A stretch of 64,000 bases of DNA, taken from NCBI GenBank assembly GCA_963816185.1, contig CAWFJJ010000001.1:544001-608000 (forward strand). Direction: 5' to 3'. The notes beneath the pieces were generated by a model. The model was not told where the DNA came from. It saw only the letters and a list, made by a program, of their open reading frames with translations, and searched no databases. Shown here in pieces: positions 1 through 64,000 of this stretch. The position numbers and the translations under genes are program-made. How positions within the stretch are numbered: position 1 is the first letter of the stretch; each line of letters begins with the position of its first letter. The DNA comes from Thermoanaerobaculia bacterium (GTDB lineage: Bacteria > Acidobacteriota > Thermoanaerobaculia > UBA5066).

Positions 1-825
1 GCCTCGGAGTTTCCCGCGAACCTCGCCCCGTGGGTCGCGCTGGAAAAGAGGGGCGTCTCGGTACGCCGCGTCCCGACGCAGGATGGCGCCTTTTCGGCCG
101 ACGACGTGGCGGCTGCCTGCGACGAAACAACCCGGCTCGTGTCCGTCTCGCTCGTCGCATTTCACACGGGCTTCCGGGCGCCCGTCGAAAAGCTCGGGAC
201 GTTCTGCAGATCCCGAGGCATCGTCTTCGGTCTCGACGCGATTCAGGCCGTGGGTGGACAGCGAGTGGACGTCGTGGACTGGCACGTGGACTTCCTCTCC
301 GCGGACGGACACAAATGGATGCTCGGACCCGAAGGCTGCGGCATCCTCTTCACGACACCGGAGCTCAACGCCCGCCTCGCGCCTCCGCCCGGCTGGACGA
401 ATCTCAAGCGCGCGCACGGCGCGGACTTCCGCGTGCCCGGGAAGCCCGAATACCTTACGGGCGGTTCCCGGTTCGAGCCGGGAGCGCTTCCGACGCCGGG
501 CCTTTACGCGCTCGCGGCGTCGCTCGGGCTCCTTCTCGAGATCGGCCTTCCCGAGGTGGAGCGCCGGATCGCGAAGACGCTCGACGTTCTCATCGAAGGC
601 CTCCCGCGCCTCGGCTTCACGCCGGTCCTCTTCGGCGGGCCGCCGCGCTCGGGCATCCTCGCGGCGCGCCCTCCGGCGGGGAAGGACGCGTACTACTACC
701 AGAAGCGCGCGGCCGACCAGAACGTCGTGATCGCGGCGCGCGAGGGCTTCGTACGCTTCTCACCCCACGTCGGGAACGACGAGGAGGAGGCCGAGCGCGT
801 CCTGGCGATGCTGAAGAGGCTTTAG
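1..825 (+). CDS. Aminotransferase class V / cysteine desulfurase-like PLP enzyme (5' partial)
   Basis: Frame is open from base 1 (ASEFPANLAPW...). Class-V motifs: DAIQAVG, SADGHKWMLGPEG (PLP Lys), RFEPG, VRFSPH. Confidence 0.85.
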   Translation, partial: ASEFPANLAPWVALEKRGVSVRRVPTQDGAFSADDVAAACDETTRLVSVSLVAFHTGFRAPVEKLGTFCRSRGIVFGLDAIQAVGGQRVDVVDWHVDFLSADGHKWMLGPEGCGILFTTPELNARLAPPPGWTNLKRAHGADFRVPGKPEYLTGGSRFEPGALPTPGLYALAASLGLLLEIGLPEVERRIAKTLDVLIEGLPRLGFTPVLFGGPPRSGILAARPPAGKDAYYYQKRAADQNVVIAAREGFVRFSPHVGNDEEEAERVLAMLKRL

Positions 826-826
826 C

Positions 827-2302
827 GTGAGGCGGCCTTCCCCGGCGGGACTCGCCGCAGCGGCGCTCGGCGTGCTTTTCCTCTCCTACACCGTGATCCG
901 TGCGGTTCGGCTGCCGCTCACCTGCGACGAAGCTTTCACGGGGAACCACTGGGTGGACCCGGGTCCGCTCGCGGCCCTGACGTTTGATGGTCCCGGGCCG
1001 GCGAACAACCACGTACTCAACACGCTCCTCTCGGGGGTGTGCCAGGCGGTCTTCGGGCGGGTCCCGCTCGCGCTGCGTCTTCCGAACCTGATCGCGCACG
1101 CGGTCTTCCTCGTCGCGTCCTGGCGTCTCCTGTCGCGCATCGCGGGAAAAGGCGTGGCCCTCGCCGGGTTTGTGCTCCTGAACGGCAACCCACTTCTTCT
1201 CGAGCTCTTCGGCCTCGCGCGCGGGTACGGGCTCGCGCTCGGGTTCGTGGCGCCCGCTTTCTTGTATGCCGTGCGCGCGTTCGAGGCCGAGGAGATCCCC
1301 TTGCGGGAAGAGGCCGCGTGCTACGCGCTGCTCGTCTGCGGCGTCCTCGCGCAACTCATCGTCCTCGACGTGTTCGTGGCCGTCGCCGTGATCTTCACCG
1401 CGTTCCGGCTCGTCCGACTCGCCCGGTCTCGGGCGGAGGGGCGGCTGGGTCGGGCCGCGCGGGAGAGCATCCCCGTCGTTGCAGCCTCGCTCTTTCTCCT
1501 CGCGACGGCTCTCCCGATCATCGTGCTCCTCCGGCGCTCCGGCGCGCTTGACTTCGGAGGAACCGTCGGGCTCTGGTACGACACGGTCGGTTCCGTCGTC
1601 CGGATCTCGATGCTCGGCCTCTCACCCTCGCTCGTTCGCACGACGCTCGCGGGGGTCGGGATCGGTCTCGTCGCGCTCGCGGCCCTCGCGGCGTACAGGC
1701 TCTTTCGGCCGGCGGTGGGCGGGCGTGTTTTCCTGGCGCTCGTTTCGATCCTGGTCATCCTGTGCGCGGCCGTCCAGGCCCAGCACGTCGTCTTCGGCGC
1801 GAGATTCCCCGAGAACCGGATCGCAATCGTCTTCCTGCCGCTTCTCATTTTCGCTCTTGCCGCCGCTTGCGGTACGGCACCGTCTCCGCTCGATCGCATT
1901 GCCGGATCGGCGTTCGGGGCCGCGGGCCTCCTGGCTCTCGCCTTGTTCGCGCGGCGCGCGAATCTGTGGCGCTCGGATCTCTGGTGGTTCGACATGGACA
2001 ACGTGCGCATGCTCGAGGATCTCGACCGGCTGCGGGTGAGCCGTCCCGGCGCGTTCCATACCGTGCGCCTTTCGGTCACCGATCCCCTGGAGCCGTCGCT
2101 CAACTGGTACCGGCGGACGGAAGAGTTCTCGTTCCTCGCGCCGATATCGCATGACGGTCCGTTCCGGGCCGCGGACTACACGTTCGTTTTCGGTCAGGAG
2201 GAGGCCGAGGCTGTCCGCCGTGGCTATCGCGTCCTGGCGCGGTACCCGCGAACGGGCAACGTCCTCCTCGAGCCTCCAGGCGTCCCGCCGTCAGCGCCCT
2301 GA
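827..2302 (+). CDS. Membrane glycosyltransferase, GT-C fold (ArnT/PMT-like)
   Basis: Many hydrophobic helices, a DE pair after the first helix (CDEAFT), and NNHVLNTLL, LRLPNL and ARGYGL segments typical of GT-C proteins. Confidence 0.7.
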   Translation: MRRPSPAGLAAAALGVLFLSYTVIRAVRLPLTCDEAFTGNHWVDPGPLAALTFDGPGPANNHVLNTLLSGVCQAVFGRVPLALRLPNLIAHAVFLVASWRLLSRIAGKGVALAGFVLLNGNPLLLELFGLARGYGLALGFVAPAFLYAVRAFEAEEIPLREEAACYALLVCGVLAQLIVLDVFVAVAVIFTAFRLVRLARSRAEGRLGRAARESIPVVAASLFLLATALPIIVLLRRSGALDFGGTVGLWYDTVGSVVRISMLGLSPSLVRTTLAGVGIGLVALAALAAYRLFRPAVGGRVFLALVSILVILCAAVQAQHVVFGARFPENRIAIVFLPLLIFALAAACGTAPSPLDRIAGSAFGAAGLLALALFARRANLWRSDLWWFDMDNVRMLEDLDRLRVSRPGAFHTVRLSVTDPLEPSLNWYRRTEEFSFLAPISHDGPFRAADYTFVFGQEEAEAVRRGYRVLARYPRTGNVLLEPPGVPPSAP

Positions 2303-3280
2303 AACGGGCAGGGCGGGGAGGTCCGGCGGCGTCGGCCCGGGGCGGAACCCGGCCGCCCCGATCCAGTCCACGTCGAGGATGAAGATCCGGGGATCCCGCG
2401 GCACCCAGCGCCCGTTCGTGAAACGGTGCACCTCGTAATGCAGGCGGGGCGCCATGGCGAAACCTGTCGATCCCACGCGGCCGATCGGCGCTCCACGCGA
2501 CACGCGCTGGCCCTTTTTCACGAGGGAAACGGCGAGGTGGCCGTAGACCGTGCGGGTGCGAGCGTCGTGGGCGAGCACCACGATCGTCCCGAGACGCCGC
2601 CACGTCGCGTCTGCGTGCCGCGAGACGGGGCCCGCGTACGCGACGAGACCCGCCGCGGGTGCCGTGACGGTCGTCCCCGCGGGAGATGCGAGCGTCAGGC
2701 CCGCGCAGAACTCGTCTCCTCGCGTGACCTCGGACGCGTGCCAGCCGAAGAGCTCGATCGGCACCGATGAGGAAGGCTCCACGGGAGCCCGGGCAGGTAC
2801 ATTAAGCAGGTCGAAGCCGCCTGGAAGAGGCCCCGGCAGCGCCGCGAGACGGCGCCGGAACAGCTCGAAGATGCGGGCGCGCCGGGCGAGGTCCGCGGCC
2901 TCCGACTCCATCGCCGCCGGAGTTCGGGGAGCGGCCTGTCGCGGTTCCGCGGGAAATCCATCCGGCAACGAGACTTCGAGGATCGCCCCGACGCGCGCGA
3001 GAAACAGCTCGTCCGCCGCGAGGCGGCTGCTGAGGGCGAGAGCGCGCCGCCCGACGGAGGCGAACGACTCGGCGCCCCGTTGCGCCGTCTCACGAATCGC
3101 GCGCCGGTCTGCGGCGTTCACTGCGTCCGACGCGACATGAGGCGCGCCCGCGAGACCCACGACGACCGAGACTCCGCTTCCCAGGAGGAATCCCGCGAGC
3201 ACAGCGCCGCCGAACGGTCCGATCTCGAGGGAACGGCTCTTCTTTCCCGGATCGCCGGGATGGATGCGCAGCAGACTCAT
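2291..3280 (-). CDS. M23/LytM-family protein, probably catalytically degenerate
   Basis: ATG at 3280 overlaps the upstream stop (ATGA). N-terminal TM helix. M23 segments: APAAGLV, TVYGHL, VKKGQRVSRGAPIGRVGSTG, LHYEV. Confidence 0.8.
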   Translation of the reverse strand: MSLLRIHPGDPGKKSRSLEIGPFGGAVLAGFLLGSGVSVVVGLAGAPHVASDAVNAADRRAIRETAQRGAESFASVGRRALALSSRLAADELFLARVGAILEVSLPDGFPAEPRQAAPRTPAAMESEAADLARRARIFELFRRRLAALPGPLPGGFDLLNVPARAPVEPSSSVPIELFGWHASEVTRGDEFCAGLTLASPAGTTVTAPAAGLVAYAGPVSRHADATWRRLGTIVVLAHDARTRTVYGHLAVSLVKKGQRVSRGAPIGRVGSTGFAMAPRLHYEVHRFTNGRWVPRDPRIFILDVDWIGAAGFRPGPTPPDLPALPVSGR

Positions 3281-5283
3281 GGTGCGGCCGGGAGCACGGT
3301 TGGGCCGGAGCCGATCTGGATGCCGAGGAGACGGGAATCGTTCCGCGACGGGGGTCGGAATGGACTCACGACGCGGATCCGAAGGACGCCGCGCGCTCCG
3401 GGCGAAACGGTGACCTCGAGTCTCTTCCATTCGCCCGCCGGAAGCGCCACGCTCCCGCGCGACGTATCGTCGAAAAAGACGTCGAGAGCCACGGGACGCC
3501 CGTCGGGCCGCGCGTTTCTGACCGGCAGCGCGAGGACGACGCGATCCCCCGGCGAGAGGGACGGCGCTTCGACGAGCCATGCCGCCGACTCGCCGGTCCA
3601 TCGGAAGGGCCGGCCGCCCGGATCTCGCTCGACGTCGTAGACGCCGGCGCTCGCGGAATTCCGGAAGGCGGCCTCCGCGGTTCGGGTCTCCCAGGCTCGA
3701 GCGACGGCCCCCCCGATCGAGCAGACGAGAGAGCCCGCCAGAACGACCGGCACGACGGCGACGAGGAATCGTGCCGTGTGGCCGTCCTCCCGGAGCGGCA
3801 GCCGGGCCGTGAGGAGCCCCACGAACGCCGCGATCTCGGCATAAACGAGATGCGAGCCGAACAGGAACACGACGCCGAGCCCGATCATCGATGCTGCGGC
3901 CGCAGCGCGTAAGACGGCCTCGTCGTCGTGGGAGTCGCCCTCGAGCGTGAGGGCCCGGCTCGTCGAGCGAATCACGCCGAGCATGAGGAGGGCGAGCAAC
4001 GACGCGCCGGCGAGGCCGGATTCCGCGAGCGTTCCAAGATAGAGAGAGGGCGGGTGGTCGCTCGTGCGCACGACGCGACCGAGGGCCTTCGAGGCGACAT
4101 CGGGAAACACGATTCGGAACGCGCCCAGGCCGATACCCGCGACCGGATGCTCCCGAAACGCCTCCCAGGCCCCCTCGTACAAGAGGAGGCGACCGCGGGT
4201 TTCCTCGAACGGAGTCGGCTGCGTTCGAAACGGCGCCTCGAGCCGGGCGAGGAGCGCGGAGCGGACGGCCCCGCGATTCGGCCACGAGAGCGCGGCAGCG
4301 AGGACGAGCGCCGAAAGGATGGCGAGAGCTCCGATCGTCCCGGCGACGCGCCGCCGGGCTCCTCCTCTTTCGCCCGCGGCGAGCCGTGTGAGCCCCCAGA
4401 GGACGAAGACGACGATCGCCGTGACGGTGCCGACGAGCCCCGCGCGGGAGCCCGCGTCGGCGAGGATCACGAAAAGCGCGGCCGCGGCCGCCGACGCGAA
4501 AAGTTTGCGCACGACGCCGCCCGTGGCCACGAGAGCGAGCAGCGGGACGACGAGGAGCGCGACGGCGACGCCCGCCGACGACGGATCGGTGAAGGTGCTC
4601 TGCGCCCGGTGCCATTCGGCCCACCGCTTGGAGCGCAGGAGCGGAAGCGCGCCGGTCTTCTGGAGCAAAGCCACTCCCCCGGCGAGGAGCGCGCTGACGA
4701 GCAAGGCGCGGTCCAGCACGGCGGAGCGTGCCTCGGCGACGAACCGTGCCGCAATCCGGTGCATGCCCGCCGCGACGAGAAGCGGGAGCAGGGCGCCGAG
4801 GATGCTCGGGAGAACCACGCTCGCGTCCTCGCCGAGAACGTTGACCGCGAAGGGCGGCCCGACACCGCGGGTGAGGAAGTAGCTCGTGCGGAGCGCTATG
4901 AAAGCGGCCGCTCCGGACACCGCCGAAACCGCCGCGAACGCCCGAAGAGGAAGGAGGAGCGGCGGTCGTCGGATCGGCGGGCGCGTGTCGTACAGGTCTT
5001 TCAGGCTCGCTCCGGCGAAGTAGCCGAAGAGGACGAGCGGCGTCGCGGCCAGAGGCTCGCTCGCACCGAATGCGAGAGCGGAGACGCCGCCGAGCGTCGC
5101 GGCCGCAAAGGCGAGCACGAACGCGGACTTCGGCGCCGCGAGCGCAACGCTGAAGAGAAGGAGCGCTGTCACGGCCACGACCGTGCGATAGCCCGGGAAG
5201 GGCGGCAGCAGGAGCGGGAAGGTGAACGCGAGAAGAGCCGCCCAGCCGAGACAGCTCAGGAGGGCGACCGCCGCGCGGTTCAT
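3277..5283 (-). CDS. O-antigen ligase (Wzy_C) family membrane protein
   Basis: Polytopic protein with STFTDPS, GSRAG, HPVAGIGLGAF and HPPSLYLGTLAESGLAG. Has a C-terminal soluble domain. Confidence 0.8.
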   Translation of the reverse strand: MNRAAVALLSCLGWAALLAFTFPLLLPPFPGYRTVVAVTALLLFSVALAAPKSAFVLAFAAATLGGVSALAFGASEPLAATPLVLFGYFAGASLKDLYDTRPPIRRPPLLLPLRAFAAVSAVSGAAAFIALRTSYFLTRGVGPPFAVNVLGEDASVVLPSILGALLPLLVAAGMHRIAARFVAEARSAVLDRALLVSALLAGGVALLQKTGALPLLRSKRWAEWHRAQSTFTDPSSAGVAVALLVVPLLALVATGGVVRKLFASAAAAALFVILADAGSRAGLVGTVTAIVVFVLWGLTRLAAGERGGARRRVAGTIGALAILSALVLAAALSWPNRGAVRSALLARLEAPFRTQPTPFEETRGRLLLYEGAWEAFREHPVAGIGLGAFRIVFPDVASKALGRVVRTSDHPPSLYLGTLAESGLAGASLLALLMLGVIRSTSRALTLEGDSHDDEAVLRAAAAASMIGLGVVFLFGSHLVYAEIAAFVGLLTARLPLREDGHTARFLVAVVPVVLAGSLVCSIGGAVARAWETRTAEAAFRNSASAGVYDVERDPGGRPFRWTGESAAWLVEAPSLSPGDRVVLALPVRNARPDGRPVALDVFFDDTSRGSVALPAGEWKRLEVTVSPGARGVLRIRVVSPFRPPSRNDSRLLGIQIGSGPTVLPAAP

Positions 5284-7228
5284 CGCGGATCTCCCGTCGC
5301 GAGGCCCACGAGGAGACGGCGGACGTCGGAGCTGCCCGTCAGGTCGTGCGGGACGAACGTCGGGCGCCCGCTCAGGCGAAGCACCCGCGCACCCCGGGGG
5401 ACCGGCACGTCGAGAAGCCTGATGGATGCCCCGGGAAGCTCGACGGGCGCCTCGCTCCGCCCGTCGACATCAATCGCCAAGGTCACCGGAGCTCCGTCCG
5501 GGCGCGCGTTCTGGACGCGGAACGACACGGACGTCTCGCCCGGCAGGAGCTCCCGATAAACCCGCGGTCCGGTCCAGCGAAACGGGCTCGTCGAACGGCC
5601 GGACGAGTAGAGGCCGATCCAGCGCGCGAGCCGGAACGGCGCCGAGGGACGGGCGGTGGGAAGGACGGCGACGATTGCGCCCAGAATTCCCGCTGCCGCA
5701 AGAATGCCCGGGACGTGCGCCCCGCGACCTTCGGTCTCCTCGGTCGGCGGCTCGTACGCCCCCGGCTCGAAGAGGAATGCGGCGACGAGGCTCGTGAGAA
5801 TGCCGATCTCCGTGAAGCGCAGGTGCGAGCCGGTCTGGCACGCCAGGAGCAGGGCGAGAAGGGCGGCGCCGGCCCCGCGCGCCACGGGATCGAGCCGCGT
5901 CTTCGCGAAGGCGGCGTTCCAGGCGCGTGAGAGGAGCGGAACGACCGCGCAGACGGCGAGGACGAGCCCCGGCAGCCCGCATTCGGCGGCCACCTCGAGA
6001 AACGCGTTCGTCGCGCTGTCCGTCACGTGGATCTCGCCGTGGCGGCGCGCATACGCACCCGGGAACTCGTACGGGAACCCGGCGAGGCCGATTCCCGAGA
6101 GCGGCTCGTCCCACGTCATCTCGAGCGCGGTCCGCCAGAAGAGAGTGCGATGGTTCGCGAGGTCGGCGAAGCTCGACGCGGACAGGCCCGCGCCGAGGCG
6201 TTGCAGAAGGCCGCCCGCCGCGATGCCTTCGCCTTGCGGCAGGACGCGGAAGAGCGCCGCGCCGGCGAGGAGGAGGACTGCGAACGCCGCCGCGAGCGCC
6301 TTCGGGGAGACGAGACGCGCGCGCAAGAGCCCGACGGCCCCGGCGAGGATTCCCGCTCCTCCGAGGAGGAGGCCCGTGCGCGAGCCGGACGCTTCGAGCG
6401 CGAGGGGCGCGGCGGCGAGCGCGACCAGAGCGAGGACGCGCCGAACGGCGTCCGATGGGGAGCCGCGCCGAGCGACGGCCGCGAAAAGAAGAGGCGCGAG
6501 CAGTCCGATGCCGACGCCGAGGGCGTTCGGGTCCGTGAACGTCCCGGCGCGACGGTGCATGCCGGACCACGGATGGAAGGAGGGATCGAGAGGCGTGAAG
6601 CGGCTCACGGCGGCGAAGACGAAGGCAGCCGCCGCGCCCGCGGCGGTCGCGAGAAGGAGGCGGTTTCGGTCCTCGTGGGTCCGGGAAAAGCGCGTGAACA
6701 CTTCGAGCGCGAGAAGCAGGAGCCCGAGGCCGAGAAGCGTCAGGATCGCGTCGCGACTCCTCTCGCTCGCCGTCATGCCGAGCGCGTTCACGGGCAAGGG
6801 ATCGACCCGCCCGCGGAAAAGGAGATAGAGCGTCTCGCCGCGAGCGACGGAAGCAGCCGCGGAGAAGGCGGCGAGCACGAGAAAGGCGGCGGCGAACCTC
6901 AGGAGGCGGGGTGGGAGGAGCGAGCTCTCGCCGCGCGCGAAGGAGCCCGCGAGCGCGCTGCCGAGCACGGCGAACGCGAGCATGGTCAGGACGGGCGCCC
7001 CGGAGCGGTCGCCAAGAAGTCGCGCGAGTCCGGGTGCGAGGGGCGCCAGGAACGCCAGCGCCGAGGTCGCGATTCGGGGGCGGACGAGACCGAGCGCAAT
7101 TCCTGCTGCCGAAAGGCCGAGCGTGACGAAGCGCGTGAGAAACGGCGTCGAGGCCGGGAACGAGCTGAACGCGAGGGCCAAGAGGACGATCGTCGCGCCG
7201 AAGGCGAGAGCCCCGCGGCGCGCAGGAG

Positions 7229-7232
<4 letters not shown>
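5280..7232 (-). CDS. O-antigen ligase (Wzy_C) family membrane protein, paralog of the neighbour; likely CTG start
   Basis: Motifs [27 protein letters not shown] and [17 protein letters not shown] at 7232 overlaps the carB stop and follows GGAGGAGG. Confidence 0.78.
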
Positions 7233-10444
<3,212 letters not shown>

Positions 10445-10550
10445 CGGTCGGGGAGTTTACGGGAAGCGTACGCGAATTCGTCTGGCGCCGGAGCGGCGCA
10501 AGGAATAGAGTCTCGCGCGTATTGAAGGGCAAGAGAAGGAGATCCCGCGA

Positions 10551-11330
10551 ATGAGAAGAACACTTCGGAACGGCCTCGCCGTCTGTGTCGCAATCGTGGC
10601 TTTTCTCGCGTCTCCCGCGGCTCTCGCCGCCAAGAAGAAGACGCCGACTCCATCTTCCTCGGACTCTTCGACCGCATCGAAAGCGGATAAAACCGAAAAG
10701 GTCAACCTGAACACGGCAGACGAAAAGACGATCGCCGGAGCGAAGGGTGTCGGCGAGAAGCTCGCCCAGGAGCTCGTCAAGAACCGTCCGTACAAGACGT
10801 GGGAAGAGGTCTCGAAGGTCAAGGGCGTCGGCTCGGGCAAGAAGCTGGAATCGCTCAAGAAAGTCCTGAAGCTCTCCGAGGGCGTGGGAACGCCCGCGGC
10901 GAAGGAGGAGACGGCCGGGGAGACGAAGACGAAGGGGAAGAAATCGAAGATTTCTTCGAAGGGTGAGGAGACTCCTCCCGCTGCGAGCGGCCGCGGGGCC
11001 ACGGGTGGCGGCGCCAGCGCGGGTGGCGCGGCTGCAGGCGGCTCCACGGGCAACGGCAAGGCGACAGAGTCCGCCTCGCCCTCTTCACCTTCTAAGAAAT
11101 CTTCTTCGTCTTCCTCTTCGAAGCTCGCCCCCGGCACGAAAATCAACATCAATACCGCCACGAAGGAAGAGCTCGACGCGCTGCCGGAGATCGGTCCGGT
11201 GAAGGCGCAGGCCATCGTGGATTACCGCAGCGCGCACGGGGCTTTCGCCGCGCCCGAGGACATCATGAAAGTCTCGGGCATCAAGGAAGGCACGTACGCG
11301 AAGATCAAGGCCTACATCGTCGTAAAATAG
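10551..11330 (+). CDS. ComEA-like secreted helix-hairpin-helix DNA-binding protein (two HhH modules)
   Basis: Signal peptide. VNLNTA...KGVGEK and ININTATKEELDALPEIGPVKAQAIVDYR...VSGI, joined by a G/S/A/K-rich linker. Confidence 0.88.
   Translation: MRRTLRNGLAVCVAIVAFLASPAALAAKKKTPTPSSSDSSTASKADKTEKVNLNTADEKTIAGAKGVGEKLAQELVKNRPYKTWEEVSKVKGVGSGKKLESLKKVLKLSEGVGTPAAKEETAGETKTKGKKSKISSKGEETPPAASGRGATGGGASAGGAAAGGSTGNGKATESASPSSPSKKSSSSSSSKLAPGTKININTATKEELDALPEIGPVKAQAIVDYRSAHGAFAAPEDIMKVSGIKEGTYAKIKAYIVVK
11081..11120 (+). repeat. TCTAAGAAAT/pyrimidine-tract dispersed motif (inside the ComEA-like gene)
   Basis: CTCTTCACCTTCTAAGAAATCTTCTTCGTCTTCCTCTTC. Confidence 0.6.
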
Positions 11331-11339
11331 GACACCGTC

Positions 11340-11759
11340 ATGGGTCTCCTCGATGAGGTGATGAGTCAGTTCGGTGCCGCGAGCGGGCGCCCGATCGATC
11401 CGGGTCACCAGAGCCTCGCCCGGGAGCTTCTCGGCATGCTCGCCCCGACGGGCATGTCCGGAGGCCTGGCGAATCTCGTGAACATCTGCCACCAGAAAGG
11501 GCTCGGCGACGTCGTGAACTCCTGGATCTCGACGGGTCAGAACCTGCCGATCACGGCCGAGCAGGTCCAGAGCGTCCTCGGAAGCTCCGAGGTCCAGGCG
11601 CTCGCGACGCGCGCGGGAATCGACCCTCAGGCGGCGATGGCGGCGTGCGCGAAGATCCTCCCTCTCCTCGTCGACAAGGCCACGCCGGACGGCCGGATCC
11701 CGTCCACGGGAGACCTTCTCCGCACGATCTCGGGGTCCTTCAAGAGGAGCTCATCGTGA
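11340..11759 (+). CDS. YidB (DUF937) family protein
   Basis: MGLLD...GGLANLV..GLGDVVNSWISTGQNLPI...LPLLVDKATPDG. Confidence 0.88.
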   Translation: MGLLDEVMSQFGAASGRPIDPGHQSLARELLGMLAPTGMSGGLANLVNICHQKGLGDVVNSWISTGQNLPITAEQVQSVLGSSEVQALATRAGIDPQAAMAACAKILPLLVDKATPDGRIPSTGDLLRTISGSFKRSSS

Positions 11760-11998
11760 ACCGCCCGACAGTCGCGGCCCGCGTCCTCGCTTTCGGGCGT
11801 CCCTCGGACACCCACTCCGGCTCCGTCGGGACGGTCCATCGCGACGGCGCCATCACGTTTCGCGGAAAGACCTATCCTACGATCCGGGATGTGCCTCCGG
11901 AATGCGTCGCGTTTCGGGCCGATCTCGAGAGCACCGTGAAGTGGCGTGCCCTTTACCGCGCCGTCGATCCGGCCCTCAGGGTGACGCGCCCGCGCTAG
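11756..11998 (+). CDS. Hypothetical protein (80 aa)
   Basis: GTG overlaps the YidB stop (GTGA) and is preceded by AAGAGGAG. No family recognised. Confidence 0.55.
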   Translation: MNRPTVAARVLAFGRPSDTHSGSVGTVHRDGAITFRGKTYPTIRDVPPECVAFRADLESTVKWRALYRAVDPALRVTRPR

Positions 11999-12032
11999 CC
12001 CGGAGCGTGACCACGCGGAAGACGTTTCCTCC

Positions 12033-12650
12033 TCAGAACGTCCGCGTGTAGACGTACGTGAAGCCCGTGACCCGGCACCTCTTGACCGGGGGCTGGAACC
12101 TGACGCCCTGGACCTCTTGCTTGGCCGTTTCCGCACGCTCGGGGGAGCCCGTCTCGTTCGCGACGACGCGCACGGCCTTCACGGCGCCGGTCTTGTCGAT
12201 GTCGGCCTCGACGACGACCTTCCCCTTCGGCCCCTGCGCGCCCGATCCGTCCGACATGCGAACCATCGGAGGAGTGAGGAGGACCTCGCGGCGATCCGGG
12301 AGGCACCCGTCGTCCTTCCGGACGAGATCGTGGCGCACCCACCCGACCTGCGCATTGGCCATCTTCACGCGCAGCCAGCCGTCCTTTTCTTCCAAGAAGG
12401 TAATTCGGTCTCCCTTCTTCAGTCGGCCAAGAGTCGCTGAGGAAGCGGACGGCGCCCCTCTCAGATTCGCTCTCTTTGCGCTGACGAGATAGACCGCCCC
12501 GGACGGTGTCTCGGCCGTTGTCTCCGCTGTTTCCGAGGGCACCTGTTCCGCGGCGGGAGACGGGGGTGGTGTGGAGGCACACCCCCAAAGGCCCGCCACG
12601 AGCGCCACGGCGAGCGTACGAGCGAGGGTCCCGGGCCATGCGTGGCGCAT
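12033..12650 (-). CDS. Lipoprotein with an SH3b domain and a TonB C-terminal domain
   Basis: Lipobox LWGC. SH3b: ANLRGAPS...LKKGD...DGWLRV...GWV. TonB_C: GKVVVEADIDKTGAV...VRFQP. Confidence 0.8.
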   Translation of the reverse strand: MRHAWPGTLARTLAVALVAGLWGCASTPPPSPAAEQVPSETAETTAETPSGAVYLVSAKRANLRGAPSASSATLGRLKKGDRITFLEEKDGWLRVKMANAQVGWVRHDLVRKDDGCLPDRREVLLTPPMVRMSDGSGAQGPKGKVVVEADIDKTGAVKAVRVVANETGSPERAETAKQEVQGVRFQPPVKRCRVTGFTYVYTRTF

Positions 12651-12694
12651 CCCAGAGATCCTATCGTGACGCCCCGGCTGTACGATCCCCGGGC

Positions 12695-14071
12695 ATGCCC
12701 AGAACGATCGCGATCCACAAGTTCGGAGGGACGTCGCTGGCCGACGCCTCGCGAATCCTTAACGCCGCACGCCTCCTCGCCGCGGCGAGACGGAAACGCC
12801 CCGTCGTGGCCGTCGCGTCGGCCATGGGAGGCGTGACCGACGTCCTCCTGCAGGCGGCGCGCGACGCCGAACGCGGTCGCATCGGTCTCGCCCGCAAGGC
12901 CGTCGACGCGCTGAACGCGCGGCACACCGCCGCCGCGAAAGAGCTCGGCGTGCGCTTCGAGGCGGGATCCCTGCGCGAGCTTTCAGCCGCGCTCGAAGGC
13001 GTGGCCCTCCTGCGCGAGCGCACGGCCCGCGTCACCGACCTCGTCTCCTCGTTCGGCGAACGCCTCTCGGCGCCGCTTCTCGCGGCCGCGTTGACGAAGG
13101 CCGGTGTTCCGGCGCGCGCCGTAGACGCCCGCGATCTCCTCGTCACGGACGACCGTCACGGCGCCGCCACGTGCGACCGCAAGAGGAGCGACCCGCGCGT
13201 GAGGCGAAAGCTCAGGCCGATCCTCTCGGCCGGCGTCCTGCCCGTCGTGACCGGCTTCATCGCGCGCAGCGCGAAAGGCGAGACGACGACGCTCGGCCGC
13301 TCGGGCTCGGACACGACGGCCGCGCTCCTCGGCGCCGCGCTCCTGGCCCGGGAGGTCGTGATCTGGACGGACGTGGACGGCGTCCTTTCGGCCGATCCCC
13401 GCCTCGTCAAGGGAGCCCGCCTCCTCCCGCGTCTCTCCTACCGCGAGGCGGCTGAGATGACGTACTTCGGGGCGAAGGTCCTGCACTTCCCGGCGGTCCT
13501 CCCCGCGATCGCCGAGGGAATCCCTCTCGTCATCCGCAACTCCCTCCGGCCGCAGATCCGGGGCACGACGATCGCGTCGAAGGGCGACGGAAAGTCCGGA
13601 ATTCGCGCCGTCACGGCGGTTCCGGGGATGTGCCTCATCTCTCTGGACGGGCGCGGGATGACGGGCATCCCGGGCATCGCGGCCCGGGTGTTCTCGGCGA
13701 CGGCCCGGCTCGGCGTCTCGGTCGTCATGTTCTCGCAGGCGTCCTCGGAGCAGAACATCGCGCTCGTGATCCCGGACGGCGACCGCGCGCGCACCGTCTC
13801 GGCGCTCGAGCAGGAATTCCGCTGGGAGCGCCTCACGGGCGCGATCGATTCCGTGAACGCGCGCACACCCATCGCGGTCATCGCGGCGGTCGGCGAGGGG
13901 ATGCGCGGCACGCCCGGAATCGCCGCGAAGGTCTTCGCGGCCGTCGCGCGCGCGAAGGTGAACGTGGAGTCCATCGCGCAGGGCTCGTCGGAGTGCAACA
14001 TCAGCTTCGCCGTGGACGGGAAGGATCGCGACAAGGCCGTGAGGGCTTTGCATCGGGTGGTTACCACTTGA
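12695..14071 (+). CDS. Aspartate kinase (monofunctional, two ACT domains)
   Basis: HKFGGTS, TTTLGRSGSD, IWTDVDGVLSADPR, FGAKVLH, SQASSE and AQGSSE. No dehydrogenase domain. Confidence 0.93.
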   Translation: MPRTIAIHKFGGTSLADASRILNAARLLAAARRKRPVVAVASAMGGVTDVLLQAARDAERGRIGLARKAVDALNARHTAAAKELGVRFEAGSLRELSAALEGVALLRERTARVTDLVSSFGERLSAPLLAAALTKAGVPARAVDARDLLVTDDRHGAATCDRKRSDPRVRRKLRPILSAGVLPVVTGFIARSAKGETTTLGRSGSDTTAALLGAALLAREVVIWTDVDGVLSADPRLVKGARLLPRLSYREAAEMTYFGAKVLHFPAVLPAIAEGIPLVIRNSLRPQIRGTTIASKGDGKSGIRAVTAVPGMCLISLDGRGMTGIPGIAARVFSATARLGVSVVMFSQASSEQNIALVIPDGDRARTVSALEQEFRWERLTGAIDSVNARTPIAVIAAVGEGMRGTPGIAAKVFAAVARAKVNVESIAQGSSECNISFAVDGKDRDKAVRALHRVVTT

Positions 14072-15135
14072 TGCGAGGAGGACGTCGTCCGTCATCGGAG
14101 CCGGCCTCGCCGGGTTCGCCTCCCCTGCCCCCCCTCTCATCCTCTCTAAGAAATCCCTCTTCCTCTTCTTCTTCTTCGATTTCCGTCTTTGCTCCCGCGT
14201 CGGTCGCGAACTTCGGGGTCGGCTTCGACGTCCTCGGCGCCGCGCTGGACGGGCCGGGCGACACGCTCACGGCCCGGCTCACGCGCACGCCGGGCGTGAG
14301 GGTCGTTTCGATCTCGGGCGACGGCGGGCGGCTGCCGCGGGACCCGCGGCTCAACACGGCCGCGGTCTCGGCCGCCGCGGTTCTCGCGAAGCTCGGTGGC
14401 CGTCGCGGAGACGCTGGACGGCCCGGAATCGAGCTCTTCCTCGAGAAGGGGCTGCCGCTCTCGAGCGGCCTCGGCTCCTCGGCCGCCTCGGCCGCCGCCG
14501 GCGCCTACGCCGCCGGCCACCTTCTCGGCGTGAAAGACCGCAAGGAGCTCCTCGGCGCGGCGCTCGAGGGAGAGCGCGCCGCAGACGGCTCGTGGCACGG
14601 CGACAACGTGTTCGCCGCGCTGCTCGGAGGGGTCCTCCTCGTGCCCTCTTCCGATCCCGGCGGCACCCTCGCTCCCATTTCGCTTCGCGTCCCGCGGCGC
14701 ATGCGCATCGTGGTCGTGATTCCCGGCCTGGAGCTGCCCACGCGGCGCGCTCGCGGCGCCCTGCCGCGGACGATTCCGATGGGTGCGCACACGGCGCACG
14801 CCGGCGCGCTCGCGCGCCTCGTCCTCGCGCTCGCGTCGGGAGATCTCGCAACGGCGGGAGCCTGCCTCCTTTCCGACCGCCTCGTGGATCCGAAACGGCT
14901 TCCTCTCATTCGCGGAGGGCGCGCCGCTCTCGACGCGCTCCTGGATGCCGGCGCGTACGGCGCCTGCCTCGCGGGGGCCGGGCCGTCCCTCGTCGGACTC
15001 ACCGAGGAGTCGAAGGACGCGGAAGAGATCGGCCGCGCCGCGGTCGCCGCGTGGAGGCGCTCCGGCGTCGAGGCGCGCGCCCGCGTGCATCGCATCGATC
15101 GGCGCGGCACGAGGCTCGCCGGGATGCGCGCGTGA
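14071..15135 (+). CDS. thrB: Homoserine kinase, with a Ser/Pro-rich N-terminal extension
   Basis: PASVANFGVGFDVLG, PLSSGLGSSAAS, HGDNV and LAGAGPS. ATG overlaps the kinase stop (TGATG). Confidence 0.92.
   Translation: MRGGRRPSSEPASPGSPPLPPLSSSLRNPSSSSSSSISVFAPASVANFGVGFDVLGAALDGPGDTLTARLTRTPGVRVVSISGDGGRLPRDPRLNTAAVSAAAVLAKLGGRRGDAGRPGIELFLEKGLPLSSGLGSSAASAAAGAYAAGHLLGVKDRKELLGAALEGERAADGSWHGDNVFAALLGGVLLVPSSDPGGTLAPISLRVPRRMRIVVVIPGLELPTRRARGALPRTIPMGAHTAHAGALARLVLALASGDLATAGACLLSDRLVDPKRLPLIRGGRAALDALLDAGAYGACLAGAGPSLVGLTEESKDAEEIGRAAVAAWRRSGVEARARVHRIDRRGTRLAGMRA
14131..14177 (+). repeat. TCTAAGAAAT/pyrimidine-tract dispersed motif (inside the thrB 5' end)
   Basis: CCCCTCTCATCCTCTCTAAGAAATCCCTCTTCCTCTTCTTCTTCTTC. 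Confidence 0.6.
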
Positions 15136-16442
15136 GCGGACTCTCGACGTTCCAGTGCCTCGCGTGCGGCGCGAGCTTTCCGCTCGCCGGATCGCGCACG
15201 GCCTGCGCCACGTGCGGCGGGCTTCTCGACATCATCTCCGACCTCCGCGCCTTCGGGCGAACGGGCGAGGAGTGGCGCGATCTCTTCGACCGGCGGCGCG
15301 CGGCTGCGCCCTCGGAGGCGGCGAGACCCTTCGAAACGAGCGGCGTCTGGCGTTTCCGCGAGCACGTCCTGCCGGATCTCCCGGAGAGCGGCATCGTGAG
15401 CAAGCCTGAGGGCGCGACGCGGCTCTACGCGGCAGGCGCGCTCGGCGAGGAGCTCTCGTTCTCGCGTCTCTTCGTCAAGCACGAAGGCGAGAACCCGACG
15501 CTTTCCTTCAAGGATCGCGGCATGACCGCCGGCGTCTCGTGGGCTCGGACCTCGGGGTTCTCGACGGTCGCGTGCGCCTCGACGGGCGATACCTCCGCGG
15601 CGCTCGCCGCCTACGCCGCCGCCGTGCCCGGCATGCGCGCGGTCGTTCTCCTTCCGGACGCGAAGATCACGGACGAGCAGCTCAGTCAGGCGCTCGCATA
15701 TGGAGCGACGACGCTCGGTCTCGACACGGACTTCGACGGCTGTATGCGCCTCGTCGGCGAGCTGACGACCGCGCGCCCCGTCTTTCTCCTGAACTCGAAG
15801 AACCCGGTGCGCATCGAAGGGCAGAAGACGATCGGGTGGGAAATCGTCCAGGATCTCGGCTGGCGCGTGCCGGACTGGATCGTGGTGCCGGTCGGGAACG
15901 CGGGCAACGTGTCGGCGATCGGAAAGGGACTCAGGGAGTGGCTCGACCTCGGCATCATCACGAAGAGGCCGCGTCTCGCGGGAGTCCAGGCCGCAGCCGC
16001 GGATCCCTTCTTTCAGTCGTACCGGAAGGGCTTCAAAGAGCGCGTCACGCGCGTCGCCGGCGAGACAGCGGCCTCCGCGATCCGTATCGGCGCCCCGGTC
16101 TCACACCCGAGGGCCGAGCGTGAGATCCGCTTCTTCGACGGCATCGTGGAGAGCGTGACGGAGCTCGAGCTCCTCGACGCGTTCGCGCTCGCGAACCGCC
16201 ACGGCCTCGCCATTTGCCCGAACTCGGCCGTAGCGCTCGCCGGCGCTTCCAAGCTGCGCCAGGCGGGCGTCATCCAAGAGGACGACCTCGTCGTCGTCGT
16301 CGCGACCGCTCACGCGCTCAAGTTCTCGGGAACGATGTCCGCGTATCACCGGGGCGGCGGCCGGCTCGCGAACCCGCCGCGCCGCCTTCCGGCGACGCTC
16401 GACGCGATCCTTGCCGCGCTGGACGCGCCGCCCGGGACATGA
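15132..16442 (+). CDS. thrC: Threonine synthase
   Basis: KHEGENPTLSFKDRG, CASTGDTSAA, RIEGQKT and VPVGNAGN. GTG overlaps the thrB stop. Confidence 0.95.
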   Translation: MSGLSTFQCLACGASFPLAGSRTACATCGGLLDIISDLRAFGRTGEEWRDLFDRRRAAAPSEAARPFETSGVWRFREHVLPDLPESGIVSKPEGATRLYAAGALGEELSFSRLFVKHEGENPTLSFKDRGMTAGVSWARTSGFSTVACASTGDTSAALAAYAAAVPGMRAVVLLPDAKITDEQLSQALAYGATTLGLDTDFDGCMRLVGELTTARPVFLLNSKNPVRIEGQKTIGWEIVQDLGWRVPDWIVVPVGNAGNVSAIGKGLREWLDLGIITKRPRLAGVQAAAADPFFQSYRKGFKERVTRVAGETAASAIRIGAPVSHPRAEREIRFFDGIVESVTELELLDAFALANRHGLAICPNSAVALAGASKLRQAGVIQEDDLVVVVATAHALKFSGTMSAYHRGGGRLANPPRRLPATLDAILAALDAPPGT

Positions 16443-16447
16443 CAGTT

Positions 16448-16494
16448 GCTAGCGCGCCCTTCTTTGGCGCGTGCGAAGCACGCGGCGCGCTAGC
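16448..16494. terminator. Inverted repeat between convergent genes (GCTAGCGCGCC...GGCGCGCTAGC with an inner GCGTGC-GAA-GCACGC hairpin)
   Basis: Perfect 11-bp arms between the thrC stop and the FHA-gene stop. Confidence 0.55.
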
Positions 16495-17223
16495 CTAACC
16501 GGCCGAAGGGCTCTCGCGCGCGTAGCTGCGGATGAGCATGAGCGTCGTCGTGCCGATCTCGAATTCCGACCGGTTGTCGAGCTCGGAGCGGGTCACACGC
16601 TGATCGTTCACGTAGGTGCCGTTCGTGGAGTTGAGATCCACGACGAAGACGTGCTCGTCCATGACCTCGATCGCCGCGTGCTGGCGCGAGCACTGGATGT
16701 CGGCGACGACGATGTCGGCATTCGCGCGGCCGATCACGGCGCGCGGCTTCTCGATCTCGAAGATCCGCCCGGAGTCGGGCCCCGAGATGCAGGCGAGGGA
16801 GAGGCGCTGATCGGCCGGGAGGCGCAACGGGCGCGTCGCGTGCCGGTTCGCTCCCGGCACGGGCACGCGGTCCGTCGTGCTGGCGGCATCGCCTCCCCCG
16901 ATCGGACCCGTGCCTTCGGCCGAGGCGGGCATCACGCTCGCGGCGGCCGCCTCCGGCACCATGCGCGCGGGGGCGCCGGGAATCCCGGCGGGGGGCTTGC
17001 GCTTCTTGGCCTCGGTGAGCGCCGTCTCGTCGAGCGCGAATTCGTCGCGCGAAGGGGACGCGGAACGACTCGCCGAAGCGGGGAGAGACACCGGGACCGC
17101 CGGATTCCGGATCTCGAACACCGTCGTGCACTTCGTGCACTTGATTTTCTTCACGGCCGCGCCGCCGAAACGCGACTCGTCGTAATGGTAGCGAGCCTGG
17201 CACGACGTGCACTGAATGATCAC
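16495..17223 (-). CDS. Zinc-ribbon (MJ0042-type) plus FHA domain protein
   Basis: N-terminal CTSC...CTKC. FHA motifs IGR, SRQHA and DLNSTNGTYVN. Confidence 0.9.
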   Translation of the reverse strand: MIIQCTSCQARYHYDESRFGGAAVKKIKCTKCTTVFEIRNPAVPVSLPASASRSASPSRDEFALDETALTEAKKRKPPAGIPGAPARMVPEAAAASVMPASAEGTGPIGGGDAASTTDRVPVPGANRHATRPLRLPADQRLSLACISGPDSGRIFEIEKPRAVIGRANADIVVADIQCSRQHAAIEVMDEHVFVVDLNSTNGTYVNDQRVTRSELDNRSEFEIGTTTLMLIRSYARESPSAG

Positions 17224-17284
17224 GTGACGAGACTCCCGCGCGATCGAACGCTTCGCGTCATTAAAGCGTGTCCCGCCTCACCGA

Positions 17285-18457
17285 TCAAGCCCGTATCGCC
17301 TCGCGGGCGCGCTCCACGGCGCGCGGGACCGCCTCGAGAAGCCGGTCGACGTCCTCTTCGCGCGAGGTCCGCCCGAAGGAGAATCGAAGCGTCGCGCGCG
17401 CGTCGGCCGGGGAAAGGCCGAGAGCGAGGAGGACGTGGCTCGGCGAGGTCGTGCCCGCGTGACAGGCCGAGCCGGCCGAAACGGCGATGCCGTCGAGGTC
17501 GAGAGCCGCGACGAGCGTTTCGGCCTCGGTGCCGGGGAACTGCGCCGACGTCGCGGTGGGAAGGCGGGGGCCGTCGACGACGTTGATCCTGACGTCAGGG
17601 ACGCGGGCGAGAAGTCCGGCTTCGAACCGTCCTCGAAGGCCGGTGAGGCGCGCCGCCTCGGAGAAAAGGTGCGTCGACGCGAGCCGGATCGCGGCTCCGA
17701 GGCCCACGATGGCCGCCACGTTCTCGGTGCCGCCCCGGCGCCCTCGCTCCTGACCGCCGCCGGCGGCGAGCGGCTGCACGCGGACTCCCTTCCGCACGAA
17801 GAGGGCGCCGGCACCCACGGGGCCTCCGAACTTGTGGGCGGTGAGCGAGAGGAGGTCGACACCGAGGGCGCGTACGTTCACCGGGATCTTTCCGATCGCC
17901 TGAACCGCGTCCGTATGGACGACGGCGCCGGCCGCCCGGCCCGCCGCCGCGAACTCGGCGAGCGAGTCGAAGACCGCACCTGTCTCGTTGTTCGCAAGGA
18001 TGGCGGATGCGAGCGCCGTTCGAGGGTCGAGCTCGCGGGACGCGCCGGCCGCGGGGACGCCGTGGGCGTTCACGGAAAGCTCGACGGGCTCGAAGCCGTC
18101 CGACTTGAGCGAGAGCGCCGGCTCCCGAACGGCCGCGTGCTCGGCCGCGGTGAAGGCCACCCTCCGGCGCGACGGATCGGCCTCGCGCGCCGCCCGCGCG
18201 CCTCCGCGCACCGCGAGATTGTCGGCCTCGGTGCCTCCGGACGTGAACACGATTTCGGACGGCTCCGCGCCCAGGACGCGCGCCACCTCGACACGGGCGG
18301 CTTCCACCGCCTCCCGCGCGGCGCGACCGGGGCCGTGAGTGGAGGAAGGGTTCGCCGTCAAGCCCTCCAGCCAGGGCCGCATGACCTCGAGCACCTCGGG
18401 ATCGAGGGGCGTCGTCGCATGGTGGTCGGCGTAGACCTTGTGAGCGTCGGCGTTCAA
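17285..18457 (-). CDS. iscS: Cysteine desulfurase (IscS/NifS group I)
   Basis: YADHHATTP, FTSGGTEADN, NNETG, HTDAVQAIGK, TAHKFGGP, GGGQE..RGGTEN and SAGSAC (catalytic Cys). Confidence 0.9.
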   Translation of the reverse strand: MNADAHKVYADHHATTPLDPEVLEVMRPWLEGLTANPSSTHGPGRAAREAVEAARVEVARVLGAEPSEIVFTSGGTEADNLAVRGGARAAREADPSRRRVAFTAAEHAAVREPALSLKSDGFEPVELSVNAHGVPAAGASRELDPRTALASAILANNETGAVFDSLAEFAAAGRAAGAVVHTDAVQAIGKIPVNVRALGVDLLSLTAHKFGGPVGAGALFVRKGVRVQPLAAGGGQERGRRGGTENVAAIVGLGAAIRLASTHLFSEAARLTGLRGRFEAGLLARVPDVRINVVDGPRLPTATSAQFPGTEAETLVAALDLDGIAVSAGSACHAGTTSPSHVLLALGLSPADARATLRFSFGRTSREEDVDRLLEAVPRAVERAREAIRA

Positions 18458-18627
18458 GAAACCGGACCTCCGGACGGCCGATTGTAGGGTCGCGAGGGGC
18501 TGAAGCGCCGAAAGCTCACGGAGCCGTGCGTCCTGGAGGACGTTGAGACCTGGAATCTGTCTTGCGAGCAGATTGCCAGGGAGAGGCTCGCCGGCACAGA
18601 ATCGGAGCCTCGGCGGGAGGTCGAGAC

Positions 18628-21600
18628 ATGCGGTCGGGCAGGTGGTTCCTGGGAGTCGTCGCCCTCGTGGCCGCAGCGCGAGCGGGCGCCGACAACCCGG
18701 CCCCGTCTGCGACCCCTGTCCCCGCGCTGCCGACGCCGCCTCCGCTCGTCGCGGTGAATCCGCCCGCGCCCGTGCCGCAAGCGGCTCGCGGCCCCGAGGC
18801 GCTCAGGCTCTTCGGCCGTCTCGACGACGATCGCTCGGCCGTCTACATCGCGTCGGGTCCGCCGGACGCCCGCGCCACCGTGCGCTGCCCGGACTCGCTC
18901 CGCGCGCTCGAGATCTGGACCTATCTCGAGCACCCCACGCTCGGGAAGAACGCGCGCATCCTCTTCTACCCCGAATCGCCGACGGGCTCGTACCGCTACT
19001 GGACCGTTCTCGAGGGGGAGCCGGTTCTTCTGTCGCCGTCCGCCAAGGGAACCCTGGCGTCGCTCGAAGCGAATCCGGGAGCCTGCGCCGACGCCCTTCT
19101 CGTCGTCTCGACCGTCAAGGACATCTCGCGGCGCCAGGGCGACAACAACGGCGGCCTCGCCGAGCGCGGAGCCCTCGCCGTGCCGCACATCCTTCCCCCT
19201 GCCGGCGCGAAGCCGGAAGCGCCGGCGCCCCAGCTCGTCTCGAACAAGCCGCTCACGGGGAAGGAGCGCAAGAAGCTCACGCAGGACCTGCCCGAGAAGT
19301 ATCGCCAGTTCCTCGAGGACGTCGATCCGATCATCACCGAGGTCGAGCGCGATACGCTGCTCAAGCTCGGCGAGGACTATCAGCGCGAGCATTTCATCGA
19401 CGAGTTCTGGAGGCGCCGCTCGCTTGCGCCGGACGGCATCCGCATCGCGTTCCGCGACATCTATGAGCTGCGGCTCCAGCAGGCGAAGGAGCGCTTTCGG
19501 AACACGAAGACGGACCAGGGCCGCATCTTCCTGGTGAACGGCCCGCCGGACGGCGTCCGCAAGATCGATTGCCAGGACATCTACTGGCCGATCCAGATCT
19601 GGTACTACGAACGGCTCGAGTCGTTGCGCCTCTCGAAGGTCGTCCTCCTCTTCTACCAGCCGCTCGGGGCGGGGGACTACAAACTGTGGACGCCCCTCGA
19701 CGGGCCGCAGGCGGTCGTCGCGGGCGGACTCCCCGGCGCGATAGGCGCCGGCGCCGCGCGACGGGTGGACTTCGACCGCTGCCCGGAAGCGCGGGACGTG
19801 CAAGCCGCCCTCAGTGCGGTCTCGGCCACGTTCGGGACGATGGGCGCGCTCAAGATGGCCGACGACATCCGCCAGGGTCCGAAGCCCGACGTGGAAGGCG
19901 CGGATCACATCCTCCAGATGACGACCGATCTCCAAGCGGGCACGGTGACGCTTCCGGTCCAGCGCGTGTTTCGGTTTCCGGAGGCGATCGGCAGCCGGAT
20001 GCGCATGGAGCTCGCCGTGCTCCTCGAGCGCGACTCGCTGACGAAGAAGCAGATCGGCGAGGAGACGTTCTTCGACATCGACGTCATCGGCGAGGTCGTG
20101 CACGACGGCCGTCTCATCGACAACTTCCGTTACCGGTTCGACTTTCCCGCCTCCACGATCAACGGCCCGTTCGTGCCGCTCACGGTCGAGCGCGACCTGT
20201 ACCCCGGCAACTACCGCCTCAAGGTGAAGGTCGCCGACGCCAACCGCAACGCGGCCGCGCTCATCAGCGAGAAGCTCAAGGTTCCCGACACGCCCGACTC
20301 GACGCTCTCGCCGGAGGAGAAGGCCGCGCGCGAGGCCGCGAAGAAAGCCGTCACCGAGCTCGTCGAGAACAAGGCCGCGAAGGGCTCGCTTTCGCTCATC
20401 CCGATCGCCCGTGAGATCGCGACCGGCCTCATCCGGTTCGAAACGCGCGCCACGTCGAACGACATCGCGTTCACCGAGTTCTACCTGAACAACCAGCGCG
20501 TCGTCACGAAACGAAGGCCCCCCTTCTCGGCGGACCTCGACCTCGGCGAGCTTCCTCGCAAGCACGTCGTCAAGGTGATCGGGTACGCGAAGGACGGAAG
20601 GCCCATCGCACAGGACGAGGTCGTCCTCAACGAGGGCCGGGAGGCCTTCCGCGTGCACATCACGCATCCCGACAAAGGCGCGAAGCTGGAGGGGCCGACG
20701 CGCGTCATCGCCGACGTGGCCGTGCCCGAGACGAAGAAGCTCGCGCAGGTGGAGTTCTACGTGAACGACCGCCGGGCCGCGGTTCTCTACCAGGAACCCT
20801 TTCAGCAGGTCGTGGACGTTCCAAAGAGCAAGGACCTCGGCTTTCTGCGCGCCGTCGCGACGCTCGACGATGGAACCTCGACGGAGGACGTCCGCTATTA
20901 CAACGCGCCGAAATACCTTTCCGAGGAGAACGTCAAGGCCATCGAGCTCTACACGAGCGTCTTCAGCAAGGGGCGTCCGGTCACGGGCCTCGTGAAGGAG
21001 AACTTCGCGGTTCTCGAGGATACCGTGCCGCAGACGGTGGACGCCTTCGAGGTCGTCACGAACCTGCCGCTGTCGCTCGGGATCGGAGTCGATACCTCGG
21101 GCTCGATGGAGGAGTCCATCGTCGAGGCGCAGAAGGCGGCCGTCGAGTTCCTGAAGGACGTCATGACGAAGCGCGATCGCTCGTTCCTCGTCACGTTCGA
21201 CAACGAGCCGCAGCTCGTCTCTCACTTCACGACGGACCGCGACAAGCTCGCGCAGGCCCTCGCGGGGCTTCGCGCCCAGGGCTCGACGGCGCTGTGGGAC
21301 GCGCTCGTGTACGGTCTGTACCAGTACCAGGGCACGAGAGGGCGGAAGGCGTACGTGATCCTGACGGACGGCGAGGATCGCTGCTCGCACTTCACGTACG
21401 AGGCTGCGCTCGACTATGCGAAGAAAACCGGCGTCGCCGTGTACTTCATCGGCCTGAGGATCGGGACGACGCAGCTCGACGTGCGGCACAAGCTGAACCG
21501 TATTGCGAAAGAGACCGGCGGCATGGTCTATTACATCGACTCCGCGCGAAATCTCGCCAAGATCTACGCGGAGATCAACGAAGAGCTCCGCAGCCAGTAC

Positions 21601-21714
21601 CTCCTCTCGTACGTGCCGCAGAACAAGTCCGTTTCGAACCAGTGGCGGAAGATCGAAGTGAAGATGACGCCTTCGAACCTGACCGCCCGGACGATCAGCG
21701 GCTACTACCCCTAG
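18628..21714 (+). CDS. Secreted GWxTD-domain / Ig-like / VWA fusion protein
   Basis: SD GGGAGG and a signal peptide. GWxTD core FIDEFWRRR...KTDQGRIFLVNGPPD. VWA MIDAS DTSGSM, plus TALWDA, LTDGED and ELRSQYLLSY. Confidence 0.85.
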   Translation: MRSGRWFLGVVALVAAARAGADNPAPSATPVPALPTPPPLVAVNPPAPVPQAARGPEALRLFGRLDDDRSAVYIASGPPDARATVRCPDSLRALEIWTYLEHPTLGKNARILFYPESPTGSYRYWTVLEGEPVLLSPSAKGTLASLEANPGACADALLVVSTVKDISRRQGDNNGGLAERGALAVPHILPPAGAKPEAPAPQLVSNKPLTGKERKKLTQDLPEKYRQFLEDVDPIITEVERDTLLKLGEDYQREHFIDEFWRRRSLAPDGIRIAFRDIYELRLQQAKERFRNTKTDQGRIFLVNGPPDGVRKIDCQDIYWPIQIWYYERLESLRLSKVVLLFYQPLGAGDYKLWTPLDGPQAVVAGGLPGAIGAGAARRVDFDRCPEARDVQAALSAVSATFGTMGALKMADDIRQGPKPDVEGADHILQMTTDLQAGTVTLPVQRVFRFPEAIGSRMRMELAVLLERDSLTKKQIGEETFFDIDVIGEVVHDGRLIDNFRYRFDFPASTINGPFVPLTVERDLYPGNYRLKVKVADANRNAAALISEKLKVPDTPDSTLSPEEKAAREAAKKAVTELVENKAAKGSLSLIPIAREIATGLIRFETRATSNDIAFTEFYLNNQRVVTKRRPPFSADLDLGELPRKHVVKVIGYAKDGRPIAQDEVVLNEGREAFRVHITHPDKGAKLEGPTRVIADVAVPETKKLAQVEFYVNDRRAAVLYQEPFQQVVDVPKSKDLGFLRAVATLDDGTSTEDVRYYNAPKYLSEENVKAIELYTSVFSKGRPVTGLVKENFAVLEDTVPQTVDAFEVVTNLPLSLGIGVDTSGSMEESIVEAQKAAVEFLKDVMTKRDRSFLVTFDNEPQLVSHFTTDRDKLAQALAGLRAQGSTALWDALVYGLYQYQGTRGRKAYVILTDGEDRCSHFTYEAALDYAKKTGVAVYFIGLRIGTTQLDVRHKLNRIAKETGGMVYYIDSARNLAKIYAEINEELRSQYLLSYVPQNKSVSNQWRKIEVKMTPSNLTARTISGYYP

Positions 21715-21721
21715 GGGGGTG

Positions 21722-21745
21722 CGGGGGGACCTGAAGGTCCCCCCG
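21722..21745 (+). terminator. GC hairpin CGGGGGGACC-TGAA-GGTCCCCCCG after the VWA gene (terminator or REP-like)
   Basis: Perfect 10-bp stem 7 nt after the stop. No U tract. Confidence 0.45.
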
Positions 21746-21775
21746 TGGATCCTTCGAAGGTTATCCTTCCGATCC

Positions 21776-22357
21776 GTGTTGCCTCGAATCATCCTGGCAT
21801 CGGGCTCCCCTCGTCGGAAAGAAATCCTTGCGTCTCTCGGACTCCACTTCGACGTCCGCGCGACGGACGTGGACGAGACGCTCCTGCCAGGCGAAAGCGC
21901 CTTCGACGGCGCCGAGCGGCTCGCGCGCGCTAAGGCCGGGGCGGCCTCCGTCGGGTCGCCCGAGGCACTCGTCGTCGCGGCAGACACGCTCGTGGTCCTC
22001 GAGGGTCAAGCGCTCGGAAAGCCCAAGGACCCAGGCGACGTTCGCCGGATGCTCGCCGCGCTCGCGGGCCGCGCGCACGACGTCGTGTCGGGCGTCGCCT
22101 GCGCGCTCGGAGGCCGGATCGTCTCGGGGCGCGAGACGACGCGTGTCGGCTTCGCGCCGATGAGCCCTGCCGAGATCGAGGCGTATGCCGCGACGGGGGA
22201 GGCCGACGACAAGGCGGGCGCCTATGCCATGCAGGGGATCGGGGGCCTCTTCGTGGAGCGCGTGGAGGGCAGCCCCTCGAATGTCGTGGGCCTGCCGGTG
22301 CGGCTCCTGTACCGCCTCGCCCGGGAGCTGGGCGTCGACCTCACGCTGAGGCTTTGA
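21776..22357 (+). CDS. maf: Maf family nucleoside triphosphate pyrophosphatase
   Basis: IILASGSPRRKEIL, ADTLVV...LGKP, DKAGAYAMQG and NVVGLP. Confidence 0.95.
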   Translation: MLPRIILASGSPRRKEILASLGLHFDVRATDVDETLLPGESAFDGAERLARAKAGAASVGSPEALVVAADTLVVLEGQALGKPKDPGDVRRMLAALAGRAHDVVSGVACALGGRIVSGRETTRVGFAPMSPAEIEAYAATGEADDKAGAYAMQGIGGLFVERVEGSPSNVVGLPVRLLYRLARELGVDLTLRL

Positions 22358-22362
22358 TCCGC

Positions 22363-22857
22363 TCAGACCCTGATCGCGGAGAACTCGCCCGACGTATCGC
22401 GCGCGGCGGCGCGTGCGATCTGGAGGACCCCCGCGAAGACGAGATCCCCGGTCAGTGTAGCGGCTCCGGCGCGCACCTTGAGCGGCCGCGGCGCGGGGCC
22501 CTTGCCCTCACGCCATGGCCTGAACGTCTCGCCGAGGCGCGCCACCTTCAGCTTGCAGGCTTCGAGGTCGGCTTCGACGAGGAGCGCGAGGAACTCGTCG
22601 TCCTCCCAGCGGAAGAGAAAGTCCGTCAGCCGCAGATTCGCGAGGAGCGTGTTCGCGATCGTGCGCACCACGCTGTCGACGATCGCAGGCGGCTCGGAGT
22701 GCACGAAGGCGTCCCAGTTGGACAGGACGACGGACATGACGGACAGGGTGACGCCGTGGCGCCGCGCCCGTTCCAGCTCGCGTTCGATGATCTCGTCGAA
22801 GAAGGCGCGGCTGTATGCGCCCGAATGCGGGTCCCGGATGAGAAGCGCGGCACCCAT
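22363..22857 (-). CDS. Stand-alone degenerate GGDEF-domain protein
   Basis: GGDEF-fold segments DPHSGAYSR and ELERARRHG. The active-site position reads RWEDDEF. Confidence 0.75.
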   Translation of the reverse strand: MGAALLIRDPHSGAYSRAFFDEIIERELERARRHGVTLSVMSVVLSNWDAFVHSEPPAIVDSVVRTIANTLLANLRLTDFLFRWEDDEFLALLVEADLEACKLKVARLGETFRPWREGKGPAPRPLKVRAGAATLTGDLVFAGVLQIARAAARDTSGEFSAIRV

Positions 22858-22941
22858 GGGAGCGGATCCTACCCCGACTCGCGGGTGCCGAGTGGGAAGT
22901 CCCAAAGAGGGTTCTTCTTAGAAAGAGGAAAGAAGAGATAT

Positions 22942-23020
22942 TTCCCGAATGGCCGATGTCAAGGGTCTATGACCGCTGCGCGGCGCGCGAAGCGCGCCCT
23001 TGACATCGGTCATTCGGGAA
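22942..23020. repeat. 24-bp inverted repeat (1 mismatch), each arm carrying an outward-facing TTGACA
   Basis: TTCCCGAATGGCCGATGTCAAGGG (22942-22965) and CCCTTGACATCGGTCATTCGGGAA (22997-23020). Confidence 0.85.
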
Positions 23021-23101
23021 GCAAGTTTTCCACTATCGGGGCTGCATAAGCAGCCCCGAATATCAGAAAGAAGATTGATACCTGGCGTAGTCTGAGACTC
23101 G

Positions 23102-24850
23102 ATGAGAGCACCGGAAGGCCCCGAAACGCTGTCCCTCGCCGAGTTCGTCGCGGCGGCGCGCGGCAACGTGCCGGCCGACCTGGTTCTGAAAAACGCCCGC
23201 ATCGTGAACGTCCTCACGGGGGAGATCCACGACGGAACCGTCGGCGTGAAGGGCGACCGGATTCTCGGCTTCGGCGACTATCGCGCCGCCCGGAGAGACG
23301 ACGAGATCGACCTGAAGGGCACCTACGTTGCGCCCGCGCTCTGGGACGCGCATCTCCACATCGAGTCCACGATGACGACGCCGGCGACGTTCGCGCGCCT
23401 TGCGGCCGCGCACGGCACGGCGGCGGCGATCACGGACCCGCACGAGATCGCGAACGTGAGGGGAGTGCCGGGGATCCGGGCCTTCCTCGACGCCGCCTCG
23501 GGCCTCCCCGTGAACGTCTTCGTCATGCTGCCGTCCTGCGTGCCGTCCACGCATCTCGAGACGGCGGGCGCCGTGCTCTCGGCGTCCGACCTCGCCCCCC
23601 TCTACGAGCTGCCGAACGTCCTCGGCCTCGCCGAGATGATGAACGTGCCCGGCTTCCTGTTTGGCGATCCTGGCGTCTCCCGTAAAGTCGAGGACGCGCG
23701 CCGCCGCGGCGTGCCGATCGACGGCCACTCGCCGCTCCTGACTGGCCTGGACCTGAACGCGTACATCGGGGCCGGCATGCGCTCGGATCACGAGTGCCTC
23801 TCGCGCGCCGAGGCGCACGAGAAAGTCCGGCTCGGCATGGACATCTGGATCCGCGAGGGGACGGCGGCGAAGAACCTCGACGACCTCCTGCCGCTCGTCA
23901 CCCCGGCGAATTCCGAGCGCTTCGCCTTCGCGACGGACGATCGCCACCCGTGGGACCTCCTGACGCACGGGCACCTCGACCATCACGTGCGGCGGGCCAT
24001 CGCGCTCGGCCTGGACAGTGTCCTCGCGATCCGCCTCGCGTCGTGGTCGTGCGCTCGCCATTACGGCCTCACCGACCGGGGCGCCGTCGCGCCCGGCTTC
24101 CGGGCCGACCTCCTGACGTTCGAGCGCCTGGACGATTTCCGCCCCGACCTCGTCGTCCTCGGCGGGCGGCGCGTCGCGAAGGGCGGCCGCCTCCTCGAGG
24201 AGATCCCGGGCGCGCCCATGGAAGAAGGCCCCGGCTTCCGCCTCGAGGGTTTCGACCGCGCGCGGCTCCGGATCGCCGCACCCGGGGGCTCTTCGCTGCG
24301 GGTCATCGAGGTGCGGGCGGGCTCGCTCGCGACGGGAGCATCGACGGCGCCCGCGCGCCTCGTGGAAGGCGCAGCCGCGGCGGACGCCTCGCGCGACCTC
24401 CTGAAGCTCGCGGTCGTCGAGCGGCACCGCGGCACGGGCAACGTCGGCGTGGCGTTCGCCCGGGGGTTCGGCCTGAAGCGCGGCGCGATCGCGTCTTCGG
24501 TCGCGCACGATTCGCACAATGTCGTCGTCGTGGGCGCGGACGACGCGTCGATGGAGACGGCCGTGCGCCGTGTCGCGGCGATCGGGGGCGGCATCGTCGT
24601 GGCGGACGGCGCGCAATCTGTTGCCGAAGTTCCGCTGCCGGTGGCCGGTCTGATGTCGAACGCGCCGATGGCCGACGTGGACGCCGCAGAGCGCCGTGCG
24701 AACGAGGCCGCGCACTCGCTCGGCGGCACGATGGATCACCCGTTCATGACGCTCGCTTTCCTCGCGTTGCCCGTCATCCCGGAGCTGAAGCTCACGGACA
24801 GGGGGCTCGTGGACGTCGGCAAGTTCGACTTCGTGAGCCCGGTCGTTTGA
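23102..24850 (+). CDS. ade: Adenine deaminase
   Basis: DAHLHIES, DPHEIANV, LAEMMN, IDGHSP, IREGTAAKNL, ATDDRH, SSVAHDSHN and LALPVIPELKLTD. Confidence 0.96.
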   Translation: MRAPEGPETLSLAEFVAAARGNVPADLVLKNARIVNVLTGEIHDGTVGVKGDRILGFGDYRAARRDDEIDLKGTYVAPALWDAHLHIESTMTTPATFARLAAAHGTAAAITDPHEIANVRGVPGIRAFLDAASGLPVNVFVMLPSCVPSTHLETAGAVLSASDLAPLYELPNVLGLAEMMNVPGFLFGDPGVSRKVEDARRRGVPIDGHSPLLTGLDLNAYIGAGMRSDHECLSRAEAHEKVRLGMDIWIREGTAAKNLDDLLPLVTPANSERFAFATDDRHPWDLLTHGHLDHHVRRAIALGLDSVLAIRLASWSCARHYGLTDRGAVAPGFRADLLTFERLDDFRPDLVVLGGRRVAKGGRLLEEIPGAPMEEGPGFRLEGFDRARLRIAAPGGSSLRVIEVRAGSLATGASTAPARLVEGAAAADASRDLLKLAVVERHRGTGNVGVAFARGFGLKRGAIASSVAHDSHNVVVVGADDASMETAVRRVAAIGGGIVVADGAQSVAEVPLPVAGLMSNAPMADVDAAERRANEAAHSLGGTMDHPFMTLAFLALPVIPELKLTDRGLVDVGKFDFVSPVV

Positions 24851-25339
24851 TCAGTTCGCCAGCGGCGGTCCGCCGAACGCACGCAGCGTGGCGCGGCGCT
24901 GCTGGCGGTGGGCGGCGATCCAGCCATCGAGCCTCGACTTCTGGTCCGGCGTCAGAACGCCGTTGATCTCGGCGTGAACGCTCTGGAGCTGTGACCTGAA
25001 GGATTGCGCGTCGGCACGCACTTTGAGAAACGCGGCTCCGACGACGGCTGGATCCGGATCGGCGGCCGAGGCCGCAGCCTTGAGGGCCTGGCGGTTCGCC
25101 TTCGCCTGAGTCCGGAAGGCCTCGAACCGGTCCTTGTGAGACGCGAAGATCGCCTTGACCTGGGTCTTCTGGGCGTCGCTGAGATCCAGGGTCGCCATTG
25201 CCGCGCGGACTCCACGGGCGAAGTGACCACCGCCTCCCGGGTTCTGGCCAAGAGCCACGCCTCCGGCGAGGGCGAGAGCGAACGCCGTGACTCCGACGGT
25301 AAGGCCGATCTTGTTGCTGCTGAAGATTTTACGGTTCAC
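24851..25339 (-). CDS. Spy/CpxP family periplasmic chaperone
   Basis: GTG with a GAGGA SD and a signal peptide. LTXXQ motifs LDLSDAQK and VLTPDQK. Confidence 0.85.
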   Translation of the reverse strand: MNRKIFSSNKIGLTVGVTAFALALAGGVALGQNPGGGGHFARGVRAAMATLDLSDAQKTQVKAIFASHKDRFEAFRTQAKANRQALKAAASAADPDPAVVGAAFLKVRADAQSFRSQLQSVHAEINGVLTPDQKSRLDGWIAAHRQQRRATLRAFGGPPLAN

Positions 25340-25428
25340 TTGAGTTCCTCCCTGCGGGGCCCTCACTCTTCGAGGGACCGCAGGTAGTGAGACGCGAGGG
25401 CTCGACGCGCGTTTACGTTCTGAGAGTC

Positions 25429-26181
25429 TCAGAACCTCTCCCCGACGAGCACGATCGCGCCCGTGGGCTTCGGGACGCCACCCTTCGGCTCGATCGAGAC
25501 GGCGAACTTCACCGGAGCCTCGCCGAGGTTCTCCTCCTTCGAGATCGGAATGACGGTCGCGCCGTCGGGGCGCGTCTCGAACGTGCCCGCAGGGACGGGC
25601 TGGTCGCCCACGAAGGCCCACAGCTCGTAGCTCTGCTCGAGCGGCAGCGGCGGGAGGCCGCTGACCCAGAGGATTCCCTGCTTCGTCTCGGGCTGCCAGA
25701 GGAGCTTCGCTTTCGCGGTCGGGTTCGACTCGAGGCCCCTCAGGAGGGCGACCTGGACGCGAGGATCCTTCAGCCACGCGAGCTCGGCGTCCTTCGCCTT
25801 CAGGTCGCGATCCTTGTCCTGGAGCATCCCTTCGAGCTGGGCGACGTTCGCGCGCGTGGCGCCGAGGTCGGCGCGCGTCGCGTACCAGAGCGCCGCGAAC
25901 GCCGCGGCGAGCATGAACGAGGCCGCGACACCGAGCGCCCAGGCCATCGTCGCGAGGCCGCGGTCCGGCATTCCGGATGAAACCGCGCGAGGGGAAACGC
26001 TCGCCTGTTGGCCCCGGATCTGCCAGAGAACGCGCTCCTTCAGCTCGAGCGGCGGTGCGGTCTCGGGCGGAGCCGGGGCGCCGTCTTCCGTGGCGTCGAG
26101 CTCGGCTTCGAGGGCGTCGCACCATGTCGCGAATTCCTTCGCGAAGAGGGACGTGCGGGGGTCGATGCGGTCGTCAGCCAC
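25429..26181 (-). CDS. RskA-like anti-sigma factor
   Basis: PPLELKERV, a TM helix, and an RskA C-terminal domain (LPPLP..QSYELW...PVPAGTF...FAVSIEPKGGVPKPTG). Confidence 0.85.
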   Translation of the reverse strand: MADDRIDPRTSLFAKEFATWCDALEAELDATEDGAPAPPETAPPLELKERVLWQIRGQQASVSPRAVSSGMPDRGLATMAWALGVAASFMLAAAFAALWYATRADLGATRANVAQLEGMLQDKDRDLKAKDAELAWLKDPRVQVALLRGLESNPTAKAKLLWQPETKQGILWVSGLPPLPLEQSYELWAFVGDQPVPAGTFETRPDGATVIPISKEENLGEAPVKFAVSIEPKGGVPKPTGAIVLVGERF

Positions 26182-26734
26182 GGCCAGCCCCTTCTTCCCC
26201 GGCGATCGCTCTGAGCTTCGTAAGGCCCGAACGCGTCCGGCTCTTCACCGTGCCGAGAGGCTCGTTCAGGCGCGCGGCGATCTCCTCCTGCGTGTAGCCG
26301 TCGAAGTACGCGAGGCGGAGGACGGCCTGCTCGCTCTCGGACAGCTTCTCGAGGCATCGAGAAACGTAGTCGCGCACCGCGGCTGCTCCCTGCCCGCCGT
26401 CGCCGTCGCCGGCGCGGTCGAGCGACTCGTCCGGAGCCGCGGAAAAGCGCTGCTCGATGGAGTGGCGGCTTCGCCAGCGGTCGAGAGCCCGGCTGCGCGC
26501 GATCGTGAACAGCCACGTCTTCACCGACGCGCGCGTCGCGTCAAACCGGCGCGCGTCGCGCCACGCCTGAATGAAGGCTTCCTGCAGCACGTCTTCGGCG
26601 TCCCTCGCGTCCTTGAGGATACGGACGCAGAAGGCAAAAAGGACCGGTGCGTACCGGTCGTAAAACAGACCGAACGCGTCGCGATCGCCTTCGGCAATCC
26701 GCGCGAAAAGCTCGGGGTCGGCCGGCGCGCTCAC
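26174..26734 (-). CDS. ECF RNA polymerase sigma factor (SigK-like)
   Basis: GTG after [25 protein letters not shown] and [11 protein letters not shown]...PLGTVKSR. Confidence 0.92.
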
Positions 26735-26849
26735 GGTGAAACTCCTTTCAGCCTGCCCGCCCGGCCCGAATGTGTCAAGCACCCCGTGGATACGAAGGCG
26801 TACCCGAGCGCGGATTGACGCTGCCAAACGGGGCCGGTACCGTCATCCC

Positions 26850-29171
26850 ATGTCGAAGAGAAAGCTCTCCAACGCGGGCGGCCAGCCCCCGCTGCCTTTC
26901 GATGCCGAGATCCCGCTTCCCGAAGAGGCCCGGCGAAGGTACCTGAACTATGCCCTCTCGGTCATCACGTCCCGCGCCCTGCCGGACGTGCGTGACGGGC
27001 TCAAGCCCGTGCAGCGCCGCATCCTCTTCGCGATGTTCCAGAACCTCCACCTGACGCCGGACGCGAAGTTCAAGAAGTCCGCGACCGTGGTGGGCGACGT
27101 CATCGGCAAGTACCACCCGCACGGCGATGTCGCGATCTACGACGCGATGGTGCGCATGGCGCAGCCTTTCTCGCTCCGCGCGCCTCTCGTGGACGGGCAC
27201 GGCAACTTCGGCTCGCTCGACGGCGACGCGGCGGCGGCGTATCGCTACACCGAGGCGCGCCTCCGCCCGCTCGCGATCGAGCTCCTGTCCGAGATCCGCA
27301 GGAAGACGGTCGACTGGCGCCCGAACTTCGACGGCGTCCACTTCGAGCCGGTGGTCCTGCCCGCGCGATACCCGAACCTCCTCGTCAACGGCGCGACGGG
27401 CATTGCGGTCGGAATGGCGACTTCGATCCCGCCGCACAACCCGGTCGAGGTGCTCGACGCCGCGATGGCGGCCGTTGACGACCGCGACGCGGACCCGCTG
27501 CGCTTCATCAAGGGTCCGGACTTTCCGACGGGCGGGCTTCTCGTCTCCGGCAAGCGAGAGCTGCGCGCGATCTACGAGAGCGGCCAGGGCACGTTGAAGC
27601 TGCGGGGCGAGTGGGAGATCGAGGAGGGCGCCCGCGGGGCCCGGACCATCGTCGTCACGTCGATCCCGTACGCGCAGGAGAAGGCGAGTCTCGTCGCGAA
27701 GATCGCGGACGTCATCATCGAACGGCGGCTCGCGTCCCTCGTCGACGTCCGCGACGAATCCACCGAGGGCGTGCGCATCGTCCTCGAGATCAAGCGCGAG
27801 GCCGACCCCGCGCTCGTCATGACGTATCTGTACAAGCACACGCCGCTCGAGACGACGGTGCCGGTGAACCTGACGTGCCTCGTGCCGACCGCGAGACCGG
27901 AGGTGTGCGAGCCGGCGAGGCTTCCGCTCGCCGCGATCCTCCGGCACTTCCTCGACTTCCGGCTCGAGACGGTTCGGCGGAGGTTCCTGTTCGACCTCGA
28001 GGAGCTGAAGAGGCGCCTCCACCTCCTCGAGGGCTTCATCGTCATCTACGACGCGCTCGACGAGGCGATCCGCATCATCCGCAAGTCCGACGGAAAGGCC
28101 GATGCCGCCGGCAAGCTCATGAAGCGCTTCTCTCTCGACGAGGAGCAGGTCGAGGCGATCCTCGAGACGAAGCTCTACAAGCTCGCGCGTCTCGAGATCG
28201 ACGCGATCCGTGCCGAGCTGAAAGAAAAGACGGCCGAGGCGGCCATCATCGAGGCGATCCTGAACTCGCCGAAGAAGCTCTGGAACGAGGTGAAGGGCGA
28301 GCTCGCCGAGGTGCGCGAGTCGCTCGCGGGCGAAAAGCGCCGGACGAAGGTTCTCGCGAGCGTCGACGAGCCGACGTACGACGCGGAAGCCTTCATCCAG
28401 CACGAGGACACGTACGCGATCGTCTCGCAGGACGGCTGGCTGAAGCGCCAGCGCGAGATGAAGGACCCGAAGTCCACGCGCCTGAGGGAAGGAGACGAGG
28501 TGCTCGCCGTGCTGCAGGGCTCGACGAAGGAGGCGGCCGTCCTCTTCTCGAATCGCGGCACCGCGTACGTCCTGAGGCTCAACGACGTGCCGCCGTCGAC
28601 CGGCTACGGCGAGCCCGTGCAGAAGGTCTTCAAGTTCGGAGACGGCGAGCGGGTCGTCGCGGCGCTGTCCCTCGATCCGCGGCTCACGCCGGAGAAGAAG
28701 GTGCTCCTCCTCGCCGCCACGCGCCGAGGTCTCGTCCTGAGGTTCTCTCTCGATCCGTTCCGCGAGGTGACGACGCGCGCGGGGAGGCGCTTCGCGAAGC
28801 CCGCGAAGGGCGACGAGATTGCATCCGTCTTCGTGTGCGAGGAGAAGGACCTCGTGGCCCTCGCGTCGGAGAAGGGCCGCGCGATCCTGTTCCCGGCGAG
28901 CGAGGTGCCCGTCCTCGCGGGACCCGGCAAAGGCGTCCTCGGCTTCAAGCTCGCGCCGGACGACCGCCTCGTGGGCGCGGCGCTCTTCGGAGACGACGAG
29001 AGGCGGGCGACTCTCACGCTCGTGAACGGCAAGGGGACCGAGCACACGATCACACGCCGATACACCCCCGTCTCTCGCGGCGGGAGGGGCTTCGAGCTGA
29101 TCAAGCGCGACAAGCTGGTCAAGGCGATTCCGGCGGAGATCACTTTGGTTGATTTCGGCGGGGGCAATTGA
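26850..29171 (+). CDS. parC: Type IIA topoisomerase subunit A (topoisomerase IV-like)
   Basis: [30 protein letters not shown] (catalytic Tyr) and GPDFPTGG. Has pinwheel repeats but no GyrA box at the start of the C-terminal domain; 773 aa. Confidence 0.85.
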
Positions 29172-29255
29172 GAAAGAGGGACCGACCGGGGATTGCTTAG
29201 AAGGGAAGAGGGAGCGGGCGGTGCTTTTTCCGGGGGTTCCCCTAAACTCCCCTCG

Positions 29256-30104
29256 ATGGAGGTCGTCCTCGCCGAAAAGTACGGGTTCTGCGCCGGCGTG
29301 CGCGTCGCGGACAAGCTCGTCCGCCTCGCCGCCAAGAAGGGCCAGAAGGGCGCGATCTTCGGTCAGGTCGTGCACAACGAAAGCGTCGAAAGCGAGATGG
29401 CCCGGCTTGGCTTTCCCACGGTGCACGATCTCGAGGCCGCGAAGGCGCACGACAAGCGCATCGTTTTCTCGGCGCACGGCGTCGCCCCGTCCGTGCGCGC
29501 CGAGGCCGCGTCATTGGGCCTTGCGACGATCGACACGACGTGCAAGTTCGTGACGGACATCCACAGGGAGATCGTGCGGTCGCTCGAGGACGGCTGCTTC
29601 ATCGCGATCCTCGGCCAGGCGGACCACCGCGAGGTCGTGGGATACACGAAGGATCTCGATCCGGCGCGCTACCACGTCTTCTACCGGCTCGAGGAGGTCA
29701 CGTCCTTCGACTGGTCGCGTATCCCGCGCGTGAAGATCGTCTTCCAGACCACGATCAATTCCGAGACGTTCGCGCCGCACGTGGAGGAGATCCGCGGTCG
29801 CGTCGCGGACACGCGCGTCGCCGACACCATCTGTTACGCGACGAAGGAGAACCAGGACGCCCTGCGCGTCCTCTGCGCCGATCCCGCGATCGACGCGATC
29901 GTCGTCATCGGCGGGAAGAACAGCAAGAACACGAAGGAGCTCGCGCGGATCGCGCAGGCGGAGAAGCCGACGTTCCTGGTCGGCACGGCCGCGGAGCTCG
30001 ACCTCGCGAAGCTCGCCGGAATGAAAAAGGTCGGCGTCTCGGCGGGGGCCTCGACGCCGGATTACGACGTCGAGGCCGTCGTCCAGAGACTCGAGGCGCT
30101 TTGA
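29256..30104 (+). CDS. ispH: 4-hydroxy-3-methylbut-2-enyl diphosphate reductase
   Basis: GFCAGV, VHN, SAHGV, DTTCKFV, DTICYAT and SAGASTP. Confidence 0.95.
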   Translation: MEVVLAEKYGFCAGVRVADKLVRLAAKKGQKGAIFGQVVHNESVESEMARLGFPTVHDLEAAKAHDKRIVFSAHGVAPSVRAEAASLGLATIDTTCKFVTDIHREIVRSLEDGCFIAILGQADHREVVGYTKDLDPARYHVFYRLEEVTSFDWSRIPRVKIVFQTTINSETFAPHVEEIRGRVADTRVADTICYATKENQDALRVLCADPAIDAIVVIGGKNSKNTKELARIAQAEKPTFLVGTAAELDLAKLAGMKKVGVSAGASTPDYDVEAVVQRLEAL

Positions 30105-30198
30105 CCAGGGAAGCCGGCCGCTCGGGACTTGATGCAACTAGATCAGAGCAACGGACATCGACGTTCGATCAACCTGAGCGTGGGTGAAAAGCAGCTTC

Positions 30199-31596
30199 AT
30201 GAGCGCCCCTGAGATCGCCTCCCCGCCGTCCGGGCCGCCCGCCGTCGAGAGCGGAGGATTTGCCACGCTCGAAACCGTCTTCGAGGCGCTTGGGCGGGCC
30301 GCCATCGTCCTGGACGGCGAGTTCCGGATCCTGCGTGCCAGCTTCACGCTCGACGAGATCGCCGGCCCCGGGACGGTGACCTCCATGCTCGGAAAGCCGA
30401 TCGAGGAGCTGGTCGGCGCGAAGCTCTTCGGTCCCGCCGACACGCTGCGCGAGGCGCTGACGAACGGGCGGCGAGAAGAGGGGCGGCGCGCCGTCCTGCG
30501 CTGCGGGGCGGGCCGGGCGCGTCTCGTCTCGCTGACGGCCGCGGTGATCCCGCAGCACGTCTCGAACCACTGCGACCCGCGCGCCCGGTATCTCGTCGTC
30601 GTCCGTCCCGCGGAGGACGACGACAGCCTCCTGCAGAGCATGATCGCGTCTCACGGCCTCGTGGCCCGCTCGCCCGCGATGCTGCGGATCGTCCACCTCG
30701 TCGAATCTCTCTCCCAGAGCATCGCGACGGTCCTGATCACGGGCGAGAGCGGCACCGGCAAGGAAGTCATCGCCCGGACGCTCCACGTGAACTCCCTACG
30801 CAGCACGGGCCCGTTCGTGGCGGTCAACTGCGGGGCGCTCTCGGGGGACCTGCTCGAGAGCGAGCTGTTCGGCCACGTGAAGGGCGCATTCACGGGAGCG
30901 GTGAGGGACCGCGTCGGACGGCTGGAGCTCGCGCGCGGCGGCACGATCTTTCTCGACGAGATCGGCGACGTGCCGCTGCACCTGCAGGTGAAGCTCCTGC
31001 GCGTCCTGCAGGAGCGGCAGTTCGAGCGCGTGGGCGAGAGCGCACCGCGCATGATGGATGCGCGGATCATCGCCGCGACGAATCAGGATCTCCTGGAGAT
31101 GATTCGGACGGGTCGCTTCCGGGAGGACCTCTATTACCGCCTGCGCGTCGTCCCGATCCACCTTCCGCCCCTCCGCGAGAGGCCGGAAGACATCGCCCTC
31201 ATCGCGCAGCATCTCCTCGCGCACATCGGCGGTCGAGCGGGCCGGGCTCTGCGCCTCTCGCCCGACACACTGAACCTGCTGGAGACGTGCCCCTGGCCCG
31301 GAAACGTCCGCGAGCTCGAGAACGCGCTCGAATACGCGGTCGCGCTCTGCACGGGACAGACGATCCAGATCGAGGATCTCCCGCCGGAACTCCGCAGGGC
31401 GGAGATTTCGCCCCCGTCCCCGGACGCCGTTATGCAACCCGCCGTGTCTCTGGCCGAGTCTACTTCGCACCCCGAGCGCGAGCGGATCGTGAAGGCGCTC
31501 GCCTCTCACCGCTGGAACCGGAATCGCGCCGCTCAGGCCCTCGGCGTGAGCCGCAGCACTCTCTGGAGGCGCATGCGCGAGCTGGGGATCGAGTGA
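30199..31596 (+). CDS. Sigma-54-dependent activator with a PAS-like N-terminus (copy 1)
   Basis: [37 protein letters not shown] and a Fis-type HTH. Alternative start: GTG at 30184. Confidence 0.93.
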
Positions 31597-31994
31597 GCTC
31601 GCGGCGCGATTTCCTGGGTCAGCTCTGGCATGGGACGGGGGGCGCGCTCCTCGGCGCCTCGGCTCTGATCCTCCACCGCGCCTTGCGCGCGGCCGCCCCG
31701 GTGCCGCGCGAGACGACTCTTTCCGCCGACGCCGTTTCGCGGGCCGTCGCGGAAGGCGGCGCGGCGATCGGGGATCTCTTCGTCACGGGCTCGCCGTCCG
31801 GGCCCGTCGCTCTCTCCCTGACGTGTACGCATCTCGGCTGCCACGTGCGGCCGGCGTCCTCCGGCGGCTTTGCCTGCCCGTGTCACGGCAGCCGGTTCGC
31901 GGCCGACGGCAGTCGCACGGCGGGGCCCGCGCGCTCGGCCCTAGCCCGCGTACCGCTCGAGAGGCGCGGGGACGCATGGACCGCCCGCCTCTGA
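31593..31994 (+). CDS. Rieske 2Fe-2S protein with a Tat signal
   Basis: SRRDFL, CTHLGC and [11 protein letters not shown] overlaps the activator stop. Confidence 0.9.
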
Positions 31995-32860
31995 CGGAGG
32001 CGCCTTCCCCGACGGCCGGTCTTCCTTCCGGCGACTTCGGGCGGCTTGCGCTCGGATTCCTCGCCGTGAGCACGTTGAGCGGGCTCGCGCTCGTCCCTTT
32101 CTTCTCGCCCGCGCACGCGCTCGAGAGCCTCGAGCGCCTTCACGGCGGCATCCCGTGGGGCTTCTTCCTGAGGGCGCTTCACGCCTTCTCCAGCTTCGGC
32201 CTTCTCGTGACGGCGGTTTTCCATCTCGTCCAAGTCCTCGCGCGGCGGACAGAGCGCCAGCTCGCGGCCGGCGCGTGGTGGCGTTCCGTCCTCCTCCTTC
32301 CCCTGACGCTCCTCGCCCTCCTGAGCGGGTTCGTCCTGCGAGGCGACGCGGCGGCCGCCGAGGCCCTTCCCCTCTGGAGCCGCATCGTCGAGACTGTGCC
32401 TTTCCTCGGGCCAGAGCTGTCCCGCCTGGTCCTCGGGGTGATCCCGGGCGATCTGGGGGCGATCTCCCTCCATCACGCCGGGACCTTCACGCTCCTTCTC
32501 TGGCTCATCACGGCAGAGCACGGCCGGCGCCTTGTCCCGGACGCGCGCTCGCTGGTCCTCGCCGGGCTCGTGTCGGCAGCGCTGGCGGGGGCGGTTCCGT
32601 TGCCGCTCGGGCACCCTCCGGGGGCTCCCGGCGGGGCCGGGCAGATCCTCCTCGGCCCCTGGTATCTCCTCGGGCTGCAGGGCGCTCTCGTCGACCTGCC
32701 GGCGAGCGTGGCCTGGCTGGCTCCGCTTCTCCTCGTCGTCCTCCTGGGTCTCGTCCGCCACGTGGACCGCGCGCGCAGACATGTCGTGATGCTCCTCGCG
32801 GCGTGGGTTGCCGCCTATGCGGCTTTCACGGTGCGGATCCTGCTGCTCGCGAGGAACTGA
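31976..32860 (+). CDS. Cytochrome b/b6-family membrane subunit
   Basis: [13 protein letters not shown]...[21 protein letters not shown]...EH, and GPWY at the PEWY position. Confidence 0.85.
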
Positions 32861-32891
32861 ACGGTACACTTCTTGCTGTTCGGAGGGCCGA

Positions 32892-34649
32892 GTGTTCCGA
32901 ACGTTCGCTCTCGTCTCTGCGGCGCTCGCCGCTCTTCTCGGCTTACTCGTGGCCTCGGGCCGCGAAGCGGGACGGGCGAAGGGGATCGGAAAAGGCCCGG
33001 ACCGCGCCGGAAATCGAATCGAACGGTGCGTGACCTGCCACGTGAAACCCGACGAGGATCCAGGCGGCGCGCACTCGAGGGCCGCGCTCGGCTGCGCGTC
33101 CTGCCATCTCGGGAATCCGCTGGCGTTCGAGAAAGAGAGAGCGCACGAGGGGCTGGAGCGCGAGCCGGGCGCGCTCTCCACCGTGGCCATGACGTGCGGC
33201 CGGGAGGATTGTCATGCGAGAGAGTCCGCGCGTGTCGCCACGTCGCCGATGACCCGCGCGAGTGGAATCGTGTCGGTCGACCGCTTCGCGTTCAGCGAAA
33301 TCCCGTCTCCGGATTGGTCCGAGACCGTCGCCGACGTCCTCACGGCCGTGCGCCCGACGCCGGCCGAGCTCCACCTCAGAAAGCTCTGCGCCGGCTGTCA
33401 CCTCGGAACGCGCCGCGCGAATCGCGACGATGCGATTCGCGGGAACGGCTCGGGCTGCGCGGCGTGCCATGTCGCCCGCCGGGAGAACGACTTGCCGCGC
33501 GCGCACCCGCCCATCGACGCGCGCGTCTCGAACGACCGCTGCTTCGGCTGCCACAGCCGGAGCGGCCGCATCAGCCTGACGTACGAAGGTCTCGCCGAGA
33601 TCGAGCCGGCTCAGGCCAAAGGAGCCGATGCCGCGTGCGCGGAGCCCGTTGCGCTTCCCGACGGCCGCCCCGTGTGCCGCGTGGCGCCCGACGTCCATCA
33701 GGCCGCCGGGATGTCCTGCATCGACTGCCACCTGCACACGGAGCTCATGGGCGACGGGACGGCTCGGACACACCAGGAAGAACAGACCGAGATCACGTGC
33801 GAGGCTTGCCACGGCCCGGTGCGCGAGGGCGGCGAGGTCCCGTGGCGCGAGGTCAGGGACCAGATCAGCATCGAGATTCGGGAGAGAGAAGAACGAAGAA
33901 AAGAGGAAGATTTTCTTAGAGGGGTTAAGAGGGGAGATGGCCGCGCGCCCGACGCGGGGGCCCGAGTCGAATGGGCTGAGGCGTCCCACCAGGCCCTTTC
34001 TGAGAAATCTGCCTTCGCGACCTCTCCCGAAGCACCGACTCGCCTCGGTCGCCGCGGCACTCCCATTCTCAACCTTCTAAGAAATTCTTCTTCTTCCTCT
34101 TTCTCTTCGTCTTCTTCTTCCTCTCCCGCCTGGATCCTCATCCGCAAGCTCGACGGCGTCGCTTTGCCCGTGAAGCAGACACCGCATGATGCGAACCACA
34201 CGCGCAAGGGGCACGAGCGCCTCTCGTGCAGTGCCTGTCACACGGCATCCGCGCCGAGGTGCGACACGTGCCACACGACCTTCGATGCCTCGCGCACGCA
34301 GTGGGATTTCGCCGCGGGGAAGACGACGGCCGGCGCGTGGGTGGAGCGCTCGGAGGGCTTCTCGTGGGGCCCGCCTCTTCTCGGCGTGCGGTCGGACGGG
34401 AAGATCGTCCCCGCGGCCCCGGGAATGATCCTCGACATAGACGCGACGGCGGCGGGCGGCGGGAAGACCTCGCGCCGGCTCCTCGCGCCTATGGAGCCAC
34501 ATGCGACGGGGAAGAAAGCCCGCGCGTGTGAGAGCTGCCACCGCGCCCCGGCCGCGCCGGAGTTCGAGGCGGGCACGCGAACAGGGTTCCGTGACCTGAA
34601 CGCGGCCGAGAAGAAGCGTGTCGCGGCCGCCCGGCTGGAGCCCCGATAG
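32892..34649 (+). CDS. Multiheme c-type cytochrome (10 CxxCH plus 1 CX4CH)
   Basis: CVTCH, CASCH, CGREDCH, CAGCH, CAACH, CFGCH, CIDCH, CEACH, CSACH, CDTCH, CESCH. N-terminal hydrophobic anchor; SD GGAGG. Confidence 0.9.
   Translation: MFRTFALVSAALAALLGLLVASGREAGRAKGIGKGPDRAGNRIERCVTCHVKPDEDPGGAHSRAALGCASCHLGNPLAFEKERAHEGLEREPGALSTVAMTCGREDCHARESARVATSPMTRASGIVSVDRFAFSEIPSPDWSETVADVLTAVRPTPAELHLRKLCAGCHLGTRRANRDDAIRGNGSGCAACHVARRENDLPRAHPPIDARVSNDRCFGCHSRSGRISLTYEGLAEIEPAQAKGADAACAEPVALPDGRPVCRVAPDVHQAAGMSCIDCHLHTELMGDGTARTHQEEQTEITCEACHGPVREGGEVPWREVRDQISIEIREREERRKEEDFLRGVKRGDGRAPDAGARVEWAEASHQALSEKSAFATSPEAPTRLGRRGTPILNLLRNSSSSSFSSSSSSSPAWILIRKLDGVALPVKQTPHDANHTRKGHERLSCSACHTASAPRCDTCHTTFDASRTQWDFAAGKTTAGAWVERSEGFSWGPPLLGVRSDGKIVPAAPGMILDIDATAAGGGKTSRRLLAPMEPHATGKKARACESCHRAPAAPEFEAGTRTGFRDLNAAEKKRVAAARLEPR
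33881..34126. repeat. Three copies of the TCTAAGAAAT motif inside the multiheme cytochrome gene
   Basis: Reverse copy at 33881-33940, variant TTCTGAGAAATCT at ~33998, forward copy at 34061-34126. Confidence 0.6.
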
Positions 34650-34694
34650 GGCTGAGTTTTCCGGCGGGCGCGAGAGCCGGTTACGATCGGACGC

Positions 34695-36078
34695 GTGAAA
34701 GAGGACGACAAGACCGTTCCCGTTCCGAGCTGGTCGAACCTCGAGGCGGTCTTCGAATCGCTGGGTCGTGTCCTCATCTCGCTCGACGCGCAATTCGTGA
34801 TCATCCGCGCGAGCCACATGCTCGACGCTCTCGCGGGCGAAGGATCGGCCGCGAGAGTGATCGGCAAGCCGATCGAGTCGTTGATCGGCGCGCGCCTGTT
34901 TGGCCCGGAGGACTCGCTTCGCGAGGCGCTCCGGCAAGGGCGCCGCGAGGAGGGCCGGCGGGGTGTCCTGCGGTGCGGCGAGGATGCCGCCCGGCTCGTC
35001 TCGGTCACGACGGCCCCGGTCGCCGAGAACGTGATGAGCGCGTGCGATCCGCGGGCGCGGTATCTGGTCGTCCTCCGGCCCGCCGAGGACGACGACTCGA
35101 TTCTGCAGAGCGCGATCGCGTCGCACGGCCTCGTCGCGCGGTCGCTTCCGATGATGCGGATCGTCCATCTCGTCGAGTCGCTCCACCGGAGCGACGCCAC
35201 GGTCCTGATCACCGGGGAGAGCGGGACCGGGAAGGAAGTCATCGCGCGAGCCCTCCACGCCCAGTCGACGCACGGTGCCGGGCCGTTCGTCGCCGTGAAC
35301 TGCGCGGCCCTGCCGGGCGAGCTCCTGGAAAGCGAGCTCTTCGGGCACGTCCGCGGCGCGTTCACGGGCGCGGTGCGGGACCGCGTCGGGCGCCTCGAGA
35401 TGGCCCACGGCGGCACGCTCTTCCTCGACGAGGTCGGCGGAGATCCCGCCGGGCATCCAGGTCAAGCTCCTGCGCGTCCTGCAGGAGCGCGTGTTCGAGC
35501 GGGTCGGCGAGAGCAGTCCGAGGCGCCTCGACGCGCGGATCATCGCCGCGACGAACGCCGACCTCCACGACGCGATCCTCCAGGGAGAGCTTCCGGGAGG
35601 ACTTCTATTACCGCCTCCGCGTCGTGCCGATCCACATCCCGCCGCTGCGCGAGCGTCCGGTCGACGTCGAGCTGATCGCCCGGCACCTCCTCGCCCGCAT
35701 CGGCGGCCGCGAGAGGCCGCGTCGCTCCGGCTCTCCCCGGACACGCTCGCCGCTGCTCGAGGCTACCCGTGGCCCGGCAACGTGCGCGAGCTGGAGAACG
35801 CGCTCGAGTACGCCGTCGCCCTGTGCCGGAGCCAGACGATCCATGTGGAAGACCTTCCGGCCGAGATCCGGACGGCCCGGCCGCGGCAGGCGCAAGCCGT
35901 TCCGGCCCCGGATCCGGCGGGCTTGCCGCTTCCGGCCGGAGGGGAGGTCCAGAGGATCCGGGCGGCGCTCGAGCGGAACATGTGGAATCGCTCGAAATCC
36001 GCCCGGGAGCTCGGCATGAGCCGCAGCACCCTGTGGCACAAGATGAGGGAGCTGCGGATCGGGCCTGCCGCCGGCTGA
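34695..36078 (+). CDS. Sigma-54-dependent activator (copy 2), frameshifted in this sequence
   Basis: Colinear with copy 1 ([25 protein letters not shown]). The frame breaks several times between ~35440 and ~35760. Confidence 0.85.
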
Positions 36079-36085
36079 CCCGGTC

Positions 36086-36469
36086 CTAGTGCACGGCCGA
36101 GCCGTGCTCGTGGGCGTGGTCGGTGCAGGCGTCTGCGGGCGCGACCTCGCGCTCTTCGCCTCGCGCGATCTCGTCGAGGCAGCCACGGACCGTGGGCGCG
36201 CCCGCCCGAAGGACCGCGATCCCGGCGGCGTGCAACCGCTCGAGCGCTCCCGGGCCGATCCCGCCGACGACGACGGCGTCGATCTGCTCGCCGGCGAGCC
36301 CGTCCAACGGCCGGCAGGCGCCGTGCTCGTGCGCGACACGGCCGTTCGGAAGAGCTCGCGTCTCGCGCGACGCGCTGTCGACGAGGAGGAAGAGGGGAGC
36401 GGAGCCGAAGTGGCGGGAGACGGGGCTCTCGAGGCCGAGGTCCCGGGTCGTGGGGAAGCAGATCTTCAT
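36086..36469 (-). CDS. NifB/NifX-family (cofactor-binding-like) protein
   Basis: MKICFPT...VSRHFGSAPLFLLVD...HGAC...VVVGGIGPGA. Confidence 0.85.
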   Translation of the reverse strand: MKICFPTTRDLGLESPVSRHFGSAPLFLLVDSASRETRALPNGRVAHEHGACRPLDGLAGEQIDAVVVGGIGPGALERLHAAGIAVLRAGAPTVRGCLDEIARGEEREVAPADACTDHAHEHGSAVH

Positions 36470-36490
36470 GAGACCTTCCTTCCGGCGGCG

Positions 36491-37693
36491 TCAGCAGCCG
36501 CCCTGGATCTTCTTTTCACTTTCGGTTTCTTCGCGCCTGCGTGCCGGGCGGCGTCGGTGAGGCGGGCGATCTCCGCGCGCGCGTCCTCCCGAAACCGGTG
36601 GACGTCGGCATCCCAACGCCCGCCCGCCGGCACGAACGGCACCGGTGTCAGGATCGTCCTCTCGAAGCTCGGAAAGCCGCCCTCGAGGACCGCGACGTTC
36701 TCGTAGCCCAGCTCCTGGATCAGGAGGCACGCGGTCCGCGCCTGCGCTTCGGTCTCTCCGACGACGACCTTGCGGACGTGGCGCGGGGAAAGAGCGGCGC
36801 TCCATTCCTTGTTGAAGAGATCGCGCGGCACCGACGTTCACGGAGCCGGGCAGGGATCGGGCTGTCCAGGCCTGCGGGCTCCTCACGTCCACGATCCTTA
36901 CGTTCGGCTCGTGGTCGACGATTCGGAAGGCGAGCTCGTCGGCCGTCATCACCGGGACCGGGTGCGCCCCGGCGTACGCGCCGTCCGAAACGCGCGCGAG
37001 AAGCCTGCTCTTGTAGTCCGGCAGGACGAGGAGGACGCCGCCGAGGACGAGGAGAGCGGCGCCCGCCAGGACGTGGGGGCGCCGCGCGAACCGGAGGGAA
37101 GGAGCGGACACCGGAGCCACGCGCTTCTCGATCCACGTCGTCGCGGCGAAGGCCGTGACGGCCGCGGCGATGAGGAGGAAGGCGAACGCTCCCTGCGGAG
37201 ATGCCGAGCGAAGTCGAACACCTTCACGGGACCGAGCGAAGCTCGAGTCGTCGAAAGTGCTTGACGAGCGGGATAGCCCTCGCCGAACCCGAAGACGCCG
37301 AGGAGGCCGCCGCCCACGAAGAACATCGCGTCGACTTTCCCGATCGCCGCCGCGCAGACGCTCGTTCCGGGGCAGTAGCCGCCGAGGACGAAGCCGACCC
37401 CCATGATGACCCCGCCGACGATGGCCGGGCCAGAGCCAGGTGGGGTTGACGAAGATGGCGTCGGTGTCGAGAAGACCCGCGTACCCGAGGAGCAGGACGC
37501 CGATCATCGCCGTGACGGCGGCGGTGAAGAAGACGCGCAGGACCGTGAAGTCGTAGCCGTAGAAGACGCCGGCAAGCCGGCGCGACGAGGAGAACCCGGC
37601 CTGCTCGAGGACGAAGCCGAAGGCGATGCCGAGGACGAGCGCGACGACGAGGTTCAGCTGGTCGGAGATCAGGTCAGGCACGAAGGGTCCCAT
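36491..37693 (-). CDS. YeeE/YedE sulfur-compound transporter fused to a rhodanese-like domain, ending in GGC; frameshifted in this sequence
   Basis: FGFVLEQAGF, VLRVFFTA, GGYCPGT (other frame), IVDVRS, NVAVLEGG (other frame) and terminal KKIQGGC. Confidence 0.8.
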   Translation of the reverse strand: MGPFVPDLISDQLNLVVALVLGIAFGFVLEQAGFSSSRRLAGVFYGYDFTVLRVFFTAAVTAMIGVLLLGYAGLLDTDAIFVNPTWLWPGHRRRGHHGGRLRPRRLLPRNERLRGGDRESRRDVLRGRRPPRRLRVRRGLSRSSSTFDDSSFARSREGVRLRSASPQGAFAFLLIAAAVTAFAATTWIEKRVAPVSAPSLRFARRPHVLAGAALLVLGGVLLVLPDYKSRLLARVSDGAYAGAHPVPVMTADELAFRIVDHEPNVRIVDVRSPQAWTARSLPGSVNVGAARSLQQGMERRSFPAPRPQGRRRRDRSAGADRVPPDPGAGLRERRGPRGRLSELREDDPDTGAVRAGGRALGCRRPPVSGGRARGDRPPHRRRPARRREETESEKKIQGGC

Positions 37694-37696
37694 GTG

Positions 37697-38235
37697 TCAC
37701 CTCCCCGTCTTTCCGCCGAGCCAGAGCCTCCGCGCGAACCAGGCGAACAGCGTAGCCGGTGCCGAAGATCGCGAGCATCGTGACGAACCCGGCGGTCGAG
37801 AGGACCGCCATGCCGCTGAGGGCCGCGCCGCTCGTGCAGCCGCGCGCGAACTGGGCGCCGATGCCGAAGAGCGCGCCGCCGAGCGACGGCGAAGACCAGC
37901 GCAGCGCGCGGCGCGACGCGCGGGTCCCGCTTCGGTCACGATCTTCAAGCCGGTCCGAGACGAGGCCCGGAGATGAACGCGCCGATGAGGACGCCCGCGA
38001 CTTCGAAGACGAGCCAGGACTTGAGCGGGCTGTCCTTGCCCGGGCCCGACGTAAGTGCCGTAGAAGGCGGGCCCGGCCGCGTGCGCGGGCGCGACGCCGT
38101 CGACGGCCGCGACGACGACGCTCTTGATCGCGCCGCTCGCGCCGAGGCCGCGGCCCGGTGATGAAGATCGTCGCCGAGAAGGACCAGGCCGAGGAAGAAG
38201 CCGGCGAGATAGGGGTTCATGTACTTCGTGTTCAT
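37697..38235 (-). CDS. YeeE/YedE family protein, frameshifted in this sequence
   Basis: MNPYLAGFFLGLVLL, GLGASGA, SWLVFEVAG and ARGCTSGAAL, spread across frames. Confidence 0.78.
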
Positions 38236-38247
38236 GTCGTGCCTCTC

Positions 38248-38913
38248 TCACGTGCGACGGCCGGCGCATTCCGCGCCGTCGGCGGCCGTCGCGTCGACGG
38301 CGGTCCGTCTCGAGCTCTTCGTAGCCGGTGATCATCGCCTTGAGGTTCGACGTCACCGTGCTGCCGGTCGTGATCGAGGTAGAGGTGCGCGACGAGGAAC
38401 GACGACGAGCAGGAAGGCCCCGGCCGTGTGGACGAGCGCGATCGGCTCGAGGCCGTCGACGTTCAGGCCGAGGACCTCGTGCCGCTGCGGGTACCGGTAG
38501 AACATGTAGAGGAGCCCCGAGACGACCATACGCGGGATCACGAGCACCTTCAGCCCCGCGTAGACGAGCTTCTGCAGCGGGTTCAGCTTGCTGAGGACCG
38601 TCTTCCGGGTCGGGTGCGGCGCGTTCCGGAAGATGCCGAAGAGGTAGTACTCCGCCTGCGCCCGCAGGTTCGTCCAGGTCGGCACGTACTGCCGCCACTC
38701 GCCCGTCGTGAAGTGCCAGAAGATCGCGAAGACGATCAGGACGAGGAAGCGCGATCGCGGCGAAGCTGTGGTACCGCACCGCCTGCTCGAAGCCGAAGAA
38801 GCGGAGCGAGCCGTGGATCTCGAAGCCGGTCACGCGCGAGGAAGAGGATCAGCGCGGCCTGCGTCCAGTGCCAGAACCGCTCGAAGCCGCGATAGACGTA
38901 CTTCGCGTTTCAT
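38248..38913 (-). CDS. Cytochrome b subunit accompanying the octaheme reductase, frameshifted; 3' end approximate
   Basis: SD AAGGAGG. FERFWHWTQA, TGFEIHG, LNPLQKLVY, VHTAGAFLL and LKAMITGYEE, spread across frames. Confidence 0.75.
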
Positions 38914-40498
38914 CTCAGCTGTTCCTCCTTTCCGTTGCCGCCGGCCGACGACCACGCGCGCGCCGCCGTGGACGACGACCCCGGCGAGCGTCGAGCGACG
39001 AGCAGGCCGCAGCCGAGGCCGTCCACCCAGGGATTGCGGTCGCGCCCCGGCATGTAGAAGCCCGGCAGCGATTCGCGAGGCGGCCGTTCGTCGCGCGTGT
39101 GGCACTCGGTGCACGCCACGGCCTTGCTCCTTCGGCGACACCATGTGGTTGATCGGCCAGTTCATCTCGGTCTCGCACGAAGCCGTAGTGCCGCTGTAGG
39201 AAGGTCGACCTCCTTCATCCCCTCCTCGGCGGCCCGCTTCCAGTCGAAGTCGCTCCAGAAGCCGCCGTCGCCCGGCTTGCGCGAGAAGAGCTTCGGCTGG
39301 ATCAGGTCCGGTTCACCGTGTCGTAGATCTGCTTCGCCCGGTGGATCTTCACCGGAATGATCTTCGCGTCGGGGTCGTCGTAGCTGCCGAAGAGCTCGTT
39401 CATCTTCACCGGGCGTGCGACGGGTCGAGCGTGTCGCCGAGCAGGTAGTGGGAGGCCGTCCCGTTGAACCAGACGTAGTCGGGCTTCGAGGTTCTTCCCC
39501 CAGACGAACGAGCCCTTGATCGACATGTAGATGTCGGTCCCGCGGCGTCCTTCTCCTCGTAGGGCTTGCCGTCCCTCAGCCTCCCGGCGGTCGACCAGTC
39601 CCAGCGCAGCTTCGTCGGGTTGACCTTCGCGTAGATGGGGATGTGGCAGGTCTGGCAGGCGACCTTGAGCGTGTGCTCGTTCAGGATGTCGTCGGCGTGC
39701 GGCATCGCCGTGTGGCAGTGTCTCGCAGTCCACGCGGTTCCGGTTCATCGAGGAGACCGAGTAGAGCTTGCCGAGCATCTGGTGCTTCTCGGCCGTGTGG
39801 CAGTCGACGCACGGCATGTCGCGCCGTCGGAGCGCCATGTGGACGTCGACGTCGCGCGAGGGGTCGAACAGCGCCTTCTCCAGATCGCCGTGCTTCACGT
39901 TGTTCCCGCCGCCGCCGAAGAAGTGGCAGGTGCCGCAGTTCGTGCGCTGCGGCTTGCCCGACGTGCTGCGCGACGCTCGCCAGATCGACGGACGGGTCGG
40001 GCATGCCCGCGCCGCCGGCCGCTTTGACGTAGGTGCCGCTGTTGTCGTGGCAGGCGAGGCAGTCGACGTTGCAGCGGGTCCTTGAAGTCGAACGAGGCGT
40101 CGCCCAGCCGTAGCCGATGTGGCACTTGTCGCAGCTCTGCTGGTTGCCCGAGATGCCGATGCAGAAGTTGTTCAGGACGTTCCTCTTGCCGACGGGGCGG
40201 ATCCCCTTGCCCTCGATGTATTCGGTCCGCTCCCAGTTCCAGTGCGACGAGTGCATCACCTCGGTGTGCGCGCCCGTTGTGGCAGGAGATGCAGGCGGCG
40301 GTGACGTCCTGGGGCCGCGTGGAACTTGGCCTTGAGCTGGGGGAAGAGCGCGTGGTCGACGGAGGGCTTCGACGGTCTCGACGTGCGCGCCTTGAGCGCC
40401 TCGAGAGGCGTCGGTTCGGAGCTGCTCCGCCGGAGCGCGGTGAGCGCTAGCCCCGAGATGGCGAAGAGAGCGAGCAGCGCGAGGAGGATCCGCCTCAC
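38910..40498 (-). CDS. otr: Octaheme tetrathionate-reductase-family c-type cytochrome, frameshifted in this sequence
   Basis: CISCH, KRNVLNNFCIG, CDKCH, CLACH, CGTCHFFGGGGNNVKHGDL, CVDCH, CET(C)H, CQTCHIP, WPINHMV and CTECH, spread across frames. Confidence 0.85.
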
Positions 40499-40589
40499 GG
40501 CTCCGTCCGCCGCGTCGCGATCGGCTGTGCCGTGCCGTACATGACCTGACCTCGTTTCTGCGGCCGCCGGATGGCCACGCGCCCTCCAT

Positions 40590-40605
40590 CTCAAGAACGA
40601 CGCCA
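40590..40605 (-). promoter_or_regulatory. Sigma-54-type promoter for the otr operon (TGGCGTCGTTCTTGAG)
   Basis: -24 TGGC with correct spacing. The -12 element reads TTGA rather than TTGC. Confidence 0.55.
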
Positions 40606-40668
40606 ACCCCGAAGCCGGGAAAAGCCTCGAAAAACGGGGTCTTCCCCCCGTTCGGACGCACGGATGTC

Positions 40669-40827
40669 GCGACACGGTGTCCAGACACGGTGTCCGGCTT
40701 TACCCGGGCGCGGGTCCGCGATCGGCCGCTCGGCTCGACCTTCGCCAGGTCGCGCTCTCGCGACACGATGTTTCACGGTCGAGCAGCGACCTGAAACATT
40801 CCATTCCGCGAAGAGACATTCTGTTTC
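40669..40827. promoter_or_regulatory. Candidate enhancer sites GACA-N3-TGT (4 copies)
   Basis: GACACGGTGTC at 40671 and 40684, CGACACGATGTTTC at 40761 and GAGACATTCTGTTTC at 40813. Confidence 0.5.
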
Positions 40828-40857
40828 AGAAGACCGCGATTTCAGCGGTCCGGCGCC

Positions 40858-40873
40858 TGGCTCGGTTCTTGAA
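40858..40873 (+). promoter_or_regulatory. Sigma-54-type promoter for the psr operon (TGGCTCGGTTCTTGAA)
   Basis: Same TGGC-N7-TTGA form as the divergent promoter, 22 nt upstream of the psrA ATG. Confidence 0.55.
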
Positions 40874-40895
40874 GTGGCGCTCCCGAGGCAAAGAG

Positions 40896-43109
40896 ATGAC
40901 TACCTCGCGGCGCGAGTTCATTCAAATCAGCGGCGCGGGCTTCGGAGCCGCCGTCGCCGGGTCCGGTCTCGTGACGAAGTGGTGGGGGCTCGACCGCGAC
41001 GTCGTCGACGACCCCCGCACCGACGGCGACACCATCGTCCCGACCTTCTGCGAGCTCTGCTTCTGGAAGTGCGGCGTCCTCGCGCATGTGAAGAACGGCC
41101 GCGTCACGAAGATCGTCGGCAATCCCGAGCACCCTCTTTCGAAAGGCCGGCTCTGCCCGCGCGGCACGGGAGGAACGGGCCTCCTGTACGACCCGGACCG
41201 CTTGAAGACGCCGCTCCTGCGCAGGACGGGGAAGCGGGGCGACCAGACGTTCGAGGAGGTCTCCTGGGGGAAGGCGCTCGACTTCACGGCCGAGAAGCTC
41301 CTGAAGATCCAGAAGGAGTGCGGACCGGACAAGGTCGCGCTCTTCTCGCACGGCAACGGCGGGACGTTCTTCAAGCACCTCCTCTTCGCGTACGGCTCGG
41401 GCAACGTCACGGCTCCGTCTTACGGGCAGTGCCGCGGCCCGCGAGAGGTCGGCTTCCAGCTCACGTTCGGATCGCCGGTCGGCTCGCCCGAGGTCCTGGA
41501 CATCGGCAACAGCCGCTGCCTCACGCTAATGGGATCTCACCTCGGCGAGAACATGCACAACACGCAGGTCCAGGACTTCGCGCACGCGATCTCCAAAGGC
41601 GCGACGGTCATCGTCGTCGACCCGCGCTTCTCGACCGCGGCGGGCAAGGCCCGGTACTGGCTGCCGATCAAGCCCGGAACCGACCTCGCTCTCCTCCTCG
41701 CCTGGATGCACGTCATCGTGGCCGAGGGGCTCTACGACCGCGACTACGTCGAGAAATACACGACGGGCTTCGAAGAGCTCAAGAAGCACGTGGAGAACAG
41801 GACTCCGGAGTGGGCGTTCGCCGAGACCGGCATCGCTCCCGAAACGATCGTCGAGACGGCCCGAGTCATCGCGGGCGCGCGCCCGGCGTCGCTCGTCCAT
41901 CCTGGCCGCCACTCGACCTGGTACGGCGACGACACGCAGCGCGTGCGGGCGGTCGCGATCCTCAACGCGCTCCTCGGCTCGTGGGGGAGACGCGGAGGCT
42001 TCTTCGTTCCGGCCACGATGCCGCTGCCGGGCACTCCCGTCCCCGCCTACCCCCCGACGCCGGCCGTGCAGGACCACCCCGACGGCGTGGCATACCCGTT
42101 CGCCGACGAGCTCCTCGCGAACGGCGTCTGCGACGCGACGATTCCCGGCCGGATCGGCGGCTCCGGCTGCCCGATCAAGGCCTGGATCGTGTACGGCACG
42201 AACCTCATCCAGGCGCTCCCGCAGCGCGAGAACGTTCTCGAGGCGATCCAGAAACTGGATCTCCTCGTCGCAGTCGACGTCCTCCCGGCCGAGATCACCG
42301 GCTACGCGGACGTCGTTCTTCCGGAAGCGACGTACCTCGAGCGCTGGGACGACGTGGGATCGACCCCGTGGTCGGAGCCGTTCCTCTCGATCCGTCAGCC
42401 CGTGGTTCCCCCGCTGTACGAGAGCAAGCCCGGCTGGTGGATCGCGAAAGAGCTCGCCAAGCGCATGAACCTCGGCCACTACTTCCCCTGGGACGACCCC
42501 GAGGCGATGGTCGAAGCGCGTGTGAAGAAGGGCGGGTACGACTTCGCCCTCCTCAAGCGGACCGGCGTCCTCAAGGGCAAGCCGGTCCCCGTGACGACCG
42601 AAGACGGCCTCGAGCTCGCGTTCAAGACGCCGTCGAAGACGATCGAGATCTACTCGAAGCGGATGGCCGACATCGGTCTCCCTCCGCTCCCCGATTACAC
42701 CCGGCACCCGCAGCCCGCCGACGGACAGTTCCGCCTGCTCTTCGGGCGGACGCCGACGCACACGTTCGGCCGCACGACGAACAACCGCTTCCTCTCCCAG
42801 GTCTACGCGGAGAACGAGGTCTGGCTGAACGCGAAGATCGCTCGCGAAAGAGGCCTCGAAACCGGCGAGCGCGTCGTCCTCGTGAACCAGGACGGCGTGA
42901 GATCCGCGCCCGCGCGCGTGAAGGCCACACAGCGCATCCGCCCCGACTGCGTCTTCGTCGTCCACGGGTTCGGCCACGAGAGCCCCGGGCTCAAGTTCGC
43001 GAAGGGGCGCGGCCTCGACGACAGCAAGCTCATGTCACGAGTCGCCATCGATCCCGTCGCCGGCTCGACCGGGATGAGCGTCAACTTCGTGACCGTGGAG
43101 AGGGCTTGA
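40896..43109 (+). CDS. psrA: Polysulfide/thiosulfate reductase-type molybdopterin catalytic subunit
   Basis: Tat signal SRREFI. 4Fe-4S motif CELCFWKC...LCPRG. Also APSYGQCRGPR (putative Mo-Cys), VVDPRFS, PIKPGTD and ADVVLPEATYLER. Confidence 0.88.
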   Translation: MTTSRREFIQISGAGFGAAVAGSGLVTKWWGLDRDVVDDPRTDGDTIVPTFCELCFWKCGVLAHVKNGRVTKIVGNPEHPLSKGRLCPRGTGGTGLLYDPDRLKTPLLRRTGKRGDQTFEEVSWGKALDFTAEKLLKIQKECGPDKVALFSHGNGGTFFKHLLFAYGSGNVTAPSYGQCRGPREVGFQLTFGSPVGSPEVLDIGNSRCLTLMGSHLGENMHNTQVQDFAHAISKGATVIVVDPRFSTAAGKARYWLPIKPGTDLALLLAWMHVIVAEGLYDRDYVEKYTTGFEELKKHVENRTPEWAFAETGIAPETIVETARVIAGARPASLVHPGRHSTWYGDDTQRVRAVAILNALLGSWGRRGGFFVPATMPLPGTPVPAYPPTPAVQDHPDGVAYPFADELLANGVCDATIPGRIGGSGCPIKAWIVYGTNLIQALPQRENVLEAIQKLDLLVAVDVLPAEITGYADVVLPEATYLERWDDVGSTPWSEPFLSIRQPVVPPLYESKPGWWIAKELAKRMNLGHYFPWDDPEAMVEARVKKGGYDFALLKRTGVLKGKPVPVTTEDGLELAFKTPSKTIEIYSKRMADIGLPPLPDYTRHPQPADGQFRLLFGRTPTHTFGRTTNNRFLSQVYAENEVWLNAKIARERGLETGERVVLVNQDGVRSAPARVKATQRIRPDCVFVVHGFGHESPGLKFAKGRGLDDSKLMSRVAIDPVAGSTGMSVNFVTVERA

Positions 43110-43110
43110 G

Positions 43111-43659
43111 ATGAGCGCCCAGCCGAAACGCTACGCGATGACCGTCGACACGCGTCTCTGCGTCGGGTGCAAGGCGTGCGTCCTCGCCTGCAAGGCCGAG
43201 AACTCCGTTCCGGACGGCTTCTGCCGCGACTGGGTCGTGGAGGACGTGCGCGGCGAGTTCCCGCAGCTCTCGGCGGAGATCCGGTCGGAACGGTGCAATC
43301 AGTGCACCGACGCCCCGTGTGTGAAGAGCTGCCCGACCGGCGCGAGCCACGTCAACGAGGGCGGCGTCGTCCTCGTCACGCACGGCAAGTGCTCGGGCTG
43401 CAAGGCCTGCATCGCGGCGTGTCCGTACGACGCGCGGTTCGTCCACCCGAAGGGATACGTCGACAAGTGCACGTTCTGCCTCCACCGCGTGAAGAAGGGC
43501 CTCGCGCCGGCCTGCGTGGCGGTCTGCCCGACCGGGACTCTCGTCTTCGGCGACCGCAACGACCCGGCCTCGGGGGTCGCGCAGAAGTTGAGCGCCCGCC
43601 GCTGGAAGGTGAATCACCTCGAAAGCGGCGCCGGGCCGAACGTCTTTTTCCTCACCTGA
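43111..43659 (+). CDS. psrB: PsrB/NrfC-type 4x[4Fe-4S] subunit
   Basis: CVGCKACVLAC, CNQCTDAPCVKSCP, CSGCKACIAACPY and KCTFC...PACVAVCP. Confidence 0.9.
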   Translation: MSAQPKRYAMTVDTRLCVGCKACVLACKAENSVPDGFCRDWVVEDVRGEFPQLSAEIRSERCNQCTDAPCVKSCPTGASHVNEGGVVLVTHGKCSGCKACIAACPYDARFVHPKGYVDKCTFCLHRVKKGLAPACVAVCPTGTLVFGDRNDPASGVAQKLSARRWKVNHLESGAGPNVFFLT

Positions 43660-43669
43660 AGGATCATCC

Positions 43670-44650
43670 ATGACGCCAGCGTCCTCGCAGCTTCTCGAGA
43701 CCGTCACGACCCGCGCGAACGCGCAGGTCGATCCGTCGCTCCACGTCTGGGGCTGGCAGATCGTCCTTTACCTCTTCCTCGGCGGCCTCGTCGCGGGAAT
43801 CTTCATCCTGTCCGCGGCCCTCGAGCTGAAGTCGGGCGAAAGGGCCCGGACGCGCGCGCTCTCAGCGATGCCGTTCGCCGCCCTCGCCCTTCTGTCGTTC
43901 GGGATGCTGTTTCTGTGGCTCGACCTCGAGCACAGGTTCTGGGCGTGGCGCTTCTACGCGACGTTCCGTCCCACCTCGCCGATGTCGTGGGGCGCGTGGA
44001 TTCTCGTCCTCGTCTACCCGGCCGGGCTCCTCCTCGGCCTGGGCTCTCTCGACGACGGCCAGCGCGGCACGCTCCGCGGCTTCGCTCCCGCGAAGGTCCG
44101 GGGCTTGCTCTCGAAGCTCCTCGCCTTCGGCGACCACTTCCGCAGGCCGCTCCTCCTAGCGAATGTCGCTCTGGGAGTCGCCCTCGGCCTCTACACCGGC
44201 CTCCTCCTCGGGACGCTGCCGGCGCGGCTCGCGTGGAACAGCGCGGTCCTGGGCCCGCTCTTCCTCGCGTCGGGGATCTCGACGGGCGCGGCGACTCTCC
44301 TTCTCCTGAAACTCGACGAGAGCGAAAGGAGAACCCTCATCCGCTGGGATTTCGCCGCGATCGCCGCCGAGCTCGTCCTCCTCGCCCTGATGCTCGTGGG
44401 CTTCGGCACGTCGGGGGAGGCCGGCCGCACGGCGGCCCACGCGTTCCTCGGCGGAGAGTACACGGCGGTCTTCTGGTCGGTCGTCGTCTTCATGGGCCTC
44501 CTCGTCCCGCTCGCGATGGAAGTGATCGAGGCGCGGCGGCAGCTCCCGTTCGTCGCGCTCGTCCCGGTCCTGATCCTCGCGGGCGGTCTCGCGCTCCGCT
44601 GGATCCTTCTCGTCGCGGGCCAGCACTCCGCGTTCCGCTTCCTTCCGTGA
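43670..44650 (+). CDS. psrC: PsrC/NrfD membrane anchor subunit
   Basis: WGWQIVLYLFLGGLVAG, LDL, SPMSWGAWIL, YTGLLL and LFLASGISTG. Confidence 0.9.
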   Translation: MTPASSQLLETVTTRANAQVDPSLHVWGWQIVLYLFLGGLVAGIFILSAALELKSGERARTRALSAMPFAALALLSFGMLFLWLDLEHRFWAWRFYATFRPTSPMSWGAWILVLVYPAGLLLGLGSLDDGQRGTLRGFAPAKVRGLLSKLLAFGDHFRRPLLLANVALGVALGLYTGLLLGTLPARLAWNSAVLGPLFLASGISTGAATLLLLKLDESERRTLIRWDFAAIAAELVLLALMLVGFGTSGEAGRTAAHAFLGGEYTAVFWSVVVFMGLLVPLAMEVIEARRQLPFVALVPVLILAGGLALRWILLVAGQHSAFRFLP

Positions 44651-44664
44651 ACGAGGTGACACAC

Positions 44665-45198
44665 ATGTCGAACGGCTCCGCCCCTCCCGCCGAACGCCCG
44701 TTCTGGAACCCGTACGTCGCGGGCGTCGTCCTGGGTCTCGTCCTCCTGGCCTCCTTTCTCGTCATGGGATGGGGCCTCGGCGCCTCGGGCGCCACGACGC
44801 GCTTCGCCGTCGGCGCGGCGCACCTCGTCGCCCCGAAGACCGTCGAAGGGAACGCCTACTTCTCGCAGTACGTCGGCCCCGGCAAGCACGTCCTCGACGA
44901 CTGGCTCGTGTTCGAGGTCTTCGGCGTCTTCCTCGGCGGCGCCTTCGGCGCCTATTCCGCGGGGCGGATGAAGCTGGGCGTCGACAAGGGCCCGAACGTC
45001 ACCACGGCGAAGCGCTTCGTCCTCGCGGTCTTCGGCGGCGTCCTGATGGGGATCGCGGCGCGCCTCGCCCGCGGCTGCACGTCCGGCCAGGCGCTCACCG
45101 GAGGAGCCGCGCTCTCGCTCGGGTCCTGGGTCTTCATGATGGCGGTCTTCACCGGCGGATACCTCGCCGCGCCGCTCGTGAGGAGGGAATGGCGATGA
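44665..45198 (+). CDS. YeeE/YedE family sulfur-compound transporter
   Basis: WNPYVAGVVLGLVLL, GLGASGA and ARLARGCTSGQALTG. Confidence 0.88.
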   Translation: MSNGSAPPAERPFWNPYVAGVVLGLVLLASFLVMGWGLGASGATTRFAVGAAHLVAPKTVEGNAYFSQYVGPGKHVLDDWLVFEVFGVFLGGAFGAYSAGRMKLGVDKGPNVTTAKRFVLAVFGGVLMGIAARLARGCTSGQALTGGAALSLGSWVFMMAVFTGGYLAAPLVRREWR

Positions 45199-46376
45199 GC
45201 TTTCCGCTTTACGGCCACGGCGCGTTCGGCTACTTCTCCGGCCTTCTCGTCGGGACCCTGGTCGGCATCGCCTTCGGCTTCGTCCTCGAGCGCGCGGGCT
45301 TCGGCCAGGCGCGGAACCTCGCCGCGCAGTTCTACCTGACGAACACACGGGTCCTGAAGGTCATGTTCAGCGCGATCGTGACCGCGCTCGTCGGGATGGC
45401 GCTCCTCTCCGGCGTCGGCCTCCTCGACCTCTCGCTCGTCACCGTCCCCGAGACCTTCCTCTGGCCGCAGCTCGTCGGCGGCCTTCTCCTCGGTGTGGGA
45501 TTCATCGTCTCCGGCTACTGCCCCGGCACCGGCGTCGTGGCCGCCGCCTCCGGGAATCTCGACGGCGCCGCCGCCATCGGCGGCGTCATGCTCGGCTCGC
45601 TCGTCTTCGGCTTCGGGTACGGACCGCTCGAGAGCTTCTACAAGACAGGGGCGATGGGAGTCGTGAGGCTTCAGGACCTCCTCGGCGTGCCGACCGCGGT
45701 CGTCGCGGCCGGCGTCGTCGCGATGGCGATCGGGGCGTTCCTCGGCGGAGAGAAGCTCGAGAGGATTTTCACGAAAAGAGCCGGCGAGGAGGCGCCTGAT
45801 TCCCCGCGCCCGATCAAGCTCAACGTCTTCGGCGGTTTCGCGGCCGCGGCGGTGCTCGCGATCGCCGCTCTTGCCCTTCCGGTTCGGGCGAAAGGAGAAG
45901 GCGGGCGAACGACCGGGACGATCAGCTCGTCCGCGCTCGCGCGCCAGCTGGTCACGGCGCCGCGGGAGATCTGGCTGCTCGATCTGCGCCCAGGTTCCTT
46001 ACCGGATCGAATTCCGGGAGCGATCGTTCTGCCGGATGGGGACTCGAAGGCCGATCTCGCCGCGGGGCTTTCCCCGACGCGTCCGCTCGTCGTGTATGCC
46101 CAGCGCGATCTCGCGAAGCTTCCGGACGGAGTCCGGCGCTTCCCGGGAGAGGTCCGGGTCCTCGCCGGAGGATACGAGGCGTGGCAGTCGGCGATTCTGG
46201 CGCCGCCCGTTCCGCCGGAGAGCCCGACGCCTGCCCTGATCGCCGAGTTCCGTGTCCAGAGCGCTCTGCACGCGCATTTCACCGGTGCGACGGACGTCGA
46301 AGCGCCGAAGGTGGAGCTGAAGCCCGTGGCCGCGGCCGCGCCCGCCTCGGGCCCGAAGAAGGGAGGCGGCTGCTAG
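45195..46376 (+). CDS. YeeE/YedE transporter fused to a rhodanese-like domain, ending in GGC
   Basis: FGFVLERAGF, SGYCPGT, LLDLRP..IPGA..VVY..VRVLAGGYEAW and terminal PKKGGGC. Confidence 0.87.
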   Translation: MSFPLYGHGAFGYFSGLLVGTLVGIAFGFVLERAGFGQARNLAAQFYLTNTRVLKVMFSAIVTALVGMALLSGVGLLDLSLVTVPETFLWPQLVGGLLLGVGFIVSGYCPGTGVVAAASGNLDGAAAIGGVMLGSLVFGFGYGPLESFYKTGAMGVVRLQDLLGVPTAVVAAGVVAMAIGAFLGGEKLERIFTKRAGEEAPDSPRPIKLNVFGGFAAAAVLAIAALALPVRAKGEGGRTTGTISSSALARQLVTAPREIWLLDLRPGSLPDRIPGAIVLPDGDSKADLAAGLSPTRPLVVYAQRDLAKLPDGVRRFPGEVRVLAGGYEAWQSAILAPPVPPESPTPALIAEFRVQSALHAHFTGATDVEAPKVELKPVAAAAPASGPKKGGGC

Positions 46377-46451
46377 AAGCCGACCGCGACCCGTCCCCGA
46401 CCTTTTCGATCTCATTGGACGTGAACCGTCCGCATACAAAAGGAGTGTTCG

Positions 46452-47702
46452 ATGAAAAAGCTCTCAGGCGGTGCCCTGCTCGTGGGCCTCGCTCTCGCAG
46501 CCGCCCCCGTCCTCGCGACGGACGGCTATTTCCAGCTCGGCTACGGTACGCCGAACGTCGGCATGGCCGGCGTCGGCGCCGCGCTTCCGCTCAACACGAT
46601 GGCGCCCGCGACGAACCCGGCGGCCGACGCGTGGGTGACCGGGTACGACCTCAACGTCGCTTTCTTCAACCCGAACCGCCAGTTCACGGTGACCGGCTCG
46701 CCCTCGGGCTTCCCCGGTACGTTCGGACTCCAGCCGGGCACCGTCAAGAGCGGCGACTCGCTCTTCCTCGTGCCGGGACTCGGCGCGAACTGGAAGCTCA
46801 ACGACAAGATGACGTTCGGCGTCGCGATCTACGGGAACGGCGGCATGAACACGACGTACGCCGAGTCGGTCTTCTACGCGGGCCGGACGGGCGTGAACCT
46901 CATGCAGCTCTACGTCGCGCCGACCTTGACGTACAAGGTGGGGGAGAACCATGCGTTCGGCGTGAGCCCGGTCTTCGGGTACCAGCGGTTCCAGGCCGAA
47001 GGAGTCGGAAGCTTCGCGCCGTTCTCCTCCTCGGCCGGAAACCTCTCGAACAACGGCTACGACACGTCGCTCGGCTGGGGCGTCCGCGTCGGTTATCTCG
47101 GCAAGCTCACGCCCTGGCTCTCGGTCGGCGGCTCGTACCAGACCGAGATGGAGATGCAGAAGTTCAAGAAATACAGCGGGCTCTTCGCAGAGGGCGGCGA
47201 TTTCGACATCCCGGCGAACTGGACGGTCGGTCTCGCCGTCAAGCCCGTCGAGAGCGTCACGGTCGCATTCGACGTCCAGCAGATCGATTTCAGCCAGACC
47301 GAATCGATCGGGAACCCGCTTCTCCCGAACCTGATGACGGCGCGCCTCGGCGACGACAGCGGCGCCGGGTTCGGCTGGAGGAACGTCACGGTGTACAAGC
47401 TCGGCGTCCAGTGGGTCACGAGCCCGAGCCTCACGGTCCGCGCGGGCTACGCTTTCGCGAAGCAGCCCATCCCCGAGTCGGAGGTCCTCTTCAACATCCT
47501 CGCCCCCGGCGTCATCGAGCAGCACATCACGGCGGGCGTCAGCGCGAAAGTCGGGGAGAAGTCGACGGTCCACCTCTCCGTCGTCCGTGCGCTCTCGCAC
47601 TCCGTCACCGGCCCGAACCCGCTCGAGGCCCCCGGCCAGCAGACGATCGAGCTGAAGATGGATCAGTGGCTCTTCGACCTCGGCTTGTCGTTCGGGTTCT
47701 GA
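46452..47702 (+). CDS. FadL/OmpP1-family outer-membrane channel
   Basis: SD AAGGAG and a signal peptide. ATDGYF, GMAG, NPA, GNGGMNT and a C-terminal Phe. Confidence 0.9.
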   Translation: MKKLSGGALLVGLALAAAPVLATDGYFQLGYGTPNVGMAGVGAALPLNTMAPATNPAADAWVTGYDLNVAFFNPNRQFTVTGSPSGFPGTFGLQPGTVKSGDSLFLVPGLGANWKLNDKMTFGVAIYGNGGMNTTYAESVFYAGRTGVNLMQLYVAPTLTYKVGENHAFGVSPVFGYQRFQAEGVGSFAPFSSSAGNLSNNGYDTSLGWGVRVGYLGKLTPWLSVGGSYQTEMEMQKFKKYSGLFAEGGDFDIPANWTVGLAVKPVESVTVAFDVQQIDFSQTESIGNPLLPNLMTARLGDDSGAGFGWRNVTVYKLGVQWVTSPSLTVRAGYAFAKQPIPESEVLFNILAPGVIEQHITAGVSAKVGEKSTVHLSVVRALSHSVTGPNPLEAPGQQTIELKMDQWLFDLGLSFGF

Positions 47703-47842
47703 CGACGGTCGTTTCCATGAGGCCTCGAAGCCGCGGTCCGGAAGGTGGTGTGCTGAGGGGTGCGCTGAAATCCTTACCGCACCGATGACGGCGGTAAGCG
47801 CTGCCTGCCCGGTCGTTCTGCCGGTTCGGCACGGTTACGAGA

Positions 47843-47858
47843 CGGCACGGCTCATGCT
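47843..47858 (+). promoter_or_regulatory. Possible sigma-54 promoter (CGGCACGGCTCATGCT) upstream of the H+-ATPase
   Basis: GG-N10-GC spacing with a GGCACG core. Confidence 0.4.
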
Positions 47859-47882
47859 GTCCTTGTGGCCGGGTGATGGGAA

Positions 47883-50321
47883 ATGGATGCGGTAACCGTC
47901 AAGGCGCCTGACTCCTCCGTGTCGGTTTCCGACAGCCTCGCGGCGGAAGGCGTGAACCCCGAGACGGGGCTCACGCGCGCGGAAGTGGACGTCCGTCGCA
48001 AGGAGCACGGCTACAACGAGGTGGCCGAGAAGAAGGGGCACCCCGCCCTCAAGTTTCTCGGGAAGTTCTGGGGCGTGTCGGCGTGGATGCTCGAGCTGAT
48101 CATGGTGCTGTCGGCCGTGCTCGGAAACACGTCGGATCTCGCCGTCGTGGGCGCGCTTCTGGTGATCAACGCCATCCTGAGCTTCACGCAGGAGCATCGA
48201 GCTGAAGGCGTGGTCGAAGAGCTGCGGAGACGTCTGCAGGTCCGCGCGCGCGTGCTTCGCGAATCGACCTGGCAGGTCATCCCCTCGCGGGAGCTCGTCC
48301 CCGGCGACATCGTGCGCGTGCGTCCCGGCGACGTCGTCCCGGCCGACGTGAGGCTCCTCACGGGAGCCTTGACCGTGGATCAGTCGGCGCTCACGGGCGA
48401 ATCGAAGGACGCGGACAAGGCGCCGGGTGAGGTCCTTTCGTCGGGCTCCGTCGTCCGCCGGGGGGAAGGCGACGGCGTTGTGACGCTGACGGGAGCGGCC
48501 ACGTCCCTCGGCCGCACGACGGAGCTCGTGCAGCTGGCGCGTCCGAAGCTCCACATCGAAGCAGTCGTGGCCAAGGTGGTCCGGTGGCTCTTCGTCATCC
48601 TGGTCGCGCTGCTGGGTTCGGTGGTCGTGTTGTCTCTGATCCGACGCGTGGCGCTCGTCGAGATGGTACCGCTCGTGCTCGTCCTCCTGATGAGCGCGGT
48701 GCCGGTCGCCCTCCCCGTCATGTTCACGGTCAGCATGGCCGTCGGGTCCAGGGAGCTGGCGAAGCGCGGCGTGCTGGTGACGCGGCTCAGCGCCGCGGAG
48801 GACGCGGCGACGATGGATGTCCTCTGCGTGGACAAGACGGGCACGATCACGATGAACCAGCTGGCCGTCACGGGAGTCATCCCGCTGGAGCGCGCGACGG
48901 AATCCGACGTCCTTGTCGCCGGCGCGCTTGCGTCCCGGGAAGCCAACCAGGACCCGATCGATCTCGCGTTTCTCGCCGCGGCGAAGGAGCGTCGCGTCCT
49001 CGACGGCCGGCCCGCGGCCACGCCCGTCTCCTTCGCGCCGTTCGACGCGAAGAACCGGCGGACGGAAGCCGTCGTCGAGCAGAACGGGCAGCGGCTGCGC
49101 GTGATGAAGGGCGCCGTACGAACCGTCGCCGAGGCCTGCGGACTTCAGCCCCAGGCGATCGAGGCGCTGGAGGCGCGGGTCGGCGACGCGGCGCTGAAGG
49201 GCTTTCGGACGCTGGCGGTCGCACGCGGACCCGAGACGGGCGTTCCCGCGCTGGTCGGCCTCGTGACGCTGTACGACCCGCCCCGGCCGGACGCCGGTCC
49301 GCTCATCGCCGCGCTGCGCGGTCTCGGTGTCTCGGTCAAGATGCTCACCGGCGACGCGCTGGCGGTCGCGGCCGAGATCGCGCGCGGGGTCGGCCTGCCG
49401 AACATCCGGCGCATGGCCGACCTGAAGGCCGCCGGCATGCCGGCCGGAAACGAGTCGGTCGACCTCCTGTCCGGGACCGACGGCTTCGCCGAAGTGTTCC
49501 CCGAGGACAAGTATGTCGTCGTCCAGCACCTGCAGGCCGCCGGTCACGTGACCGGCATGACGGGCGACGGCGTCAACGACGCGCCCGCCCTTCGCCAGGC
49601 CGAGGTGGGCATCGCCGTAAGCACCGCGACCGATGTTGCAAAGGGCGCCGCCAGCGTCGTCCTGACCGACCCGGGCCTGACGAACATCGTGGCGCTCGTC
49701 GAGCAGGGCCGGGTCATCTACCAGCGCGTCCTGACGTGGATCATCAACAAGATCAGCCGGACGATCCTGAAGGCGGCCTTCGTGGCCATCGCGTTCGTGG
49801 TGACCGGCAAGTTCGTGGTGTCCGCCTTCGCGATGCTTCTCCTCGTCTTCATGACGGACTTCGCCAAGGTGTCCCTCGCCACCGATCGCGTGCGGCCGTC
49901 CCCCAAGCCGGAGACCTGGAACATCGGGGGCTTCATCTTCGTGTCCGCGGTGCTGGGAATCGCGATGGTCGGAGAGGCGCTCGGCCTCCTGTGGATCGGC
50001 TGGTCGCGTTTCGGCCTGGGGGCGAACGACCACGCGCTCCATACCTTCAGCTTCCTGACGCTGCTCTACTTCGCGGCTTTCTCCGTCGTGTCCGCGCGCG
50101 AGCGGCGCTGGTTCTGGGCGACGATGCCCAGCAAGACGCTCGCGGCCGCCATCACGGTCGACGTGCTCGCGGGCACGGCCCTGACGCGCGTGGGCCTCCC
50201 GGGGCTCGTCGGATTGCCCTGGTGGCAGACGCTCGCTATCTTCGGTTATGCGGCGGTGGCCTGCCTCCTCGTCAACGATGCCCTCAAGGTTGCGTTGATC
50301 AGATGGCGCGTCCCCGCCTGA
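47883..50321 (+). CDS. Plasma-membrane proton-efflux P-type ATPase (type IIIA)
   Basis: DQSALTGES, PVALP, LCVDKTGTITMNQL, DPID, KGA, FAEVFPEDKY and GMTGDGVNDAPAL. Confidence 0.9.
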   Translation: MDAVTVKAPDSSVSVSDSLAAEGVNPETGLTRAEVDVRRKEHGYNEVAEKKGHPALKFLGKFWGVSAWMLELIMVLSAVLGNTSDLAVVGALLVINAILSFTQEHRAEGVVEELRRRLQVRARVLRESTWQVIPSRELVPGDIVRVRPGDVVPADVRLLTGALTVDQSALTGESKDADKAPGEVLSSGSVVRRGEGDGVVTLTGAATSLGRTTELVQLARPKLHIEAVVAKVVRWLFVILVALLGSVVVLSLIRRVALVEMVPLVLVLLMSAVPVALPVMFTVSMAVGSRELAKRGVLVTRLSAAEDAATMDVLCVDKTGTITMNQLAVTGVIPLERATESDVLVAGALASREANQDPIDLAFLAAAKERRVLDGRPAATPVSFAPFDAKNRRTEAVVEQNGQRLRVMKGAVRTVAEACGLQPQAIEALEARVGDAALKGFRTLAVARGPETGVPALVGLVTLYDPPRPDAGPLIAALRGLGVSVKMLTGDALAVAAEIARGVGLPNIRRMADLKAAGMPAGNESVDLLSGTDGFAEVFPEDKYVVVQHLQAAGHVTGMTGDGVNDAPALRQAEVGIAVSTATDVAKGAASVVLTDPGLTNIVALVEQGRVIYQRVLTWIINKISRTILKAAFVAIAFVVTGKFVVSAFAMLLLVFMTDFAKVSLATDRVRPSPKPETWNIGGFIFVSAVLGIAMVGEALGLLWIGWSRFGLGANDHALHTFSFLTLLYFAAFSVVSARERRWFWATMPSKTLAAAITVDVLAGTALTRVGLPGLVGLPWWQTLAIFGYAAVACLLVNDALKVALIRWRVPA

Positions 50322-50366
50322 AGCGACTCGTCCAGCCTCCGGCGCAACCGCTCGGCGCCGTCGGCG

Positions 50367-50891
50367 TCACCTCTCCTTTAGGAGCCGGACGACGTCCCGC
50401 TCGATCGCGGCGAGATCGTCCTCGCCCTCGTGCCGCGCGCGGAGGCGCCCGGCGCGGTCGACGACGAAGGCCACGGGGAGCCCGAGGATGCCGCCCCACG
50501 CCTTCGCGACCTTCTCGTCTCCCAGGGCGAGCCGGTACGTCGTCCCGTACGTGCGACGAAAGTCGCGCACGGGTGCCGGAGATTCGTCGAGAGAGATTCC
50601 GACGACCTCGAGGCCCTGCGTCCGGTACTTCGCATAGAGCCGGACGAAGCCCGGGGCCTGGGAGCGGCACGGTACGCACCACGTCGCCCAGAAATCGACG
50701 ACGACGACCTTCCCGCGCAGCGAGGCGAGGTCGAGGGGCGCCCCGTCGAGGTCGACGAGCGCGAGCGTCGGCGCCGGGCCGCCGGGCTTCGGCGCCGACG
50801 CATCCACGCCGCGCGTGGCGGCCGCGAGGAGAACCGCAAGGGCCGCTGCGCCGATCAGGAGCCCACGCGTGCGGGCCGCCTTCTCACCCAC
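50367..50891 (-). CDS. TlpA/ResA-like thiol-disulfide oxidoreductase
   Basis: N-terminal anchor, DFWATWCVPC and GLP. Confidence 0.9.
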   Translation of the reverse strand: MGEKAARTRGLLIGAAALAVLLAAATRGVDASAPKPGGPAPTLALVDLDGAPLDLASLRGKVVVVDFWATWCVPCRSQAPGFVRLYAKYRTQGLEVVGISLDESPAPVRDFRRTYGTTYRLALGDEKVAKAWGGILGLPVAFVVDRAGRLRARHEGEDDLAAIERDVVRLLKER

Positions 50892-51417
50892 GGCTGGCTT
50901 CGGACGGGTAGCCCTTCTGGACCCAGTCCCGGCCGAAGTTCTTCGCGATGTAGAGGACCCTCACGCGCGTGAAGCCCGCCGCCTGCAGCATCGTCCACGG
51001 CTTCTCGAGGTTCGGGCAGCGCTCCCAGGGGCAGCAGCCGCAGTAAAGGACGATCGGGGTCGTCCTGGGGAGCGCCGCGACGGCTTTCCGAAGCGCGTCC
51101 ACCGCCGACGGGTCCATGCCTGGCCCCGCGTACCGCGACCCTGGGATGTGCGCCTGGGTGTAGAGGACGCGGAATCCGACGTGGAACATCACTGGCTTCT
51201 CGGCGCCTGGGGTCTGCAGGAGTTTCGCGAGCTCTTCCGGAGACGTCCGTTCCGCGTTCGGCCAGGAAGGGACGAGTTTCGCGGCCGGGACCGGCTCCTC
51301 GGAGCGCGCGCGGCCCGCCGGGAGGGACGCGAGCAGCGCGCCGAGGATCAGCAGCGCGCCGGTGCCCGCAACGTGGTGGCGCCGGCGGCCCGGGAGGGGA
51401 GAGAGAGTCGTGGTCAT
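50884..51417 (-). CDS. Secreted rhodanese-like protein (YCGCCP type)
   Basis: Signal peptide. HIPGS, IVLYCGCCPWERCPN and WVQKGYP. Confidence 0.85.
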   Translation of the reverse strand: MTTTLSPLPGRRRHHVAGTGALLILGALLASLPAGRARSEEPVPAAKLVPSWPNAERTSPEELAKLLQTPGAEKPVMFHVGFRVLYTQAHIPGSRYAGPGMDPSAVDALRKAVAALPRTTPIVLYCGCCPWERCPNLEKPWTMLQAAGFTRVRVLYIAKNFGRDWVQKGYPSEASRG

Positions 51418-51465
51418 GGGAACCTCCGTCGTCCTTGCTTCGGACCCTGCGCCATCATCGCCCGG

Positions 51466-52611
51466 TCAACGCTCGAGGCGGAACTCCCATCCGCAGCTGC
51501 CCTCGGCGCCGGCGTCCGGCGGGCAGTGCAGGCAGCGCGTCGTGATGCGCGGATCGACCGTGCTCGCGAACGTCGAGAACTCGACCTCGCCGACGGGCCG
51601 GCACGGGAAGTCGGGCAGGCCCTTCCGGCGGCGGGTCTCCTGCACCCGGCAGGACGTCATGAAGAACCGCAGGACTGGCCCGTCCCGCTCGATCCGGCTC
51701 GGGTTCACGAAGCTGTACGCGCGGAAGGAGAGCGCCCGCGCGAGGGCGTCGAGGCCGCCGTCCTTCGGGATCGCGTACGCCTCCAAGATGCGGCGTGCCT
51801 CGGCCGCAGCGAACCGCCGCCACGCTGCCGCGTCGAGCTCCATCGCTACGTCCATCCCGTGGCGCTCCTCGGCGGCCAGAAACCAGCTGCCGTCATGCGC
51901 GAGCCAGTTCTTCGCGAAGACATCGAGGGCCCTGAAGAGTCCGGCGCGGTCGAGCGCGTCGAACGCCGGCGGCGCCGCGGCGCGCGCAGCGGCCGCGGGG
52001 ATGCGGAAGGCCGCGAAGCGCTCGTGGTGGGCCTCGCCGGCGCCCGTCTCCTCGAGGCCGAGCCCCACGAGGAAACCGCGAGCCCAGTCGAGGGTGGCGG
52101 GGCCCTCCGGGTGCACGCCGCCTTCGGCCGCGAGGACGCGCGCCGCGAAGTCGAAACCCTCGCGAGAGAAGTCCGCGAGAACGAGGACGCCGCCGGACCG
52201 GACGACGCGGACGACCTCTCGGAGGACGGGCGCGCCATCGGCGAGGTGGTGGAGGACGTTGAACGAGACGGCGGCCGCGAACGCGCCGTCCGGGAAGGGA
52301 AGGGCGGCGCCGTCCGCGGGCGTGAAGCGCACGCGCGACTCGAGGCCCGTCCCTTCCGTCAGGGAGGCGGCGACCTCCTGGTCCTCGGCGCTCACGTCCA
52401 CGCTCTCGACCGCGAGACCCCGGCGTGCGAGCTCGCGGGCCATGACGCCCATCCCCGAGCCGAGGTCGAGGACGGGGCCTTCGAGCGGGCCGGCGCCGTC
52501 GAGGACGAGGGCCGCGGCGCGTGCACCGTCGTGTCCGAGGGCGGCGAACGCCTCCTGCCGCTTGAAGAAAGATTCCTTCCGCCGTGCGAGGTCGTCCGGA
52601 GTCGGTGTCAC
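51466..52611 (-). CDS. Class I SAM methyltransferase fused to a Cys-rich DUF6125-like domain
   Basis: Methyltransferase motifs VLDLGSGMG and LPFPDGAF..VLHHL. C-terminal KNWLAHDGSWF...CRVQETRRRKGLPDFPCRPVG...CLHCPPD...CGWEF. Confidence 0.8.
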   Translation of the reverse strand: MTPTPDDLARRKESFFKRQEAFAALGHDGARAAALVLDGAGPLEGPVLDLGSGMGVMARELARRGLAVESVDVSAEDQEVAASLTEGTGLESRVRFTPADGAALPFPDGAFAAAVSFNVLHHLADGAPVLREVVRVVRSGGVLVLADFSREGFDFAARVLAAEGGVHPEGPATLDWARGFLVGLGLEETGAGEAHHERFAAFRIPAAAARAAAPPAFDALDRAGLFRALDVFAKNWLAHDGSWFLAAEERHGMDVAMELDAAAWRRFAAAEARRILEAYAIPKDGGLDALARALSFRAYSFVNPSRIERDGPVLRFFMTSCRVQETRRRKGLPDFPCRPVGEVEFSTFASTVDPRITTRCLHCPPDAGAEGSCGWEFRLER

Positions 52612-52793
52612 GCGTCCGTTTCCTTCCTCGTCTCAGGCGAGTCCGTCTTCGTCCGGGTCGAGCAGCTCGTCCCGCCGCCGGCGGGACCTCTCGCCCCTCA
52701 CGTCGGGACACCGAGGCGCGGGAAGACGAACTTCTGGAGGAGAATCCACACGAGGAGCGCGCCCCACAGCCACGCGGCGTCGGCGCTCATCAT
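52608..52793 (-). CDS. Putative 61-aa membrane selenoprotein (UGA at codon 32)
   Basis: SD GGAG. Reads MMSADAAWLWGALLVWILLQKFVFPRLGVPT-UGA-GARGPAGGGTSCSTRTKTDSPETRKETDA. The final stop overlaps the next gene's GTG, and a hairpin follows the UGA. Confidence 0.6.
52669..52687 (-). promoter_or_regulatory. Candidate SECIS hairpin GUCCCGCC-GGC-GGCGGGAC
   Basis: Perfect 8-bp stem 10 nt after the in-frame UGA (52700-52698). The loop starts with G. Confidence 0.55.
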
Positions 52794-52831
52794 CGGCTCC
52801 GGGCGCCCGCGCGGGCGCGGCTCAACGCGGT

Positions 52832-52862
52832 CATGAATTACAATATAATCATTAAGTTATAG
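52832..52862. promoter_or_regulatory. AT-rich divergent promoter/operator with an ATAA-N8-TTAT palindrome
   Basis: CATGAATTACAATATAATCATTAAGTTATAG in a very GC-rich context. The palindrome spans 52845-52860. Confidence 0.55.
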
Positions 52863-54080
52863 ATGGTCAACTCCCCGGACCGCCGCCGCTCCCTCCTCTT
52901 CGCGTCGCCCGTCCTCGCGGCCCTGCCGATCGCGGCGGCGCTCGTCGGCGTCGCGCTTGTGGCGGCGAGCTCCCTCCGGGCGCGGGACGCGGCCGTGCGC
53001 GACGGGCTCCTTGCCCGCGCGGGTCACGAACTCGAGGCCCGGCTTCGGAACGACGGTCCCGAAGGCGCACCGCGGGCCCTCGGGGAGTTCCTGACCGCCA
53101 ACGCGACCCTCGTAAGGGGGGTCGAGGTGGTCGGACCTTCGGGGACGGCGGAACGCCGCGGCGAGACCGAGGGGACGCCGGTCGAGATGCCCGCGATGCT
53201 GGGCCCGGGCTGGCGGCCCGCCGGAGGCGGCGCGATGCCCGGCCTCGGCCTCCCGGAAGGCCATCGGGGCTCCGGCCGCGGTCCTTACACGCTCCGCTTC
53301 TATCCGGCCCGCGGCGCCGGAGCCGAGGGCGGCCTCGCGCTCGCTCTCGTCCTCGGGTCGGCTGCGGCGGGCGCAGGCCTCGTCGTCCTGTCGCTCGTGG
53401 CGGCGCGCGGCCTCGCCGAGCGCGCCCGGCGCGAGCGCCTCGAGGCCGAGCGCGAGCGGCTCGACGCCGTGGCCCTCACGGGCGCCGGCCTCGCCCACCG
53501 GGTCCGCAACCCTCTCGCCGCGATCAAGGGCACCGCGCAGCTCATGGCGGACCGCCCCGGCCAGCAGGTCGCCGAGCGTTCGCGCCGGATCGTCGAGGCG
53601 AGCGCCCGCATCGAGGAGCTCGTGACGCAGATTCTGAGGTTCGCCCGGCCCGTCGAGCCCCAGCCGGAGAGCCTCGACCTCGTCGCGCTCGCGAGCGAGG
53701 CCGCGGATCGCGCGGGCGGGGCCGTGACGGTCTCCGGCCCGCCGGCGGTGCGCGCGTTCGCGGACGGAGGCCACGCGGCCGACGTGCTCGACGAGCTTCT
53801 CGCGAACGCGCGTGCGCACGATCCCGCCGGGACTCTCGAGGTCGCCGCCGGGACGAGCGGCGGCGCGGCCTGGATCGAGGTCCGTGATCGCGGCCCGGGC
53901 CTCTCGGTGGATCCCGCGCATGCCTTCGACCCTTACGTGACGAGCCGGCCTGGCGGAACGGGGCTCGGCCTCCCGACGGTGAGGGCGCTCGCCCGCGCGA
54001 ACGGCGGCGAGGTGACTCTCGACGCGCGCGCGGACGGCGGCTGCGTGGCGCGGCTGAGCCTGCCGCAGAAGCCGGTCTGA
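52863..54080 (+). CDS. Membrane sensor histidine kinase
   Basis: Two TM segments, LAHRVRNPLAAIKG, ELLANA, DRGPG and GGTGLGL. Confidence 0.92.
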   Translation: MVNSPDRRRSLLFASPVLAALPIAAALVGVALVAASSLRARDAAVRDGLLARAGHELEARLRNDGPEGAPRALGEFLTANATLVRGVEVVGPSGTAERRGETEGTPVEMPAMLGPGWRPAGGGAMPGLGLPEGHRGSGRGPYTLRFYPARGAGAEGGLALALVLGSAAAGAGLVVLSLVAARGLAERARRERLEAERERLDAVALTGAGLAHRVRNPLAAIKGTAQLMADRPGQQVAERSRRIVEASARIEELVTQILRFARPVEPQPESLDLVALASEAADRAGGAVTVSGPPAVRAFADGGHAADVLDELLANARAHDPAGTLEVAAGTSGGAAWIEVRDRGPGLSVDPAHAFDPYVTSRPGGTGLGLPTVRALARANGGEVTLDARADGGCVARLSLPQKPV

Positions 54081-54081
54081 G

Positions 54082-55365
54082 ATGGCGCGCGTCCTCGTCG
54101 CCGACGACGATCCGTCCTTCCGCGCGCTCCTACGCGACATCCTCGAGGGGGAGGGGCACACCGTCGTCGAGGCCCGCGACGGGGAGGAGGCCCTGCGCTT
54201 GGCGCGCCGAGAGGCCTTCGCCCTCGTGCTGACAGACCGCCGGATGCCCGCACGGGACGGAATCGCGCTCCTCAAGGCGCTGCGGGCCGAGCTCCCGGCG
54301 CCGCCCCCCGTCGTCGTCTTGACCGGATTCGGGACGATCCCGGAGGCCGTCGAGGCCGTACACCTCGGCGCCGCCGACTACCTTGCCAAGCCGCTCGAAT
54401 CCCCGCGCGCGCTCCTCGCGGTGGTCGACCGGCTCCTCGCGCCCGAGGCGCCGGCGGAGGAGATCGTGACGGGCGACGCCGGGCTCCGCGAGATCCTCGC
54501 GCTCGTCGATCGCGTCGCCCCCGCCGACGTGCCGGTCCTCGTGACGGGCGAGTCGGGCACGGGCAAGGAGCTCGTCGCGCGGCGGATTCACGCGCGCTCG
54601 CCGCGCGCCGCGGGCCCGTTCGTCGCCGTCAACGCGGCGGCGCTTCCCGAGTCGCTCGCCGAGAGCGAGCTCTTCGGGCACGAGCGCGGCGCCTTCACGG
54701 GCGCGGACCGTGCCCGGGCAGGGCGTTTCGAGGAGGCGAACGGCGGGACTCTGTTCCTCGACGAGATCGGGGATCTCGCCGCGCCCCTCCAGGCCAAGCT
54801 CCTGCGCGTCCTCGAGGACGGCCGCGTGCGGCGCCTCGGAAGCGAGCGGGACGTGACGGTCGACGTCCGACTCGTGGCCGCCACGAACCGCGACCTCGCG
54901 CGCGAAGTCGAGGCCGGCCGGTTCCGGCGCGACCTCTTCTTCCGCCTCGCCGTCGTCCCCGTCGCCCTGCCGCCGCTGCGCGAGCGACGGGCCGACATTC
55001 CGCTCCTCGCGCGCCATTTCGCGGTGCGCCTCGCGGCGCGGCACCGCCTGCCGGTGCCCGAGCTCACGCCGGAAGCGCTCGACGCACTCGAAGCGCACGA
55101 CTGGCCTGGCAACGTCCGCGAGCTGCGCAACGCGCTCGAACGCGCGGTGGTGGTCCGCGGCGGCCAGGCGATCCGGGGAGAGGACGTTCGCCCGGCCGCG
55201 GCCTCGGGCACGCAGGTGCTCACGCTCGACGAGGAAACACGCGAGCGTGAGGCCGCACTCGAGGCCCTGCGTCTCTCGGGCGGCAACCGGGACGCGGCCG
55301 CCCGCCGCCTCGGAATCTCCGTGCGCACGCTCTATTACCGCCTCCGGCGCTGGGGCCTGAACTGA
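54082..55365 (+). CDS. NtrC-family sigma-54 response regulator
   Basis: Receiver domain (VADDD, TDRRMP), [22 protein letters not shown] and an HTH. Confidence 0.94.
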
Positions 55366-55492
55366 CTGCAGCACGTGCGGGGCAGACTGCAGATCGTGCA
55401 GGCCGGAGAGGCGCATCGGACCGACGGGATCGACACAAGACACTGACAGGCCGTCCCTTGTATCGCCGGTCCCTGTTGGCAAGGCCCGTGCA
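55364..55492 (+). promoter_or_regulatory. Tandem enhancer sites (GACTGCAG-N3-GTGC, 2 copies) and sigma-54 promoter TGGCAAGGCCCGTGCA
   Basis: Repeats start at 55364 and ~55386. The -24/-12 element is at 55477-55492, upstream of the ORF at 55521. Confidence 0.6.
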
Positions 55493-55520
55493 GACGGACC
55501 GGGAGAGAAGGAGATCAACC

Positions 55521-56039
55521 ATGAACAAGAAGATCGCCACACTGGCCCTCATCGCCCTCGCCCTCCCGGCTGCCGCTCAGATGGGCCGCGGCCCCGCGAA
55601 CGGAATGCCCGCAGCGCAGGCGACCCAGGTCGACGTCACGAAGTCGTCCACCGTCCTCGGCGACGTCGTCTCGCTCAAGGGCGGCCCCGGTCTCGGCATG
55701 CCGACCCTGACCGTGAGGGTCAGTGGCAAGGAGGAGTCGTACGTCCTCGGCGGGTACCGGTATCTCGCCGCGCAGAACTTCGTGCCCGTCGCCGGCGATG
55801 CCGTCCGGCTCCTGCTCTACGCGTGTGCCGCGTGCCCGCAGGGTTCCGTCGTCGCGGAAGTCGAGAACCTCACGCAGAAGACCACGTTGAAGCTCCGGAA
55901 CGCCGACGGGACGCCGGTCTTCTCCGGCGCTCGCAGAGGGCGCCTGGGGGCGCGCGCGGGTGCCGGCTGCTGCGGCGGCAACGGCGGCGGCCCGATGGAC
56001 GGGACCGGCCCGAACCCGAACTGCCCGAAGAAGTCCTGA
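55521..56039 (+). CDS. Secreted hypothetical protein (OB-fold-like core, Cys-rich tail)
   Basis: SD AAGGAG and a signal peptide. CAAC, LRNADGTPVF and a GCCGG...NPNCP tail. Confidence 0.75.
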   Translation: MNKKIATLALIALALPAAAQMGRGPANGMPAAQATQVDVTKSSTVLGDVVSLKGGPGLGMPTLTVRVSGKEESYVLGGYRYLAAQNFVPVAGDAVRLLLYACAACPQGSVVAEVENLTQKTTLKLRNADGTPVFSGARRGRLGARAGAGCCGGNGGGPMDGTGPNPNCPKKS

Positions 56040-56071
56040 GGCTCGCTTCGCTCGCGGGCGGGAGCTCGGCC

Positions 56072-57298
56072 TCACACCCGCGAGATCGCGGCTCCCGCCG
56101 GGACGACCTCCGCGGCCTTCTCGAGCGCCTGCGCGAGGTCCGCGATCAGGTCGCGCACGTCCTCACAGCCGACGGAGAGACGGACGAGGTCGTCGGTGAT
56201 CCCGGCGGCCTCGCGCTCGTGCCGGGGCATCCCCGCGTGCGTCATCGAGGCGGGGTGCTCGATGAGCGTCTCGACGCCTCCCAGGCTCACGGCGAGCGTC
56301 GCGAGCCTCACGGAGTCGATGAAAGCCTTGCCCGCCTCGAGCCCGCCCCTGACACCAAACGAGAAGACGGCGCCCGGCCCGGACATCTGGCGCGCGGCGA
56401 GCGCGTGCTGCGGGTGGCTCGGGAGGCCGGGATGGAGGACCCACGCGACGCCGGGGTGCGCTTCGAGGAAGCGGGCGATCTCCAGGGCGTTCGTTTGCGC
56501 GCGCTCCATTCTGAGTCCGAGGGTCTTGACACCCCTGAGGACGAGCCACGCCTGGTGCGGGTCCATCGTCCCGCCGAAGGCGACGTGCACCTTGCGGAGC
56601 CTCTCGAGGAGCGCGGGCGTGCCCGCGATGATCGCGCCGCCGAGAACGTCCGTGTGGCCGGCGAGGTATTTCGTGAGGCTGTGGACCACGACGTCGGCCC
56701 CGAGGGCGAGCGGCTGCTGGAGAACCGGCGAGGCGAAGGTGTTGTCCACGACGAGGAGCGCGCCGTGCCGGTGCGCGATGTCCGCGCAGGCGGCGATGTC
56801 CGTGAGCTTCATCGTCGGGTTCGCCGGAGTCTCGAGGTAGACCATCTTCGTCGAGGGCCGCATCGCGGCCGCGACGTTTTCCGGCTTCGACGAGTCGACC
56901 CACGTCGAGGCGACGCCGAAACGCCGGTACTCGCCCTCCAGGACGAGGCGCGACGGCCCGTAGACCGAGTCGGTCCCGACGACGTGCGCGCCCTGCTCGA
57001 GGAACGTGACGTAGACCGTGTTGATCGCGGCCATGCCGGTCGCGGCGCCGAGCGCGCCGCAGCCGCCCTCGAGCGTCGCGAGGCACTCTTCGAGGGCCGC
57101 GACGGTCGGGTTTCCCAGACGCGTGTACTTGTACCCGGGATCTTTCCCCTGGAAGCGGGCCGCGCCCTCGTCCGCGTTCTTGAACGCGAACGTGGACGTC
57201 TGATAGATCGGCGTCGAGACGGCGCCCGTGGCGGGATCGGGGTGCTGCCCCGCGTGGATGATCCGGGTGGCCGGGTGCATTCGGCGGATGTCGGTCAT
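56072..57298 (-). CDS. Cys/Met-metabolism PLP enzyme (methionine or cystathionine gamma-lyase family)
   Basis: PIYQTSTF, YTRLGNPT, ETPANP, VDNTFASP, HSLTKYLAGH and VSLGGVETLIEHPASMTH. Confidence 0.92.
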   Translation of the reverse strand: MTDIRRMHPATRIIHAGQHPDPATGAVSTPIYQTSTFAFKNADEGAARFQGKDPGYKYTRLGNPTVAALEECLATLEGGCGALGAATGMAAINTVYVTFLEQGAHVVGTDSVYGPSRLVLEGEYRRFGVASTWVDSSKPENVAAAMRPSTKMVYLETPANPTMKLTDIAACADIAHRHGALLVVDNTFASPVLQQPLALGADVVVHSLTKYLAGHTDVLGGAIIAGTPALLERLRKVHVAFGGTMDPHQAWLVLRGVKTLGLRMERAQTNALEIARFLEAHPGVAWVLHPGLPSHPQHALAARQMSGPGAVFSFGVRGGLEAGKAFIDSVRLATLAVSLGGVETLIEHPASMTHAGMPRHEREAAGITDDLVRLSVGCEDVRDLIADLAQALEKAAEVVPAGAAISRV

Positions 57299-57334
57299 GG
57301 CGTTTCCCTTTCCGTTCGCGAGCGGGGGCGCGGA

Positions 57335-58850
57335 CTACCGCCGCACCCACTCGCCTGCTTCATCCCGGAGCTCGTAGCCGTCCGCGAGCTCCCGGCCGCG
57401 GCGGGCGATGTGGTCGACGCCCTCGAGGAGCGTCTGGAACTCGTCCTCGGTGACCGTCGGCGAGAGGCTGATGCGGACCCACCCCGGCTTCTCGCCGAGG
57501 TGTCCCTCGTCGAGCCGGTGGCGGATCGCCTTCGAGCGCGCCTCGTCGATCTGGAGGAGGAGGTGCCCGTACGGACCCGCGCACATGCAGCCGGCCCGCA
57601 CCTGGATCCCGAAGAGGTCGTTCAGGAGCCGGGACGCGAGGTTGTGGTGGACGCTGGGGAAGATCACCGAGAGGACGCCGAGGCGCCGCGTCCCGAGGTT
57701 GCCGAGGAGGTAGAGATCGTCGCGCCCGCGAAAGACGCGGATCGCGCGAGAGAGATAGTCCTGCTCGATGCGTTCCGTGCGCGCGGCGCCGACGGCGGCC
57801 TTGAGGTCGAAGGCGAGCCCCGCCTGGATCGTCTGGACGATGGGGGGCGTCCCTCCCGTCTCGCGCGACTCGATCGCGCCGAGATAGCGGTGATCCCACG
57901 GGGAGGTGTAGAGAACCGTCCCGCCGCCGGGCTCCGCCGGAACGCGGTTCGTGAAGAGGCGCCGGTGCGCGACGAGGAGGCCCGGCGTCCGCGGACCGCC
58001 CAGGAACTTGTGGACGGAGAAGAACACGGCGTCGAGGGTTCCCTCCGGGTCGCCCGGAGGGTGCATGTCCACGTCCACGTACGGGCCCGCCGCGGCGAAG
58101 TCGAAGAACGCGAGCGCGCCGTGCCGGTGGAGGACGCGCGCGAGGCCGTGGACGTCGTTCAGGATCCCGGTGACGTTCGAGGCCGCGCTGAAGGTCCCGA
58201 TTTTCCAGGGGCGGTCCTCGTGCGCGGCGAGCTTCCGGTCGAGGTCCTCGAGGCTGATCCGCCCGTCCGCGTCGAACTCCACGTAGACGGAATCGCCGAT
58301 CGTCTCGCGCCATGCGATGTCGTTCGAGTGGTGCTCCATGAGCGACCGGAAGACGACGGGTCTGCCCTCCTTCGGGATGAGGCCCTGCGAGAGAGAAGCG
58401 CTCGTCGAGCTGGTCCGGGAGCCTGATTCCGAGGACGTGGATGAGCCGGTTGATCGCGCCGGTCGAGCCCGATCCGACGGGAATGACGACGTCGTCCCGC
58501 GTCGCCCCGATGTACGCCCCGATCTTCCGGAGGGCCCCTTCGTAGCGCTCGGTCATGAAGCGCCCGGTGAAGCTGCTTTCCGTGTGCGTGTTCGCCATGA
58601 AGGGGAGGACGCGTTCGTTCAGCTCCTCCTCGACCTCGCGGTGGAAGCGGCCGGAGGCGATGAAGTCGAAGTAGCGGAGGGGCACCTCGCCGAGGGGACC
58701 GGGGATCGTGGCTCCGGCGCCGACCACGCGACCGCGCAGAGTCGCGAGGAACGCGGCCTCTTCGGCCGGCGAGGACGTGACGACGGGACCGCGGGGCGCG
58801 GCGGACGCCGCGTCGACGAGGCGGGGCGGCCCGGGAGCGGCGCCGGTCAG
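57335..58850 (-). CDS. Class-V aminotransferase / cysteine desulfurase-like protein, one frameshift near 58385; start uncertain (CTG 58850 or GTG 58727)
   Basis: YFDFIASG, ANTHTE and GSTGAIN in one frame. EHHSN, AASNVTG, SVHKFLGG, ETGGTP and RAGCMCAGPY in the next. Confidence 0.82.
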
Positions 58851-59221
58851 CGGCGGCCGCCTCGGCGGATGCGCGGGCGGGCGCGCCCGAGGATCGCGTC
58901 GGCCCTGTCGCGGGCTCCGCGCTCGACGCCCTCGCAGACGATCGAGCAGATCTTCAAGAGGGTGGGATCCGCGATCGAGTAGACGGTGCGCGTGCCGTCC
59001 TTGCGCCGGTCCACGAGCCCCGAGCCGTAGAGGACCGCGAGGTGCTTGCTCACGTTCGCCTGCGTGCCGCCGACCTCATCGAGGATGTCTCCGACGGAGG
59101 CCGCGCTCCGGAACAGCCGCCTCAGAATCTTGAGGCGCATCGGCTCGGAGAGCGCCCGGAAACGCACGGCGACCTCGTCGCAGGCCGCGTCGGTCAACGG
59201 AAGGTGCGCGTTCATCGCCAT
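58847..59221 (-). CDS. ArsR/SmtB family repressor (copy 1)
   Basis: FRALSEPMRLKIL, TQANVSKHL and C-terminal KICSIVC. Confidence 0.92.
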   Translation of the reverse strand: MAMNAHLPLTDAACDEVAVRFRALSEPMRLKILRRLFRSAASVGDILDEVGGTQANVSKHLAVLYGSGLVDRRKDGTRTVYSIADPTLLKICSIVCEGVERGARDRADAILGRARPRIRRGGRR

Positions 59222-59305
59222 ATGGTGATCATCGTGCCCGCGGCAGGGGAGGTCAATGATACCGATGGAGGAGCCGCCTTCTCGAGGGTCTGCCTCGGCT
59301 GGTCG

Positions 59306-60190
59306 TCAGTCTTCGGGCCTGTCATGAACCGAATACTGGACCGTATTCTTCCCCTCGCGCTTGCCTTTCAGGAGCAAGCCGTCGGCGAGGGCAATCATTT
59401 GCGACACGTCGCGAGGCGGAACCATGCACACGAGGGCGCCCATCGTGAGCGTCACCGTGAGGCCCTCCGCCGCGGACTCTGCCTCCAGCGTATGGCGGAG
59501 CTTCTCGAGGGCGGCGCGAGCCGATTCGTAATCGGTTTCCGGCAGCACGAGGCCGAACTCGTCTCCACCCACTCGCGCCACGCGGTCGATGCTTCGAAGG
59601 GTCTGTCTCATCGTGTCTGCGACTTTCCGCAGGACCGCGTCGCCCCGGTTGTGGCCGAGCCGGTCATTGATGCTCTTGAAATCGTCGACGTCCGCGTAGA
59701 CGAGCGTGAACGGGCGGCCGTACCGCGACGCGCGCGCGAGCTCGAGACCGGCCTCCTCGTGAAATGAGCGCACGTTCCCGATTCCGGTCAGGAAGTCGGT
59801 CCGCGCCGACAGCGATTCCTCGTTGAGGCGCGTCTTCAGGCGGGTGAGCCCATACGCCGCAACGACGAGCAGCACGAGGCGCTTCATCGTGATGACGGCC
59901 GCGATCATCGGCTGGGCAAGAGTTCCTTCGGCAATCTCGACCGAGAGCCAGACGAGGACGGTCGCGACGGCGACGCCTGTGGCTCCTCGGAACCCCGCGA
60001 ACCAGGCCGCAACCGCCACCGGGAGCGCATAGACCAGGGATAGCCCGAGGTCCGGTCCCGCGAGGTAGTCGAGGGCACCGATCCCGAGGGCGAGGCCAAG
60101 CATCGCCAGAGTCCAGAAACCGGACCGCCGGGAGCGTGGCGCGATCGCGGCGAAATCGGAACCGGGAGGACGGCCCAGGGGAGTGAGCAT
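59306..60190 (-). CDS. Membrane-anchored diguanylate cyclase
   Basis: N-terminal TM helices, TDFLTG, DVDDFKSINDRLGH and ARVGGDEF. Confidence 0.92.
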   Translation of the reverse strand: MLTPLGRPPGSDFAAIAPRSRRSGFWTLAMLGLALGIGALDYLAGPDLGLSLVYALPVAVAAWFAGFRGATGVAVATVLVWLSVEIAEGTLAQPMIAAVITMKRLVLLVVAAYGLTRLKTRLNEESLSARTDFLTGIGNVRSFHEEAGLELARASRYGRPFTLVYADVDDFKSINDRLGHNRGDAVLRKVADTMRQTLRSIDRVARVGGDEFGLVLPETDYESARAALEKLRHTLEAESAAEGLTVTLTMGALVCMVPPRDVSQMIALADGLLLKGKREGKNTVQYSVHDRPED

Positions 60191-60314
60191 GTTCAGGAAG
60201 CGGGCCCTCCTTTCCGGCGTGCGCCGAGCGATGTCAGATTGCCAGTCGAGAGTCTATTGAGGTCTCACGAAATGAGTCCCCAGAGGGCGGGCCGGACGTT
60301 CGGGCAGAGACCGA

Positions 60315-60716
60315 CTAGGGGCGTGGTGAACCGTACCCGAGGATCGCGGCGGCTTTCTCGCGGGCCTCGCGCTCGACGCCTTCGCAGACGATCGAGCAGA
60401 TCTTCAGGAGCGTCGGATCGGCGATGCGATAGACGGTTCGAGTGCCGTCCTTGTGCCTGTCCACGAGCGCGGAGCCGTGCAGGACCGCGAGGTGCTTGCT
60501 CACGTTCGCCTGAGTGCCGCCGACGTCGTCGAGGATCTCGCCGACGGAGGCCTCCCCTCGCGCGAGATGCCTCAGGATCTTGATGCGCATCGGCTCGGAG
60601 AGCGCGCGGAAGCGGACCGCGACCTCCTCGCAGCCGGCGTCCGTCGCGGGCAGCGAGGCGTCCGCCGCCGCGCAGCCGCCGGAGCGGGGCCCGCCGGGCC
60701 CCGGAGTCAGCCTCAC
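60315..60716 (-). CDS. ArsR/SmtB family repressor (copy 2); start uncertain
   Basis: Core nearly identical to copy 1. The aligned ATG reads GCG, so the nearest starts are GTG 60716 or CTG 60710. Confidence 0.82.
   Translation of the reverse strand: MRLTPGPGGPRSGGCAAADASLPATDAGCEEVAVRFRALSEPMRIKILRHLARGEASVGEILDDVGGTQANVSKHLAVLHGSALVDRHKDGTRTVYRIADPTLLKICSIVCEGVEREAREKAAAILGYGSPRP
60685..60703 (-). promoter_or_regulatory. Candidate SECIS hairpin CGGGGCCC-GGC-GGGCCCCG
   Basis: Perfect 8-bp stem 9 nt after the FmdB UGA. Same CC-GGC-GG apex as the hairpin at 52669-52687. Confidence 0.45.
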
Positions 60717-60919
60717 GTGAATCGGCGGGGGCCGGGCCCGCACGAGCCTCCTCCGCCGCTCCCGGCGGACGAACCGCCGGACGCGAAGCGCGAGACGAGC
60801 TTCTCGACCTCCTCGCTTCCGCACTCGGGGCAGGTCACCCCGAGGCCGTCGAGGCCGGCGGCGACAAGCTCTTCGAACGTCGCGCCGCATTCTTCACACG
60901 TGAACTCGTAGAGGGGCAC
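60713..60919 (-). CDS. FmdB-family zinc-ribbon protein (possibly extends through Sec-Gly to 60707)
   Basis: MPLYEFTCEECG...CPECGS..EKLVSRF, ending SCGPGPRRFT-UGA-GGC-UGA. Confidence 0.88.
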   Translation of the reverse strand: MPLYEFTCEECGATFEELVAAGLDGLGVTCPECGSEEVEKLVSRFASGGSSAGSGGGGSCGPGPRRFT

Positions 60920-60929
60920 AGGATCCTCC

Positions 60930-61211
60930 TCAGGCGTCCCAGGACTCGAGGGCCCAGGTGATGACGTGGGGACAGGGCGGGGCGCCCGGCAGCGCCTTGA
61001 GCATCGCGCGCAGCTTCGGGACGTCCTCGTCCGCGACGAAGGACATGATGATCGTCGACGTCTTCGGGAACGCCGCCGAGCCGAGGTGGCGACCCGACGA
61101 GCCGACGCCGCGGGCGTCGACCTCCGTGTAGCCGGTCACGCCGGCGCGCTCGAGGGCGATCTCGACGTCCTCGCGACAGGCGGTGCCGGCGAGGACCATG
61201 AGCATCTTCAC
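60930..61211 (-). CDS. PII-like transporter-associated protein
   Basis: GTG overlaps the RND stop. GVTGYTEVDARGVGSSGRHLGSAAFP resembles a PII T-loop region; 93 aa. Confidence 0.72.
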   Translation of the reverse strand: MKMLMVLAGTACREDVEIALERAGVTGYTEVDARGVGSSGRHLGSAAFPKTSTIIMSFVADEDVPKLRAMLKALPGAPPCPHVITWALESWDA

Positions 61212-64000
61212 GCTTCTTCCTCCTCCGCCGGCGGGACGCCCGCGGTCTTGAGATACATGAAATAAAGGAGAGGGATCACGATGAGCGTCAGGGCGGTCGC
61301 GACGACGACGCCCGAGATGAGCGCGACGGCGAGGCCCTGAAAGATCGGGTCGAGGAGGATGACGGCGCCGCCCGCGACGAGCGCGAGGGCCGTCAGGACG
61401 ATCGGCCGGAAGCGCACCGCGCCCGCCTTCAGGACGGCCTCCTCGAGGGGCTCGCCGGCCGCGAGCTCGAGATTCACGAAATCCACGAGGAGGATCGAGT
61501 TCCTCACGATGATCCCCGCGAGCGCGATGAAGCCGATCATCGACGTCGCCGTGAAGAACACGCCGAAGAGCGCATGCGCGGGCAGGATCCCGATGAGCGT
61601 GAGCGGGATCGGCGCCATGATGATGAGGGGCGTCACGAACGAGCGGAACCACCCGACGACGAGGACATAGATGAGGACGAGGACGGCTGCGAAGGCGATC
61701 CCCATGTCCCGGAAGACCTCGTACGTGATGTGCCACTCGCCGTCCCATTTCATCGCGTAGCGGTTCGAGTCGGTCGGGAGCGTCGTCGAGAGGACCTCGA
61801 GGGGCCGGCCGTCGGGCGCCTTCAGCGCCGCGATGCGGCTCTTCATGTCGAGGATGCCGTACACGGGAGCCTCGGCCACCCCGGCCATCTCGGCGAGCAC
61901 ATACGTCACGGGCTGCAGGTTCTTGTGGTAGATGAAGGGCGCGCGGACGCCGTTCTGGACGGTCACGAGCTCGCGGACCGGGACGAGCGCCCCCGTCGCG
62001 GACGGCACGGTCGTCGCGAGGAGCCCCTCGAGGCCGGAGCGCTGCGCGCGCTCGAGCCGCAGGACGATCGGCACGCCCTCGCGGGCGGCGTCCACGTGGA
62101 GAAGGCCCGCGTCCATCCCGTCGAGCGCGATCCGGAGAGTCTTGACGACGACCTCGGGCGTCACGCCGCTCCGCATCGCCTTCTCGCGGTCCACGGCGAG
62201 CTCGACCTTCGGGGCCGGGTCCTCGACGAGCCAGTCGGTGTCGACGACGCCCGGCGTGGACTCGAAGATGCCGCGGACCTGCTTCGCGAGCGCGATGCGG
62301 CGGACCGGGTCGGGGCCGTAGATCTCGGCGACCATCGTGGAGAGCACCGGCGGCCCAGGCGGCACTTCGGTGACCTTGACGTTCGCCCCGAGGCGTCTTG
62401 CGGCCGGCGTGATCAGGTTCCGGATCGCCTTGGCGATCGTATGGCTGTCCGTGCCGCGTTCGCCCTTGGGCGCGAGGTTCACCTGCAGGTCTGCGACGAG
62501 CGGGCCGGACCTCAAAAAGTAGTGCCTCACGAGGCCGTTGAAGTTGAACGGGGCCGACGTGCCGGCGTAGACCTCGACGTCCGCGACCTCGGGCCGGGTC
62601 TTCACGAGGACGGCGAGCTCGCGCGCAGCCGCGGCCGTCGCCTCGAGCGTCGTTCCCTCGGGCATGTCGACGACGACCTGCAGCTCGCTCTTGTTGTCGT
62701 ACGGGAGCATCTTGACCTTCACGGCCCGCACGACGAAGAGTCCGCAGGACAGCAGCAACAGCACGACGACGCCGCCGAGGAGAGCCCAGCGACGCCGTGT
62801 GTGCGCGAGAAGCGGCGCGAAGAGCCTCCGGTAGAGGCGGACGACGCGGTCTTCGGCGGGAGGCTCGTCGTCCAGGGCGCCGGGCGCGAAGTGCTCCTCG
62901 CCCTTCAGGTGCGCTTCGGCGAACTTGCGGAAGAGCCGGAACGTAAGCCACGGCGACACGACGAACGCCACGAGCAGCGAGAAGACCATCGCGGCCGAGG
63001 CGTTCACGGGGATCGGGCGCATGTACGGGCCCATGAGGCCCGACACGAACGCGAGCGGCAGGAGCGCCGCGACGACCGCGAACGTCGCGAGGATCGTCGG
63101 ATTGCCGACCTCGTCGACCGCGTAGACGGTCGCGAGGCGCGGCTCGCCCCAGCCGAGCTCGTAATGGCGGTGGACGTTCTCGACGACGACGATCGCGTCG
63201 TCGACGAGGATGCCGATCGCGAAGATGAGGGCGAAGAGCGTGACGCGGTTCAGCGTGTAGCCGAAGAGGTACGACGAGAAGAGCGTCAAGGCGAGCGTCG
63301 CTGGGACCGCGACGAGGACGACGACGGCCTCGCGGCGCCCGAGGAAGAGCGCCATCAGGATCACGACGGAGAGCGTCGCGAGCCCGACGTGGAAGATCAG
63401 CTCCGACGACTTCTCGTCGGCCGTCTTGCCGTAGTCGCGCGTCTTCGTGACGGTCACGTTGGACGGGATGACGGGGCCCTTGAGGCGCTCGAGGCGCGCG
63501 TCCAGCTCCTTGACGAGCGTGACGGCGTTCGTACCGGGCTTCTTCGCGACGGCGAGCGTCACCGCGGGGGCTTCTTCCCCGGCCTTCGTGAACATCCAGA
63601 CGTACTGGGTGGGCTCCTCGGGACCGTCCGCCACGGCCGCGACGTCCTTCAGCCATACAGGCTTGCCGTTCGCGACGCCGATCACGGCGAGGCCGACGTC
63701 CTGGGCGCGCCGGAAGAGCGAACCGACCTCGACGGGCACCTCCGCGTTGCCGGCGACGAAGCTGCCGGCCGGGAGCCGCCAGTTGAGCCCCGAAAGGGCC
63801 TGATGGGCCTGGACGAGCGAGACTCCGTAGGCGGCGAGGCGGTCGCGATCGAAGGTGACGTTGACGACCCGGCGCTGCCCGCCGAGGACCGTCACCTGCG
63901 CGACGCGCGGGTGCCGGGCAAAGTCGGCCTTGACCTCGTCGGCAATCTGCCGGAGCTGCATCGGCGTGGCGTCCTTCGAAAAGAGCGTGTACGCGGCGAC
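61208..64000 (-). CDS. RND efflux transporter permease (AcrB/CusA family; 5' partial)
   Basis: AKKPGTNAV, LNRVTLFALIFAIGILVDDAIVVVEN, GFIALAGIIVRNSILLVDF and RFRPIVLT. Confidence 0.95.
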   Translation of the reverse strand, partial: VAAYTLFSKDATPMQLRQIADEVKADFARHPRVAQVTVLGGQRRVVNVTFDRDRLAAYGVSLVQAHQALSGLNWRLPAGSFVAGNAEVPVEVGSLFRRAQDVGLAVIGVANGKPVWLKDVAAVADGPEEPTQYVWMFTKAGEEAPAVTLAVAKKPGTNAVTLVKELDARLERLKGPVIPSNVTVTKTRDYGKTADEKSSELIFHVGLATLSVVILMALFLGRREAVVVLVAVPATLALTLFSSYLFGYTLNRVTLFALIFAIGILVDDAIVVVENVHRHYELGWGEPRLATVYAVDEVGNPTILATFAVVAALLPLAFVSGLMGPYMRPIPVNASAAMVFSLLVAFVVSPWLTFRLFRKFAEAHLKGEEHFAPGALDDEPPAEDRVVRLYRRLFAPLLAHTRRRWALLGGVVVLLLLSCGLFVVRAVKVKMLPYDNKSELQVVVDMPEGTTLEATAAAARELAVLVKTRPEVADVEVYAGTSAPFNFNGLVRHYFLRSGPLVADLQVNLAPKGERGTDSHTIAKAIRNLITPAARRLGANVKVTEVPPGPPVLSTMVAEIYGPDPVRRIALAKQVRGIFESTPGVVDTDWLVEDPAPKVELAVDREKAMRSGVTPEVVVKTLRIALDGMDAGLLHVDAAREGVPIVLRLERAQRSGLEGLLATTVPSATGALVPVRELVTVQNGVRAPFIYHKNLQPVTYVLAEMAGVAEAPVYGILDMKSRIAALKAPDGRPLEVLSTTLPTDSNRYAMKWDGEWHITYEVFRDMGIAFAAVLVLIYVLVVGWFRSFVTPLIIMAPIPLTLIGILPAHALFGVFFTATSMIGFIALAGIIVRNSILLVDFVNLELAAGEPLEEAVLKAGAVRFRPIVLTALALVAGGAVILLDPIFQGLAVALISGVVVATALTLIVIPLLYFMYLKTAGVPPAEEEEA

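Follow-up and report, generated by a model that had tools for sequence, protein, structure and literature searches.

A Candidate Family of Selenocysteine-Containing Single-Pass Membrane Microproteins in Bacteria

The Question and the Proposed Answer

A short open reading frame (ORF) on the minus strand of the window (the whole 64,000-nt stretch of Thermoanaerobaculia DNA analyzed here) contains an in-frame TGA closely followed by a hairpin. Does this TGA terminate a 30-residue peptide, or is it read as selenocysteine (Sec), yielding one protein of approximately 60 residues? The latter is very probable, given the conservation of the UGA codon, the covarying hairpin, the existence of cysteine homologs, the coding signature past the UGA and the presence of the Sec machinery in the genome. 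The original prediction of a candidate selenoprotein at this locus is thus supported by comparative data.

In the proposed sequence of events, the ribosome would meet the UGA at 52700-52698, the hairpin, acting as a bacterial SECIS, would recruit SelB with Sec-tRNA(Sec), selenocysteine would be inserted, and 29 more codons would then be translated, up to the TGA overlapping the start of the next gene.

Locus Organization

The ORF had been described as hidden, and it is missing from lists compiled with the default minimum of 60 aa, appearing when the minimum is set to 25 aa. The features attributed to it, that is, a Shine-Dalgarno (SD) sequence, an ATG, one hydrophobic helix and the PRLGVPT motif followed by UGA, have all been located on the minus strand, as have the 29 open codons past the UGA with one Cys codon and a second stop overlapping the methyltransferase GTG (Table 1).

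Table 1. Features of the small ORF and adjacent genes (coordinates within the window).
Feature	Coordinates	Strand	Comment
Candidate promoter, sigma-70-like: TTGACC, 17-nt spacer, TATATT	52842-52870	-	consensus match, upstream of the small ORF
Shine-Dalgarno-like GGAG	52797-52800	-	6 nt before the conserved ATG
Candidate small selenoprotein gene, whole ORF	52793-52608	-	ATG to second TGA
First part of the gene: ATG, hydrophobic helix, LLQ..v[FL]P[RK]LGVPT motif	52701-52793	-	
In-frame TGA, proposed Sec codon	52698-52700	-	residue 32 or 31, counting from the first or the conserved ATG, respectively
SECIS-type hairpin, 8-bp stem, loop GGC	52669-52687	-	10 nt after the TGA
Read-through tail, 29 codons	52611-52697	-	translation of the frame past the TGA
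Partner Cys codon TGC in the tail	52664-52662	-	
Second TGA, proposed true stop	52608-52610	-	forms GTGA with the start codon of the next gene
SAM methyltransferase domain + DUF6125 gene, 381 aa	51466-52611	-	GTG at 52611-52609
Rhodanese-domain protein	50884-51417	-	Rhodanese 5.9e-06
AhpC/TSA-Redoxin (TlpA-like) protein	50367-50891	-	AhpC-TSA 5.5e-23, Redoxin 6.5e-21

Two ATG codons are found at 52793 and 52790; relatives keep the second as the start, 29-30 codons ahead of the TGA. Counted from the first ATG, the part preceding the TGA comprises 31 aa, with the Kyte-Doolittle 19-residue maximum of 1.71 at residues 5-23, and relatives carry a purine run of the GGAG or GGGG type at the equivalent Shine-Dalgarno place. 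The tail opens with G-A-R-G-P-A-G-G-G-T-S-C, continuing as a hydrophilic stretch rich in T, R, K, E and D. The gene downstream matches Methyltransf_11 (9.1e-20) and DUF6125 (2.3e-58).

The candidate promoter, proposed by consensus alone, matches 10 of 12 consensus positions, with one such site found compared to the shuffle mean of 0.0. It sits within an AT-rich stretch, which is kept in the same-genus genomes sharing that upstream context.

Conservation of the UGA Codon

The ORF is present at 66 loci, distributed over 64 of the order's 175 genomes, and all 66 have TGA as the codon in question. At the 16 same-genus loci the first part of the gene is 80-97% identical, with many synonymous changes. 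Four weak genome matches without the TGA also lacked the family motif and were dropped as spurious, and one further weak match was left out of inspection.

Other phyla were covered by searching for the motif with a degenerate DNA pattern, which allowed TGY, TGG, TAA, TAG or TAY at the codon position and was biased to the LQ../LP[RK] subtype. It matched at least 119 stretches, and in all 80 loci that were listed and inspected the codon is TGA, though the pattern admitted alternatives. By record title, these loci belong to Desulfobacterales, Geobacter relatives, Nitrospirota, Acidobacteriota, Planctomycetota, Chloroflexia, Polyangiales, Spirochaetes, Armatimonadota and others. UAA or UAG in homologs had been named in advance as evidence against the Sec reading, and neither is seen at this position: the first stop is TGA at 146 of 146 loci (66 order-level and 80 from other phyla), raw counts that overstate the support, as kin are not independent.

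The UGA might instead be an ordinary stop terminating a 30-residue membrane microprotein, with the hairpin being an intergenic RNA element of another kind, such as a stabilizer, processing site, protein-binding site or attenuator, which we regard as very unlikely. TGA is indeed the commonest stop of GC-rich genomes, but while the first stop is invariant, the second one varies (TGA 53, TAG 5 and TAA 2 at 60 loci).

A chance ORF next to a chance palindrome in GC-rich intergenic DNA can practically be dismissed. In any single sequence of 70% G+C, it is easy to come across a 31-codon ORF or an 8-bp GC hairpin. Against chance stand peptide identities running from 97% to about 30% across 64 genomes of the order and many phyla, combined with synonymous substitutions and a start lying at a constant distance, as well as the 1,535 matches of the family profile described below.

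Contigs of relatives, 90-95% alike and coming from one metatranscriptome and DNA runs, cover 52617-52796, with both 52698-52700 and the hairpin unchanged; as contigs are uninformative on transcript levels, transcript ends and translation, they do not enter the argument. None of the sequencing runs contained half or more of the sampled words.

The Hairpin Downstream of the UGA

The hairpin had been described as a perfect 8-bp stem beginning 10 nt after the UGA, with a G opening the loop at +19, and this is what the sequence contains: 52687-52680 pairs perfectly with 52676-52669, enclosing the loop GGC at 52679-52677. It folds with -14.9 kcal/mol (z = -3.6), which none of 200 shuffles matches. 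A weaker lower stem lengthens the hairpin to about 52700-52659, and the 46-nt fold around it reaches -26.1 kcal/mol (z = -2.5). The sequence right after the hairpin is GAGCUGCUCG.

The bSECIS model, as outlined in the 2026 selenoprotein catalog, calls for a stem of 4-16 bp, a loop 3-9 nt long with a G among its first two nucleotides, 16-37 nt from the UGA to the loop, and a minimum free energy of at most -7.5 kcal/mol (PMC13188914). With its GGC loop, 8-bp stem, spacing of 18 nt and energy of -14.9 kcal/mol, the hairpin fits the model as given there. The SECIS of selD from the same genome has matching geometry, with the loop GUC at +18.

Hairpins of this kind are not rare after TGA, which is a point in favor of the ordinary stop. 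Genome-wide, 487 of 103,306 TGA triplets (0.47%) precede a SECIS-like hairpin of at least 8 bp, and 1.2% precede one of at least 7 bp. A hairpin alone is weak evidence in a GC-rich genome, and hence the case beyond chance stands on comparative data.

In an alignment of 45 sequences, 95.6% of stem cells are paired, compared to 83.9% in shuffles, none of 500 of which reaches this value. Two-sided changes are seen in 30 cells, with 9.6 expected from shuffles (again, 0 of 500 reach 30), and double changes occur at four of the eight stem pairs. In slid controls, 31-64% of cells are paired.

Sec and Cys forms were compared using a simplified rule that requires at least 5 bp, a G as the first or second loop nucleotide and the loop at +14 to +26. 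All 64 order-level Sec forms and 71 of the 80 from other phyla pass it (135 of 144 distinct sequences, nine of the other-phyla forms failing), whereas only 18 of 60 homologs with a Cys codon do so. The loops in Sec forms are AGGU, GGUC, GGC, GGA or GGU, while those in Cys forms are scattered. Loss of the hairpin together with the UGA would be unexpected for an element serving the intergenic region, and so speaks against the ordinary stop, as do two null results: no terminator-like site, defined by a GC stem and a U run, is found in 52550-52950, and the Rfam search yields nothing relevant, only six noise matches with E of at least 1.3.

Cysteine Homologs and the Family Profile

Homologs with either Cys or UGA at position 32 had been proposed as a check, and both exist. 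At 68 of 80 metagenome loci the aligned codon is TGC or TGT. These Cys forms have the start distance, helix and motif of the Sec forms and then continue through the position as T-C-M-S-G-x-C, that is, into C-x4-C, with a hydrophilic tail of 19-66 aa, which is hard to reconcile with an ordinary stop. Alignment of the Sec and Cys profiles by hhalign gives a probability of 99.5% and E = 1.3e-22, with the Sec column placed on the invariant Cys; the Sec profile was built with C replacing U, which favors this alignment.

A profile search against 1.84 billion representatives yields 1,535 matches at E <= 1e-3 (clusters at 50% identity). Among 153 classified proteins (the best 150 of these 1,535 matches and three from other searches), 80 stop at the T before the TGA, 47 have C and 10 have W at the Sec position, the latter being gene calls made with TGA = W. 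The 80 truncated calls agree with an ordinary stop, and one gene call stopping at this T is present at NCBI. One ENA gene call, sharing 92% identity with the protein from the window, shows “C” at the Sec position; this may stand for a real Cys codon or for a recoded U, and the call was set aside as evidence.

Together with these homologs, the protein forms a large family of single-pass microproteins with Sec and Cys versions, its hallmark being T-[U/C]-x4-C, or U-x10-12-C in the lineage studied here.

Coding Signature Past the UGA

Conservation past the UGA, another expectation of the original prediction, holds in the form of synonymous codon usage and the partner Cys, and fades after approximately 12 residues. 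In the order-level set, Pro at +3 is encoded by CCC (32), CCG (14) and CCT (3), and Pro at +5 by CCG (29) and CCC (26), whereas in other phyla Cys is found at +5 in 50 of 80 loci (TGC 27, TGT 23). A Cys is present in 134 of 142 distinct tails, whereas the two alternative frames have one in 31 to 58 of 142; the respective numbers are 58 of 62 versus 11-20 for the order and 76 of 80 versus 31-38 for other phyla. The eight tails without Cys mean that the U..C pair is not universal. Residues maintained by synonymous codons beyond a terminator are not expected if the UGA is an ordinary stop.

Farther on, the tail shows little conservation, low complexity and many indels, as an ordinary stop would have it. 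With a genomic G+C of 70%, 29 open codons are nothing unusual. The GTGA overlap between the read-through stop and the methyltransferase start is present at 13 of the 16 same-genus loci, and in three same-genus genomes a 4-nt deletion changes the position of this stop with respect to the next start codon. Open-frame length and tail indels in multiples of three are therefore weak coding evidence, given the GC-richness, the close kinship and this 4-nt indel near the end.

The GTGA overlap and the weak constraint on the tail would also suit a mainly regulatory role of the UGA and SECIS, with selenium-dependent read-through bringing ribosomes to the start of the next gene and the tail being of minor importance, and so would loci of the Desulfobacterales type, where an ECF sigma ORF begins about 40 nt past the UGA, within the tail. 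We consider such a role unlikely to be the main one. Selenium sensing of this type is out of reach for the Cys forms, which are numerous and share the architecture. The partner Cys and the residues just past Sec are conserved as protein, and stop/start overlaps are common in operons. Moreover, the next gene differs by lineage: the methyltransferase-DUF6125 gene adjoins the small ORF at no more than 21 of the 66 order-level loci, and hence is not a constant partner, while DUF302, ECF sigma, OsmC or DUF2892 genes are found elsewhere. The regulatory role is compatible with a Sec-containing protein, the two not being exclusive. It is also unlikely, if conceivable, that the UGA and SECIS constitute a selenium-sensing translational switch. 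In that case, ribosomes would need Sec-tRNA(Sec) and SelB to pass through the tail and so get to, or uncover, the start of the gene overlapping it, which is the methyltransferase-DUF6125 gene here and an ECF sigma gene in Desulfobacterales. Were this true, selenium status would gate a methylation or stress regulon, and Sec recoding would be regulatory rather than catalytic.

Selenocysteine Machinery

The Sec reading of the UGA presupposes the corresponding machinery, and its absence from the genome had been listed as a reason to abandon the prediction. No sel genes had been noted in the window, and none lie there, but selA (431.6 bits), selB (above the cut-off at 289.8 bits, or 321.1 with the neighboring piece), selD (339.8 bits) and two tRNA-Sec genes with the anticodon TCA are found elsewhere in the same genome. 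The selD gene has an in-frame TGA of its own, in the context ..SSAG-TGA-ACKLG. As selA is present in 156 of the 175 genomes of the order, co-occurrence with the Sec machinery has no discriminating power here.

Comparison With Known Systems

Similarly to known cases of SelB/SECIS-dependent recoding in bacteria, exemplified by the fdhF element of E. coli, the candidate has a stem-loop within the coding sequence right after the UGA, with a small loop starting with G and then G or U, 17-20 nt past the UGA. Unlike these, it resides in a microprotein gene and lacks an Rfam family; as the host gene has only about 60 codons, the SECIS and the residues encoded by it account for a third of the protein.

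In outline the product would resemble the eukaryotic proteins SELENOK and SELENOS, which have a single transmembrane helix and a disordered cytosolic tail bearing Sec. The latter have Sec close to the C-terminus and the SECIS in the 3' UTR, whereas the candidate would have a juxtamembrane Sec and a SECIS within the coding sequence, and no homology is expected. MerE/MerF-type mercury transport proteins are small membrane proteins with Cys motifs encoded in metal or thiol-stress operons. The family shares with them and with PP0621 proteins a small membrane anchor, a Cys pair and adjoining metal- or thiol-responsive regulators, but the MerE, MerF and MerT models give no match. One Cys-form relative matches the PP0621 family NF041023 with E = 0.074 and 13.3 bits, below the cut-off of 45.

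The candidate had been called new. Neither the 31-aa nor the 62-aa read-through form has a match above noise in Pfam-A 2025 and NCBIfam release 20, and the same is true of ten Sec and Cys relatives at E <= 1. The neighbors in the ESM Atlas are exclusively unnamed clusters, all “hypothetical protein”, and so are the cluster names from the profile search. The description as new is further in line with the May 2026 catalog, whose table of 119 selenoprotein families has no similar entry (PMC13188914). As far as we have found, the family is undescribed in the literature, with the possible exception of supplementary tables of selenoprotein papers. Small or motif-only predicted selenoproteins named in the catalog include Dual CXXC (NF041197), KCU-star/DUF466 (NF033934), CYCXC (PF13798) and TsoY (NF047643) (PMC13188914). 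Like the candidate, these four, as presented there, are short, have no function assigned by annotation, combine a Sec motif with Cys homologs and were predicted comparatively; the differences are that their models do not match it and that T-U-x4-C here directly follows the transmembrane helix.

If confirmed, this would be a widespread selenoprotein family trimmed to 29-31 residues or missed by standard annotation, its spread being indicated by the 1,535 clusters and by record titles naming about ten groups of phylum rank. Its members would be unusually small for selenoproteins and, going by the tables of the 2026 catalog (PMC13188914), the first bacterial ones of the single-pass membrane microprotein type. 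It would also provide a concrete case of how size cut-offs and gene calling that stops at UGA lead to an undercount of selenoproteomes, and the natural Sec/Cys variants would be a means to examine the contribution of selenium to a thiol pair next to the membrane.

Genomic Context and Possible Function

By the positive-inside rule alone, the product would have a short, acidic N-terminus outside the membrane and one transmembrane helix, followed by the juxtamembrane motif LP[RK]LGVPT-U and a basic, hydrophilic, probably disordered cytoplasmic tail bearing the partner Cys.

Co-oriented neighbors of the family are summarized in Table 2; as many contigs are short and clustering was done by blastp at 1e-8, these counts are lower bounds. 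Thioredoxin, OsmC and a PLP enzyme of Cys/Met metabolism are neighbors at single tested loci.

Table 2. Loci with co-oriented neighbors of each type (counts are lower bounds).
Neighbor	Sec forms, other phyla	Cys forms	Order-level loci
ECF sigma + zf-HC2 anti-sigma	16/80	42/68	12/66
DUF2892 (YgaP-like TM domain)	6/80	32/68	17/66
DUF302	12/80	7/68	26/66
ArsR	11/80	1/68	22/66
RND transporter	5/80	5/68	17/66

The presence of ECF sigma factors with zf-HC2 anti-sigma proteins (ECF-ZAS), ArsR, DUF302, DUF2892, thioredoxin, OsmC and RND transporters among the neighbors hints at a membrane-tethered selenol/thiol pair involved in thiol-redox or soft-metal stress. We tentatively suggest, as one possibility, that this pair at the inner membrane face is a redox-active or soft-metal site operating under thiol, oxidative or metal stress. 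The neighborhoods vary between loci, and the functional reading leans on them. They include several domains of unknown function, and the function of the protein could help to assign those.

At the studied locus itself, the rhodanese and AhpC/TSA-Redoxin genes are co-oriented with the methyltransferase gene, and the row has an operon-like appearance.

Structure of the candidate gene

All elements of the original prediction, a small membrane-protein ORF read through an in-frame TGA, are present on the minus strand, from the Shine–Dalgarno-type GGAG, the ATG and the single helix to the hairpin, the open frame with its Cys codon and the second stop at the methyltransferase GTG (see the table of features). 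The 30–31 codons from the ATG to the first TGA encode an N-terminus that is short and acidic, a single hydrophobic helix (residues 5–23, hydropathy 1.71) and the motif ..LLQKFVFPRLGVPT, and the frame then stays open for 29 codons. The fold energy of the hairpin is –14.9 kcal/mol (z = –3.6). Genes encoding the methyltransferase-DUF6125 protein, a rhodanese and a TlpA-like redoxin follow downstream. Taken alone, the features of the window are weak evidence for a selenoprotein, as a comparable hairpin follows 0.47% of all 103,306 TGA triplets of the genome, and a 29-codon open frame is ordinary in 70% G+C DNA.

Features of the small ORF and its surroundings
Feature	Position	Strand	Comment
Small ORF	52793–52608	minus	candidate membrane selenoprotein
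AT-rich stretch, ~30 nt	52830–52870	minus	surrounded by ~70% G+C
Sigma-70-like promoter match, TTGACC–17 nt–TATATT	52870–52842	minus	consensus match, upstream of GGAG
GGAG	between promoter match and ATGs	minus	from sequence
Two ATGs	52793 and 52790	minus	52790 is the start kept in relatives
First in-frame TGA	52700–52698	minus	directly after ..LLQKFVFPRLGVPT
Hairpin, perfect 8 bp, loop GGC	52687–52669	minus	10 nt past the TGA
Cys codon	52664–52662	minus	single one in the post-TGA frame
Second TGA	52610–52608	minus	overlaps GTG of the 381-aa methyltransferase-DUF6125 gene
P-type cation ATPase gene	47883–50321	plus	E1-E2_ATPase, 5.6e-42

The AT-rich stretch holds the promoter match and a TAAT..ATTA near-palindrome, is kept in same-genus genomes with a divergent histidine kinase/NtrC pair upstream, and may be an operator. 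The ATPase gene converges on the operon-like row headed by the small ORF.

Conservation in the genus and order

Seventeen same-genus loci were reached via methyltransferase orthologues, and the small-ORF peptide is present in 16 of them (identity 80–97%), always with TGA at the key codon. The part of the ORF preceding the TGA carries many synonymous changes; the hairpin nucleotides are nearly invariant, with changes only in the loop plus one stem U-A to U-G substitution. Six of the 16 loci (L054, L055, L057 and three more) have no promoter region ahead of the small ORF; there, a gene for a Cys/Met-metabolism PLP enzyme (PF01053, 7.6e-151 in L054) precedes it, the stop and start codons overlapping as ATGA. 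Two methyltransferase-DUF6125 orthologues, in loci L034 (genome G013) and L037 (G010), contain one in-frame TGA each; either might reflect a frameshift, gene splitting or a further Sec codon.

With the read-through protein as the query, a six-frame search matched 67 of the 175 genomes of the order; this tally and the same-genus one include unpublished genomes (G025, G030, G089, G112), none of which supplies any of the 66 small-ORF loci examined. The ORF and the TGA are found in all 66, which come from 64 genomes, 60 having the first motif, four the PRFG variant and two the PWFG variant. A weak match in genome G005 lies outside this set, and four TGA-less matches were ruled out as family members, the family motif being absent. 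The distance from the start codon to the TGA is 29–30 codons in nearly all loci. Residues after the TGA are kept across genera ([AG]-V-P-x-P-A-G-G-R-S-C in one family, A-V-P-x-P-R-R-S-A.. in another), the conserved Val and Pro being encoded by several synonymous codons. Moreover, among 60 loci the second stop varies (TGA in 53, TAG in five, TAA in two), the first one being invariant.

Occurrence in other phyla and Cys homologues

One genome per species was scanned with a degenerate DNA pattern for L-Q-x-x-h-[LF]-P-[RK]-[LF]-G-[VI]-[PSAT]-T, the following codon being left free (TGA, TGY, TGG, TAA, TAG or TAY). At least 119 stretches matched, 80 were examined, and among these listed matches, four of which duplicate order-level genomes, the free codon is TGA in 80 of 80, a raw count that, like the others, overstates the support, as related genomes are not independent. 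Hence UAA or UAG at the UGA site, which the original prediction had set against a selenoprotein, occurs in none of the order-level or listed scan loci. The listed loci are labeled as Desulfobacterales and other Thermodesulfobacteriota, Geobacter relatives, Nitrospirota, several Acidobacteriota classes, Planctomycetota, Chloroflexia, Polyangiales, Spirochaetes, Armatimonadota and Eiseniibacteriota.

Most listed other-phyla loci have x4-C after Sec, e.g., M-[RK]-[DN]-[SA]-C-Q-V, with Cys at +5 in 50 of the 80 (TGC in 27, TGT in 23); in the remaining listed loci, Cys is often at or near the C-terminus. The predicted partner Cys is placed five residues past Sec in most phyla and 12–13 residues past it in the window's lineage. 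At least one Cys is present in 134 of 142 distinct tails (codons between the two stops; the other-phyla part being the matches listed), versus 31–58 when the other two frames are read; together with the synonymous codon use at the kept residues, this demonstrates the conservation past the UGA that had been proposed as a test. The Nitrospirota-labeled loci L130, L189, L199, L204 and L154 have tails of 14–16 residues with Cys at or beside the C-terminus (..KKKC, ..KKDC), a Sec...C-terminal-Cys variant of the family.

When 1.84 billion representative proteins were searched with a profile built from 25 Sec forms, 1,535 matches at E ≤ 1e-3 were obtained, a few being low-complexity false ones, e.g., a 1,918-aa protein. 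Among 153 proteins classified (the best 150 of the 1,535 and three from other searches), the last residue is the T preceding the TGA in 80, and the key position is C in 47 and W in ten, the W reflecting gene calls that used TGA=W. To read real codons, metagenome contigs were scanned for G-[VI]-P-T-TGY-M-S-G-x-TGY; 80 of 89 stretches were examined, and among these listed matches 68 are family members, although the DNA patterns of both scans pick out subtypes of the family. These Cys forms agree with the Sec forms in the distance from the start codon, the helix and the motif, have TGC or TGT in place of the Sec codon, read C-M-S-G-x-C from there, and end in a hydrophilic tail of 19–66 residues. 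When the Sec-form and Cys-form profiles are aligned (probability 99.5%, E = 1.3e-22), the Sec column, with U written as C, falls on the invariant Cys. Homologues with either UGA or a Cys codon at this position, which the original prediction called for, therefore both exist.

The hairpin as a probable SECIS element

The stem is GUCCCGCC/GGCGGGAC in the window's genus and UCCGGCC/GGCCGGA, CCCGUCC/GGACGGG, CCCCUC/GAGGGG or CCGCGCC/GGCGCGG (the last with the loop GGUC) in other genera. In 45 aligned sequences, 95.6% of cells are paired versus 83.9% in shuffles, four of the eight stem pairs show two-sided changes, and double-change cells number 30 versus 9.6 expected, with none of 500 shuffles reaching the observed value in either measure; in slid controls, only 31–64% of cells pair. 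The bacterial SECIS model, as quoted in a 2026 review (PMC13188914), has a loop of 3–9 nt, a stem of 4–16 bp, a position 16–37 nt from the UGA, G in the first two loop positions, usually followed by G/U, and MFE of –7.5 kcal/mol or lower; the window hairpin satisfies every constraint quoted there.

We further applied a rule simplifying bSECISearch (stem of at least 5 bp, loop start at +14 to +26, G in the first two loop positions). All 64 order-level Sec forms have such a hairpin, as do, among the matches listed, 71 of 80 other-phyla Sec forms versus only 18 of 60 Cys forms. Loops of Sec forms are AGGU, GGUC, GGC, GGA or GGU, those of Cys forms being scattered in position and sequence. Hence the hairpin tracks the UGA rather than the protein or the intergenic junction, which argues against an unrelated RNA element following a true stop, as do the lack of a terminator-type U-tract after the window hairpin and of an Rfam match to it.

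Sec machinery

All of selA, selB, selD and tRNA-Sec, which were to be sought in the genome, are found there: selA scores 431.6 bits, selB is above the cut-off, and selD (locus L010, contig C8, approximately 373999–374967) has its own in-frame TGA (SSAG-TGA-ACKLG) and, after it, a 9-bp hairpin whose loop GUC starts at +18. The two tRNA-Sec genes (anticodon TCA; L015 and L016 on contigs C14 and C24) score identically in Rfam (60.5 bits each), which would fit either a genuine duplication or a second copy arising from assembly or contamination; the contamination estimate for the genome is 3.4%. As selA is present in 156 of the 175 genomes (including the four unpublished ones), the whole order uses Sec; the machinery that recoding requires is in place, yet a presence/absence contrast is impossible.

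A probable new selenoprotein family

The comparative data support the predicted selenoprotein, and the small ORF is very probably a genuine selenoprotein gene. The product would be a single-pass membrane microprotein of about 60 residues with Sec directly after the helix. In contigs of relatives from one metatranscriptome that cover the region, the TGA and hairpin are unchanged; this is evidence neither of translation nor, in the strict sense, of transcription.

Mechanistically, the recoding is that already known from bacteria, but the protein family is absent from the libraries and catalogue checked. The window's protein and ten Sec/Cys relatives match no Pfam-A or NCBIfam model, and ESM Atlas neighbors, like source names, carry only the label "hypothetical protein." The table of the 119-family prokaryotic selenoprotein catalogue (May 2026; PMC13188914) contains nothing resembling a small transmembrane T-U-x4-C protein, and the nine new families of deep-Sep (PMC12013277) all have NCBIfam or Pfam identifiers in it. 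A full-text literature search yielded no description of the family, its scope being main texts, so that an unlabeled listing in supplementary tables is possible. We regard this as a selenoprotein family that is new, has Cys-containing homologues and relies on the standard Sec machinery.

Gene neighborhood and possible function

Neighbors vary between loci, yet recur across the Sec, Cys and order-level forms (see the table of neighbors).

Co-oriented neighbors (lower bounds, many contigs being short; the first two columns of counts are among the matches listed)
Neighbor	Other-phyla Sec forms	Cys forms	Order-level loci
ECF sigma + soluble zf-HC2 anti-sigma	16/80	42/68	12/66
DUF2892 (YgaP-like TM domain)	6/80	32/68	17/66
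DUF302	12/80	7/68	26/66
ArsR-family regulator	11/80	1/68	22/66
RND transporter	5/80	5/68	17/66

Thioredoxin, OsmC, a P-II-like protein and the Cys/Met-metabolism PLP enzyme were confirmed as neighbors at single loci. In several other genera (L083, L089, L096, L077 and others), the ArsR gene stop overlaps the small-ORF start; at loci of this type, the DUF302 gene is downstream, and the RND transporter and P-II-like genes are upstream.

What the neighbors have in common is a link to stress of the thiol-redox and soft-metal or metalloid type, and hence we tentatively propose that the protein provides a selenol/thiol site, tethered to the membrane, that is redox-active or binds metal. By the positive-inside rule, the acidic N-terminus would be outside and the basic tail inside, and the selenol/thiol pair would then lie at the cytoplasmic membrane face. 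Read-through might also tie translation of the following gene to the availability of selenium, which would be compatible with a selenoprotein and with the overlap of the tail and the next gene's start, but seems improbable as the main role, given that Cys forms are abundant and that the gene which follows is not always the same.

In the Desulfobacterales-labeled loci L157, L165, L198 and L143, the ECF sigma ORF (domains Sigma70_r2 and r4 checked in L157) starts approximately 40 nt past the Sec codon, within the read-through tail but in a different frame, and is followed by the zf-HC2 anti-sigma gene.
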